A stretch of DNA of 64,000 nt from Octopus vulgaris (taxonomy: Eukaryota). Both the position numbers and the translations under genes were made by a program. The stretch's first letter is position 1. The number at the start of each line of letters is the position of its first letter. The stretch lies in contig OX597830.1 in NCBI GenBank assembly GCA_951406725.2, positions 42,656,001-42,720,000 of the forward strand. The letters are read 5' to 3'. Below the pieces are notes generated by a model, which saw nothing but the letters and a program-made list of their open reading frames with translations, was not told the origin of the DNA and searched no databases. Positions 1-64,000 of this stretch are shown piece after piece.

Positions 1-273
1 CACAGCCTACTGTCCTGAATACGGAAGGATGCATTGGATGATGTAGCCCCTTACATATGAAATGAAAAATGAAATGGTAACAGACAGAATGCTCGTTCTT
101 GTCATAGGTTTTTTTTTAACAAAGTTCACCTGAGACTAAACAGAGGATCTCTGAAGGCTGAAGTTCCCCCAAGGGACCTGTCCTTAATGCTTGCAAAAAG
201 TGGACTCTGTTAAAGAAACCTCAAGCCCTATGTGGTGGTGTTATGTTGAGCAATGGCTTAAGTCTACCAAACA

Positions 274-408
274 AGTAAGATTTGAACTCAGAATGCAAAG
301 ACCTGGAACAAATACCACAGTAAGATTTGAACTCAGAATGCAAAGACCTGGAACAAATACCACAGTAAGATTTGAACTCAGAATGCAAAGACCTGGAACA
401 AATACCAC
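274..408. repeat. Perfect tandem repeat, 3 x 45 bp, derived from a SINE head
   Basis: Unit AGTAAGATTTGAACTCAGAATGCAAAGACCTGGAACAAATACCAC starts at 274, 319 and 364. It contains the TTTGAACTCAGAA motif found in the SINE copies elsewhere in the window. Confidence 0.9.
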
Positions 409-869
409 AAGGCATTTCATTCATTGCTCTCATGTTTTCACAAGTCCATTGCCCTAGACTGGTACTTTATACATTAATCCCAGAAAGTAGAGTAGACTTT
501 AGCCAGATCTGAATTCAAAATGCAGAAAGCTGACATAAATACTGAAATGTCTTTTAGCTGACATTCTAATAACCATACCAATTCACTGCCTAATGTGAAT
601 GGCAAATGAGGAATGGACAAAGTAGAAAATAAAATGTTAAGTAATGTAACCATTTTCACATAACATGTACTCTAAATAGTGAGCTAAAAATTATTTAACA
701 TTGAATGTAAAAAAATTTTCCAAATGTCTCTCCTGAAGGGCTCTATCAAAAATGGTGGATATTTTGGGTCCTTCCATCACTATAAATCCAATTTGGCTTC
801 TCACTGAATTGAATCTTGCCAACACAAAACACACAAGTATGATTAAATCCAGGTGATCATGTCTCTCAC

Positions 870-1096
870 CTCTAAAAGTGCACTTTTCTCCACCTCTGCT
901 TTCCTCAGGTTGTCTTCCAAGACAAATGTTTTGGAATGGATTACCAACATATCATTCTCATCGTCTAACATTTCAACAAAGTCATCAGCTCGAGGTTTCT
1001 TGAATTGAAAAGGTGTACTTGCTCCTTTTACTTGCCCTGTTGATGCAACATAACAGAACTGGTAAAACTCCCCATCATCTCCTGGCATTTGATGTG
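870..1096 (-). CDS. TAX1BP1: TAX1BP1/CALCOCO-family protein, coding exon 2 (end of SKICH domain, CLIR, start of coiled coil)
   Basis: Acceptor tttttgcAG at 1098-1097; donor GAG|GTGAGA at 869. Translates (S)HQMPGDDGEFYQFCYVASTGQVKGASTPFQFKKPRADDFVEMLDDENDMLVIHSKTFVLEDNLRKAEVEKSALLE. DDGEFYQFCYV...GASTPFQF is the SKICH C-terminal signature. The phase-1 junction fits the upstream exon. The symbol is a family-level call. Confidence 0.93.
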
Positions 1097-1120
1097 CTGC
1101 AAAAAGATGTAAAAAAAAAG

Positions 1121-1151
<31 letters not shown>

Positions 1152-1164
1152 CAAAGTTAATCCA

Positions 1165-1365
1165 AACATGAAAACACAAAGAGAAATCACAACAACGCGA
1201 GGACATGGAACAAGTATAGTGTTATTGGACGCTCAGAAAAGGAAAGAAAGAAGGAGGATTTAACGTTTCGAGTGTAGCTCTTCGTCAGAAACATAGGAAG
1301 AGGAAAGATCCAAGGAAGGGTAGACGGAGGAAAAAAAAATCGCCAACGATACACACGCAGTCACA
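1165..1365 (-). mobile_element. Penelope-like terminal remnant carrying a hammerhead-like core
   Basis: Purine-skewed repeat. The minus strand reads CTGACGA-AGAGCTACACTC-GAAACGTTA at 1288-1261. A more decayed relative lies at about 46060-46190. Confidence 0.5.
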
Positions 1366-1587
1366 TATATATTAAGAAAAAGGAGGTAAACAAAATTTTG
1401 GACAATTCTTTATTAGCAGTTTCATTCATTCATACAGAATCTACAGATGTCTCCGTAAGAATTATCCAAAATTCTGACTACCTCCTTTTTCTTAATATAT
1501 AGAATCTGTACATCACTTCAAACAATCTATACATATATTACACACACACACATATATATATATATATATGAAACCTAGTGTTAATAT

Positions 1588-1970
1588 GTGGAGGTGTAAT
1601 GGCCCAGTGATTAGGGCAGCAGAATTATAGTCATAGGATCATGGTTTTGATTCATAGACTGGGCGTTGTGAGTGTTTATTGAATGAAAACACCTAAGGCT
1701 CCGGCAGGAGGTGGTGGCGAACCCTGCTGTACTCTTTTGCCACAGACTTTCTCTCACTCTTGCTTCCTGTTTCTATTGTACTTGTATTTCAAAGGGCCAG
1801 CCTTGTCACATACTGTGTTACACTGAATCTCCCCGAGAACTACATTAAGGGTACACATGTCTGTGGAGTGCTCAGTCACTCGCACGTTAGTTTCATGAGC
1901 AGGCTGTTCTGTTGATTGGATCAACTGGAACCCTCATCGTCATAACCAACAGAGTGCCACAACAACAACA
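1588..1970 (+). mobile_element. tRNA-derived SINE (family D), full length
   Basis: Head GTGGAGGTGTAATGGCCCAGTGATTAGGGCAG with A/B-box-like motifs, (ACA)n tail and an 11-bp TSD AGTGTTAATAT (1577-1587 and 1971-1981). Second copy at 58922-59311. Confidence 0.88.
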
Positions 1971-2146
1971 AGTGTTAATATCATCATTTTTATATATGTG
2001 CTTTTCATTGTTAGTTTAGGTTGGAAAGGACTTGTTGGAACAGGGTTTTCCAGTCAGATGGCTGTCCTGATACCTACTGCTTTTTGTTGCTTCTTTTCAC
2101 ATGCAGGAAAATGGTACATGTTTTCTAAATATATATATGTGTATAT

Positions 2147-2512
2147 ATCTTTTATCCTTTGTCTGTTTCAATTATTAGAATGTGGCCAAGCTGGGGCACC
2201 ACCTTGAAGAATTTTTTAGATGATGGAATCAACCCTAGTACTTACTTATTTTTTTTAAAAGCTTGGTACTTACTCTCTCGGTCTCGTTTGCCAAACTGCT
2301 AAGTTACAGGGATGTAAACGTACTAACAGTGATTGTTAAGCAGTGGCAGGGCACAAACACAGATACAAACACACATGACAGGCTTCTTTTTGTCTACCAA
2401 ATCCACTCACAAGGCTTTGGTTGGGCCAAGACACTTGGCCAAGGTGTCATGCAGTGGGACTCCACCTGGAATCATGTGGTTGGGAAGCAAATGTCTCACT
2501 ACACAACCACAC
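2147..2512 (-). mobile_element. SINE family B copy
   Basis: Reverse complement of the GTGGCTGTGTGGT...CACCTTGGGCAAGTGTCTT...CCAGCATGGCC...GAAACAAG repeat also seen at 8845, 9401, 32806 and 48977. Confidence 0.75.
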
Positions 2513-3468
2513 TAGTGCTTATATATAAATGTATATAATATATATATAAATATATATAATATAAATAATATATAAATACATGCATATATACATACATATA
2601 TGTACATACCTACATATATATGTATATATACATGCATATATGGGCACAGGACATAAAAAAAAAACGCTGAACATGAGAAAACGAAAGCATAAAAACAAAA
2701 ACATAGAAAATGAACTTTTTTTCAAACAACAAAAAAAAACAGAGAAACGAGAAATGCAACATAAAGAATATTCTCCTTCATCAGCTGTCCTTGTTTCATC
2801 TATTCCGCGTTTCAAAGGCACATGAACACACCCACACATATATATATATATATCTATATATGCACACATATGCGAAATATGCATTCATATATGTGTGCAT
2901 GTGTGTGAAAGCACATATTATGCACATATATACACACATACACGTATAACAGATATATTATACATCTCTGTCTACACACACACAAAATATGTGTATTATA
3001 AATGTATACATTAAGCTAAATTAAAGTCTGTCTCAAGCTTACAGGCTTATTAGGTTAGTGCCTTTCTCAATTTCTGAGGCATTTAAGCAAATGAAATTAC
3101 GAAACTATGTTACAAAACTGAATGCAAGACCAGCTGCTGCTTGTATTCGTTTCAGCTGAGTCAGTTGGAACCACATGAAATGAAGTGCCCTGCTCAATGA
3201 TGCAACAGGATGCATGTCTTAGAATCGAACCCACAAAACTAACAACCGTAAGTCCAACATTCCAGTCATTAGGCTACGTGCCTCCATGTACACATCTAAA
3301 ATAATATACATGCATGTTACTACTCTTTGTGGTACAGGTCATCTGAAGGAAGAGATAAAGTTAATAAAATTTGAACTCAAATCATTGAATGACAAAATTA
3401 CATATCATAAGACATTGTTAGTATTTAGTGTGTAAGTATGTAGTTACAACCAATGTTTTGAAACTTAC

Positions 3469-3757
3469 ATGGAAAGAGTATGTTGCCTTCAAATTCTTTT
3501 CCTGCTTTATAATCCTTGAGAGGGGTACACCACTCATAATAGATGTAGTTGTGTGAGGAAATCCAGCCAACTTTATATAAACCAACCCAATCTCTGTTTG
3601 ATGGCTGATAGTCAGATGTGATTGTATAATGACATTCAATATGGGCATCAGTGGGATAAGTTTCGGGCATAGAAGGGAATACGACAACAGCAAAATCTGA
3701 ATGCCTGAAACTAATTTCACCAGTAGCCATGTTGATTTCAGTTCTGCCAGTACTCAT
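3469..3757 (-). CDS. TAX1BP1: TAX1BP1/CALCOCO-family protein, coding exon 1 (SKICH domain N-terminal part)
   Basis: Acceptor ttttacAG at 3761-3760, ATG at 3757 (alternative ATG at 3730), donor CCA T|GTAAG at 3468. Translates MSTGRTEINMATGEISFRHSDFAVVVFPSMPETYPTDAHIECHYTITSDYQPSNRDWVGLYKVGWISSHNYIYYEW...EGNILFP with the SKICH DWVG-Y-VGW motif. The acceptor implies a non-coding exon further upstream. Confidence 0.92.
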
Positions 3758-4105
3758 AACTGTAAAATTAAAAGAAAGAAAAAAGAATAAATACATTATA
3801 TATGTATACATAGTGGTTGGTGTTAAGAAGGGCATCCAGCTGTAGAAACTTTGCCAGATCAGATTGAGCCTGGTGCAGCCTTCTGGCTCACCAGTCCTCA
3901 GTCAAACCATCCAACCCATGCCAGCATTTTAGATACTATTGGATTTTACCTCATTCTGAAAAAAAATTTTTTATATACACACACGCTGATATATGACCTA
4001 TGGTGGACTCCTTATTCGCATAATCACTGAACCTGGAGCTTAACTTACCTGACACCTTTGGGTCTTACTGACACCATTACCTCTCATAACCTATATATAT
4101 ATATA

Positions 4106-4574
4106 CTAGCAGTATCGCCCGGGGTTGCTCGGGTTTGTAAGGGAAATAACTATATAAGCATTTTTAGTGAGTTATAGCAAAAAAATAGCAAAAAATGCAT
4201 TAAAAATGGAATAAAAAATGATGGTAATTTTTTTTTTAAATCGTTGACTCATCGTAGACATTTTTAGAGAGTTACTTCCCTTATATAATAGCGAAAAATG
4301 CATTAAAATGGAATAAAAAATGATGGTAATTTTTTTTTAATCGTTGACTCATCGTAGACATTTTTAAAGAGTTACTTCCCTTATATAATAGCGAAAAATG
4401 CATTAAAATGGAATAAAAAATGATGGTAAATTTTTTTTTAAATCGTAGACGCGCGCTAATACCCAGAAGGGCTCGATATGAATCACGACTATAAACTGCA
4501 CCGCAAAATGTGGGAGTAGTTAGGAATCTAAATTGTAGGAGACAGACACACAACCTTACTTTTATATATAAAGA
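4106..4574 (-). mobile_element. Non-autonomous Helitron, complete
   Basis: The minus strand begins A|TCTTTATATATAAAAG and ends with hairpin CCCGAGCAACCCCGGG then ATACTGCTAG|T. It sits between A and T with no TSD. Internal ~100-bp tandem repeats at about 4190-4445. Confidence 0.85.
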
Positions 4575-5074
4575 TTTGTGCAACAACTAAAACATTCGGT
4601 TGTGCAAATTGTTTGCACAGGAAACCTGCCCTGTGTGGCGGTAATTGCCGTTTTTGTGGATCTGTTTCAGCTTTTTTAGCGATTTCTGTTTTGGCGACTT
4701 CAAGCCATGAAGTTGTTGTTCTAAAAGAACGCTGGTCTCCTTGACAACACATTACGACGTTGATTTCCTTAAACTCCCTTCCCCACAGCTTCATGAGTGA
4801 GGGAAGAAGGGGGAGAAGCAAACAGGTGCAGGTGTGAGCGTGGACGCCAACTCCGCCGCCATTGACACATGAAAAAATATGCATTAAAATGGAATAAAAA
4901 ATTATGTTAAATTATTTTTAAAATCGTAGACTCATCGTAGATGCGCGCTAATACCCAGAAGGGCTCGATATGAATCACGACTATAAGATACCCGAATTTG
5001 GTTAAACTGCACCGCAAAATGTGGGAGTAGTTAGGAATCTAAATCGAAGGGGACAGACACTCACACAACTACAG
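4575..5074 (-). mobile_element. Related Helitron segment abutting the complete copy, lacking its own 3' end
   Basis: Highly similar to 37045-37455, including the pseudo-ORF text LLLPLLPSL.KLWGREFKEINVVM shared by both copies. Confidence 0.8.
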
Positions 5075-5857
5075 AATTACATACAGGTAATGATTACAGG
5101 TAGGAAGTCCAAAGGTCAAAAGAAAAGTTCTTTTCTAAAAATAAACATGACATAGTAAACAGGAAGATAGCCTCAATTTATATTCCATCTTAGAACTTCA
5201 TGAAAATAAACATCAACAAATTCTGATGAGTTTGATGCTACATTCATAGCCTACCCAGAGACTCAAAAGGAATAATTAAATGTAACAACAGTACTAATGA
5301 TTCACAGTGTAGCATTAAATAAACATAGGACTAAATTGGAAAATTTGAACTTAATTCAACAACACAAAAATTCAGTAACAAGAATAACATGTCTTAATTA
5401 CAAACCAAATTATCAAAGTATGAATAAGTAAACAATTGCCCAACCCAATTTTTTTGTAACTATGCTATAAAAAAAAAAGTCCTTGGATTTTTGTTTTCAA
5501 CACTACAGATTCACATTGCCAAAAAATTAAATAAATAAAAATTAAAAAAGGGAGAGAGTGTTTAGAGATACTTTCCACTTTTTAATGTTCATGTGTTTAC
5601 AAATAGATTTGCTTTTGTTTGTGTGTGTGAGTAACATATCATTTAAAGACTATCTTTTAACTTTTACTTGCTTTAATCATTGGTCTGTGGTCAACGCTGG
5701 GGCACTACCTTGAAGGGTTTAGTCACAGAAACCGACCCCAGTTATCAGATGGTGGGAAAATAATCACACACACATCACAGGCTTTCACAGTTTCTGTCAA
5801 TCGAATTCATTCACAGGGCTTGAGACTATAGTAGAAGACACATGTCCAAGGTACCAA

Positions 5858-6254
5858 TAACAGAATCAAATGGTTGCAGCACTGGTAATGATCTTTATTT
5901 CTACCTTTAATAAACTGAAGCAACTGGACATTCAATTCAGAAAGTGAATCAATACATATTTATTTTGTTCGCATTGGAGTATTTTGAACTGTGTGTGCAG
6001 ATAACCAGAACAATTACTGCCCAAGCCAGAGCAATCAGTATAAAGTAATTAATTGTTCTGGCTATCTGCACACACAGTTCAAAATACTCTGATGTCAATT
6101 TTGCCTTTCATTCTTTCAAAGTTGATAAACAAAATAATGTGTATTCATTTAGTATTGTAACTGATTCACTTTCTGAATAGAAAGTCCAGTTGCTTCAGTT
6201 TATTAAAGGTAGAAAAAAGATCATTACCAAGGCTGCAACCATGTGATTCTGTTA
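5858..6254. repeat. Long imperfect inverted repeat (foldback)
   Basis: Arms at about 5858-6016 and 6050-6254, e.g. CTACCTTTAATAAACTGAAGCAACTGGAC vs GTCCAGTTGCTTCAGTTTATTAAAGGTAG and GAGTATTTTGAACTGTGTGTGCAGATA vs TATCTGCACACACAGTTCAAAATACTC. Confidence 0.9.
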
Positions 6255-6322
6255 CTTTAACTCAACCAGCTGGTCTCATTCATTCATTCATTCTTATGTA
6301 CAAACTAAAAAACAAACAAACA

Positions 6323-7115
6323 AAGCAGACTTTGTAGAAGTAACACTGAAGATATCACTCATGTCATAAGCAGTTGCCCAAAAATATCATCAGAATATTA
6401 TCTACTGAGACATGATGCTGTAACTAGGACACTGTATAATGAGATCCGTCAAAGTGATAACCCCAAAGACAAAGAAATAAGAGCCCACAGTAGGTAAGAG
6501 CCGTAGTCACACAATAAAAAAGGAGCACTGGTGGAATGTCCCAGTGAAAAGATCAATGTGTAAACACAATAGACCTGTTATAATGATTTGGGATAAAGAA
6601 AAGAAATTGCACAGTTGTGGAAATCAGGTGCCCAGCAGATGTTAATATAAAGCTAAAGATCAGTGAGACAGAGAATACCTACGTTGAACTACTGAGAAAT
6701 CTGCGGTTACTCTATCCAGATTATATGCTCAGGTTTATACTTGTAATTACTGGGGCCCTGGGATATGTAACACACTGCTTAAATACCAATCTTGATAAGT
6801 TAGGCTTCTCAAAATCAGAAAGGAGAATGCTGATTCAAAGACCTCAGATCCAAGCCATCACTGGAAATGTAAAAATCTGTAAAACTTTCCAAAAGTTTTA
6901 TCATTTGAGTATATATGATCGTGTCTAGATATGAAACTATATGCATGTAACTACAGACATAAAACAAAACATAGAAATCTGCACATATACATATATGCAT
7001 AGAAACAAAAATACCCTGTTGTTGATGCTGAAATTCCAATGAGGGGGCCCTTGGATCTAGGTTAGAAACAAGCTCTTTCTCTGTTGGCAAGATATCTTAA
7101 AATAAAACTGAATAA
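6323..7115 (+). mobile_element. 3' remnant of an R4/Dong-like non-LTR retrotransposon (CCHC knuckle plus restriction-like endonuclease)
   Basis: Degenerate translation RLCRSNTEDITHVISSCPK...RHDAV...WWNVP...HNRPV-MIWD...VEIRCPADVNI...GALG, followed by a 3' UTR ending AAACTGAATAA. A shorter 3' copy lies at about 10110-10385. Confidence 0.8.
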
Positions 7116-7265
7116 TGTCAGACAGACATAGCACCTGTTTCAATCCGTCCCATCATCACCTGGCACAAGGCCAACTACCCCAGTACCCCATGCCCCTTTC
7201 AAAGGATCTTTGTCTTGCAAATTACTTGGAGCTTCCAGCTGTAAAAACCATACCAAATCATACCT

Positions 7266-7490
7266 ATTTCTTTACTACCCACAAACACAGAGAGGACAAA
7301 CAAGGACAAACGGATTAAGTCGATTACATCGATCCCAGTGCGTAACTGGTACTTAATTTATCGACCCCGAAAGGATGAAAGGCAAAGTCGACCTCGGCGG
7401 AATTTGAACTCAGAACGTAACGGCAGACAAAATACGGTTACGCATTTCACCCGGTGTGCTAACATTTCTGCCAGCTCGCCGCCTTAGCAT
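7266..7490 (-). mobile_element. tRNA-derived SINE (family A) with 19-bp TSD
   Basis: Minus strand GGCGAGCTGGCAGAA...GAGTTCAAATTCCGCCGAGGTCGACTTTGCCTTTCATCCTTTCGGGGTCGATAAATT; direct repeat ACCATACCAAATCATACCT at 7247-7265 and 7491-7509. Other copies at about 17975, 21280, 39680, 45110, 50060, 52480, 55530 and 55750. The central block resembles the Meta domain of MetaSINEs (from memory). Confidence 0.9.
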
Positions 7491-8570
7491 ACCATACCAA
7501 ATCATACCTCGCCAGTGCTGGTGCCATGTAAAAGGCACTCAGTTGGGCATCGAACCATAGAACCCATGTTACAACAGACAATGAAGCCTGGTGCAGACTT
7601 CAGACTCGTCAGCTCCTGTCAAACCATCCAACCCATGCCATCATGGAAAACGATCGTCAAATGATGATGATAATGGTGATGATATATTGTAAATGCAATA
7701 AACAATAAAACAAGCAACACAGGAGGGACAAGATTGATCAAATACTGTATTAATTCAATGCTGAAAAGGAAGAGAGAAAAATCTAAACGTTTCCGATGTT
7801 AATCCTTCATCAGGAGAAACAGAAAAGCATAGGGACTGGGGAAGAGGCAAATTCAGTGAGAGCGGGGGAAAACGGACAAGGTGGGAATGGGAAGAGAGGA
7901 GAGATGGATACATATTTACAAGTATCAGAGTGAATCCGTTTTTAGAGAGACAAATATATGAGAGGGAGTGGTATGTGCGACATTTTTGGTAAGTGTTTAT
8001 AAGTCAGCAAGTGCAGAAGTATAGTAGTGTAGGTTGTGTGTGTGTGTGTGTGTGTTTGAGGAAGGTGTGGATGAGATGAGATATGAGTGGACGGGAGTGG
8101 GAGAGGAAAAAGAAAATAAGAGTAATGTGGGCAACACGCTGTGACATGAAAGGAAAAAATGAATAAAAGAGGCAAAAGTGAGTGGAAAGATGCAAGTTCG
8201 ACAAGGCAAAAATTGTTTACAATATAAAATACTTGTCTAACTATACAATGTGCGTAGTCGTCACTTTACCGTCTCTCTATCACACACAAACACACTCTCT
8301 AGCTGAGGAAACCATGCCCAACAGAAAAGGTAACTGATAGCCTTATTAAAAACAGAAAGAAAAGAAAATATAAAAGACCACCGAAAAAGGAAAAAAAAAA
8401 AAAAAAAAAAGCCGACGGACAACTGTCACGTATCAGAATGTGTGCGAGAAGTTCCTTTTGCAGGAACGTGACTCAATAGTTTATCACAGGACGGGTACCT
8501 GAAGCATCCGATAATTTTGCGGAAGCCCGTCATGTCTGTGTCGATTTATCTACTCCCTCCTCTGTGTGTG

Positions 8571-8730
<160 letters not shown>

Positions 8731-8844
8731 AAAAGTTTAGTTGCCAACACAACGTGGTAGTCCTGAATAGGACTATGTTACTACTTTTTAATCTCAGGTA
8801 ACGTTTTTTCCAGCTGGTTATCGATGCATGATCTGTATCATCTG

Positions 8845-9199
8845 CACATGGTTCCGGGTTCATTCCACTGTGTGGCACCTTGGGCAAGTGTCTTCTACTA
8901 TAGCCTCGAGCCGACCAAAGCCTTGTGAGTGGATTTAGTAGACGGAAACTGAAAGAAGCCCGTCGTATATATGTATATATATGTCTGTGTATATGTTTGC
9001 GTGTCTGTGTTGGTCCACCCCAACATCGCTTGACAACCGATGGTGGTGTGTTTACGTCCCCGTAACTTAGCGGTTCGGCAAAAGAGCTGATAGAATAAGT
9101 ACTAGGCTTCCAAAGAATAAGTCCCGGGGTCGATTTGCTCGACTAAAGGCGTTGCTCCAGTATGGCCGCAGTCAAATGACTGAAACAAGTAAAAGAGTA
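8845..9199 (+). mobile_element. SINE family B copy, 5' truncated
   Basis: CACATGGTTCCGGGTTCA...GGCACCTTGGGCAAGTGTCTTCTACTATAGCCTCG, an internal microsatellite and the tail GAAACAAGTAAAAGAG. A further copy is at 9401-9675. Confidence 0.88.
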
Positions 9200-12100
9200 T
9201 GTGTGTGTGTGTGTTCATATTGGTGTATGTAAATTATAGAACGTCTCACGAACTTAGTGATTCGACAAAGATCGAAAAAAACAAACTACTAGACAATGTT
9301 TAGTTCAATGTAATTGATTAAAACCATAAAAACACCTAAATATTGTTACAGTCCAATGATGAATTAGTAGCAGTAATAAAAATAAGTAATAGACGCAAAA
9401 GTGGCCGTGTGGTAAGTAGCTTGCTTCCCAACCACATGGTTCCGGTTCAGTCTCGCTACGTAGCACCTTGGGCAAGAGTCTTCTACTGGGCCGATCAAAG
9501 ACTTGTGAGTAGATTTGAAAAAAAGTTCGTTGTGTGTGTGTGTGTATGTATATATATATATATATATGAATGTATTTGTGTATCTGTGTTTGTCCCCCCA
9601 CCATCACTTGACAACCGATGTTGGTGTATTTACGTTCCCGTAACTTAGCGCTTCGGCAAAAGAGGCCGATAGAACAATAGAAATGGGCGGGCGTCGTAGG
9701 GTCCAGCTCCTTTTCTCTTCAAGGAGGTGGCTCAAAGTGTCAAGGCCTACTTTATCGATTTCAGCCTATCAATTTTCGAGTACCCTTAAGTTACCAATAC
9801 CCTACTTATTTCCATGATTGAGAGAAAGATTGGAAATTTGAAAATATAACACAGAAATATATCAATACATAATAAATAACAAATTGCTGAAATTTTTTCA
9901 ACGGAAAATTGTACTCACCTCCCACCAAAGTATTAGAAACATCATTTTAAATGTTTTCACTCAGTTGATTTAAAGTTGTTCGGCAATTTACAGGAAAAAA
10001 AAAATTATAATTTAATTCTTTTTCATGTGCTGGTGAAACCGACAGTGTCTTTTATCTGCTCGAGGCAGCCGAACAGCCAAAAACACATATGCATACATGG
10101 AGAATGCTTAGAAGATTACAGACAAAATCCATCAATGGAACTGTTAAAATTTGTAAAACTTTCCAAAAGTTCAGCATTTAAGTACACATGCGCATGTCTA
10201 GACATGTAACTATATGCAGGAAAATGCATCCATAAACCAAAACAAAAATCTGCACCTGCACTGAATCCAAATATGGCATGCATACAGACATGCACAAATT
10301 TTCTGTTGGTGTTGGAATTCATTGGATCTAAGTTAGAAACCGGCTCTTTATTGGCAAGAAATCTAGAAATGAAACTGAATAACAACACACATAGACATAC
10401 ATCCTGTTCTGCGCCGAACACCTCTCTATAAATCAGTTGGGTGAAAACATTTTAAATGATGTTCCTGATTCCAAAAACGAAATATTACCAAAAGAAAAAC
10501 ATTACCACTCACCACTGTTAAAAATTATAATGTTGAATGTATGTTAACAAAATGTCATTTATAACTTAACATCAGTTCCGGTGTAAAAACCGATAATATT
10601 CGCTGATGAAATTGAAAGGAGTGGTAACAAATAGAACACGACTCTAACGCTAAAATAGTATGATATAAAATCCCGATTTATAGAGAAAAATAGTAAGCAG
10701 AAAAAACATTAAAAGAAAAGTTGACGAATGTGTATTTTTCATACATTTATAAAAAGTGAATTACAGTTTCCATAGATCATCTCTCATGCAGTTTATTTTT
10801 ATAGATATTAGAAACTAAACATTAATTGGATTGTTTCACCGCTAAAAAAAAAACAACATAATAATCAACCACGTACTTGTTTTTCCTACTGTATTGCTAT
10901 ACCCACTTACTTACAAAGTACGTCATAATAACTCGACCTTCCCACAGATAAACACAATTAGAAATACTTAAGTTTCATTCATTATTTTACTATACTATAT
11001 GGTTGCAAATATCAAGTCTACGGAAATCAGGAATTCGGAACCTTCACCGCTAAAGCTTTGGATTAAAAACTTTTTTCTGTTTGAGATTTTTCAGTTTATT
11101 TATGCAAAATATCAAGGATCTTTTCTTTTTTTTTTTTTGTATTATCAACAGTCACAGAACATTGGAAAATTCTTATATTTTTGTGCTACTCCCTTTTTAT
11201 CCACTAACAATTAGAAAAAAAAATTAGAGCCAGTAAATAGGTAAGAGAAAAAAAACGGTTACCACTCGATTTCATGTTCCAGTTGAAAGCATAATTACTT
11301 TATATCGCTTTTATGCTGGAATTATTTTCTAAATTGCAACAGAATTTCGGGAGAGTACAAGTGATGTAAGAAGTCACTTTAAAGTAAGTATGAAATGGCT
11401 TTTAAAAAGTCTACGATATATCCAGTTTAATTTTTGTTTCGTTTTTTTTTTTTTATATTATTTTATTTTCTAATATCTTTGTTAAGGTACTTATTTATAT
11501 TTTAGATATAAAATAGGTATTTCTATAAAACAGAGTTGGGAATCACCTAGTGCGCCCCGAAACTATTTTCTTCGGATATGCGGGTTTTAAAATAACGTAG
11601 GTTACGAATCTAAAAAGATTTTCTCTTTTTGGGGACAGGGACTTTTCCGTGATTTTTCGGTTTTAACTTAGTTTTGAAAAAAATTTTTTTTCCAGATTTG
11701 ATTTCCAACTCTATTCTATAGGGATGTCAAGTAGCAAGGATGACAAGCCTTGTTGATGAGTATTAGGCAAAATCAAGGGTTCTCAACCATTTTATATCTG
11801 TGGGCCCCTTTGATTATTATTTTAGTCTGGTGCCCTCCACCCGGCTATTCAATGTTTAATAGACACTTCTTTCAAAATCTTCCCCCATGTGTAACATTAA
11901 AAACAAAAATTTTATCGGGATAAAAAAGGAAGTCTTTCCCCGTTGAGTACTGGAGTTGATATATTGACTATGCCTCTCCCCCAAATTTCAGGCATTATGC
12001 CTCTAGTAGGAAGGATTATTATTATTATGATACAATCCTAGGAAGACAGGCAGTCTATGGCCGTTACAGACCTTTCCACATTACTTAGGTTTTGTAGACA

Positions 12101-12349
12101 AAACGATGCTTGATAGGGATAACAAGAGTTTGAATTTAGTTCACACAAGAGGGTAGCGTTTTTGAGAAGTAAGGATTGGGCTAAGTATTTCTTGTGAAGT
12201 TTGTGTGGTGAAGCAATGTTACATACTATATCAACTCCACTATAAACAACATTGCTAAGTGGAAGGAGAGACAGATGCGTCAGATGAACTTAGATAGGGA
12301 TGGTACAAGTTGATGAGTTAATTAGACAATGACATTTTTGTAGATCAAA

Positions 12350-13040
12350 ATCAAATTCGATGACTGGCATCCGTACTAGTGGAGCGCTAAGAGTACCATA
12401 CGAGCGTGATCGTTGCTAGAGCAACAAGCTGGCCTCCATGCCGGTGGCACGTGAAAAAACATTCGAGCGAGGTCGTTGCCAGTGCCGCTGAACTGGCACG
12501 TAAAAGCACCTTCTACACTCTCGGAGTGGTTGGCGTTAGGAAGGGAATCCAGCTGTAGAAACTCTGCCAGATCAGATTGGAGTCTGGTGCAGCCATCTGG
12601 TTCGCCAGACCTCAGTCAGATCATCCAACCCGTGCTAGCATGGAAAATGGACGTTAAACAATGATGATGATGATGTAGAGGTTTGCTTAGAACGGCAGCA
12701 GTACTGTTGCACTACTCCAGACATGTGAACACTACTCCAATATAAGATTGTAAATAGGTTCTCTAGAAGGTCAGCAATTGATTTGAAATAGTGCATGTAA
12801 AAAGCACCATTTGAGTGTGGTCATTGGTCATTGCCAGTGTTGCATGACTGGCTCCTGTGCTTGTGGCACATAGAAAGCACCCACTACACTCTTGGAGTGG
12901 TTGTTGTTAGGAAGGGCATCCAGCTGTAGAAACTTTGCCAGATCAGATTGGAGCCTGGTGCAGCCTTCTGGCTTGCCAGCCCTCAGTTAAACTATCCAAC
13001 CCATGCCAGCATGGAAAGCAGATGTTAAACAATGATGATG
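12350..13040 (+). mobile_element. Two RTE-LINE 3' tail fragments
   Basis: GGAAGGG(C/A)ATCCAGCTGTAGAAACT...CAGATTGGAG...CAACCC(A/G)TGC-AGCATGGAAA...TTAAACAATGATGATG at 12350-12675 and 12790-13040. The same tail follows the RTE ORF remnant at 51252-52410. Confidence 0.85.
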
Positions 13041-13657
13041 AGAACTACTAATTAGCAATGAAGTGGGTGAGATAGGGGCGAGCATGAAGAGGGAGGTTTG
13101 TTTCTTGGGCTGCAGTTTTAGATATGTTGTACATATATGAGTCCCAAAATGCCATAAGATTCAAATAGTGACTAAAACAGGAGAAAAATGGTAGACTAAA
13201 TGCATTGCATGAGTTAGTTTTCTCAGTTGGAATAGATGTTTTAATATGCCTTAGTATCTTGAGTTCAAAACATGTTACCATTCATCTCTCAGGGATTAAT
13301 GACATATGTAACAATTATAGGATTCAGCAAGCCTAATACAAACTGACCTGGTGAGCCAGTCATTGAAACTAGTAGGATTGTTTAAAGGGATAATACAAAT
13401 AGTGTGTAAACCAGGTGGGAAAATTTTTATCAAAACTGATTCACAGAAAACTGAGAAATCCTAAATTTCACTCCTAAGCTATTAGAGTGTGTGTAGAAAA
13501 ATGCCTTTGTTCCTATTTTAAAATCTTCAACCAGATAGCAGTCTCCAGTTTTCCTTTGAGACCTACTCTAGGTATCACTTAACACTGACATTTCTGATAG
13601 CAATGCCAAATTATATAGCATATATATATATATACATGTGTATGTGTGAATATATAT

Positions 13658-13954
13658 ACAATGTCAATGGTGGTTCCAGAAATTCCAAGCCGGAAACTAC
13701 ACCCAAGAAGATGATTACCATCCTCATCCATTGTAACAATTGAGGAACTAGCAGAGAAGCTTAGATTTGGTTATTCAAGTCACCACACTAGAAGAATAAC
13801 CAAAGATGGTTATTTTTCTTCTAGTGTGGTGACTTGAATAACCAAATCTAAGCTTCTCTGTTAGTTCCTCCATTGTTACAATGGATGAGGATGGTAATCA
13901 TCTTCTTGGGTGTAATTTCCGGCTTGGAATTTCTGGAACCACCATTGGCATTGT
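13658..13954. repeat. Near-perfect hairpin, ~145-bp arms with a 4-nt loop
   Basis: Arms 13658-13802 and 13807-13954 around loop AAGA, with about 4 mismatches and one 3-nt bulge. Confidence 0.95.
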
Positions 13955-14515
13955 CTTACACTTATTGACAAATCCCTATTTACTGCATCAATATTCCTTG
14001 CACTTTCCATTGCGTTGTTGCCTTTATTGAACTCAAGTCAAAATATGTTGAATATGCTCCTTTGTCACTTCCAATATAGCTTTGAAAAAATAACTGTTAA
14101 AACTGCACTCTTCAAAACTTTTACTTAGACCAAATCAAGGTAAAATTACTATCTGCTTTAACAGCAAATTGATGCAGGTAATTCATTCTATCCCCCTCCA
14201 ACTTTTCATGCACTTGAAAATACTGCATTATTTATGGGAGGGAGGGAGGGATATTTATTATGTGACAATAAGGCTTCAACAAGTAGAAAAGCACTCCAGC
14301 AGCTAAGAGAGTAAAGATAATTTTAAATTAAAAAACCACGAGTCTTGCAATTACAGCTCCCCAAGGTTTCCTGGCTTAAATAATTTATTCTGCCAGTTAT
14401 CTAACTGACAAGCAGCCTTGTTTTCAGCTTGAAAAATGGTAGAATAAATTATTTCAACCAGGAAACAAAACCTGGGTAGTTGTAATTTCAAGATTTGTGT
14501 GGTTTTTAATTTAAG

Positions 14516-14551
<36 letters not shown>

Positions 14552-14602
14552 GTTGTTGTATCTGGGAATGGTCATGTTGTCAGTTTAGCCCAAAAAAAAA
14601 TG

Positions 14603-14638
<36 letters not shown>

Positions 14639-15759
14639 TGTGTGTGTCTGTGTGTATATTTGGCATCAGTGATGAGGTCAGTGGTCATTCTGCAGGCCAA
14701 AATCCTCAGAGAATTGCTAAGTGGAGAAACAATCTGGTAAGACCATAAATACATAGACGTTTGTGTACATGTGATACAAACCAACATACATGTATAAATA
14801 CATGGGGAGAGAGAAATTGATTACTATACAAATTTTTTTTTAACTACAATTTTGACTTCAATGTATTTGGCACAGTTATTATCTTGAGTTTAGCCCTAAA
14901 AGTTTGGGTAAAGGTAAGAAATTCTTTGTATCTTCCATAAGTTGATACTTTGACAAAATTAAGAACAATTATTTTAACACATTTTAGGAATGTAGTATTA
15001 GTCAATTTGTCACTGTACATTTGAAAAAAAAAGCCTAACTCAACAGATTCATACATTGATCAAAATAAATAACAGCTATTTTAAATATAAATTACTATAG
15101 TTTTTTTTTTTTTAGAATTAGTGGAGTACATGTAAAGTTTGAAATGGGACTCACCAGTTGTTATTTTTTTCCCACAATTTTTTCAAATTATTTTTTTAGA
15201 AACTTTATCATTATGAATTAAAAAAAAAAAGATATTCAATTTAAATCTGTAGGACTTTCAGTATAGCTGTCTTACATAAATTGGAATTTCTCTTTTCTTT
15301 TATGTGATTTTTCTACTTTTACTAGTTGTGTTTCAAAATACTCAGTGGTGGACTATTTTCTAACTCATGCTTTTTTTAAATGTCTACCCATTCCCTCATC
15401 ATACCTTCAGAACACAAGCCACCACCTTTTTTTTTTAAATTACTTTTCGTACTTTCTTCTAACTACTTTTTTGTCTTGTAGCAATCCATATTTTGAAATA
15501 GCTATAATCTGCATTATTACAGAAAAAAATTTTGAAAAGCCATCATGCATAAGTCAGAATTCCTCATTGTTTTTTCAGGATTTTGTGAAAAAATGTGGAA
15601 TGCTATAACACTGAAGATACATTTTGCAACATACTAGAACAACCATACTTAGCTTACAGTTAAAGCAGTCCCCTTTGTCAAGAAAAGAAAGTAAGATTTC
15701 TTGCTTATGTTAGCTTCGTCAAAGATTAATATTTGACACAAGAGCTATTAATTGTAAGA

Positions 15760-16787
15760 CTACTAGAAGCAGATACAAAAGAGGAGTCAGTATTTTGCAT
15801 TTGAGCAATATATGGGACACCATCAATGAAAGATTATAATCGCAGCTTCGACAGTTTATTGAAAAATTTATACCCTACATATTTAGAGTGTACTCTATAA
15901 TCCACAGGCAACATCTGATTGCAAATAACCTAAGAGGTAGACTTAACAGATCAATGAGCACCGTTATCATAGCAGTAAATAAAATCAACCCACATGCTCA
16001 CAATTCCTCACTGTTCTTACAACTCTGTACTGGGAATGATGATGATTATGTGCGTTTGTTGTCGCACACAGAAGTTTCATGGCTGTCAAAGGGAAACTAC
16101 TTGAAAGTGTCTATTCCATTTACAGGAAAAAAAAATTGTTGAATTCTTGCAAGACTCTTATCCTGTTCTTTGAGATGAGTCATGAAACATTAATTATATA
16201 GCAGATATATTCACAAAGTTCACTGCAGTTAATTTGCAACTGCAATGAAATGAAGTTAAACCTTATTGAAGTAAAACTAGCCTTCTACGTGTTTCTGTCC
16301 AAATTACAGCTTTTTGAATTTAACAGAAGCGATCGTTAGTTCTTCCAGTTTCTGAGCTTCTCTGAATTAGAGGAGTAAGAGCACATACCAGAAGATGACA
16401 TTCAAATGTATTGTTCACACCTGGATGAGTTGTACAGACATGTCTAATAAATTTCAGGATATTTTTGATAAAATACCAGTGTGGGTGATTCCCAGATATC
16501 AGTAGTAAGGAACTAAGAATAGTGGGGGAACAACTTTAAAATGACATTGAGCTGAGATCAAAGTTTTAAAAAAATCATGTCAGGTGGGATGTAAATTTAG
16601 TCTTTTATATTGCAAAAATAATAAAATAATGGTTTGATTAGGTTAAGTTTTAATTGTGAAGTTCAGTTGTTTTGAATTTTCAGTAGAAAGGTCTTTGTTT
16701 GTGGTGTAGAGTGCAGTGAGGTGGGGGACACTGGGAGCATGACATGGGTGCCAAGGGAACAGCAGTTCAAAAAAGTCTGGGAATCAT
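15760..16787 (+). mobile_element. hAT (Buster/Charlie-type) transposase remnant
   Basis: Degenerate translation VYSIIHRQHLIANNL...AVNKI...NSSLFLQLC...DYVRLLSHTEVSWLSKG matches the CxxHR and HTEVRWLS motifs. TIR-like end AAAAAGTCTGGGAATCA. Confidence 0.85.
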
Positions 16788-17100
16788 CATCATCATCATC
16801 ATTGTCGTTTAACATCCGCTTTCCATGCTGGCATGGGTTGGATGGTTTGACTGAGGACTAGCAAGCCAGAAGGCTGCACCAGGCTCCAATCTGATCTGGC
16901 AAAGTTTCTATAGCTTGATGCCCTTTCGTGGCACGAGGGCCAGTCAGGCGGTACTGGCATTGACCACACTGAAACGGTACTTTCTACATGCCACCAGCAC
17001 AGGAACCAGTCAGTGGCCCTGGCAACGATTACGCTCAAATAGTGCTTTTAACGTTCCACTGGCATGGGTGCCAATCAGACTGCACTGTCGTCAGCCATGA
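16785..17100 (-). mobile_element. RTE-LINE 3' tail fragment
   Basis: (CAT)n-GTCGTTTAACATCCGCTTTCCATGCTGGCATGGGTTGGATGG..., the reverse complement of the tail at 12350. Confidence 0.85.
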
Positions 17101-20100
17101 CAAATATCTTGCAGATAGAGCAACAATGTAAGACAGGAGTGTAGTGTGACTTGCCATTGGAATAAGCAAAGCAGAAACACAAAGCACATAAAAATAGCTA
17201 TATACAAAAATAGAAAGATATTAGTCATAGCCATTTAAAAAAATTCTAAAATCCAACAATACTTATAGAATGTTGTAGCAATTGTTGTTTGTTAGCTGTG
17301 AAAAAGTTGTAAATAGTTCCATATTGTATATTATTCAATGCGTTATTTTATGTTGGTATAAATAGTAGTTAAACTTCTTTCTATTCACAGCCAAGTCATA
17401 GAAAGAAAACAGTAATGTATTCTTGCTTACACTGCATTTGAATAAAAAATGGGATGGTCACAGTTGGAATGTCTTTGATAGTGAGAAAACTCTCATGAAT
17501 GTTAACCTGAGGATAAACATCAAATCTATAAATACTGCATCAGAATTTTTCGTTTTTCCAATCCTGATCATCTCAAGTGTGGTCCCTCAGTTACATGGTG
17601 TCCCCCAACCCCCAATCAGTTGGAAGGCATGGAAGTCTGCGTGATGCTAGAATAGAGCACTTTGAAAGCAAACACCAAAGGCTGCATAAAGAGAGGAGGA
17701 GACACCATCAACCCACAGCAACTTGAAATATTCAATACAGTAAGTATATGAATATACAAAAGTCACAAAAACATTTCATCAGATAAAGGTGTGTTGCTCA
17801 TGAGATCACTGTTCTTTTAATGTTACAAAAATTGAGTTGAAAAAATATCAACCCAGCTATTGGAGTTACTGTGCCATATTATATCCAATGAATCATATTT
17901 TCTAGCTGGTAGAATCATTAGAATCTTTTCTACTCAAGGCTCCAAATTTTTTGGGGGGGGAGGGGGGCAATTAGATCGACCCCAGTATGCAACTGGTACT
18001 TAATTTATCAACCCCGAGAGGATGAAAGGCAAAGTCAACCTTGGTGGGATTTGAACTCTGAATGTAAAGAAAGATGAAATACCGCAAAGCATTTCACCTG
18101 TTGTGCTAACATTTCTGCCAGAATCATTAGAATGTCAGACTAAGTGCTTTGTGGTATTTCTTTCAGCTCTTTATATTCTGAGTTCAGATGCTACCAAGAT
18201 CAACTGTCTTTCAGCTTTACGGTGTTCACAAAATAAAGTACTAATTAAGTTCTCAATTAAATTCGCTAACCCCTTCACTCAAAAGTTACGTGAACTCTCA
18301 GAGACAGTATTTAGTTTGCCCTTGTAGTGAATCAAAAGCTCATAGCTTTGGTAGCTAAGCCCAGTCTATACCTGAGTCAAAAGACATGCCCTGATTACCA
18401 GCCATTTAGCTTGTTAAATTATCACCCCATATCATTAGAATATTCAATGAAGTTCCTGTGCTTTTGTAGTTATATATAAGTACAGCACATTTAAACAGAT
18501 CAAAGAGCTGCACTTTGAAATCAACAAGATCTTACTTCGACAAGTTTCCCTTGGCTGAAGTTCAGCCTCGTATTAAAAGGAATTCTTCAACCAGGATGGA
18601 CAAACATTCCCACCTCTTACATGATGCTCTTTTGTAGGTAATGTAATTCTAACTATGTTTGGTTCTAGCACACTACATTATACTACTGGCAACAAAATTG
18701 CTAGTATTTGGTTTATTATGAGGCAACGTGCAGCTTAACTGATTACCAACAAACAAATACCCATGCAGCCAACATGTCACCACTTTACAAACTGAGTTCA
18801 AATCCTACTAGGATTTGATTTTGGCAATATGAGAACTCATTTATACTTAAAGCCTTGACCATAACCATAATCAGTCTCTAACAATGATGGGCCATGTATT
18901 TGTTTCAGACAGACTACAACCCCCTACAGCCCTCTCCAATGGGCTTTAGCTAATCATATCAATCCCACTATGTTTTTCAATGGGCTACTTGCATTTTATA
19001 GAATTGTAAAGAGACTCAACATAACATACCAGTTTGCACAGGTAAACATAAACACACACACACATGCACTCACAATGGGTTTTTGCACAGTTTCTGCCAA
19101 GCAAATTCCACTCTCTAAACACTGGTCAATCTGAGCTTCGAATAGAAGGTGCCACACTATGTAATCAAAGTCAAACCATATGATTACAATGCAGATTTCT
19201 TAACCATACAGCTATGCTCATTACAATTAGAACTAAGTGTTGTTCTACAATGTTTTGAGTTCAAATCCATACTTCAACTGTAGATAGATTTGTGTGAAAT
19301 ATCTAATACAACGAACATTAAAAAGTTGAAGTACAATAAACAATATTCATTTGTTTTACTTTATTTTACATTCCACAATGCACCACAGTCAAAATTTCTT
19401 GGGGGGAAAAAATTAAGCATAACTGATGGAATCTGAAAAAAAATTGAGAGTTATGTCTTGTGTTTGCTACAAAGTTATCATCATTCATCATTTTTATGCC
19501 TGCATGGGTTGCATTGGTTCTTCTCATGATACTTTTCTATGGCCCAAAACTCTTCGTGATGCTGAGTCTTACTTAGCCACCACTATCAAAGAACAATATC
19601 AAAATAAAGACAAGGAAATAAACACCTAAACACACACATCATCATTTGATGTCCTCCTTCCATGGTGGCATGGGTAGGACAGTTTGACAGGAATTAGCCA
19701 GGCAGGAGCCTGTGCCATGCTTCTGTGTTTTTTGGCATGGCTTTTACAGCTGGATGTCCTTCCTAACACCAACCACTCCGTAGAGTGGTCTAAGTACTTT
19801 TTATGTGGTCCTCACACAGGCAAGGCCAGTTTTTACAGCTGGATGCCCTTCCAAGAGCCAACCACTTTACAGTATGTGCTGAGTGCTTTTTAAATGGCAC
19901 CTGTACTAGCAGGGTCACCAAGTGACTTTGCAAAACAAGGAATCTTTGAGAGGGGAGGGGTGTTGTGTCAGATGATGAAAACACACAACAAGCTTCCATG
20001 CAATTTCTATCTACTAAATTACACTTGCAAGGTATTGATCAACCCAAGGCTGTTAGAAGACACATCCTTCAAGAGATTGAACCCAAAACTATGCAGTTAT

Positions 20101-23100
20101 AAAAGCAAACTTCTTAACCACACATCTATGAAACAATTTTAGTTGCTATCAATTTCTTTTTCTTTGCTCATTTATTTTTCCCTCTGCTTTGGCTTTTTAA
20201 TGCTTCATGTATTAAGTACATTGATATTCTCTGCTCATTGTTCAAATGGCCTCTCAGAATTCTTTAATTTCTAAATAAATCTCTCTAAATTTCATTTTAT
20301 GACCTCTGGCAATCTTGGGAATCTGACATCAGTTCAATTCTCCACTTTGCAATAACCAAGGTCCGTGTGAGCCTCTGTATGGTTAACTGACTTACTAAAA
20401 GCAGCAGCAGCTAAATCTCCATCAAATCATACTGCCTTAGCATTTAAATCAGCCATATATTGTTTTATGTCCAAACTAGCCAGACCTGGCCTCTCATACT
20501 TATCCGGCAATGTCATTCTAAAAACATACAATTACATCATTGAAATATTGAAGCTACATGATTAATTCAAAACAATGTGAATATATAAGTATTACATTTG
20601 ACAGAGTAATCCGAATGCTAATAGGTTAAATAATGAAAGTAATATTGGATAATGTTTTCTCATATATATAAAAAGATGAGATCCTTCCAGCTGAAATTTC
20701 TCTGATCATAGGCTCTGTTTGATCAGTAATGACCTAGGGTGAAGCAATAGCATCTACGTCCATACATTCACAACAATCTTCTACTTCACCATTCCGCTTC
20801 TTATATCTGTAATTCTGGGTACCAAACTGACTTGCCAATGATAAACTATATATTATCCCTTTTGATGTCAACCCGTCTGAGACTGGTTCTATGATACAAA
20901 CTTACTCTTTTAAAATGTTCCATCAAAATTTCAATTTATGTTCCAAACACAATCCTAATAACAACAAAGTTATTTTACTTATTCGTTATTTTCAAAATTA
21001 TTCGAAATAAATGTAATCTATTTCAATAAAAATATGGTAACAACAGGGTTTAAATATAAACTTTTCAAACTTGTTCAAGAACCACGACAAAGAAAGAATT
21101 ATATAAATGCAAATTCTATTAGTAGGAATGGAATGGACAGCAAAACCATTTCATTAATATTGGGGAAAGGCTAATATTTGCCAATTTGAGAAGCATTGCA
21201 TTTACATGCATTCAATTATTTATTTGTAATCCTGAAAGCAGAGAACACAAAATTTACTCTCATTGTAAATTACAAGGCAGCAATGTGACAGAATATGGTG
21301 GGCAAAATGCTTAGCAGCATTTCATCCGTCTTTACATTCTCTGTTCAAATTCCATCAAGCTTTCATTCTTTTTTCCTTTCAGGGTTGATAAAATAAGAAC
21401 CAGTCAGATACCAGTGGGGTTGATGTAACTGACCACCCCCTCCCCCAAAATTCCAGGCTTTGTGCCTATAGTAGAAAGGTTTATTATCAATATTATTATT
21501 ACGTCAACAAATATTGTCATTGGAGGTTTGTTATTTTGCGTCGGAATATAAAGAAGAAAAAAAGAAAAAAACTAATAATTGACATGATAGTAAAAAATTA
21601 GTTGTCCTAAATACTATTGAAAAATATTTTCACGTGACAGTCGAAAAGAAAGACGCATATTGTAAATGAATTCATGTTTAGATTTACTCATCATTTGTTT
21701 ACACTGCTCTTTTGTTGTGAAACAGAAGACAGTGGGATTAGCAGAATCATTTGAGCAGTGGAAAAATTGCAGGGATAACAACAACAAATTTAGATTAAGC
21801 ATTTTACTATTTTACAAACAATCACTAAGGTTCTCTTCTCTTTTAATATATTTTATGATAAGTATGCAATGTAACTGCTGTTGAGGATTAACCAGGGTTA
21901 ATTCCTACTAAGTTTCCTGTCAAAGTATGCCCATAGCACGAATGCAGGCAATTGAACACAAAAGAACAATCAACAAATCCAGTAAATTCTAGATAGATAG
22001 GTATTGCCTCATATATGAGTTTTACTTCAGTTTCAGTGAGTGATCATCATTCTAACCATAGAGACATAGGCTTTACTGTAGGTGGTATATTATCTCAAGC
22101 TATTATTTATAAACTTGGTAGCAATCTTATTGTAAGAGATTTAGCTCAAGACTTGTTGAGCACACATGAAACTTCCTCAATGACAAATTACAAAGCTATT
22201 TGTTCCACTTGATGGACACATTATGCAGTTAGTATATTATTATTTGCCATTCCCCCAATGCAACATATTTCTAAACAGATTGTGAGAGCCCAAAACTATT
22301 AACTCACACTTCTAAATTTGTCAATACTCTTTTATTAAGATAACAGTGTGCAACAACTTAGCTCAGATTAAATACAAAAAACTCTTCTTGGCATGGGATA
22401 TTGTCAGAACATATCAACTCTATTATTTTAATTTTAATAATAATAATATTATTGCAAAGAAGCACATCCATGAATTGGTAAAATCAGTAAAGCATCGATC
22501 AGAATACCTCCTAGCTGTTAATGACATCATTTCTAAGGTTCTGTGTTCAAATCCTGCCAAGGTCAACTTAACTTTACAACCTTCAAAGAATCAAAAATAA
22601 ACAGCAGTAAAGTACCAAAGTCCATGTAAATGACTGCATCCCATTTCTCCAATTTTGTGGTTTCATGTGCCTTACAAAAAAATAAATCTGGAACTGGTGG
22701 CTCAACTACCTGACCATTTATTTGTATAACACAAACTAAATATATTCTGAACACAGTAATGGTTTGACACACAATCTAACCTAGTTTTATTGCTTTGTTT
22801 TGTTTTTAATTGGTGTACAGCTGACGTTTTCAGTTGTACACAGTTTACAAAAATTTAGAATACAGATAACATAAACTGAACGTTTATCAAATCAAAATTT
22901 CCTGTGTAACAGTAGTGTGTGTTGTTAACCTCAGATCAATCCTGGTTGATAAAACCTAGAACTGAAGGCATTCCAGCCATGACCAACTAGTACTTTTAAA
23001 GAATATATAGAATTACATTACCCAATGAGTCCTGTTCTTGTATAAGACATTAAGGTGTGACTGCTACTTTTAGCAGGCTGAATAAGATGTAAAGACCCCT

Positions 23101-23951
23101 TTGTTACTAGCTAGTCTGGATTTAACTTTGGAGGGGAGGGGTAATTGCAAATAGTTGAGAAACATTGGCTCTGCAAACATTTTGTTTTTGATTTGGTTTT
23201 ATTCTTTGTACAATGAAACAGGTAATTAGAACTAGCAGTGGCACTAAGATCTTATTACATCAATTATATTGTTAGAAACCTATTTAAATAAAATACAAGG
23301 TTAATTAATAGTTCTGGTTGTTGCTTAGCTCCAGGCCACCCACTTAAACAAAATTATAAAAGGTGTTCTAGCTATGAATATGCCTTTTAAAGATATTTAA
23401 TCCTTCAACATTTCTAAGGAAGGGTGCGCTCAGAGATATTTGGTTGCTAGTTTTTAGCAGATCAAACGACTGCATAGAACCTGCAAGTCTAATCTAGTTT
23501 GACTTTCATTATCAAATTCCCGTTCTTTTAATACTGTAACAGGAAGACTTCCTCGTTTTGAATGTACATACCTTTTGATAAAAGATCGTGTTCATTGTGT
23601 GTCTTTTGTTAAAAACGATTTTACTTTTGGTCAAACACTCTAGGCTAAATCTGGCAAAATCCAACACTTGTCAATAAGAGAATCTTTATGTGGTTGATCG
23701 ATCAACAAGAAATAGCAACCAAATCTGATTCGGGCCGCACCTTACAGTCTTTTTACATGACTAAATATTTCGATTGCACAACTATTTGACATTAATCAGG
23801 GCGATAATAACATAGAGGTTTCCTAGAAATACTTGACTTTAAATGTTTTTCTATCGGTTTTATCAGATACATATTTCACTTAACGAGCAAACTGAAAGTG
23901 GTGCAACGTACAACAAAAAGCGAAAATTGCCAGGCTTTTTGACCTACTAAG

Positions 23952-23982
<31 letters not shown>

Positions 23983-24595
23983 TTCCATTAGTAACGAAAA
24001 AAATCTACATACTAGATTAACCTTAACCAGGACGATATCACTCGTTGAAACTGGTTTCGTAGTTATTATTTTTTTTTTCTATTTACATTTTGCTTATTCA
24101 GTCACGCTTTCCATGATACAAGGGCGTATTCAACAATTTGATACAAGTAGTGATTAATGAAAAAGTTGTATAGACAGGAGAGGCCATAAAACTAATTCAA
24201 AATACAAATGGAAGAATAAAACTAAACAAAAGTGATATATGTTCTAAAATGTAGGCCATAGCTTTGCACATATGTATTTATTAAAATGTAAACAAAATTA
24301 TGCCGGGCACAATTCAGGTTTGTGGCTTAATAAATAATTCCTAGAGTATCAATGCAGCGTGGATTACGAATAAATTATATAGTCTTATATGGATACGATT
24401 CTAAATTTAACACTCCTGGAAGATAGGTAGTCTATGCAATCATTTTGAAGGAAAAAATAATGAAATAAATGAGACCTCGCCATGAGGAACATTCAGGAAA
24501 CACTAAGATTGTCCGGGGATGACGAGGAGAGACCCAATGGGCTTTACCTTTTGTCCTTGTGTTAAAGGTAGATGTCTAATTATGATACGTCATTA

Positions 24596-24847
24596 TTATT
24601 GATTTTTCATCTTCACCACACATCCTAGATACGGCGGAGGAGGTGATGGCGCAAGTGCTGAAATATTGTAATTTTGCTGGTGAAATACATTATTCAACAA
24701 TCCGAAATGTTCGGGGGAGGGCCGGATCACTGAATTGTTTTTTCTTTCCATCACTGGCTTCAATCGCTTCAATGAAAATGATGCTTGTAAGGTGCTTAGC
24801 TGTTGCACTGTCTCAGCCTCGCCATCAGCTGCAAGTGTTTTGAATTG
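24596..24847 (-). CDS. Candidate terminal coding exon of an unidentified gene (PPxY motif)
   Basis: Poly-T acceptor tttttttttaaAG at 24849-24848, then 83 open codons QFKTLAADGEAETVQQLSTLQASFSLKRLKP...SALAPSPPPPYLGCVVKMKNQ and TAA TAA TGA. The sequence is non-repetitive and relatively CpG-rich. No family recognised. Confidence 0.4.
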   Translation of the reverse strand, partial: QFKTLAADGEAETVQQLSTLQASFSLKRLKPVMERKNNSVIRPSPEHFGLLNNVFHQQNYNISALAPSPPPPYLGCVVKMKNQ

Positions 24848-27022
24848 CTTTAAAAAAAATTAGAAGAAAATGCCAGTCTTCCCAGTTGTTAGGATTTGAG
24901 TATTTGAATAAATACATTCAACTCATTTTTGTTGTTCTTGTCCATTTGCTTTCGTACATTATATCCCTGACCTAGTGCTTATCGCTTTTTAATTCGATGC
25001 TTCAAGTAAATAAGCAATAATCATGTTTCAGATAGAAACTATATAGCTTAGATGTAATATGCACGTAACGAAATACGAGATGAATGACGTAAGTAAAGAA
25101 AAAAACAAAATGAAATAGTGGTCAATATTCTTATGAGCAACGAAAAAAACGTTTCTTAATCATTTGCATACGTTGTATAGGAAAGAAAAATACAATGACT
25201 GCAATTTTGTAAAGCTGATTTTCAACAATAACAGTAAATAAATATTAGATAGACATAGCAACTGCATTGATTACGTGTGGGCTATTTTGGTATTGACTCA
25301 TGTTTTGTTCTTGTTGTTTTGTAATTAATACAGTTGAGAAAATAATTACGAACAGAAATGTCGTTTTAAATATGTAAACTTCGACCCAGTAACGAACTTT
25401 TTTTATTTAGTTTTATTTTTTTCAAAGCAAGCGAAACATCCGGTATGTAGTAGAGTCCCAATTAAGTCGCTAGGAAAATAAACAACGGCTATAACCGACA
25501 TTAAGACTTTGCAGAGACTGGTCGGGGTGGGGGGTGTTTGTTTTCATCTTTAGCTTAAACACATATGCAAAAAAGAAAAAAAGCAGAACAGTTTTCTGAG
25601 GTATATAGCAAATCAATAATTTCGTAGAAACAAGTTATACCAACTGCTAAAAATAACAACCAAAGTACCTTCAAATTATACCAAACCGTATGGAAAAAGG
25701 GAGGGGCACATTTTATAATCTAGTTCTAGATATGGAATACCCGAAAGAACGGGATGGTCATGACTGGAACGCCCTTCACCATAGATATGATATGCTCATT
25801 TAGCGTTGAGACGAACAACTGCATATTGCAAAACTCCGCTCTGAATAAATAAATATAAACAATGCCGCCCGTATTACGCAGTTTTATAACTGGTCCATGA
25901 TCAAGTGAAGCACAGCAGATTCTAATAGAAATGCAAATATAAAACAACAGAAATAAATAAAATATTTAAATAATGCAGTAAAACAGTTCTGCAACGATGC
26001 TTAATACATACCAAAGATTCTAAATGAAAGCTTTTACAATAAAAACTGTCAGCTATGTTTTCTTTGTGGATTGACTCGATACAGTGAAGAAGGATAGTAT
26101 ATACCACGTGGAGTTTTCTGACACTGGACTTCAAACGAACAACTTTTTCTATAAGTGTTAAAAGAAAAACATTTGTGATGTAGAAAAAAAAAAAAAACAT
26201 TCTGAAACACAATCATGTATTCCAAAAATAAACAACTTTAAATAGATCATATTTAATCTTGATATGATAATAATAATCGAGATTAAGATTTCGTAAAATA
26301 TCCACATAAACAGATATGTATTTTTTTATATTAAAAATTAAAATGTGGAAAACAATCACTAATCATTATTACATTAGAAATTATATTATTCGTAAAAAGT
26401 ACAAAATTAAACGTTTACTTTTATGTCAGAAAAAACCTGAGTCAACACTACTACTATCATGACACGGAAACAACATTCGCTAGTTGTTGTTGTGAGGTAT
26501 GAATGCGAATGCTACCTCAGTGAATTTTGATTCCACATAAGTTAGTCAAGAAGCAGGATGTCAAGCAACAGTTAAAATTTTCTAGTTAAACCTTTTCTTT
26601 TTGTTGTTTTAATCCCTAATAAAAGCTACGAGAAGCCTTCATAACAGGATTTCATGTTTTATTTTATTGCTTTATCGAATACAATTTATAATACTTGATT
26701 TCTTCGTATCCTGCATACGTGTATTGCCATTATATAAATTGTATTGGCCATAACTATTCTTTTATTTATCTTTCACTTGTTTCATTTATTGGGCTGCGGC
26801 CATGCTGGGACATCGCCTTGAAAGGTTTTAGTCGAACGAATATGGTTTTTTTTTAAAAACCTGATACTTATTTTATCGAATTTTTTGCCGAACCGCTGGA
26901 TTACGAGCGGGAGCATAAACAAAGCGGCACTGGTCGTCAAGCGATGGTGACCATCGGCGTTAGGTGTTGATATTGATATTGATCGGTATTTTTGCATGGG
27001 TATGTCTTCATTAACATTATTG

Positions 27023-27443
27023 GGATCTTTTCCGTTTGAACGGCAGTTTTTTCTAGAGGTGTCATATGAAATTGTCACCCATAATTATGACCCTAGTATC
27101 GATCTATTGCATTTCAATCTGTTTTAGGGTCAGTTGGGGTTAGGGGCGGGGGAAGGGTATCTTTTTTTCTTCACAAATGTAAATAAGCCCAATCTGTTTC
27201 TTAAACGAGGGACATATTCATACGGCACAGAATGTTTTTTTTTTACCTCAATAGACGTCATTGATTGGTTGAAATTGCAGAAATTGAAGAAAAAACAACA
27301 AATATCTTACGAACAATAGAATTTTCTCAATAAAGCCAAAACAAAAAGATAATTTATAAACATTCTACCAGTATACCAAGTTTAAAAGTGTTTAGTTATG
27401 TGGAAATTATTTTAAAAAACTGCCGTTCAAACCGAAAAGATTC
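27023..27443. mobile_element. Non-autonomous TIR element with 8-bp TSD (Mutator/Merlin-like)
   Basis: TIRs GGATCTTTTCCGTTTGAACGGCAGTTTTT and AAAAACTGCCGTTCAAACCGAAAAGATTC; TSD CATTATTG (27015-27022 and 27444-27451); internal TTAGGG-like run. Confidence 0.85.
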
Positions 27444-27559
27444 CATTATTGTTATTTATATTAATTTATGACAATAACTATTTTTATAACTGTATATATT
27501 TTTATTTTCTGTATTAATTTTATTGGTAGACTGTACTTTTCCTGTTTGATTATTTAATG

Positions 27560-28170
27560 GGATCTTTACCTTTTGACCTACAGATTTAAAAAATAATTTT
27601 TTGTAACTAAACACTTTCAAACTTCGGACACTGGTAGAATGTGTCATATAAAACATCTTATACTCTTAGCATTTTTGAGAAAAACTTATATTTACGAAGT
27701 TATTTTACATTAAAGAGGTTGTATTTCAGTAATTTCAACCAATCAATGACGTGTATTCAGCTGAATAAAATTACTGCTGTTGTTTGTCAACAAGAACTTC
27801 TGGCAGTCTATATTTCGTTTGTCACTGTTATTTATGACAACCCTAAGCCTAACCCTAAAACATTAAAACCAGTACAAACTCACGAAGAATGTCATAAATA
27901 ACAGTGACAAACAAAAAATACACCGCCGATAGTTGTTGCTGACAAACAACAGCAGTAAGTTTATTCAGCAGAATACACGTCATTGATTGGTTGAAATTAC
28001 CAAAATACAACCTCTTTAATGTAAAATAACTTTGTAAATATAAGTTTTTCTCAAAAATGCTAAGAGTAAAAGATGTTTTATATGACACATTCTACCAGTG
28101 TCCGAAGTTTGAAAGTGTTTAGTTACAAAAAATTATTTTTTTAAATCTGTAGGTCAAAAGGTAAAGATCC
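27560..28170. mobile_element. Foldback MITE with ~280-bp TIRs and 8-bp TSD (Mutator/Merlin-like)
   Basis: Arms at about 27560-27839 and 27890-28170 are near reverse complements (hence the mirrored ORFs 27641+ and 28088-). TSD ATTTAATG; spacer contains CCCTAAGCCTAACCCTAA. Confidence 0.92.
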
Positions 28171-28371
28171 ATTTAATGTTTTCATTATGTTTTCAATATC
28201 ATATATATAAATTTCTTTGTATGTTCTTCCCTGATGATATTCTGGCTAATAATAATTAACTAAACTGATTAAATTAAATTGATTGTATACTATAAGTGAT
28301 GAATTGAAACACTTGTAGGTCTTTCAATATATTAATAAATTTTTATTTATTTTATCTCTATCCTCTCTCTT

Positions 28372-28424
<53 letters not shown>

Positions 28425-29046
28425 TCATCATCATTGCTTAACGTCATCCTTCCATGCTAGCATGGGTGGGATGGTAACACAAGAGCCAGCCAGCCAGGTC
28501 AAAGCGGGCACAAGATTTCTGTGACTGTTTTGGCAGGATTTTTACAGCTGGATGCCCTTCCTAACACCAACCACTCAGCAGATGTTGACCATGCTGGGGT
28601 ACTGCCTTGAAGAATTTTTTAGTCAAATTAATCGACACCCAGGACTTTTGTTTTAAGCTTGGTACTCTTTTTTGGTGAACCACTAAGTTTCGGGGATGTA
28701 AACACACCAACACCAGTAATCAAGCAGTAGTGGAGGACACATACAAACACAAAGGCACACACATTTATACATATATATATATCAAGTCACCCCATAAGTA
28801 AGGTTCAGACTTCTATATAAATCTACTCTTTTATTGTTGAGATTAACAACTGCATATTGCAAAACTCCGCTCTGAATAAATAAATATAAACAATGCCGCT
28901 CGTATTACACAATTTTATCACTGGTCTATGATCAAGTGAAGTACTGCAAATTCTAATAGAAATGCAAATATAAAACAACACTTTAAGAGTATTTTAAAAA
29001 GTCTAATGGTAGCAAGTAATATTTATATGTATTTGGACATATTTAA

Positions 29047-29267
29047 CCCTTTAGCATTTATACCGGCCATATCCGGCCAAAAGTATTCTGCCTGTTTTAT
29101 GTTCAAACTGACCAGATCTGGTCTCTCACACCAACCCTACAATATCGTTTTAAAAATTAACAGCTACCTCATCAAAATCTCATAGCAACAAGATAATGCA
29201 TGATTAGTTCAAAACAATGTGGATGAAAAAGCATTAATTTTGGCAGAATAATGCGAACACTAAAGGG
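29047..29267. mobile_element. piggyBac-like MITE
   Basis: TTAA|CCCTTTAG...CTAAAGGG|TTAA. A decayed relative lies at about 20435-20628. Confidence 0.88.
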
Positions 29268-29334
29268 TTAAACTAATTAAATTACATTTTGCTGAATCAT
29301 CTAATTGAAATTTCATTACTTATAGCTCTTCAAA

Positions 29335-30092
29335 CATAGGAGTATCTAAGAAGCATTTGAGGCACATAATGCTTTATGAATTTAAAAAAGGGAACTCTTC
29401 AGCTGAAGCGACTCGAAATATTCATTCAGCTCATGAGAAAAGTGCCTGAATGAAAGAACTTGCAGAAGATGATTTGTAAAATTCAGAAGTGGAGATTTCA
29501 GCTTTGAAGAGGAGGCTTGAACAGGATGTCCAACTGAGTTTGATGACAAACTCCTTTTGGCAGAACTTGAAAAAGATCATGCAGTTTCAGTTGAAGAATT
29601 GGCAAGAAAGCTTCGTTCAAGCCATGCAACTGTTCATTGCCATCTTCAATAGCTTGGAAAGGTCCCAAAACATGGAAAATGAGTGCCTCATGATTTGTCT
29701 GAAGCCAACCACAAATCCCAAGTGGACATCTGCTCTTCTCTTTGTTCTTGTGAACTCATCTCACCCTTTTTGGACAGAATGTTAAGCATTGTAGACATTG
29801 GCAAGGTTAAAGAGAAAAGGTCCAACCACAACTGAAAAGGGAACTCCATACAAAGAAGGTTCTTCTCTCTGTTGGGTGGGATTGGAAAGGAGTCATTCAA
29901 TTTGAGTTGCTACCAACTAATGCAACAATCAATGCTCAAATCTATTGTCAGTAATTAGAGCATCTGAATGCTGCTTTGAAGAAAAAAAAAACCTGCTTTA
30001 GTGAATCAAAAGGGAGTGGTGTTTCATCAGGACAATGCAAGACCCCATATTGCAAAGATCATGTCACAAAAGATTGAGGAACTTGGCTGAGA
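29335..30092 (+). mobile_element. Mariner (Mos1/SETMAR-like) transposase remnant
   Basis: Degenerate translation KKHLRHIMLYEFKKGNSSAEATRNI...FRSGDFS...GK*VPHDL...KKVLLSVGWDWKGVIQFELL...VVFHQDNARPH with stops and frameshifts. Confidence 0.92.
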
Positions 30093-30621
30093 AACCTTCC
30101 TCTCTCTCTCTCTGTTCTCCTCCACCCTTTTCTTCCTCTTTCTTAATTGTCCTTTTCCCTACCTCCCTCTCTTTCTCCTTTTCTCCAAAGAACAAAATTT
30201 TCTCTTCTTCTAAACAAAACACAAACACATCCAATTCACAAGGAAACGTTCTGTTTTCATCATTTTCGTTTTAATTTATTTCTTAGAGTTCAGTTAAGTG
30301 TACGAAAGCTCCAATAAAGAATTATCCAAAATTCTGACTGCTTCCTTTTTCTCAATATACAATATCTGTACATCACTTCAAACACTCTATACATACAAAC
30401 ATACATATATGTATATATGTGTGTGCTTGGTGATTCAAACAAGGAAAGAGAACTCATTAGTCAGCAGAAGTTACAGAATGACTCAAGAGCCTAGACTTTC
30501 ATGCATCAGCACTTATCACACTTCACACACTCACTCACACACATGTATGTGTGTGTATATCTTTTTTTTATTTCTGTTTGCTCACTGGACACTCATACAC
30601 TACCTTCAACTGGCAAGTCAG

Positions 30622-30659
<38 letters not shown>

Positions 30660-31275
30660 TGTGTGTGGTGCATATGGATGAGGACAGCTGTGTAAAGAAG
30701 TGCTGATCTCTAACTGTGGAGGGAACCTGTGGTTTAGGTAAACCAGGAAGACATGAGATAAAGTGGTGAAGCATGACCTTTGAACTTTGAGCCTTACAGA
30801 GGCAATGACTAGTGACTGAGACCTTTGGCAATATGCTGTGCTTGAGAAGACCCGTCAAGTCAAGTGAATTCGTAGTCAAGGCTGATGTTGGTGTCATCTA
30901 ACTGGCACCCATGCCAGTGGCAGTGGCACATAAAGAGCACCGTTTCAGAATTGGGCCTCACAGAGGCAAAGTGGCTTAGTTTCTTTCAAGCTTTGGGACT
31001 CCTGAAGGCAATGACCGAGACCTTGAGAAGATCTATCAAGCCAAGCAAAATCACAGATGTGGCAGATACCGATGTCACGTAAATGGCACCCGTGCCAGTG
31101 ACACGTAAAAACACTCATTATACTCTCAGAGTGGTTAGCGTTAGGAAGGGCTTCCAGCCGTAGAAAACCATGCCAAATCAGACTGGAATCAGGTGCTGCC
31201 TTCTAGCTTACCAGCCCTGGTTAAACCGTCCAACCCATGCCAGCATGGACAACGGACGCTAACAGATTATGATGT
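30660..31275 (+). mobile_element. RTE-LINE 3' fragment
   Basis: MDEDSCVKKC...VEGTCGLGKPGR-like C-terminus followed by the common RTE tail. Confidence 0.82.
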
Positions 31276-32213
31276 GGGAAATATAAAATTTCCAATGTTA
31301 CACATAATAAGGAAACAGAGAGAGAGAGAGAAAGATAATTATTAATAAGCCTACATTCAAAGAAATCCTCTACACAGCAGCATTTTACACTAGTACTGGA
31401 AAAAGGATATAAAAATATTACAACTATATATGTGTATTTGGAATGTATTTCCTATTATTGTGTTAGGCAATTTGGTTTTCATGTGGCGGGAATGAACAAT
31501 AAAGCTATCTATGATGAGACTTGAATTCAGGAAGTCGGAAGTTGGACCTGAGTAACGAAAGTATTTGAGTCTGGTGTTTTAGTTTCATTTTGTCACTCAG
31601 CACGTACCAAAATTCTTGTACATTGAAAAGTGTGTGTAGGTGTCAGTGTGTGTGTGTGTTTTCTCCACATTAGTTTCAGAGTAATCTATCCATTCAAACA
31701 GATTCTTATTCGTCAAATCCAAAACTAGATTCAAAAGCGCTGGTCTTCATTCTTTGAGTCTAAATATAATTAAAAATATTCCAACACTGATCATCAGATT
31801 TTTTTTCGGCATAATGTATCCTAGACTACATTATTTAATATAATCTATTATTTTAAAAAAATAGTTGTGTGTGAGTTTAGAAACATTTGGCTGCTATCTA
31901 TTGCAGGATAAGCATTTGTAAAACAGTGAAATCTTATTGAGCTGATGATTTCGTTCCTAAGTTCTGGAGTTTTGTTTTTCTTCGTAATTACTTCTTGAGA
32001 TATTAATAAATTTGTTATATGATTCACTTCTCAGTGTCAACTTCCGGTATTGACGTGAAAATTTTTAATGTTTTCATCAAGTTTTAATTCGCTATTTGTA
32101 AACAACTACAATAAATTACAGGGGCTAATGCAGTTTCGCACCTCTCCTTGAAAAATTAATTTTTTTGAAAATATTTTTTCGGATTCCTACGTTTTAGATA
32201 TCGGAGAACCGGA

Positions 32214-32505
32214 TACATTTCAAGAAAGTGTTTTTTTTATATATATATAGAGGGTTAGGGTTAGGATTTGTGTTAGGGGTGGTAGAAAAGGGTTTCTGTT
32301 ATCTTCAGAAATGTAAACAAAGCCACTTCCGGGGTGATCCTTCGGTATAGATACCGTAAGTGGCTTTGTTTACATTTCTGAAGATAACAGAAACCCTTTT
32401 CTACCACCCCTAACAGTAACTGTAAACCTAACCTCCCCCATATATATAAAAATAACACTTTCTTGAAATGTATAGGGTACTTCCGGTATCTATACCGAAG
32501 TTACG
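32214..32505. mobile_element. Head-to-head pair of short MITE copies forming a palindrome
   Basis: Perfect 58-bp inverted arms at about 32271-32328 and 32358-32415, extending imperfectly to 32214 and 32472. The right copy is bounded by CTTCGGTATAGATACCG-AAGT and ACTTCCGGTATCTATACCGAAG. Confidence 0.75.
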
Positions 32506-32805
32506 CCAAAAATTTTTTAATTTCACCCCCGCATCTCTGGAGGATGTCACGCAGTTACCCCCCCCCCCCAAAAAAAAAAACCTTGACATTTCCGATTTTT
32601 TTTTCAGCGGGTTCCTATGCTTTCGATGACAGAGATTCCGAATATCCAAGAAACCACGTTTTTAAAATTTTTCATTTCATAAGCATATAGTAATGTAGAT
32701 AGATATGAATAAACGGATAGGTATAAATAGATAGACGGCTGAAAAAGTTTTACGATTATTTCAGGCAAACAGAAGTAAAACGCAAATTCTAACTTTAATA
32801 TTTTT

Positions 32806-33230
32806 GTGGCTGTGTGGTCCGAGAAATGTGGTACTCGTAAGTAGCTTGTTTACCAACCACATGGTTCCGGGTTCAGTCCCATTGCGTGGCACCTTGGACA
32901 AGTGTCTTCTACTATAGCCTCGGGCCGACCAAAGCCTTGTGAGTGAATTTGGTAGACGGAAACTCAAAGAAGCCCGTCGTATATATGTATATATATATGT
33001 GTGTGTGCGTGTATGTATGTGTGTCTGTTTGTCCCCCTAGCATTGCTTGACAACCGATGCTGGTGTGTTTATGTGCCAGTCAATTGGCGGTTCGGCAAAA
33101 GAGACCGATGGAATAAATACTGGGCTTACAAAGAATAAGTCCCGGGGTCGAGTTGCTCGATTAAAGGCGGTGCTCCAGCATGGCCGCAGTCAAATGACTG
33201 AAACAAGTAAAAGAGTAAAGAGTAAAAGTA
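32806..33230 (+). mobile_element. SINE family B copy, near full length
   Basis: GTGGCTGTGTGGT...TAAGTAGCTTG...GGTTCCGGGTTCAGTCCC...tail GTAAAAGAGTAAAGAGTAAAAG. Confidence 0.9.
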
Positions 33231-33845
33231 TTTAATTTCGATTTGCTACAATCTCTTCACAGTAAACAAAATCAAAATGTTTAAATTCCGGGGGTGGGGG
33301 TGGGGCTGAAATCTAAAAAATTTGTTTTTCGCATATTCGTAATTTCCGACATCTAAAACGTAGGAAGGCGAAGTTAAATACAGAATAATGATAAATAATA
33401 ATAATAATATATATCTGCATATATAGGTACAGGACGTCACCAACTGTGTAAACAACATGAAATACATAGACAACGAGTTAATTACGTAAACAACGAGAGA
33501 AAATAATGGAAAACAGGACAAGTAAACAGAGAAACGACTTTTTATCAGTTGTCGGCTGCCTATCTACCACTCATTTCGAGCATTCAACATGAAATACATT
33601 TCATGACATGCAAGATAAGAATTGAAAAATAAATTTTACATCCTGTGAATATTTTCTGAAAGTAGAAAACATGACAGTTAATGGGAGTTGTTTTACACTG
33701 AACTATGTGTGTTGATGTATTTATAGAAATGGCAAAACATTGCCATAGAAATATATATATAAATGCCATAGAAATATATATATAAATGTATGTGTATATA
33801 TATATGTATAAATATATGTTTAAGTATATTTAGCGATGTTTCGTT

Positions 33846-34363
33846 TGTCGTAGCACACGTTTCCGTCGATTTCCGTAAAAAATGTAAACACTGAATCGGC
33901 CATACATACATACATACACACACACATATAGATACATACACACACACATACATGCAGACATACATATACACATACACCGAGTAAAAAATTACACTGAATC
34001 GGCCATACATACATACATACACACACACATACTTACACACACACACACACATACATAGATACATACACACACATACATATACACATACACCGAGTAAAAA
34101 ATTTCAGTTATCTCTCTCTTTCACACATTATTCTCTCTGTCTCTTCGCACACACTAACAGAAGCACTTCACTTACACAACATACTGTCTGTCTCCCACAC
34201 CCCATCAAACACACACACGGGGACTTTAAAAAGAAATTCCCTCGTCATAAAATCGTTTCCTCTTAGTCTCTTTCGCTCTCATTACTTCAAATATTCCCGC
34301 AAAGCCATATGTAAAAAAAATAAAAGTTTTTTACGGAAATCGATGGAAACGTGTGCTACGACA
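33846..34363. mobile_element. TIR-bounded non-autonomous element with internal microsatellite-rich duplication
   Basis: TGTCGTAGCACACGTTTCCGTCGATTTCCGTAAAAAA and TTTTTTACGGAAATCGATGGAAACGTGTGCTACGACA; internal repeat ACACTGAATCGGCCATACATAC at about 33888 and 33991. Superfamily not assigned. Confidence 0.7.
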
Positions 34364-37030
34364 TGTGCTACGGAATTTTACATCCTGTGAATATTTTCTA
34401 AACTACCTTGGTGTCTTCCTTTAGCATGTGGGTAAACCTGTGTACTTACTCGCTTGTCCTTGATATAGGTTTATTGATTTTTTCCATAACTGGCCATTAC
34501 ATGCTAACTACCAGATAAAATCATATATAGATTTTATCTTAAAGTTAAAAATATGTTATATATATAGGAAAAAGAAATATAAAAACAATATGTATATAAA
34601 ATATTATATATATAAACAATAGGAAAAATATAGAAAAATTTATTGAAAATGCACCTGAATTTGAAAAAGTTGTAATTGTTTTAAAATTGGGTCCCGGTGC
34701 GCGCACTAGTTAGTCGTAAGTAGTAGATCCTACGACTTTTTAACCCTAACCCTATACCTAGTTTGTTTATAAAAATAATTTATTTACTTAGTTTAAAAAA
34801 TTAGTTTCTGTTCGCTTGTAGTACCTATTTTTTGTTTATCAATGGTAAAAATTGAAAATTGTGAAGTAGGAAAACATATTCAAAAGATTCAATGTTTACA
34901 AAATTCAATAATATCAAATATGATCTAAATGTTCACAACAGTCAATAACATAAAAAAATGTGGATCACCTTGTTTAAATGCATAAAATTCAATATCATTA
35001 GAAGTGATCGATAAGTAATGTGGATCATCAAAGGTTCGGTCACGCTGAGTTAAAAAGAAAAAAAAAGAGAGAAAAAGAGTTTTGTTACAGTCTCTGTGAT
35101 TCTTTCTCAGTTGTGTGCTGCGATTTTCGCTTGTAACGGTGGTTTTCTTTTTGGAATCCAGTGTATTTATAATTCTTTTCCGTGAACGGATCTATTTTTT
35201 GATTCGTAAAAGTACTGATGACGTCTTATCTTTCTGATGGTCAAGTTTGTCATTCTGGCTAGTAGACATCCCTGTGTAGAACGGTCATCAGCCGTCCAGT
35301 TGGTTATTTCTCTTAAAGGGTCATTTTGTTACATTCACTGAACTTCGGTTTTGATCTGGAATAAAATTTCATTGGTCAGCTTATAAACTCTTAATATACT
35401 CGATAGTATATTTTAGGGGAGGGAAGGGCAACTGATTTCCGTCATCAGTGTGCAAAACTCAGTGTAGAAAATTTGGGACGAAAAAAATCTGGTGAAAATT
35501 CGAAATACTTCAAGTGCTGGAACAAATTTAGGAAGAACCATTTTTAACAAATTACTAACAAAAAGAAAAAAGATAAAATGCCGGAAAAATCGGTACATCG
35601 AACACAGGCATTCATGCTTTCTTTCGAGTTACATCCCTTCTCTGTCGAACCCCTGAAAAAACTCCGATAAAAAAAAATTAAAATTAGTATCAGTCTCAAA
35701 ATTCTGGGATCGGCATAATTGATTAAAAACTCTAAGCATACTAAATTTGAATCTGGGGGAAGATTTTCGAGTCAAACAAACAAACAATAATGATTTCAAA
35801 TTTTGGCGCCGAAAAAATCGATGCATCGATCTAAAAGCATTTTGTTGTATTTATTCGGTTGGAGTCACGTCCCTTTTGTCGATGTCCCGATCAATGAAAT
35901 ATCAATCAGTCACAAAAATAGAAGGACCAATACAATCAACTAAAAACTACTGGCTTACAATTGCAGTCCAGTACCCAGTAAAATGTTAATTATATGTTTA
36001 AATCCCGAAGAGGTCTACTTTGCCTTCCATCCTTTTATCAAGGTTGATAAAAATTAAAATATAAATCAAGTACAGGTTCGATTTATATTTTCTATAAAGC
36101 ATCTTATGAATGGAATTATAATAAAAGACGAAAAATGTCTCCTAATGGATCGAATCTGCAATATAAAACTTTCATTGCATCTTTGTATGTGTGATTTTGT
36201 AAAAGAAATACCCCAAAACTTAAGGGTAGTTTGTAGCAATTTTTGCTGCAGTTTTTATTTATTCCGTATTCGATATTTTTTTCAATTTCAGGCGCCAAAT
36301 TCTCCCGCTTTGTAACTAATTCATTTCTTATCAGATCATTTTAAATGAGTCAATATGGGTCTTTAATGTGACACTTCGACATAATTGAAATAACCATGAG
36401 AAATGTTTCTATATTATGAGAGGCAAGATTCTCCGTTAATCTTTCTATTTACATATAATCACCACAGTAACATTGCATTCTAACCACACATCGGATAATA
36501 TAGACCGAAGAAAAGTATCATGGATAAAAAAATAAAAATAAATAAATGAAAGAAAATGGTGTGATGGTCATTACTGAAATATCTTTGAACTTTGGCCAGC
36601 TCGATCAGTGATCAGGGTCTAAAGCAAAGTTGTATTGTTTTTTTGATGCCGTATTGCTTTTTCTAAAAGAATTATATTTTTTTTCATCCTTGTATCTAGA
36701 AATAAAAACAATCCTTTCAGTTTCATTATTCCCACACATCCACTCGAATTTGTTATGAATTGAAAAATTTTACAAATCCAGTATTTTCATCTTTTATCTT
36801 GTTTTTTTTTTGTCATTGGACTGCGGCCATGCTGGGGCACCTCCTAGAAGGGTTTAGCCGATCAAATCGATCCCAGTAATTATTTTCTTTTTCTACGCTT
36901 GGTACTCATTCTGTTGGATTCTTTAAGACGAACCGCTAAGTTACGGGGACGTAAGCAAACCAACACCGATTCTCAAGTACAAGCACAGGTAAAATTACTG
37001 TAATTTTACCCAAGCACAAAGACATATACA

Positions 37031-37547
37031 TCTATATATATAAAACTGTAGTTGTGTGAGTGTCTGTCCCCTTCGATTTAGATTCCTAACTCCTCCCACA
37101 TTTTGCGGTGCAGTTTAACCAAATTCGGGTATCTTATAGTCGTGATTAATATCGAGCCCGTCTGGCTATTAGCGCGCGTCTACGATGAGTCTACGATTTT
37201 AAAAATAATTTAACATAATTTTTTATTCCATTTTAATGCATAATTTTTCGTGTGTCGATGGCGGCGGAGTTGGCGTCCACGCTCAAACACCTGCACCTGT
37301 GTTTGCTTCTCCCCCTTCTTCCCTCCCTCGTGAAGCTGTGGGGAAGGGAGTTTAAGGAAATCAACGTCGTAATGCGTTGTCAAGGCGACCAGCGTTCTTT
37401 TAGAACAACGACTTCATGGCTTGAAGACACCAAAACAGAAATGGCTAAGAAAGCCCGAATTGGCATCTATAAGGGAAGTAACTCTCTAAAAATGCTTATA
37501 TAGTTATTTCCCTTACAAACCCGAGCAACGCCGAGCGATACTGCTAG
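37031..37547 (+). mobile_element. Non-autonomous Helitron, complete
   Basis: A|TCTATATATATAAAAC...CCCGAGCAACGCCGAGCGATACTGCTAG|T, same family as 4106-5074. Confidence 0.88.
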
Positions 37548-37557
37548 TACATATATA

Positions 37558-37822
37558 TAGTGACGGATTGGGTCTAAAAATATTGGTTGCCAGGAGACTA
37601 GGGGGGGGGAGCACCCGCAACTGCAATGCTATCAATAAGTTTTTTTGTTAAAAGTATTCTTTTCAACTATCTACAAACACATCCAGGCTGAAATAATGCA
37701 TTCTTCCAGGAGTGAATAAAAAATTCTCAAACTTGAGGGGATGGGCCCCCATATATGGATTCTAATGGTGCAGGGGCCAACTTGCCATCGGGCAAGCTGG
37801 CAACCTGGACAGTCTGCCACTG
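37558..37822. mobile_element. hAT-like MITE
   Basis: Imperfect TIRs TAGTGACGGATTG and CAGTCTGCCACTG. The TSD is obscured by flanking microsatellite. Confidence 0.55.
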
Positions 37823-38549
37823 TACACACAGACACAAACATACATACACACACACACACACATACACGATATGCTTCTTTCAGTTTCCGTCTGCCAAATC
37901 CACTGGCAAGGTTTTGGAGAAGACAATTGTCCCAGGGGCTACGCAGTGGGACTGAACGCGGAAACATGTGATTGGAAGGCAAACCTCTTACTACACAGCT
38001 ACGCTTACAACTATTTCAAAAAGAAAAAAAATATTCATTGGCAGCATCAGCATCTGTGATCAAAACAATGGACAATTTACTTTAATATTTTTTATGTTCG
38101 TTTTGTTCATGTTCATCTAATTGATTGGACTTTCTGTGCTTTAGTAAAACACTCCCTTTTATTTATCAATAGTTTATATCAGCAGGTTATACACATCTAA
38201 CGACGCGATAATCGTACAAACTAAATAATAATAATTTGATGTAACAGCTGGGTTACTTCGCTCGCCTGACCCCGTTCTCTGACCTCTTCTCCTTAGCGCT
38301 GCAGTGCTGTGGTCTGGATTCACTTTTTACCACATGCTCAGGTGTACGTCCAACCACATTCTCAAATGCACTACCACCTACTCCCGTCATCACCACCACC
38401 GCACTGTACGCCCTGACATCAATGTCCTTGCAAACAGTCTCAAGGATATCGTCTGCTACAGGCTTTTGTCAACGCCATTTAACTTGGTATCGTTCGCCAC
38501 TCAACGCACACTACATACTCAACAATCTCCATTGACTTATGCTACGAAC

Positions 38550-38590
38550 ATGGCTCCGAAGAAAGTTTGTATCATAGGATCAGGAAATTG
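38550..38590 (+). CDS. GPD1: Glycerol-3-phosphate dehydrogenase [NAD+], exon 1 from the canonical start
   Basis: AACATGG start; MAPKKVCIIGSGN+TG with the Rossmann GSGNWG motif split inside the Trp codon; donor GTTCGT at 38591. The CDS may instead start at ATG 38334 (see findings). Confidence 0.93.
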
Positions 38591-38619
38591 GTTCGTTGAT
38601 TTTTTTAAAAATATGTTTA

Positions 38620-38694
38620 TCTCTCTATCTCCCTCTCTCTCTCTATCTATCTGTCTCCCCCGTCTCTCTCTCTCTATATATATATATCTCCTTG

Positions 38695-38731
<37 letters not shown>

Positions 38732-38780
38732 CTCTGTCTATCTATCTATCTATCTACACAGACACACACACACACACATT
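38620..38780. repeat. (CT)n/(ATCT)n/(CA)n compound microsatellite at the start of GPD1 intron 1
   Basis: Direct read. Confidence 0.9.
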
Positions 38781-39387
38781 TATATAAACATATAAGCATA
38801 ATTATATACAATATACTCATATATACAATATACATACATTTCTATACGGACGTGTACACACGTGCATACATATGTAAGCACATATATAAATTTATGCATA
38901 TTTATATATATATTTAGGTACTTGTCCTATATTTATATATAACTAATAAAACCATTAATCTATTTCCACAATTTCGTTGAAAACCTTTTTCACTCCTCTC
39001 TCAGTTTCGTGTTATTTTAAACCTTCATAAATCACCAATTATTGAACGATAATGGGGAAATCACACAGACACACAATCGTATATGCATAAGGGGGAATTA
39101 CGCAACGTATTTCTGTTTTCATTTTAAAGACCTGTGTTATTCCTCTAAAATAGAATAACCAAACAACAATCAAATGATGAAGTTACAGGAAAGTTTTCTA
39201 CTTTGGCTGCGTCTTCTTCTTCTCCATAAACGTTTTCTTCAGCTTTCATTAACTGCAACAACATAATAACATAAACACAGCAATATTTTGTTTGTTTCAT
39301 ACTATGCTACAATGCTATCCATGCTTCGAATATCTTTATTTGCATAATATTCTTGACGAGTGTTTCTTTATTATGACAGATCTATCA

Positions 39388-39451
<64 letters not shown>

Positions 39452-39539
39452 TATATGTATGTATATATATATATATATATATGTAGGTCCCGGGTTGATT
39501 CGGGGTTAACCACAGTAAGTAAGGTACTCAATATAATAA

Positions 39540-39589
<50 letters not shown>

Positions 39590-39945
39590 ATATATATATG
39601 TATATATATATATGTATGTATATATATATATATATATACATACATACTTATATATACATACATACATATATATATATATTTCTTTATTGCCCACAAGGGG
39701 CTAAACAAGGATAGACAAAGGGATTAAGTCGATTACATCGACCCCAGTGCGTAAATGGTACTTAATTTATCGACCCCGAAAGGATGAAAGTCGACCTCGG
39801 CGGAATTTGAACTCACAACATAACGGCAGACGAAATACATACATACATATATATATACACCTATATATATGTGTGTGTGTGTAGAGAGAGAGAGAGAAAG
39901 TTAGCAGTTATAATAACCGACTAAGGGATAAAAATATCGTATATA

Positions 39946-41352
39946 CAGGGTTTTCAAAAAGTCACCCCGCAGTATTTTATTGCAAAATAAATATTTATGA
40001 GATGATATAAGACCACAAAAGAATATATTAGACTTTACAAGACTTTAAAAAACTTTATAAGAAGTGTTGAAAGTGTCGTCCTTCATTTACAATACATAAG
40101 TCGACTCTTCTACACGTTTTGAAATATATCTTGGTGCATCTGACACGATATGGACCGTGTGAAGGTTATGATTGCATGGTATAAGGATGATAATATTTTT
40201 ATGTATTTCTAGTATTGGTGTATATTCTGTTATAGGGGCTGGTTGATTTTCTAATTCTAAATATGCTTTATTGGAGGTCTGTCTGTTCGTGCAGTTGCTC
40301 AGAATGTCTCTTATGAGGTTAGAGAATATCATTAATGGTTTTCTGGCGATTCTTGTACTCTGATGCTTTACTTGCTCGCCAGAAAAAAAAATGTCTGGCG
40401 GTGTTAAACCAGGTGATCTTGGTGAAGTCTCTTCGAAATAATCCGTTCACCGTAAAACTCTTGAAGTAGCGCCATGGTGATGCACGAAGTATGCGCTGTA
40501 GCTTCATCTTGCTGAAAGTATACAGTATTAATTTCACTTTCGGTGAGTTGGCCTACAAATGGATAGACAATATTTGAGCAATATCTCTAGGTGTTGATGG
40601 TGTCTTAAAAAAATATCAGTCCCACAATACGCTTTCTCGAAATTGCTATCCATACTCCAACTTTTCCGATATGCAGAGATTGCTCGTGTTGCGATAACCT
40701 TGTCTTATGCGAATTTATGGGTCCTGACAGATGAAACCAAGCTTCATCGGTGTAAAAACACCCATCCAGCACTTCTATGCCTTTTTCGGCAACAAAGTTT
40801 TGGAACCAATGACAATAATGAAGCCTTTTAGCATGATCCATAGTCTTCAATTCTTGAATGGCCAGCACTTTGTATGGATAGAAATTTAATTTCTTTTTTA
40901 CTGCTGCGTGAGCACTTCCTAGGCTGATTTCCGTTTCCTGTGACAATTTGCGTAAGGTCTTTGACGGGCTTTCCAATAGTTCATCAAAAATATTGGAGAG
41001 TGTTTCGTTTGAAAGAACAGTAGACCTACTGCTTCTTGCTGCATCTTCCATTGAGCCTGTGTTTCTAAATTTCCTTATCAAATCCTACACAGTGTCACGA
41101 TGTGGAACAAAAGTATTTGGAAAAGTTTCACTGAACTTCTGTTTCACAGTATCTGGGTATTTGTTTCCATGCTCAAAATACCCATTCACCTAAAAATGTA
41201 TGTTCTTCAATGGTTAGCATGTCAACATGCTGAAGGGTACACAGTGACTGAGTGACAAACGCTGATACCCGGCCCCATCATGCAGTGATAGCCAAGTTGT
41301 GCGTGTGCAGGATGAAAAAAATTCACTGCAGAAAGTCTTTATGAACACCCTG
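39946..41352 (-). mobile_element. Full-span decayed Tc1/mariner-superfamily element (DUF4817-type HTH, PRSP(D)LTP family)
   Basis: TA|CAGGGTTTTCAAAAAGTC...GTCTTTATGAACACCCTG|TA. Transposase remnant from ATG 41220 (MLTIEEH...LIRKFRNTGS...FYTDEAWFHLSG...YFQQDEATAHTS...PRSPGLTPPD...EGRHFQHFL*) with stops and frameshifts. Confidence 0.92.
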
Positions 41353-41527
41353 TAATATCAGTATCTGTTACCCGTATTATCCTTGGGCATTGGTGTGCCT
41401 GCACACCATGAACGTAGAGTGTAAGTAACAACAGGATAAACAAGAGTTTATCAGAAACCAATAAAAATAATCAGAAAATGGAGAAAACCTCAGATTAACA
41501 AACACATCGATTGGATCACATTTATAG

Positions 41528-42283
41528 TGTAGCGTACCCTTAGTGAAATACATCTTCTCTCTCTCTGACATATATAACACAAATACAGAAGTAGCAGATA
41601 ACAGTTAACCTTTGTCTACTACTCTGATTGGTTGTTTTTGGTGCAGTTTGTCTCGCTTTATTTCGTGTCAATGTGCGACCCAACCAATCACAACCTTCTG
41701 ATAAGGTCCCGTGACACAGTCTTCTAAATTCTCTTCTGGAACCTACTATTTGCTATAAAAGCTTCAGCGATTCACCCTATCTCGTCTTTGGTTCTTACCA
41801 CTGACCACAGAGCACTCAGCCATGTTCCAGCGACAACACCAACACCAGCTGTATTCAGGACCTCCACCACCATCGCCTTCATCTTAACGTCGTCTCCATC
41901 TCCGTTGCCTTCATCTTATCGACGCCAACATTCGCCCAAGTTTAACTTCACCCTGTTTGTGAATATTTCACCATGGTTAACAGCTAGCTTAACCTGCAAG
42001 AATTTCAGCTAACACTCATACACATTATTGTATGCCTGACTGCCTGTCTATTATTATTGTTCTTATTATATATGTACTTATGACGTACACACGCTCTGCT
42101 ACCCACATGTCAACACCTAAATAAAGCCTTTCTCTTACATTCTCTGGTTGTGTCGTCTTCTCCTTATTCCTTCTAGCACTCTTTTTCATTTATCCATATT
42201 TTGGCTTTTATTGTAAGGCGACCATGTGGTGTTTAAAGTAGTCATTCATTCGTCACCATCTCCTTTCGTACAGTCGTTCTACA
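41528..42283 (+). mobile_element. Solo LTR (756 bp, Gypsy-like 4-bp TSD)
   Basis: TGTAG...CTACA termini; TSD ATAG at 41524-41527 and 42284-42287; CCAAT at about 41685, TATAAAA at about 41754, AATAAA at 42120. The flanks rejoin to match the inverted arm at 44662-44720. Confidence 0.88.
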
Positions 42284-42320
42284 ATAGCTTATTTTGTAAG
42301 ACAAAGAAATAGGTGATGTA

Positions 42321-44480
42321 ACATATCTTACGGCCGTTTCCGATCACTTGCCAAAATGCTGTCTATAAAGAAATGCAAGAATAAAGTTCTTCATCTTCAT
42401 AGGACATTCAAATTAAGGCATGGGGCTTTATCAGAGTAAAAAAACAAGAGCACATAATATAAACAAAGGGAAGAAGGAAAAGGAAAGAAAACATGGCCTG
42501 GAAAAAAGTCTAGAAGCCCAATATGTTAAAAGCATATAATTTACCATCTAGGGGCTATGAGGTCCATAGGTAAAAAATTGAGCTAGTAATGGTCTAGGGA
42601 ATACTATATTTTATTAATGGGTGGATGCAATTTAAAGGGTAGGTGGGTAGGCAGGATGTTTTAAAAAAAGAAGTTATCAAGAAAATGTATATAAGGAAAA
42701 TACTAACATGACTTTCACTGAGTAGTACCTATGCTAACGAAGTAAACTCAAGTAAATATAAACAATTACCATAGGGTGTTTAAAAAAATTTGCTCACAAA
42801 GATTATTCCCGAGAATCCCACCTATGGTCCACAATGGGGCAAGTCTAAATCCAGCAGTCTCTACAAATGGTCAGTTATAATTTGTATTGAGGTCACAAGT
42901 TAAAACCGTTACAAGAAAAGCAAAATAATCAAGAAAAGAAAAATGTTCCAATGGAGAAGTCAATGATACAGGTGGTGTTGGGGTTGCTTATGTCCTTCAA
43001 CATGCATGAGGGAAGAATGAAGAAAGAACCCATGGGTTGTGGTTAAGGGGAGGCAACTAGTACTGGTAATTCAGAGATTCAATTAAGGGTACTAGGAAAT
43101 AAAATTGGGCTTAACCTCATATATAGGGAATTCTGGTAATAATTAGATATATAGAGGTACACAAGAAAAATCCATCTTATAGGTACATTTACAATGCACA
43201 AATAAAAAGGCACTTACAATTAGGCAGTTAATATTTAAGGTCAAATCACATGATGAATATTATCAGATAATGAAACTCCCTAGTTGTCACAGTATACTAA
43301 ATATGATTAATATGCATTAAATAGTCATTAAAGTTATATAGTTCCTATTATTGTAAAACAATTTAAAAGAGTATATTGGTACTATATGCGTAGAGATAAT
43401 GCCAGGCCCTCAGGCAGATTAGTACTATGAGAAAAGTTACCTTAAATCAAACAATTTACTAAACATACTAAAAATAGCAATAAAATAAGGATGAAATACT
43501 AATTAAATCTAATCATTAAAATTAATAACTAAGATATATTAACTCCAAGTGGGTGCAGAAATACTATTACAATCAACAAGCTGTGCTTATATTACATTAC
43601 CCTCAAAATAGATATCCCTATCAATAAAATCTAATAATTAATATTAACTCTAAGTGGGTGCAGCCATACAATTTCAATTAACGGGCAACACATACCACTC
43701 TACATCGTGCAACAAATTTATGCAAATATCTCCTGGTAAGCCCAAGTAACATACTTCCATAAACAAACAAACACATACAATGTAAGGTGGGAGAGGATGG
43801 ATATAGAGTACAATAAAATAAAGAAAAAATAAAATGAAAAGGATAAATAAATCAAACATGGGGGAAATATTGCCCGAATATATGCAGTGCTAAGAATGTA
43901 CAATAAAATGAGGGAAAGGCAGTGAGTGGGGCAAAGAACAATTAGTAGTGAAATAAGTCCAAATTCCAGCAAGTGCTGACAAATAAATCCATGGTATAAA
44001 AGATGCTAGAAGGTAAAGAAAGCAAGCAAGATAGGAAGAGCTAAAATTGAAATTTAAATAAGATTTAGGATTTGAAGTGGTTATTAGGGGTAAAAGACTA
44101 TATGGTAGAAAACCTAAGGCCTTTGTGTTCTCGGATCAGTTATGATAGAAATAATAAGCATTAATACAAAGAGTTAGGTTATGATAAAAAGGGGGAAAGG
44201 TTAGTTGGTATAAGAAATAAGTAATAGTTAGGGAAAAGGTAAGAGCCTCAGTTATTGCTAACAAGGCCAACTATAAATTAAGGAGTAAGATGTGTAACCT
44301 ACATTAAACTATCAAGGGTGTACTATTTATTTGCTGTGGGGTTATAAGTACTATTATGGGGTAGTATAAGTATTTCTAGTATTATTTATATTTACCGAAA
44401 GTAGACATCCGTTTGTGCTGGCAAGCTACACTTCGCCCATCTCTCAGGTTCACTAGTTGATTACATGCTGTTAGAATGTA
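42321..44480 (-). mobile_element. Putative non-autonomous Penelope-like body
   Basis: Non-coding, purine-skewed sequence that ends on the minus strand in a degenerate hammerhead core (TGAAGA...GAAACGGCCGTA) and is flanked by long inverted repeats. No RT or GIY-YIG recognised. Confidence 0.4.
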
Positions 44481-45109
44481 AAACATTTCATTAATGCAAA
44501 GGCAACATTTTTTTTTTTTTTTTTCATTATGTGTAAGTGCAGTAGCGAGGATTTCCCAATTTAATGTGAAGCTAGTGTTACTATCTTTGAGCTCCCAATT
44601 AAGTTTCTATTTCTAAATGAATGTTGGCATGTGGCTAGTCTTTGTTTTATTTCCTTTTGGCTTGCATCACCCATTTGTTTGTATTACAGAATAAGCTATA
44701 AATGTGGTCCAATCGATGTGTTTGTTAATCTGAGGTTTTCTCCATTTTCTGATTATTTGCATTAGTTTCTGATAAACTCTTGTTTATCCTGTTATTACTT
44801 GCACTCTACATTCATAGTGTATCTGCACACCAATGCCTGAGGATAATATGGGTAACAGATACTGATAGTACATACGGACATTTTATCCCTTAGTCAGTTA
44901 TTACAACTGCTAACTCTGTTTACACACACACACACACACGCACATATATGTATGTATGCTTGCATGCATTTATGTATGTATAAGGTCCTGGTTGGGTATA
45001 AAATAGGGTATAGGGTATCTCCAATGTAGCACTCAACCTGAGTTCTGGGCTATCAACACTGTTGGATTTGAGACAAATACTGAAATTCTTCATGTGTAAA
45101 AAATCTTGG

Positions 45110-45530
45110 TTTCTTAGTTCTATACTGCCCACAAGGGGCTACACACAGAGGGGACAAACAAGGACAGACAAATGGATTAAGTTGATTATATTGAACCCAT
45201 TGCATAGCTGGTACTTATTTAATTAACCCCAAAAGGATGAAAGGCAAAGTTGACCTCGGCAGAATTTGAACTCAGAACATAGTGGCAGACGAAATACCTA
45301 TTTCTTTACTACCCACAAGGGGCTAAACACAGAGGGGATGAACAAGGACAGACAAACAGATTAAGTCGATTATATCGACCCCAGTGCGTAATTGGTACTT
45401 ATTTAATCGACCCCGAAAGGATGAAAGGCAAAGTCGACCTCGGTGGAACTTGAACTCAGAATGTAATGGCAGACGAAATATGGCTATGCATTTCACCCTG
45501 CATGCTAACGTTTCTGCCAGCTCGCCTCCT
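45110..45530 (-). mobile_element. Tandem pair of family A SINEs
   Basis: A complete copy at about 45298-45530 is joined head-to-tail to a 5'-truncated copy at 45110-45297. Confidence 0.88.
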
Positions 45531-45926
45531 TAAATGTTTAAAACAGTAAAACAGTTCTGTGGATTTTGCGAAGAGTAAAATATAAATCAAATAACAACAC
45601 AAAGAAACACTTTAACACATCTTTAATATTCAGTTACAATTGTTTCTGTACCAACTCTGCTTTCAATTCCAGTTTATATAAAAGTTTGAAGTGAAAATAT
45701 ACATAATATTTGCAGTTTTAGACATTAGAGTGGCATTTCAACAGACTTACATGAAAGGTGTGCTTTTACATTGTGCATCTTCCAGACTTTGCTTTTTGCT
45801 TACATTGAGAGGAAATAAAACATAAATAGAATATATATATGTGTGTGTGTGTGTGTATATATCTGTATATGTATACATGTATGTATTTATATCATGCTAG
45901 CATGGAAAATGGACGCTAAACGATGA

Positions 45927-45970
<44 letters not shown>

Positions 45971-46613
45971 GTGTGTGTTTTTATATCTCTATCTATTTAT
46001 CTATATATATATTTATGTATGGTTCAAAATGATACAAAAAAAAAAAACAAGACAGTGACAGATGAGGGAACAGGAAACAGAGTTTGTTGATGCTCAGGAA
46101 AAATGGAAAAAGTCTTTTGAGTTTATGCTCTTCTACAGAAAAGAATGTGGATAGAAAAGAGATGAAGAAAGGAAAGGAAAGTGTGTCTGGATTAATAGTT
46201 GCACTTGTTCATGCATAGAGTTGATAGTTGTATGATTACAAGTGCAATGAAGGTGATGAAGGGAGATGAACCATCAGGAATAGACCCATAGATGCTTAAA
46301 ATATCTGATGAAGTCGAGTACATGCTAGTCACTTACATAGTCAATTGGGTAGTAATACAAGAATATATCATCACCCATGACTGATGTAGTTGTATCATTG
46401 TCAACTGCTCTAAGGGCAAGGCAGACCGGGACATGAAAGTTAGAGAGATCTAGCTTTTCTCCTAAACTTACTAACTACGTCTTTCCTTCCTAAAACATTT
46501 GTTAAATTTTTTACCTCTTAAATCTTAGTGCAGCATACTATTAACCCTCTCTATGTGGTTTCTTAACTTGCTATCGATGGAGTCAAATCTCAAAACGTGC
46601 CTTATCATCTTAA

Positions 46614-46834
46614 CCCTTTCGTTACCAACCTGGCTGAAACTGGCTCTGGTTTTGTAGTACAAATCTCTTGTTTTCATAAGTTTTGAATTAAAATCTTCCG
46701 CAAAACCTTAGTCACAATTTATGTTCCTAACACTAGCTTAATGATAACTAAGTTATTTTACTAAATTCTTTGTTATATTTAAAGTAATTGAGAGAAACAC
46801 AGATCATCTCAAAATAGATACAGTATCGAAAGGG
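46614..46834. mobile_element. piggyBac-like MITE
   Basis: TTAA|CCCTTTCG...CGAAAGGG|TTAA. A decayed relative lies at about 20855-21052. Confidence 0.88.
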
Positions 46835-47574
46835 TTAAAATGAAATACACCCTGGATCATTTATTTGTAGATACATAAAGGAAAAAACAAAATTTTCTAA
46901 ACAAAACTGTATGATCACAGCTGTCTGTGAGCATAGGTCTGCTACTTCAGAGCTTATATGTAACTAAACTATTAAGACAATCAGTTCTGTATTTCCACAA
47001 TTATATATTTCTACAACAGTTTCCTTACCCAAGTGTTATTTTCACTGAGAATCTCAAATACAACTGAAGCATGTCTGGTATTGTCTACCGTAATTGCTGA
47101 AAGGATTGAAATAATATTAGTCAGTTATCAGCACATGTATTTCCAGTTAGATATATTTGCTCCCTTTGTTAAGTTAACACCAACCCGACTACTGTTTTTT
47201 ATGTAAATGTTGTGTGAAAGTCATGGTTGAATAGAGTTACTAGTGTAGTGGGGTGACGTACACAGTATCTAATGTCTCTCTCTCTCTGTTCTTATTCCAA
47301 AACTTATAATTAACTTTCGATGTTGATAATAGGAGTATCAGAAATATACAACACTGAAGCTGGTTCTAGTAGATCAGCCTCTTGCTAGAAAAATTGTCCT
47401 TGTCCTAGTTTCAAAAAATTCATTATTTATTGATTGTTTATCAATTCACTGTTCGTAATAATATATTGTAGATAATTCACAGATGTTGCTCACTCACTTG
47501 CTGTATTGTAGTAGTAAGGGAAATGGATTGTGGTTAGAATGTGCCGGAAAGAGTTCTGTATTGTTACATTAAAA

Positions 47575-48620
47575 TAATAATAACAATGAAATTATTGTGT
47601 ATGGTGCTCAGTTGCACTACAGCTTATCAAAGGTGCATATATATAGTACATAGTATTATGTACAAAAGTCAGGAAAGTGAACAGAGTATGAGTCATGGTA
47701 TACGTGTGTGCATGTGTATGGAGTTGGGGTGGGATATCAGGTGTAGTATTGGTGAATTTCAGGAAGCATGGCGGTTTTAAAGGATGCAGTGTCTCAGCAT
47801 CTAACAACTGATGCATGTAGTTTGTTCCGTGCTTCAGCAACTCTGAGTATGAAAAAATGTTTCCGAAAGTCATGGGAGCTGTGCTGTTTATTGACTTTGT
47901 AGGCATGCCCACATCTGTTACACACATGGAATTCAAAAAGGTGCTCAAGGTGGTTGTTGGCACGATGGTTAATAATTTTGTGGGTGTTTACCAAATCACT
48001 TGCTAGATGTTGGAGCTTCAGTGTATCTATGCCCAGGGAAGCAAGGCATTCAGAGTATGGTAGATGCCTGATGGAGGGTAATTGCTTGGTTGCATGTCCC
48101 TGAACAGTTTCCAGGAGGTCAATGTCCTGAGTAAGATAGGGGTTCCAGACTAGTGATGCAAATTCCAAGTGTAGCCACACCATAGCCATATACAACCTTA
48201 AATAGATAGCTGGAGGGTGGCTGACAAAGGTCTTGCTGAGTGATGCTAAGACACTCTCAGCCTTCTTGTCAATTTTAGAGATGTGCTTTGTCCAGTGCAA
48301 ATTGCTGTTGACAGTAATGCCCAGGTCACGTTCACTAGAAGACATCTTAATATTAGTGTTGTGGAGGGAGTATGTGAATGTTGGGTTTTTCCTCCTAAAA
48401 TGCATGGTGGTATACTTGTCCACAGCCAGCTTGAGTTGCCAGTCTGTGATCCATTGCTGCATTGTGTCTAGATCTGATTGCAGGAATGATCTATAGTGTT
48501 CAGGATCTGTCCTTTTTATCTCAAGGTACAGCTTGATATCATTTACATATTTCAGCTCTGTGGCATTTTTTAAGTTGGCATCTATGTCATTAATGTATGC
48601 AACAAACAGAAGGAGGCCAA
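47575..48620 (-). mobile_element. CR1-clade LINE 3' remnant (RT C-terminus plus tail)
   Basis: LLFVAYINDI...KYVNDIKL (decayed YADD)...ERDLGI...HLEFASLVWNPY...GHAYK...RKHFF..RV; (TAT)n tail. Tail-only copies at about 57470 and 59370-59482. Confidence 0.92.
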
Positions 48621-48976
48621 ATAAAGAGAATTGATTACATTTTCATGCTCCACTTACAATAAATGTTTTGTTCACTCTTGACATATAAAGCCTGCTTTAT
48701 TTGTGATTTTTAGAAACCGTAATTAATACTGTGTCACACTTTCCACCCTATTTACTAAAGACCTTTCTATGCGGTTGCTTGATCTGCTAGAAATAACACC
48801 AAATATTAACATTGACTAATGTAGACTTACACAACACTGAGAAGAACAGGCTGGTCATAGTTGGAATGAATGCTTTTGATCATACACCTGATCAATCAAG
48901 ACTGATCTTGAGTTTAACAAGAACATAGGATGCTGTTTAAACATATGGTATTTAATTTATGACACAATATACCACC

Positions 48977-49345
48977 TTGTTCCAAGTTCAGTCCCACTGT
49001 GTGGAACCATGGGCAAGTGTCTCCTAGTATAGCCTTGGGCTGACCAAAGCCTCATTGGTGGATTTTATAGATGGAAACTGAAAGATGCCTGTCATGTATA
49101 TATATATATATATATACATATGAGTGTGTGTGTCTTTGCGTCTGTATTTGTCCCTCACCACTGCTTGATAGCTGGTGTTGGTGTGTTTATGTCCCTGTAA
49201 CTTAGTGGTTCAGCAAAAAGAGACTGATAGAATAAGTACCAGGCTTAAAAAAATGCACTGGGGTCAATTCATTTGACTAAAATCCTTCAAGGCAGTGCCC
49301 CAGCATGGCCACAGTCCAATGACTAAAACAAGCATAAGATAAAAG
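48977..49345 (+). mobile_element. SINE family B copy
   Basis: GTTCAGTCCCACTGTGTGG...GGGCAAGTGT...CCCAGCATGGCCACAGTC. Confidence 0.8.
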
Positions 49346-51251
49346 AAAGATACCTTGTTTTTGTGTTCAGATCATGAATAACAATTCTTGTTTCAATTTC
49401 TCTACAAAACCCATTTCATAACGAAATATATGCATATTATCTCCATGTTTCTTTTTATTCTGGGTAACAGCATTATTGTATATGAAATCTCATTAAAAGC
49501 ATAGAAATATTAGGAAAAACATTTATATTAGTAATTATTTTGTGGGAGAGCACTTTTAGTCATTCAAAAACTTTAAAAATTCTTGTTGCACAACAGCAAC
49601 CTGGTTCCATTGGAACTGTGTCACGTATCAGGTTACCTTTACGCAAGAAAGTTCTGATTTCACATTTCAAGAAATAAATGCGAAGTGGGTTTATTTAAAA
49701 GATAATTAATAGTGACTGAAGCAGTGTTAATACTAAAATGTATTAAAGTGGGTGTTGTGTTAGAACGCAATACTACATTATTTATCATGTGAGGTCTTCT
49801 CAAATGGTGCATATAAAAACACATGTATGTTTTGTTAACAGGTGATAACCATTTGTTACATCTGCCAGAACTGTCATGGTTGGTTATTGCCCATTTGCAA
49901 TATAAATATGAGTGCTTTTATGCAACACAAGTCTATATGAGAGGCTCTCTCATGGCAAAGAATGCAGTATCTTGTGTTCTAAAACAACATCCACTCTTGA
50001 GTGCGAAATAAATGTTGGTTTCAAATTTCGGTACAAGGCCAGTAATTTATGGTGCTTAACTGGTACTTATTTTATTAACCTTGAAAGGATGGAATGTGAA
50101 ATTCACCCTGGCAGCATTTGAACTTGTAATGTAAAATTGGAAGAAATGGTGCTAAGCATTTTGCCTGTCTCAGTAACGATTCTGCCAGTTCACCACCTTC
50201 TGAGATATGGCAAAGGGAATCATTCAACACATGGTCTCAGATCACTTGCTTGGTAAACACAACTCCCAAATTTGTAAATAAATTATTCATTTTTAAAAGA
50301 AAAGTACAAAATTGGATAAATTTCCTGTAAGTTTCATTTGATGTGTGATTATCTGTTACTCAGGATAATGTTTGATTACCTTTTGATTATCTTTTGGTTG
50401 GAGCTTATTATCTTAGACACATTTTTATTAACAAAACTAGATCCATGTAATACATGTATGTCACAAGTTGGCCAATGTCTTAATGATTGCAACTCTATTA
50501 TCCTTTGAGCCATAGAAAACTTTGTGCCCATAATCAAATTGTTAAGCATTTTATCCAGTTTCTGTTTGCTGAACAAAAGTAAATGAAATGCATAACCTTT
50601 TCACTTGAGAATAATGTATTTGTTCCAAAATAATTGTCCAGCATTATGTCACAGAGTTGTATTCCTCATATTTCAGACTGTTTTACAGTTATTAGATCTC
50701 TGATCATTGCACCATAGAGAAGATTGTTCTTTAAATATGGAAGATAGTTGGTGAGATATAGTGAAAAACTAAGATAATCTTGTCTACAATTTAATGGCCA
50801 TTGATGGTTGCTGCTTGGTTCTAGGTCAGCCCTACCAAGCACTCCTCTGATCAAAAGCATTTCAGTTATGACTCCCCCTCCTATCGTTTCCTTAGAAGCA
50901 CAGCACTCAGGAACACATGCTTTGTGTTATTTCATTCTAAGATGGAAAGGGGGTAGTGATGATTTTAAGAAGATTCGGTTTCTATTTTTAACAGTTTGAG
51001 TGGTTGCATATAAGTTCTTTCGTTAACTTGTACTGTTGATAATGAAGTTTGTAGGTGAAACAATTATCATTCCTACCATTGTAGCGTATCGTGATACAGA
51101 GATACAGATCTACCTATGCTAAGGATTGAAGGCTTAAACTATTTGTTGTTTCCCATCTGAATAACTGACATTTGTTGCCTTTTAGCAGCAAGCTTGGTAG
51201 GTGCAGAGGTATGTTACATATGTGCCTGTGTTTATCATATATCTTCCTCCT

Positions 51252-52410
51252 CATCGTTTAACGTCCGTTTTCCATGCTAGCATGGGTTAGACGGTTCGAC
51301 TGGGGTCTGGGAAGCCAGGAGGCTGCACCAGGCTCCAGTCTGATTTGGCAGTGTTTCTACAGCTGGATGCCCCTCCTAATGCCAACCACTCCGTGTGTGT
51401 AGTGGGTGCTTTTTACTTGCCACTCGCACAGGGACCAGAGGAGGCTGGCAAACGGCCACGGTCGGTTGGTGCTTTTTGCATGTCACCAGCATGGACGCCA
51501 GTCAAGGCGGCGCTGGCATCGGCCACATTCGGATGGTGCTTTTTACATGCCACCGGCACAGGTATCACAACTACAATTTCCATTGATTTTAATTTTGATG
51601 TAGATGTACTTGACTCAATAGGTCTCCTCAAGTACAGCAGGTCACCCTACGATCCAAGGTTAGCACAGCAGGCCGTCCTGCAAGCCATGAACTCACTTCA
51701 TTTGTTGGGCCTTCGCAGTCACGGCATATCTCAGAGGTCTTGGTCTTTTGCCATAGGCTCTGTGAGGCTCAACATTCGAAGGTCATGCTTGACCACCTCA
51801 TCCCTTGTCTTCCTGGGTCTACCTCTACCCCAGATTCCTTCAACAGTTTGAGAGTGGCACTTCCTCACACATCTCTCCTCATCCATCTGTAGTACATGAC
51901 CATACCAACACAAACGTCTCTCCTGCACACCACATCCAGTACTTCTTATGTCCAACATTTCTCTCAGGGCGCTTACACTCTGTCGTGCATGCATACTGAC
52001 TTTACACATCCAGCGGATCATGCTAGCTTCATTTCTTTCGAGCCTACACATATCCTCCACAGTCATGGCCCATTTTTCACTGTCGTGAAGCATGGCAGTT
52101 TGCATACATGCGTCGTACAATCTACCTTTCACTCTGAGCGAGAGAGCCTTTGTTGCCAGTAGGGGAAGAAGCTTTCTAAATTTTGCCCAGGCTATTCTTA
52201 TTCACCCCTACTACTAACTTGGTCACCTAGGTAGCGGAAACTATCAACTACTTCTAGTTTCTTCCCCAGGAGTGTGATGAAATCTGTTTACTGAGTATCT
52301 GTGGTGTCTATTGCCCCTGTGCATCTGCTGCACATGAAAGCCATCTTCTCAGTTAATTTTCCTTTGATGTTGCTGCACCTCTTATGTGTCCATAGCTTAC
52401 ACTGGGTATA
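51252..52410 (-). mobile_element. RTE-clade LINE remnant (ORF C-terminus plus tail)
   Basis: ORF 52132-51731 KGRLYDAC...RRLCWYGHVLQM...GRGRPRKT matches the RTE C-terminal motifs; upstream EVVDSFRYLG; tail GGACGTTAAACGATG. Confidence 0.92.
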
Positions 52411-52655
52411 TGGTTTCAAATTTTTGGCACATGGCCAACACTTTTTGAGGGGAGAGGGAAAATCGATTACATTGGTTCCTAGCATTTGACTGGTTCTTTT
52501 TTTAATTGACCCCTAAAAAATGAAAGCACCACTCATCTTAGTGGAATTTGAACTCAGAATGTAAAGACAGATGAAATGCTACTAAACATTTTGTCCTGTG
52601 TGCTAACAATTCTGCCAGTTCACTTTATATGTATGTGTGTGTGTGTGTGTGTGTG

Positions 52656-52753
<98 letters not shown>

Positions 52754-55700
52754 ACAGTGGAGACATATAAGGAAACTGAATGAAAACAAACAAATAAAGG
52801 CTGTATTAGACCAGAACAACGGTAAAATAGCAAATACTAGAGAATTATTTTCTTTGACAAGAGAAAAGATAGAAGAGAGTGATAGGGTACAGCCACTCCT
52901 TAGGACAGTCCTGAAAGAAAAGAAACATGAATGATGGTCATGTGTGAGCAACGAGAGAAAGAAATGTAGAAAGAGGGGGAGAGAGAGAGACAGATAGAAA
53001 ATGGTGAAGAGGAGAAAAAAGGGAATTAGAGAAAGGATGAGAGAGAAAACGATAGGGGAGAAAACGGTATAGAGTAGAGTTGCATCAAAAAGATTAAGAT
53101 AAACTTACTTGGAAATGGATATGTGGCATTATACACATGTATGCATGTATATATGCATGTGTATATATGTATACATATATATGTTTGTGTATATGTACAT
53201 ATATATGTGTGTGTGTGTGTGTGTATCAGTATATATATTGTAAAATCAAATGTGAAATGGTGGTATGCTAGCATGTTTATGTTTATTGTGATAAAATGTG
53301 GTGATAAAATGTTTCAGCTAATGTACTTTTAAGCCTACCAGTTCATTTCTGGTTTCTAGAACACAGAGAATTGAAAGATCTTGCTTATTATACCAACACA
53401 CAAAAGTAATCTTTAACTATTCATGTAATAGAGAATTCATGCATGACATCAACACATACACTCACTTCTAAACATATGTGTGTGTGTGTGTGTGTATGTA
53501 TATTGTATTTCAAAGGCTGTATGTAGATAAAAATGCCATGATTTATCTCTTTTTCTCTCTCTCTCTTTTCTGCATTGATATAATAAAAGAGAAGTGTTGG
53601 CATTTCATATTTTAAAACAACTCAGTATAGATAAGTTAAAAGCATAGTTAATTGAAAGTTTTGGGAAGAGAAAAACGAAAAAGAAAATCCATCCATTTAT
53701 CTATCCATCCATCTGCCTTCCCCCTCCGCAACATGGACAAAGTCAAATACAATGAAAAATGGCTATAGATTTGCAGAAAATAATTATTTTATACATTTGC
53801 TGGTAATCATTGTAACTCCCACTTGAGTAGTTAATAGTTCTGACTTACTTAAAATTTAATCAAAATATTTTGTTGATCAATTCCAAAATGACAATATCAC
53901 ACTGCATGTTTTTACTGTATCTGTCCTGCACACTCTAGTCTGCCATCTTACTTTTTCTCCCCTAATAGTTTCATTTTGTAGGAAAACACTTTTGCTTTTT
54001 CACTTGGAAACTACCTACTTTTTATCATTACTTCTGTGGATTCCTAGAAACAAATTACTGACATTATGCTAGCTTAATATTCTAACTCTAATTCTAATGT
54101 TTTAATGATGTGATTAATTAGAATGAAGCTGATATTATGTTCTGAAGCAATGTTCGTAACCACACAATCATTAAACAATGAACCAACAGTTACTTTACCA
54201 ATTTTTTTTTTTTGGTGAATTATATTGCAAGGAAAAATTCAATTTATGGTTGGTGTTTGGTTTTAGGCATTGGGTTTAGACTTAGAATTTAAGGTTATAG
54301 TTTAGGGTTTAGAATTAGGTTTTAGGGTTATGGAGAAGGTAAACATTTTTTTGTTTCTGATACACTTGTAATCTCCTGTTTCTAACAAAGAAATCCATAA
54401 ATGTTTTCTGAATAAATTAAAAATCAAAAAGATACAATCAGGAGGATGCTTATTGGATAACTCAGTCATATATTGTATACCAATGTTACGAATAGCTTCC
54501 AAATTTCTAAGCAAGGATTTGAACCCAAATCCACATTTTCTTACAGGTTTTCTTCTTCTTGTTCTTACTTTTTCCACTAGGAAATTTATAAGAGTAAGCT
54601 GACCTTCTTAATCTTTTTGAATCATATATGAGTCAAAGCTGATACAGAGGGAAAATCTTATGTTTAACCTGACCTAATTTAGTTAGAGAAAATATAAATA
54701 TGCAACCAAACATCAGTTCTATCTCTTTGGTCATTTGGCTTCTGGTCTAAGAGCATCCCTCTTTCTTCCTTCTTTTTTCCTGCACCAATGGAGGAAGCAC
54801 CTTTATGTGGGGGACAACACTGCTCTTACTTTCTCTATCTGCCTAGATCTCTTACCTTTCCTCTCTCTAGTTGCCAGCCACAGATGAAACTATCTACAGA
54901 ATCCTGTGTACCTCAACAACTCACAGTAGTTGTAATTTACTTTGTAATGATCATGATGATAAATTAAGGACTATTTCAGCTAACAATTGATATTCTTCAC
55001 TCATTCAGTGAATATTAATGTTACATATGATCATTATAATTGGTGACCTCTAATGTTTATAAACTGTTAAAATTGGGTCTTACACTTAACCATTACAAAT
55101 TGGCGATGCCAACTTCCAAACATGTACTCATATAAAATGTTACACTTAATCATTACACAGATATACCTTTCATATATATTGCATATATGGCATGGGTGGA
55201 ATGGTATTTACATTAGGTTATTGAAATCCAAGTAAAATTAAAAAAGAAAACAAAATGCATGTCTTTTACAAATGATATAAACACTGTTTTGAAATAATGA
55301 ATTATGACGATTCTTATTCAACCAGTGTTCTTCAGTTCTCAGGCAACACTGGATATTCCTCTAATATATTATAAAATCAAATGTAATATGCAGAAATATT
55401 AAAAGGGTTGTGTTATTATTTAATCCATGGCAAGTTCTGATGAAGTAGATCCATGAGCAAAGTCATTCCAGCCACAGTCTATATAGGACATCATTATCCA
55501 ATATGTCCTTAATATTTTAAGACAAAATGAGGTGGTGTGCTGACAAAATCATTAGCAACACTGGCAGTATTTCGTCCATTTTCACATTCTGAGTTAAAAT
55601 TCCACTGAGGTTGACTTTGCCTTTCATCTTTTCAGGGTCGATAAAATACCATTTGAGTACTGAGGTCAATGTAATTGATTTATTCCCTCTCCAGAAATTG

Positions 55701-56349
55701 CTAGCCCTGAGCCAAAATTTGAAACCAAGATCTTAAGACAATATAAGGCAATGAGCTGGCTGAGTCATTAGTGCTCTAAGCAAAATTCTTTGCAGAGTGA
55801 GTTCAAATTCTGCTGCAGTTGACTTTGTCTTTCATCCTTTCAGGGTCGATAAAATAAATACCAGTTGAGTACTGGGGTCAATGTAATTTATCCCCTCCCC
55901 AGAAATTGCTAGCCTTTTGCCAAAGTTTGAAATCAATATTTTAAGACAAAGTGTAAACATATTATTATATAAAAAAAGAAAAAATAATTGTTATTGTTGA
56001 TGATTAAGATGATGATGATGCTATTGATGTCAGCTATATCATGCTAATGGGATAAAAGTCACTCTTGTATATGTGTAACTGTTGTGTGCTTAAGATATTG
56101 AATTCTTAAGTTCAGCATCATGTCACTACATTCTATTTTAATAGAGCATACCGTTGTACTAAACTAGAGCTACCAACCTTTGTGTCTTACTTGTTGAAGG
56201 CTTAGTAGTAGCAAGTTTCTTAAATATATTGCAGGGCAATTTTTGTGCTGCTCCACTGATTATACTGTCTATGCCACTGGATGACAAATACAGGCACTGT
56301 AAATTTCTGTTGCTCCACTGATTTTGTTCTTTATACAAGTGCATCCATG

Positions 56350-56640
56350 CACGCACACACACACACACGTATACACAAACTCACACACACACACACACAA
56401 ACATGAACACGTGTGTGCTCGCATGCACAACACACACACACACACACACAAACATGAACACGTGTGTGCTCGCATGCACAACACACACACATACACATAT
56501 ACACACACAACACATACACACACAACACACACATATGCACACAAACATGAACATGTGTGTGCTCACATGCACACAACACACACACACACAAATATGAACA
56601 TGTGTGTGTTTGCATGCACACACACACACACACATGAACT
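56350..56640. repeat. Minisatellite embedded in (CA)n
   Basis: Core AACATGAACA(C/T)GTGTGTG(C/T)T(C/T)(G/A)CATGCAC at about 56400, 56452, 56543 and 56591, partial at 56633, separated by variable CA tracts. Confidence 0.85.
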
Positions 56641-58265
56641 CATTGTTTTTCTGAAATATATAAATGTACAAACAAATGAAGAGTATTGCATTCATTTTGA
56701 GACTGAATATAAAATAAAAGTATTCTTTTCCTGCTGTCATGTCATTAAATGTTTTGGTCTCAAAGCTTTTCAGACCCACCTCTTATGCTTTCACTTTTCT
56801 ACAGTGTAAATATTTTTCTAGTTTAACAGTTGCTTCTTTTTCATGCAGGATATGTACATGAGCTAATTATTATCTTAATCAGTTCATATATAACAGCAAT
56901 TTATTGTTATTAGTCTGTTATTTACTTTGCATATTTATCTTATCCTGAAATCATTTAAAGAATGGACATGCACTCTATTTTGACATAGTTTCTTGTATTC
57001 TCTCCTAATGTGCATAGTACATTAGTATGTTTACAGAGTTTGAGCTTCTGTATTGAATCTGTGGAAAGTATGTTTCTGTGTTTCACTTTCTAAAGTTATT
57101 TCTATAGATTTTCTATAGAATTCAGAGCCAGTACTGGAAGTTATGCCATTTCATATATGAATACATCAGCTATGTAAACAATGTGATTGAAGATAGAAAA
57201 ATAGGTAATGAGTGTATATACACATTTCAGGAGTTCTTGCTCTTTTATTCAGCACCACAACCAACCCATTAACCATCCACAAACACATTGCTTAAATGGC
57301 CACTAAGTTTAGCTGGGTAATGCAGTTGGGTGCACCAGTTTTACATGTTATCAGTGATTATATGTTTCTATGTATTTTGTTTTTGTAGCAAGACACACAA
57401 CCCTATTTATTAAAGAGATTTTTATAGAATATCTTTGATATGATCAGCTGTCAGGTGAAATATAAGATCTGTATGTAGTGCACCTGAGCATTGTTACAAT
57501 AAGTTCATTATATTACACCAACTGAAACTAATGAGAAAGAATATGAACTGCATCTGAAATTGAACTCAAAGTAATGAGATACGCAACTTTGAATATTGTA
57601 AAGCAATTGGCCTAGCTTGATAAAAGTTTTCAATCACCACCACTTAATAACACTTAAGCACCTTTGAGGTTTTCTGAGGGTAACCTTCTCTTCAGAATAA
57701 CCTTCTCTTTAGAGGTGGCAAAAAGTTTCATAAAAGAGTTTGGCTATACTGTTTAAAGCTCTGTAGAAGCTTCTTCATATGACCCACAAGTTTAGCTGGT
57801 TGATGAACAAAGGGACTAGTTTGATGAGATTCTTGTGAGAATAACATCAAAATTAGAAGTTAAGGATATATATATAATCACAAGTAGGAAGCTCAGTGGT
57901 TAGCTTCGTTGGTATTGGAACAAATGTAGAGGAGTATACCTGGATTTGAAGATAAGAACATTACTTTTCTATGTTCTTTCAGAATGTGGATATATTTTTT
58001 GATGTTTTAGTTTGTAGTTATTAAACTGATTCAGAATGACAAAATGAGTTTAAAGTAAAATGTGATTTATTCAAATACACAAAATACAAATTCAATTTTA
58101 AAAAATTATGTTGTCATAGTGTCAGTGTACTTCAAAAATAAAAATTGTAGAATAAATGTAAATAGAAGTTCCAGCTGACTAACCTGATATGATGATAACA
58201 AACTTTACTAAATAGTTAGGTCAATAGTCCATGATCAAAATAGTTGGTACTTGCTGGCCAACTGG

Positions 58266-58319
<54 letters not shown>

Positions 58320-58335
<16 letters not shown>

Positions 58336-58578
58336 TTAGAGATAAAACCACTATTATGCAACTCAAACAATGATAGACAGAAACCAAAACATAAATAACA
58401 AATATATATTTTTATAAAACATATAACTAGATCTCAAAAAGTATAAATATGAATGATTAATATATAAGTAATATATAATAAGTCCCCCTTGTGGGTAGTA
58501 AAGAAATAAATATATAATAAGTCTATCACTGTTTGAGTTGCATAATAGTGGTTTTATCTCTAATTTATATTTTATATA
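58320..58578. repeat. Inverted repeat, ~58-bp arms
   Basis: ATATAAAATATAAATTAGAGATAAAACCACTATTATGCAACTCAAACA(A)TGATAGAC at 58320-58378 and its reverse complement at 58521-58578. Confidence 0.9.
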
Positions 58579-58677
58579 TTTATATTGTAAAATACTAAAT
58601 TGAATTTTTCCCTGTAAGTTTGGAGTTATACTCCCTAATAGTATTATTATTATATATATATATATATATAATATATG

Positions 58678-58898
58678 CACAAGGGGGCCTGAAAAGTTCC
58701 TGGCTTTGAGTAAAAGAAAATACAGGAGAATCAGTTAATTATGATTTTATTCAACATATTCTCCTTTTAAATTCAAACACTTATTGCAGCAGTCCTTCAA
58801 TTTTTTCTAAACTCTGTGAAAGAACTCAGAAGGTTGGGCCTCCAACCAGGCCCTTCATGATACCCTTAAAGCCAGGAACTTTTCAGCACCCCCTTATA
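58678..58898. mobile_element. Mariner-type MITE
   Basis: TIRs AAGGGGGCCTGAAAAGTTCCTGGCTTT and AAAGCCAGGAACTTTTCAGCACCCCCTT in a TA-rich context. Confidence 0.82.
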
Positions 58899-58921
58899 TA
58901 TAATACGCATTACTTATACAG

Positions 58922-59311
58922 TGTGGAGGCACAATGGCCCAGTGGTTAGGACAGCGGACTTGTGGTTGTAGGATCACGGTTTCGATTCCCAGACCGGGCA
59001 TTGAGCATGTTTATTGAGCAAAAACGCCTAAAGCTCCACAAAGCTCAGGCAGTGGGTGGTAGCAAACCCTACTGTACTCTTTCACCACAACTTTCTCTCA
59101 CTCTGTCTTCCTGTTTATGTTGTACCTATATTTCAAAGAGCCAGCCTTGTCACATTCTGTATCATGCTGAATCTCCCTGAGAACTATGTTAAGGGTGCAT
59201 GTGTCTGTGGAATGCTCAGCCACTTGCACGTTAATTTCATGAGCAGGCTGTTCCGTTGATTGGATCAATTGGAACCCTCGTTGTTGTAACTGACGGAGTG
59301 TGTCAACAATG
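58922..59311 (+). mobile_element. tRNA-derived SINE (family D)
   Basis: Same family as 1588-1970; TSD ACTTATACAG at 58912-58921 and 59312-59321. Confidence 0.88.
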
Positions 59312-59425
59312 ACTTATACAGAAAACGCTATAATTGTTGAGCTGTTACCTTACTCCATGTACTGTACATACACCTTTGATGACTTGTACTGCACCTGAGC
59401 ACTATACACAATAATTTCATTATTA

Positions 59426-59484
<59 letters not shown>

Positions 59485-59708
59485 GAACCAAAGGCAATCT
59501 CTTTATATTATTAGTGAATCTCTTAATAAATATATTATTGAATCTGAATGATTTTGAGAAGTCAGTTGTTTAAATTTATTTATCAAAGCTAACTGACTGA
59601 TTCCACAACATGTTACACACATTTGCTAATCTCCAAAGTGTTTTATATTACTCTTCTTTCTCTTTTATGAATGATATTTAAATGTTAGTAATGATTTTTA
59701 TTTTTCAG

Positions 59709-59889
59709 GGGTACAGCCATTGCTAAAATTACAGGCAAAAATGTGATTGAGCGCACAAATTTATTTGAACGTACTATAAACATGTACATGTATGAAGAAC
59801 TATATGAGGGCCAGAAACTCTCCGAAATTTTCAATACTACACATATAAACATTAAATACCTTCCTGGAATCAAAATACCTGAGAATGTG
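59709..59889 (+). CDS. GPD1: Glycerol-3-phosphate dehydrogenase [NAD+], exon 2
   Basis: Acceptor tttttcAG; (W)GTAIAKITGKNVIERTNLFERTINMYMYEELYEGQKLSEIFNTTHINIKYLPGIKIPENV; donor GTAAGA. Phase matches exon 1. Confidence 0.96.
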
Positions 59890-61401
59890 GTAAGAAAAAT
59901 TAGCTATTTGCTATCTTAAAGTATTTTCTCTTTGTTTTTCATACAGAAAGTATCTATGAGTGATTTATTCTTTAAACAACCTTATTTTTCTACATCAGCT
60001 AGTGTACATTCTTTTACATTTACTTAGTGACTTTTATCCATCATTACTTCAGAAAAGTATGGTAAAGACTGCTTTGCTGATGAGTTCATAATGAAGCTGA
60101 AACATACTTGGAGTTGTCTACCATACTTACTTAAATATATAAAATGATTTTAATCTATGGCTAATATTTTTTTCTTATCATCTCATCACATAATTATTTC
60201 TAATTCTCTGAGCATTAAATATGTTAATACTAACCGAATGACTATTTTTTTTCATGTTAGTGGAGTCTCTATAAAATGTTTTTACAAAACTTTAATTTTC
60301 TATGCTAAGTAGTATACAAAGAAAGGCTCAGAATCTGAGGAAATTGGTTGTGGTCTGCTTTGACAAATATTAATTTATAAAGGTTTGTTGTAAAAAAATA
60401 ACTTACAGTGATTTGATTTGTTGCAAAGCATGAAAAATGATCCAACATTTTGGACACTTATCTATCTTTGGAGAGAAAGAATATACAAGTTAATGGTCTC
60501 AAAAATACCTTAGGCAGCAAAAAATAAAAAGTCTTGCCAAGTCAAAAGATAGAATGAAATGAGAATGTTTTTGCTGTGACTGGCTTCCATACAGTTACCA
60601 TCTTGCAAATTTCACTTGCAAGGCATTCTTCAACCTGCAGGAGGATTGAACCTAAACATTATGTGGTGGTGAAATGAACTTCTTAACCTCACAGCCATGC
60701 TTGCAAGTGGAGCATTACAGCTATCATTTCTTAATAATGTACTTCTCAGAGATATTTTTGTATTAATTTCTTGTTCATTTTACTTTATTTAAACAGACTG
60801 ACTACAGAATGGCTAATACTTTTTCAATCACAAGAATACATAGAGCTGGTGGTTATGTGTAGTTTTTGTTGCATTAAAAAGACAAGAGTGGATTCTCTTC
60901 CAAAAGAGAACACTGATCTATCTCAAGTGATTTTTCCTGACAGAGGAATTGAACCTAACACTGGAAACAAATAGAATATTTCTGGTTCTTTCACTGTCTG
61001 CTGCAGTGAATTATATCAGTGGTGATACTTAGATGGAGCTAAGTGAACTCAGCTGTTGTGAGTTAAATTTCTTGACTACAGACATAAAACTACTTAGATG
61101 ACAGGATATAATATACTGACCTGTCAGCTGGTTTTCTGATACCTTACTGATTTGGCTATTTCTACTGCAACCATTTGCTTATAGTTAATTTCTTACAGTT
61201 TTAGTAAACCATGTTTTTTTTCATTCTCTTTCTATGATTGTTGGGCTCTGTCGGTAAGGGTTGCAGTTGATTATATTAACCCATGTACTTTGGGGAGAAA
61301 GCACAGTCAACTTTGGCATAAAGGGATGTATACAGGTGGAACAAAATACCAATGGGTATTTTTGTCCAATCTACTTATTCTTCTGTTTTGTACACAACCA
61401 C

Positions 61402-61434
<33 letters not shown>

Positions 61435-62077
61435 TACACACACACATACACAAAGTTTTAGATTGTCCCTGCTTAATGTAAAAGGTAAGGAAAGGGTTTG
61501 CATCAAGACACCCGGTCACAAAACACTACCTCAAAAAATACCATTCAACCCATGATAGTATTTAAATGTGCTACACATGCACACACACACACACACACAT
61601 ATGCACTCACACAACAATAATAAATAAGATGGGTTTCTGCACAGTTTTAATCTGACTATTTCTCATGAGGCTTTGGTTGATCAAAGTTATAGTAGAAAGC
61701 ATTTGTCTAAGGTGCTGCACAGAAGAATTGAACTCTATACCATGTGGTTGTAAAGCAAATTGAAGTACACAACATATCTGTGCTCCTATGTATAATAATC
61801 ACCTGCAAGATGTCTGTTATATTTCAAAACTCTGATTGGAAATATAAAACTATAGAAATCTAAAGGTGTAATGTTCCTTTATGTTTTCCTCAATATTTGA
61901 CATTATTTTATATCCCGTATTTCTAAGTTTCAAAAAATTATTATAATCACTGTTTGAATCAAATATTTTGTCTACTATACTTAAAAATTTTAAATATTGA
62001 TCACCTTAACAGCTTCAGTTTATTGTGTTAACAATTCATGTTGTTCTTTATTGTTTACTGGTCTTATTGTTTTCTAG

Positions 62078-62218
62078 GTTGCTATCCCTGATGTTATCAA
62101 AGCCACTGAAAATGCTGATATTTTAATATTTGTTTTACCACACCAATTTGTTCAAGGAATATGCAGTACCATTAAAGGAACTGTAAAACCTGGAGCAGTA
62201 GCTATATCTTTAATCAAA
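62078..62218 (+). CDS. GPD1: Glycerol-3-phosphate dehydrogenase [NAD+], exon 3
   Basis: Acceptor ttttctAG; VAIPDVIKATENADILIFVLPHQFVQGICSTIKGTVKPGAVAISLIK with the ADILIFV-PHQF and SLIK(G) motifs; donor GTAAAT. Confidence 0.96.
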
Positions 62219-63038
62219 GTAAATAATCAAAATTTATTAATTTTGTTTGCTTTTTTCCTTTTTTTTTTTTTAGAATATTAATCTTCATTTATTATGAAAT
62301 GTTTCAACACATTCAATCAGATTCTAAGGAAGAAAGTTTCATCAATTATTTACGTTTTTTCATGTAACTTTTTTTAATGCTGACATTTACCTGTTTGAAA
62401 TGATTAAGAATTGAATACTGAATATCAAGCATCATCTGATGATAACACCTTTCTGATTTAGTCATTAAATTGCATAGTGAAACTGTACACAAAACTGCCT
62501 ACATACCATCACCTAAAGTTGTAATGAAATCTATAACAAAATCAGAAATATTAGAATGTATTGCTTTTTTTTTTTTTTGTTGTGTCGTCAATATTGTGCT
62601 TGATAGATTAGATTGTAATTACGTATTCAAACTATACCAATATAAACAGTGTATATTTGTGTTTTAGTGTCTCTTTATCGTTTCCTAGTATTTCCTCTTA
62701 ATGACTGTATTAAGAAAAAAAAACAAAAAACAATTGTATTAATAAATAGTTGAATTAACAAAAATAAAAAATGTTATATTTTCATTAATTTCAACTATAT
62801 TTATAGACAAGAAAATAAATCTCAAATTCTCTGTAGCTGGCTGCTGGAAATTTTTTTTCCGTCTTCTAAGAGTAAGCACCCAGTCTTTTTTAGCTGTTTC
62901 CACAGAGATACTGCATTCAAAATATACCTTCCTTTCTGTAAAATACCAACACACTTGGTGCTTATAAAGTTTGTTGTCCTTCCTGGAATGAAGCAATTAT
63001 GCAGATAAACAAATTAGACATAATAGCTTGGGTTTGAT

Positions 63039-63521
<483 letters not shown>

Positions 63522-64000
63522 AATATTTAAGTATAAATATATAGATATTTATATTAATAGACCAAACTTACACAGAGAATAAATGTCAGAGAAAATTGAA
63601 GGGGAAGAAGTAAAGTGTTATAAGATCTGTTGGCGGGCTCAGGGATCCATCATAATGTTGGTAGATGTAAGTTCATCAAAATATGAAGCCAATAATAGAA
63701 GCAAATAAACTTTGGATAAATTGAGCCTCCATCATCAGGGTAGAAATCTTATATTTCAGATCATGATACAGAGAAGTTTAAAGGTGGAATATTCCATGTT
63801 GCATATGATCTTCTTCTAAGTTTCCTTCTGCCAATGAGTTTGAAATAATTACATAATATATTCTGTGTGTGTATATATATATATATATATATACATATAG
63901 CTACACACACACACACACACACATATAGAATGTACATATATATTGACTCAGTCCATGTTTAACTTATATAATATCATCATCATCATCGTTTAACGTCCGC

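What the first reader, a model, noticed from the sequence alone, without database searches (positions are those of the whole stretch)
38334..38590. GPD1 has an in-frame 72-aa N-terminal extension resembling a mitochondrial presequence
Seen: the frame is open from 38283 to the exon-1 donor. ATG 38334 (weak context CACATGC) gives MLRCTSNHILKCTTTYSRHHHHRTVRPDINVLANSLKDIVCYRLLSTPFNLVSFATQRTLHTQQSPLTYATN before the canonical MAPKK (strong context AACATGG). The extension has 6 Arg and 2 Lys against 2 Asp, no acidic residue in the first 27 positions, many Ser/Thr, and cleavage-like RLLST and RTLHT motifs. Established: animal GPD1 is the cytosolic arm of the glycerophosphate shuttle, which is very active in squid mantle muscle, and yeast Gpd2 has a mitochondrial targeting extension. 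Inference: alternative start or TSS usage may yield both cytosolic and mitochondrial NAD-linked GPD from one gene. Out-of-frame ATGs (38366, 38422, 38539) favour alternative TSSs over simple leaky scanning.
Basis: partly seen in the sequence, partly recalled or inferred. Interest (0 to 1): 0.72.

Follow-up and report, generated by a model that had tools for sequence, protein, structure and literature searches.

The report
Octopus GPD1 carries hidden mitochondrial tag

Summary
ATG 38334 opens 72 codons in frame with the canonical GPD1 start at 38550, and spliced contigs carry it into exon 2. Public Octopus protein models already include it, labelled 'cytoplasmic'.

Alone it proves little: such an ORF arises in 1.4-2.7% of leader shuffles, and its presequence-like composition is no different from stop-free shuffles. 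Comparison is stronger. All 9 complete cephalopod orthologue sequences carry a 64-105 aa extension with a shared L-x3-LK-x2-VC helix, in frame across five spacer lengths. The octopus's second GPD1 paralogue has none. Acid-poor extensions also occur in abalone, other snails, a ribbon worm, crayfish, cockroach, stick insect and beetles.

Best reading (0.6): a cleavable mitochondrial presequence made from a weak upstream AUG, with a short cytosolic form from the strong internal AUG. The three out-of-frame ATGs all have weak contexts, so they do not favour alternative TSSs over leaky scanning. Translation, import, cleavage and compartment are untested. It works like yeast Gpd2 and Pichia GpdA; ten literature searches showed no animal case. 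The scan had not noted this before.

The parts
37875..38333 (+). 5' leader covered by contigs of guessed-RNA runs, collinear with exon 1; true TSS not mapped
   Evidence: Contig 5' ends at 37875, 37894, 38008, 38234, 38222 and 38327
38239..38244 (+). out-of-frame start-stop element (ATG TAA), weak context
38334..38549 (+). 72-codon in-frame N-terminal extension from a weak-context ATG; candidate mitochondrial presequence
38421..38456 (+). residues 30-41, the motif conserved in cephalopod orthologues (invariant L, L, K, V, C); modelled as helix 29-44 at low confidence
38366..38416 (+). out-of-frame uORF, 16 aa, weak context
38422..38535 (+). out-of-frame uORF, 37 aa, weak context, ends 14 nt before the canonical ATG
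38539..38577 (+). out-of-frame uORF, 12 aa, weak context, overlaps the canonical ATG
38550..38590 (+). canonical GPD1 start (strong context) and coding part of exon 1 with the GxGxxG start; phase-2 donor after 38590
59709..59889 (+). GPD1 exon 2 (3' end approximate)
   Evidence: tblastn 100%; acceptor; spliced loose end
62078..62218 (+). GPD1 exon 3 (ends approximate); the remaining exons lie past the window end, to about window+81594

Best explanation
This octopus GPD1 gene has a transcribed, conserved, in-frame 72-codon extension that is likely translated from a weak upstream AUG as a cleavable mitochondrial presequence, while ribosomes that scan past it would start at the strong AUG 38550 and make the ordinary cytosolic enzyme. 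Shown: the ORF, its presence in spliced transcripts, frame conservation across cephalopods, weak upstream and strong internal start contexts, an intact catalytic core, and a second extension-less paralogue. Inferred: translation from 38334, import by TOM/TIM23 and cleavage near the core, and leaky scanning as the main route to the short form (an internal TSS is not excluded). Most speculative: the imported enzyme sits in the matrix and couples matrix NADH/NAD+ to the DHAP/glycerol-3-phosphate pair, as a redox valve under low oxygen, the role I recall being proposed for yeast Gpd2.
For: Transcription: 2 of 4 runs (X18, X20) have contigs from 38222 or 38327 through exon 1 whose loose end is exon 2. 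In one search, 4 of 4 runs have a contig collinear from 37875-38234 to 38591 that runs on with 180-2419 letters not in the stretch (letters not shown). Conservation: 9 of 9 complete proteins of the cephalopod clade (P0002-4, P0007, P0010, P0011, P0122-4) carry a 64-105 aa extension; the tenth, P0073, is truncated inside the core. The motif stays in frame over spacers of 31, 32, 29, 44 and 52 codons; rough chance for neutral DNA 3e-4 to 3e-5, assuming independence. Octopus-Sepia and octopus-P0011 extension scores exceed shuffles (P=0.002 each). The one variant shown in the extension (38372 T>C, 6 of 7 runs with cover) is synonymous. AlphaFold: pLDDT <50 for exactly residues 1-72 and a confident core after. 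Wider pattern: 24 of 120 listed homologues have a 37-105 aa extension; 21 of them (congeners P0003, P0004, P0018 dropped) pool to 36 D+E in 1426 residues (2.5% against 6.1% expected, P=2e-10; P=0.002 at a 4% expectation). Cockroach and stick-insect extensions are homologous (score 95, 0 of 1000 shuffles). The internal Met has a purine at -3 in 19 of 21. No 19-residue hydrophobic stretch above 1.44 Kyte-Doolittle, and no PTS2 in cephalopods. Precedent: Pichia GpdA-GFP is mitochondrial plus cytosolic (PMC8124512, section 2.2 read).
Against: No ribosome profiling, CAGE, proteomics or localisation was available, and no TargetP or MitoFates run. The octopus extension's composition matches shuffles; the four cephalopod lineages pooled are acid-poor only weakly (9 of 324; P=0.005 at 6.1%, 0.16 at 4%) and not enriched in K+R (P=0.76). 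Argonauta's extension has only 2 Arg and net +1 in its first 30 residues. The conserved motif lies mid-extension, contains Asp and Cys, and is not the most amphipathic window in most species; conserved motifs are unusual in presequences (own knowledge). A nominally unrelated pair (octopus-Dendroctonus) also reached P=0.002 among 52 comparisons. Extensions of 30 or more codons arise in 8.5-12.6% of leader shuffles, not far below 24 of 120. A strong internal context is also expected if the leader is untranslated. All runs were contigs, only guessed to be RNA or of unrecorded kind. No animal carrier for DHAP or G3P across the inner membrane is known to me.
Confidence: 0.6

Rival explanations
1. 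The extension is translated and under selection, but tethers the enzyme to a membrane surface or partner (outer membrane or intermembrane space beside FAD-linked GPD2, lipid droplets, or myofibrils) through the conserved helix and Cys, rather than importing it into the matrix.
For: Invariant L, L, K, V, C with helical spacing across octopods and Sepia; a GPD2-type gene is present at G000:C23:19.57 Mb; channelling beside GPD2 needs no unknown inner-membrane carrier (inference).
Against: No transmembrane stretch; the motif is confined to cephalopods, while extensions elsewhere share only composition.
Confidence: 0.2
2. The region is a regulatory 5' leader. Conservation acts on RNA or promoter elements or uORFs, only the short cytosolic protein is made, and annotation pipelines simply chose the longest ORF.
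For: Weak context at 38334, strong at 38550; four weak out-of-frame ATGs; composition equal to shuffles; an RNA hairpin overlaps the motif; Haliotis discus hannai is annotated at 349 aa while congeners are 386 aa.
Against: Frame and openness kept over five different spacer lengths; the hairpin is not beyond chance (35.5% of 200 shuffles fold as well), and invariant residues extend outside its stem; whole-leader folding z = -1.15.
Confidence: 0.13
3. The two paralogues divide the work fully, as yeast Gpd1 and Gpd2 do: this gene makes essentially only the long organellar form and the C17:19.6 Mb gene supplies the cytosol.
For: The paralogue has an in-frame stop 6 codons before its Met; every exon-1 contig that reaches the donor includes ATG 38334, in 6 of 6 such runs.
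Against: The internal Met with purine at -3 and G at +4 is kept in all cephalopod lineages compared, and the upstream ATG is weak. Contigs cannot show internal starts.
Confidence: 0.07

Closest known systems
Yeast NAD-linked GPD with a mitochondrial presequence: S. cerevisiae Gpd2 and Pichia pastoris GpdA (PMC8124512, passages and section 2.2 read; Valadi et al. 2004, PMID 15210723, only the title seen in that reference list, content recalled)
   Same: Same enzyme family; N-terminal acid-poor extension; a sister gene with other targeting in S. cerevisiae; dual mitochondrial and cytosolic signal for GpdA-GFP.
   Different: The GpdA presequence is given as 24 aa against 64-105 aa here; cephalopods keep a conserved internal motif and a retained strong internal Met; no homology between the extensions was tested; localisation is shown in yeast, not here.
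Animal cytosolic GPD1/GPD1L (EC 1.1.1.8; PF01210 + PF07479; PDB 1x0v)
   Same: The core aligns over residues 72-420 (E=3e-122) with GxGxxG, both catalytic lysine motifs and the GGRN motif.
   Different: Reviews describe animal GPD1 and GPD1L as cytosolic (PMC11148179, PMC12913425; passages read). This gene belongs to a mollusc-only 'GQSFQG' clade of 41 rows and has the extension.
Dual targeting by two in-frame AUGs (yeast HTS1 and VAS1, mammalian PRDX5; recalled, not looked up)
   Same: Upstream AUG adds a presequence; downstream AUG gives the cytosolic form.
   Different: In those cases both starts are shown experimentally; here neither use of the upstream AUG nor the route (leaky scanning or TSS choice) is shown.

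Membership tests
[quoted passage not shown] | PF01210 + PF07479 domains above cut-off | tested here: met
   149 and 128 bits against cut-offs 23 and 25
[quoted passage not shown] | GxGxxG, catalytic Lys motifs, GGRN substrate motif | tested here: met
   Aligned identically to human GPD1 1x0v; residue roles are recalled
Cleavable mitochondrial presequence | N-terminal, translated from an upstream AUG present in mRNA | tested here: inconclusive
   AUG present in spliced contigs; frame conserved; translation not observed
Cleavable mitochondrial presequence | Net positive, acid-poor, Ser/Thr-rich composition | tested here: inconclusive
   Net +6, 2 acids, but equal to shuffles for this sequence; acid depletion significant only pooled over 21 extensions
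Cleavable mitochondrial presequence | Amphipathic helix near the N-terminus | tested here: inconclusive
   Best moment 0.59 in residues 1-35, P=0.13 against shuffles; helix 29-44 at pLDDT <50
Cleavable mitochondrial presequence | MPP cleavage motif (Arg at -2, -3 or -10) close to the mature domain | tested here: inconclusive
   My loose patterns hit Octopus and Sepia but not Argonauta or P0011
Cleavable mitochondrial presequence | Unstructured and separate from the mature fold; no transmembrane segment | tested here: met
   this is necessary, not specific
Cleavable mitochondrial presequence | Drives import and is cleaved | not testable with these tools
   Needs GFP fusion, import assay or N-terminomics
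Peroxisomal PTS2/PTS1-targeted GPD (yeast Gpd1 type) | R-[LVIQ]-x5-[HQ]-[LAF] near the N-terminus or an SKL-type C-terminus | tested here: not met
   No PTS2 in the six cephalopod extensions scanned; the octopus protein ends HKTR

The most novel reading that the evidence does not exclude
Many protostome animals (all coleoid cephalopods sampled, some gastropods, ribbon worms, crayfish, cockroaches, stick insects, beetles) make an unrecognised mitochondrial isoform of NAD-linked GPD1 from an upstream AUG, giving animal mitochondria an internal DHAP/glycerol-3-phosphate redox couple and implying an unknown inner-membrane route for these metabolites.
Probability: 0.35. Interest if true: 0.75.

Novelty: new variant of a known kind. 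Interest (0 to 1): 0.5.

Why it matters
The glycerophosphate shuttle is taught as a cytosolic NAD enzyme (GPD1) paired with a mitochondrial FAD enzyme (GPD2). A mitochondrial NAD-linked GPD in animals would add a third arm. In the matrix it could unload NADH under low oxygen or recover G3P electrons at complex I; beside GPD2 it could channel substrates. The proteins are already in databases but named 'cytoplasmic', so the feature is hidden in plain sight, and cockroach, beetle or crayfish versions make it cheap to test.

Tried and rejected
Upstream spliced exon: 38278-38297 looks like a branch point plus acceptor, but contigs run collinear and unbroken across it in 5 runs (X1, X5, X9, X13, X18), so I rejected it. 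A short contig in X18 matching only 38559-38591 has a different leader and start residues; I read it as another organism's GPD1, not an alternative first exon.

TSS mapping: not possible from contigs. No listed holder is on record as RNA. A depth step in X13 (4.1 upstream of 38204, 89.7 downstream) and contig ends at 38222 and 38327 are weak hints only. X16 laid nothing and X17 stopped at 38510 unspliced.

dN/dS: no DNA of divergent cephalopods could be had; the metagenome pattern scan gave 0 hits, and the laid runs were near-identical.

ESM Atlas on residues 1-76: no usable hit. Profile search with the extension alignment found only the 6 known cephalopod clusters at E<1e-20, then 4 marginal hits. 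RNA hairpin over the motif: chance level. PTS2 and transmembrane anchor: absent. A third own-genome copy like Argonauta P0073: only the two C17 loci were matched.

Literature: searches (listings and abstract starts) showed no report of a mitochondrial NAD-GPD in an animal; subscription papers are mostly not held and no supplements were read. PMC4883998 passages were irrelevant; Valadi 2004 was not held. Earlier scan findings: none by words, two unrelated by sequence.

Full report
1. Observation. The frame is open from 38283. ATG 38334 encodes 72 residues (6 R, 2 K, 2 D, first acid at 28) before ATG 38550. The upstream ATG has C at -3 and +4; the canonical one has A at -3 and G at +4. The donor follows 38590, exon 2 begins at 59709, exon 3 lies near 62078-62218, and the rest of the gene is beyond the window. 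The 423-aa product matches CAI9735202.1 (Octopus vulgaris) and XP_029646793.2 (O. sinensis) exactly, both named 'cytoplasmic'. So the extension is annotated but not interpreted.

2. Is it more than chance? For this gene alone, barely. An ATG-started in-frame extension of 72 or more codons appeared in 2.7% and 1.4% of 5000 shuffles of two leader lengths. Against 2000 stop-free shuffles, none of eight composition measures was unusual (smallest P 0.11). The leader is G-poor, so all three frames are acid-poor.

3. Transcription. In one search, runs X18 and X20 have contigs starting at 38222 and 38327 whose loose end past 38591 is exon 2; X16 laid nothing and X17 was unspliced. In one search, all 4 runs have one contig collinear from 37875-38234 to 38591 that runs on for 180-2419 letters. 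No contig breaks at the acceptor-like site at 38297. These are contigs of runs guessed to be RNA or of unrecorded kind, so they show that spliced transcripts containing ATG 38334 exist, not where most transcripts start. The one variant shown in the extension, 38372 T>C, is synonymous.

4. Conservation. Extensions are present in O. bimaculoides (77 aa), Argonauta (64), Sepia pharaonis and three unnamed members of its cluster (about 82-85) and an unnamed sister sequence P0011 (about 105): 9 of 9 complete proteins in the cephalopod clade. The tenth row, P0073, lacks even the core's first exon. A motif with invariant L-x3-L-K-x2-V-C stays in frame over spacers of 31, 32, 29, 44 and 52 codons; a rough neutral expectation is 3e-4 to 3e-5, which overstates independence for the octopods. 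Octopus-Sepia and octopus-P0011 extension scores beat shuffles at P=0.002, but so did octopus-Dendroctonus among 52 comparisons. The extension evolves faster than the core: 24 of 64 against 94 of 120 identical for Octopus-Argonauta. AlphaFold gives pLDDT <50 for residues 1-72, a tentative helix at 29-44 over the motif, and a confident core.

5. Gene family context. The genome has two GPD1 loci on C17. In a tree of 122 rows (quick IQ-TREE; 14 fused, partial or mis-modelled proteins left out, among them P0003 and P0004), this gene falls in a mollusc-only clade marked by GQSFQG, and the paralogue at 19.6 Mb falls with the general animal type. The paralogue has an in-frame stop 6 codons before its Met, so a plain cytosolic GPD1 exists independently. 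A GPD2-type FAD enzyme gene is also present.

6. Beyond cephalopods. Of 120 listed homologues, 24 have a 37-105 aa extension: the cephalopods, two abalones, Babylonia, Bulinus, Tubulanus, Procambarus, Periplaneta, Bacillus rossius and ten beetle-clade proteins (one unnamed). The query itself favoured such proteins slightly, and 9-13% of shuffled leaders give 30 or more codons, so the count alone is weak. The composition is stronger: 21 extensions pool to 2.5% D+E against about 6% expected (P=2e-10; P=0.002 even at 4%), while K+R is only slightly raised. Cockroach and stick-insect extensions are clearly homologous. Most other cross-group pairs do not align, which fits fast-evolving or independently gained targeting peptides. 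Most bivalve and gastropod members of the mollusc clade are annotated without an extension.

7. How it likely works. Scanning ribosomes meet four weak AUGs from 38334 onward before the first strong one at 38550. The simplest model is that some start at 38334 and make the precursor, and many leak through to make the 351-aa cytosolic form; the 37-aa uORF ending at 38535 may modulate this. The internal Met has a purine at -3 in 19 of 21 extended proteins, as expected if it remains a start. The extension is positively charged, lacks a transmembrane segment and a PTS2, and precedes a soluble NAD enzyme, so a mitochondrial presequence is the best fit (inferred, 0.6). I commit, with less confidence, to a matrix location where it couples matrix NADH to DHAP/G3P. 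The main rival (0.2) is tethering beside GPD2 or to another surface through the conserved helix and Cys. An untranslated regulatory leader is less likely (0.13); the hairpin over the motif is chance level.

8. Comparison with what is known. The core is a member of the GPD1 family. It would work like S. cerevisiae Gpd2 and Pichia GpdA, the latter shown as mitochondrial plus cytosolic by GFP (PMC8124512). Reviews treat animal GPD1 and GPD1L as cytosolic (PMC11148179; PMC12913425; passages only). Ten searches of the open-access library showed no animal mitochondrial NAD-GPD; older biochemical and subscription literature is largely outside that library. Membership in 'mitochondrial presequence' is unproven: most defining features were inconclusive and import could not be tested.

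9. Verdict. A real, transcribed, conserved extension; a new variant of a known kind if the targeting holds. Interest 0.5, limited by the lack of any translation or localisation data and raised by its spread across protostomes.

Noticed in passing
window 843-1232 and 3425-3901, minus strand: Two exons encoding a SKICH domain (PF17751), likely a TAX1BP1/CALCOCO-like gene transcribed away from GPD1.
   Followed up: partly
G000:C17:19609626-19655176 (+): Second GPD1 paralogue of the general animal type, with the same first-intron position and no extension.
   Followed up: yes
P0073 (Argonauta hians): A second, long-branch copy in the cephalopod clade; no separate counterpart was found in this genome.
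   Followed up: partly
insect homologues, e.g. P0050, P0064, P0074, P0078, P0089, P0096, P0121: Several insect GPD1 isoforms end in SKL- or SRL-type tripeptides, and P0064 and P0074 have both an N-terminal extension and NSKL, suggesting peroxisomal as well as mitochondrial isoforms from one gene.
   Followed up: no
P0126 (Haliotis rubra isoform X2): An annotated alternative first exon replaces the GxGxxG start of the NAD-binding fold; possibly inactive or a model error.
   Followed up: no
P0003, P0004 (Octopus bimaculoides): Both models are broken in the exon-4 region relative to all homologues, probably an assembly gap.
   Followed up: no
window 47794-48642 and 51731-52201 (minus); 40605-41084 (minus): Intron 1 holds a reverse-transcriptase fragment (weak RVT_1 hit) and two ORFs that look like LINE and mariner-type transposase fragments by recall, with no Pfam hit.
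   Followed up: partly
window 38283-38297: A pyrimidine run that resembles both a TCT-type initiator and a splice acceptor (motifs recalled); not used as an acceptor in the contigs laid.
   Followed up: partly
P0137 (unnamed, 445 aa): Another GPD1 with an acid-poor extension of about 88 aa, marginal hit.
   Followed up: no
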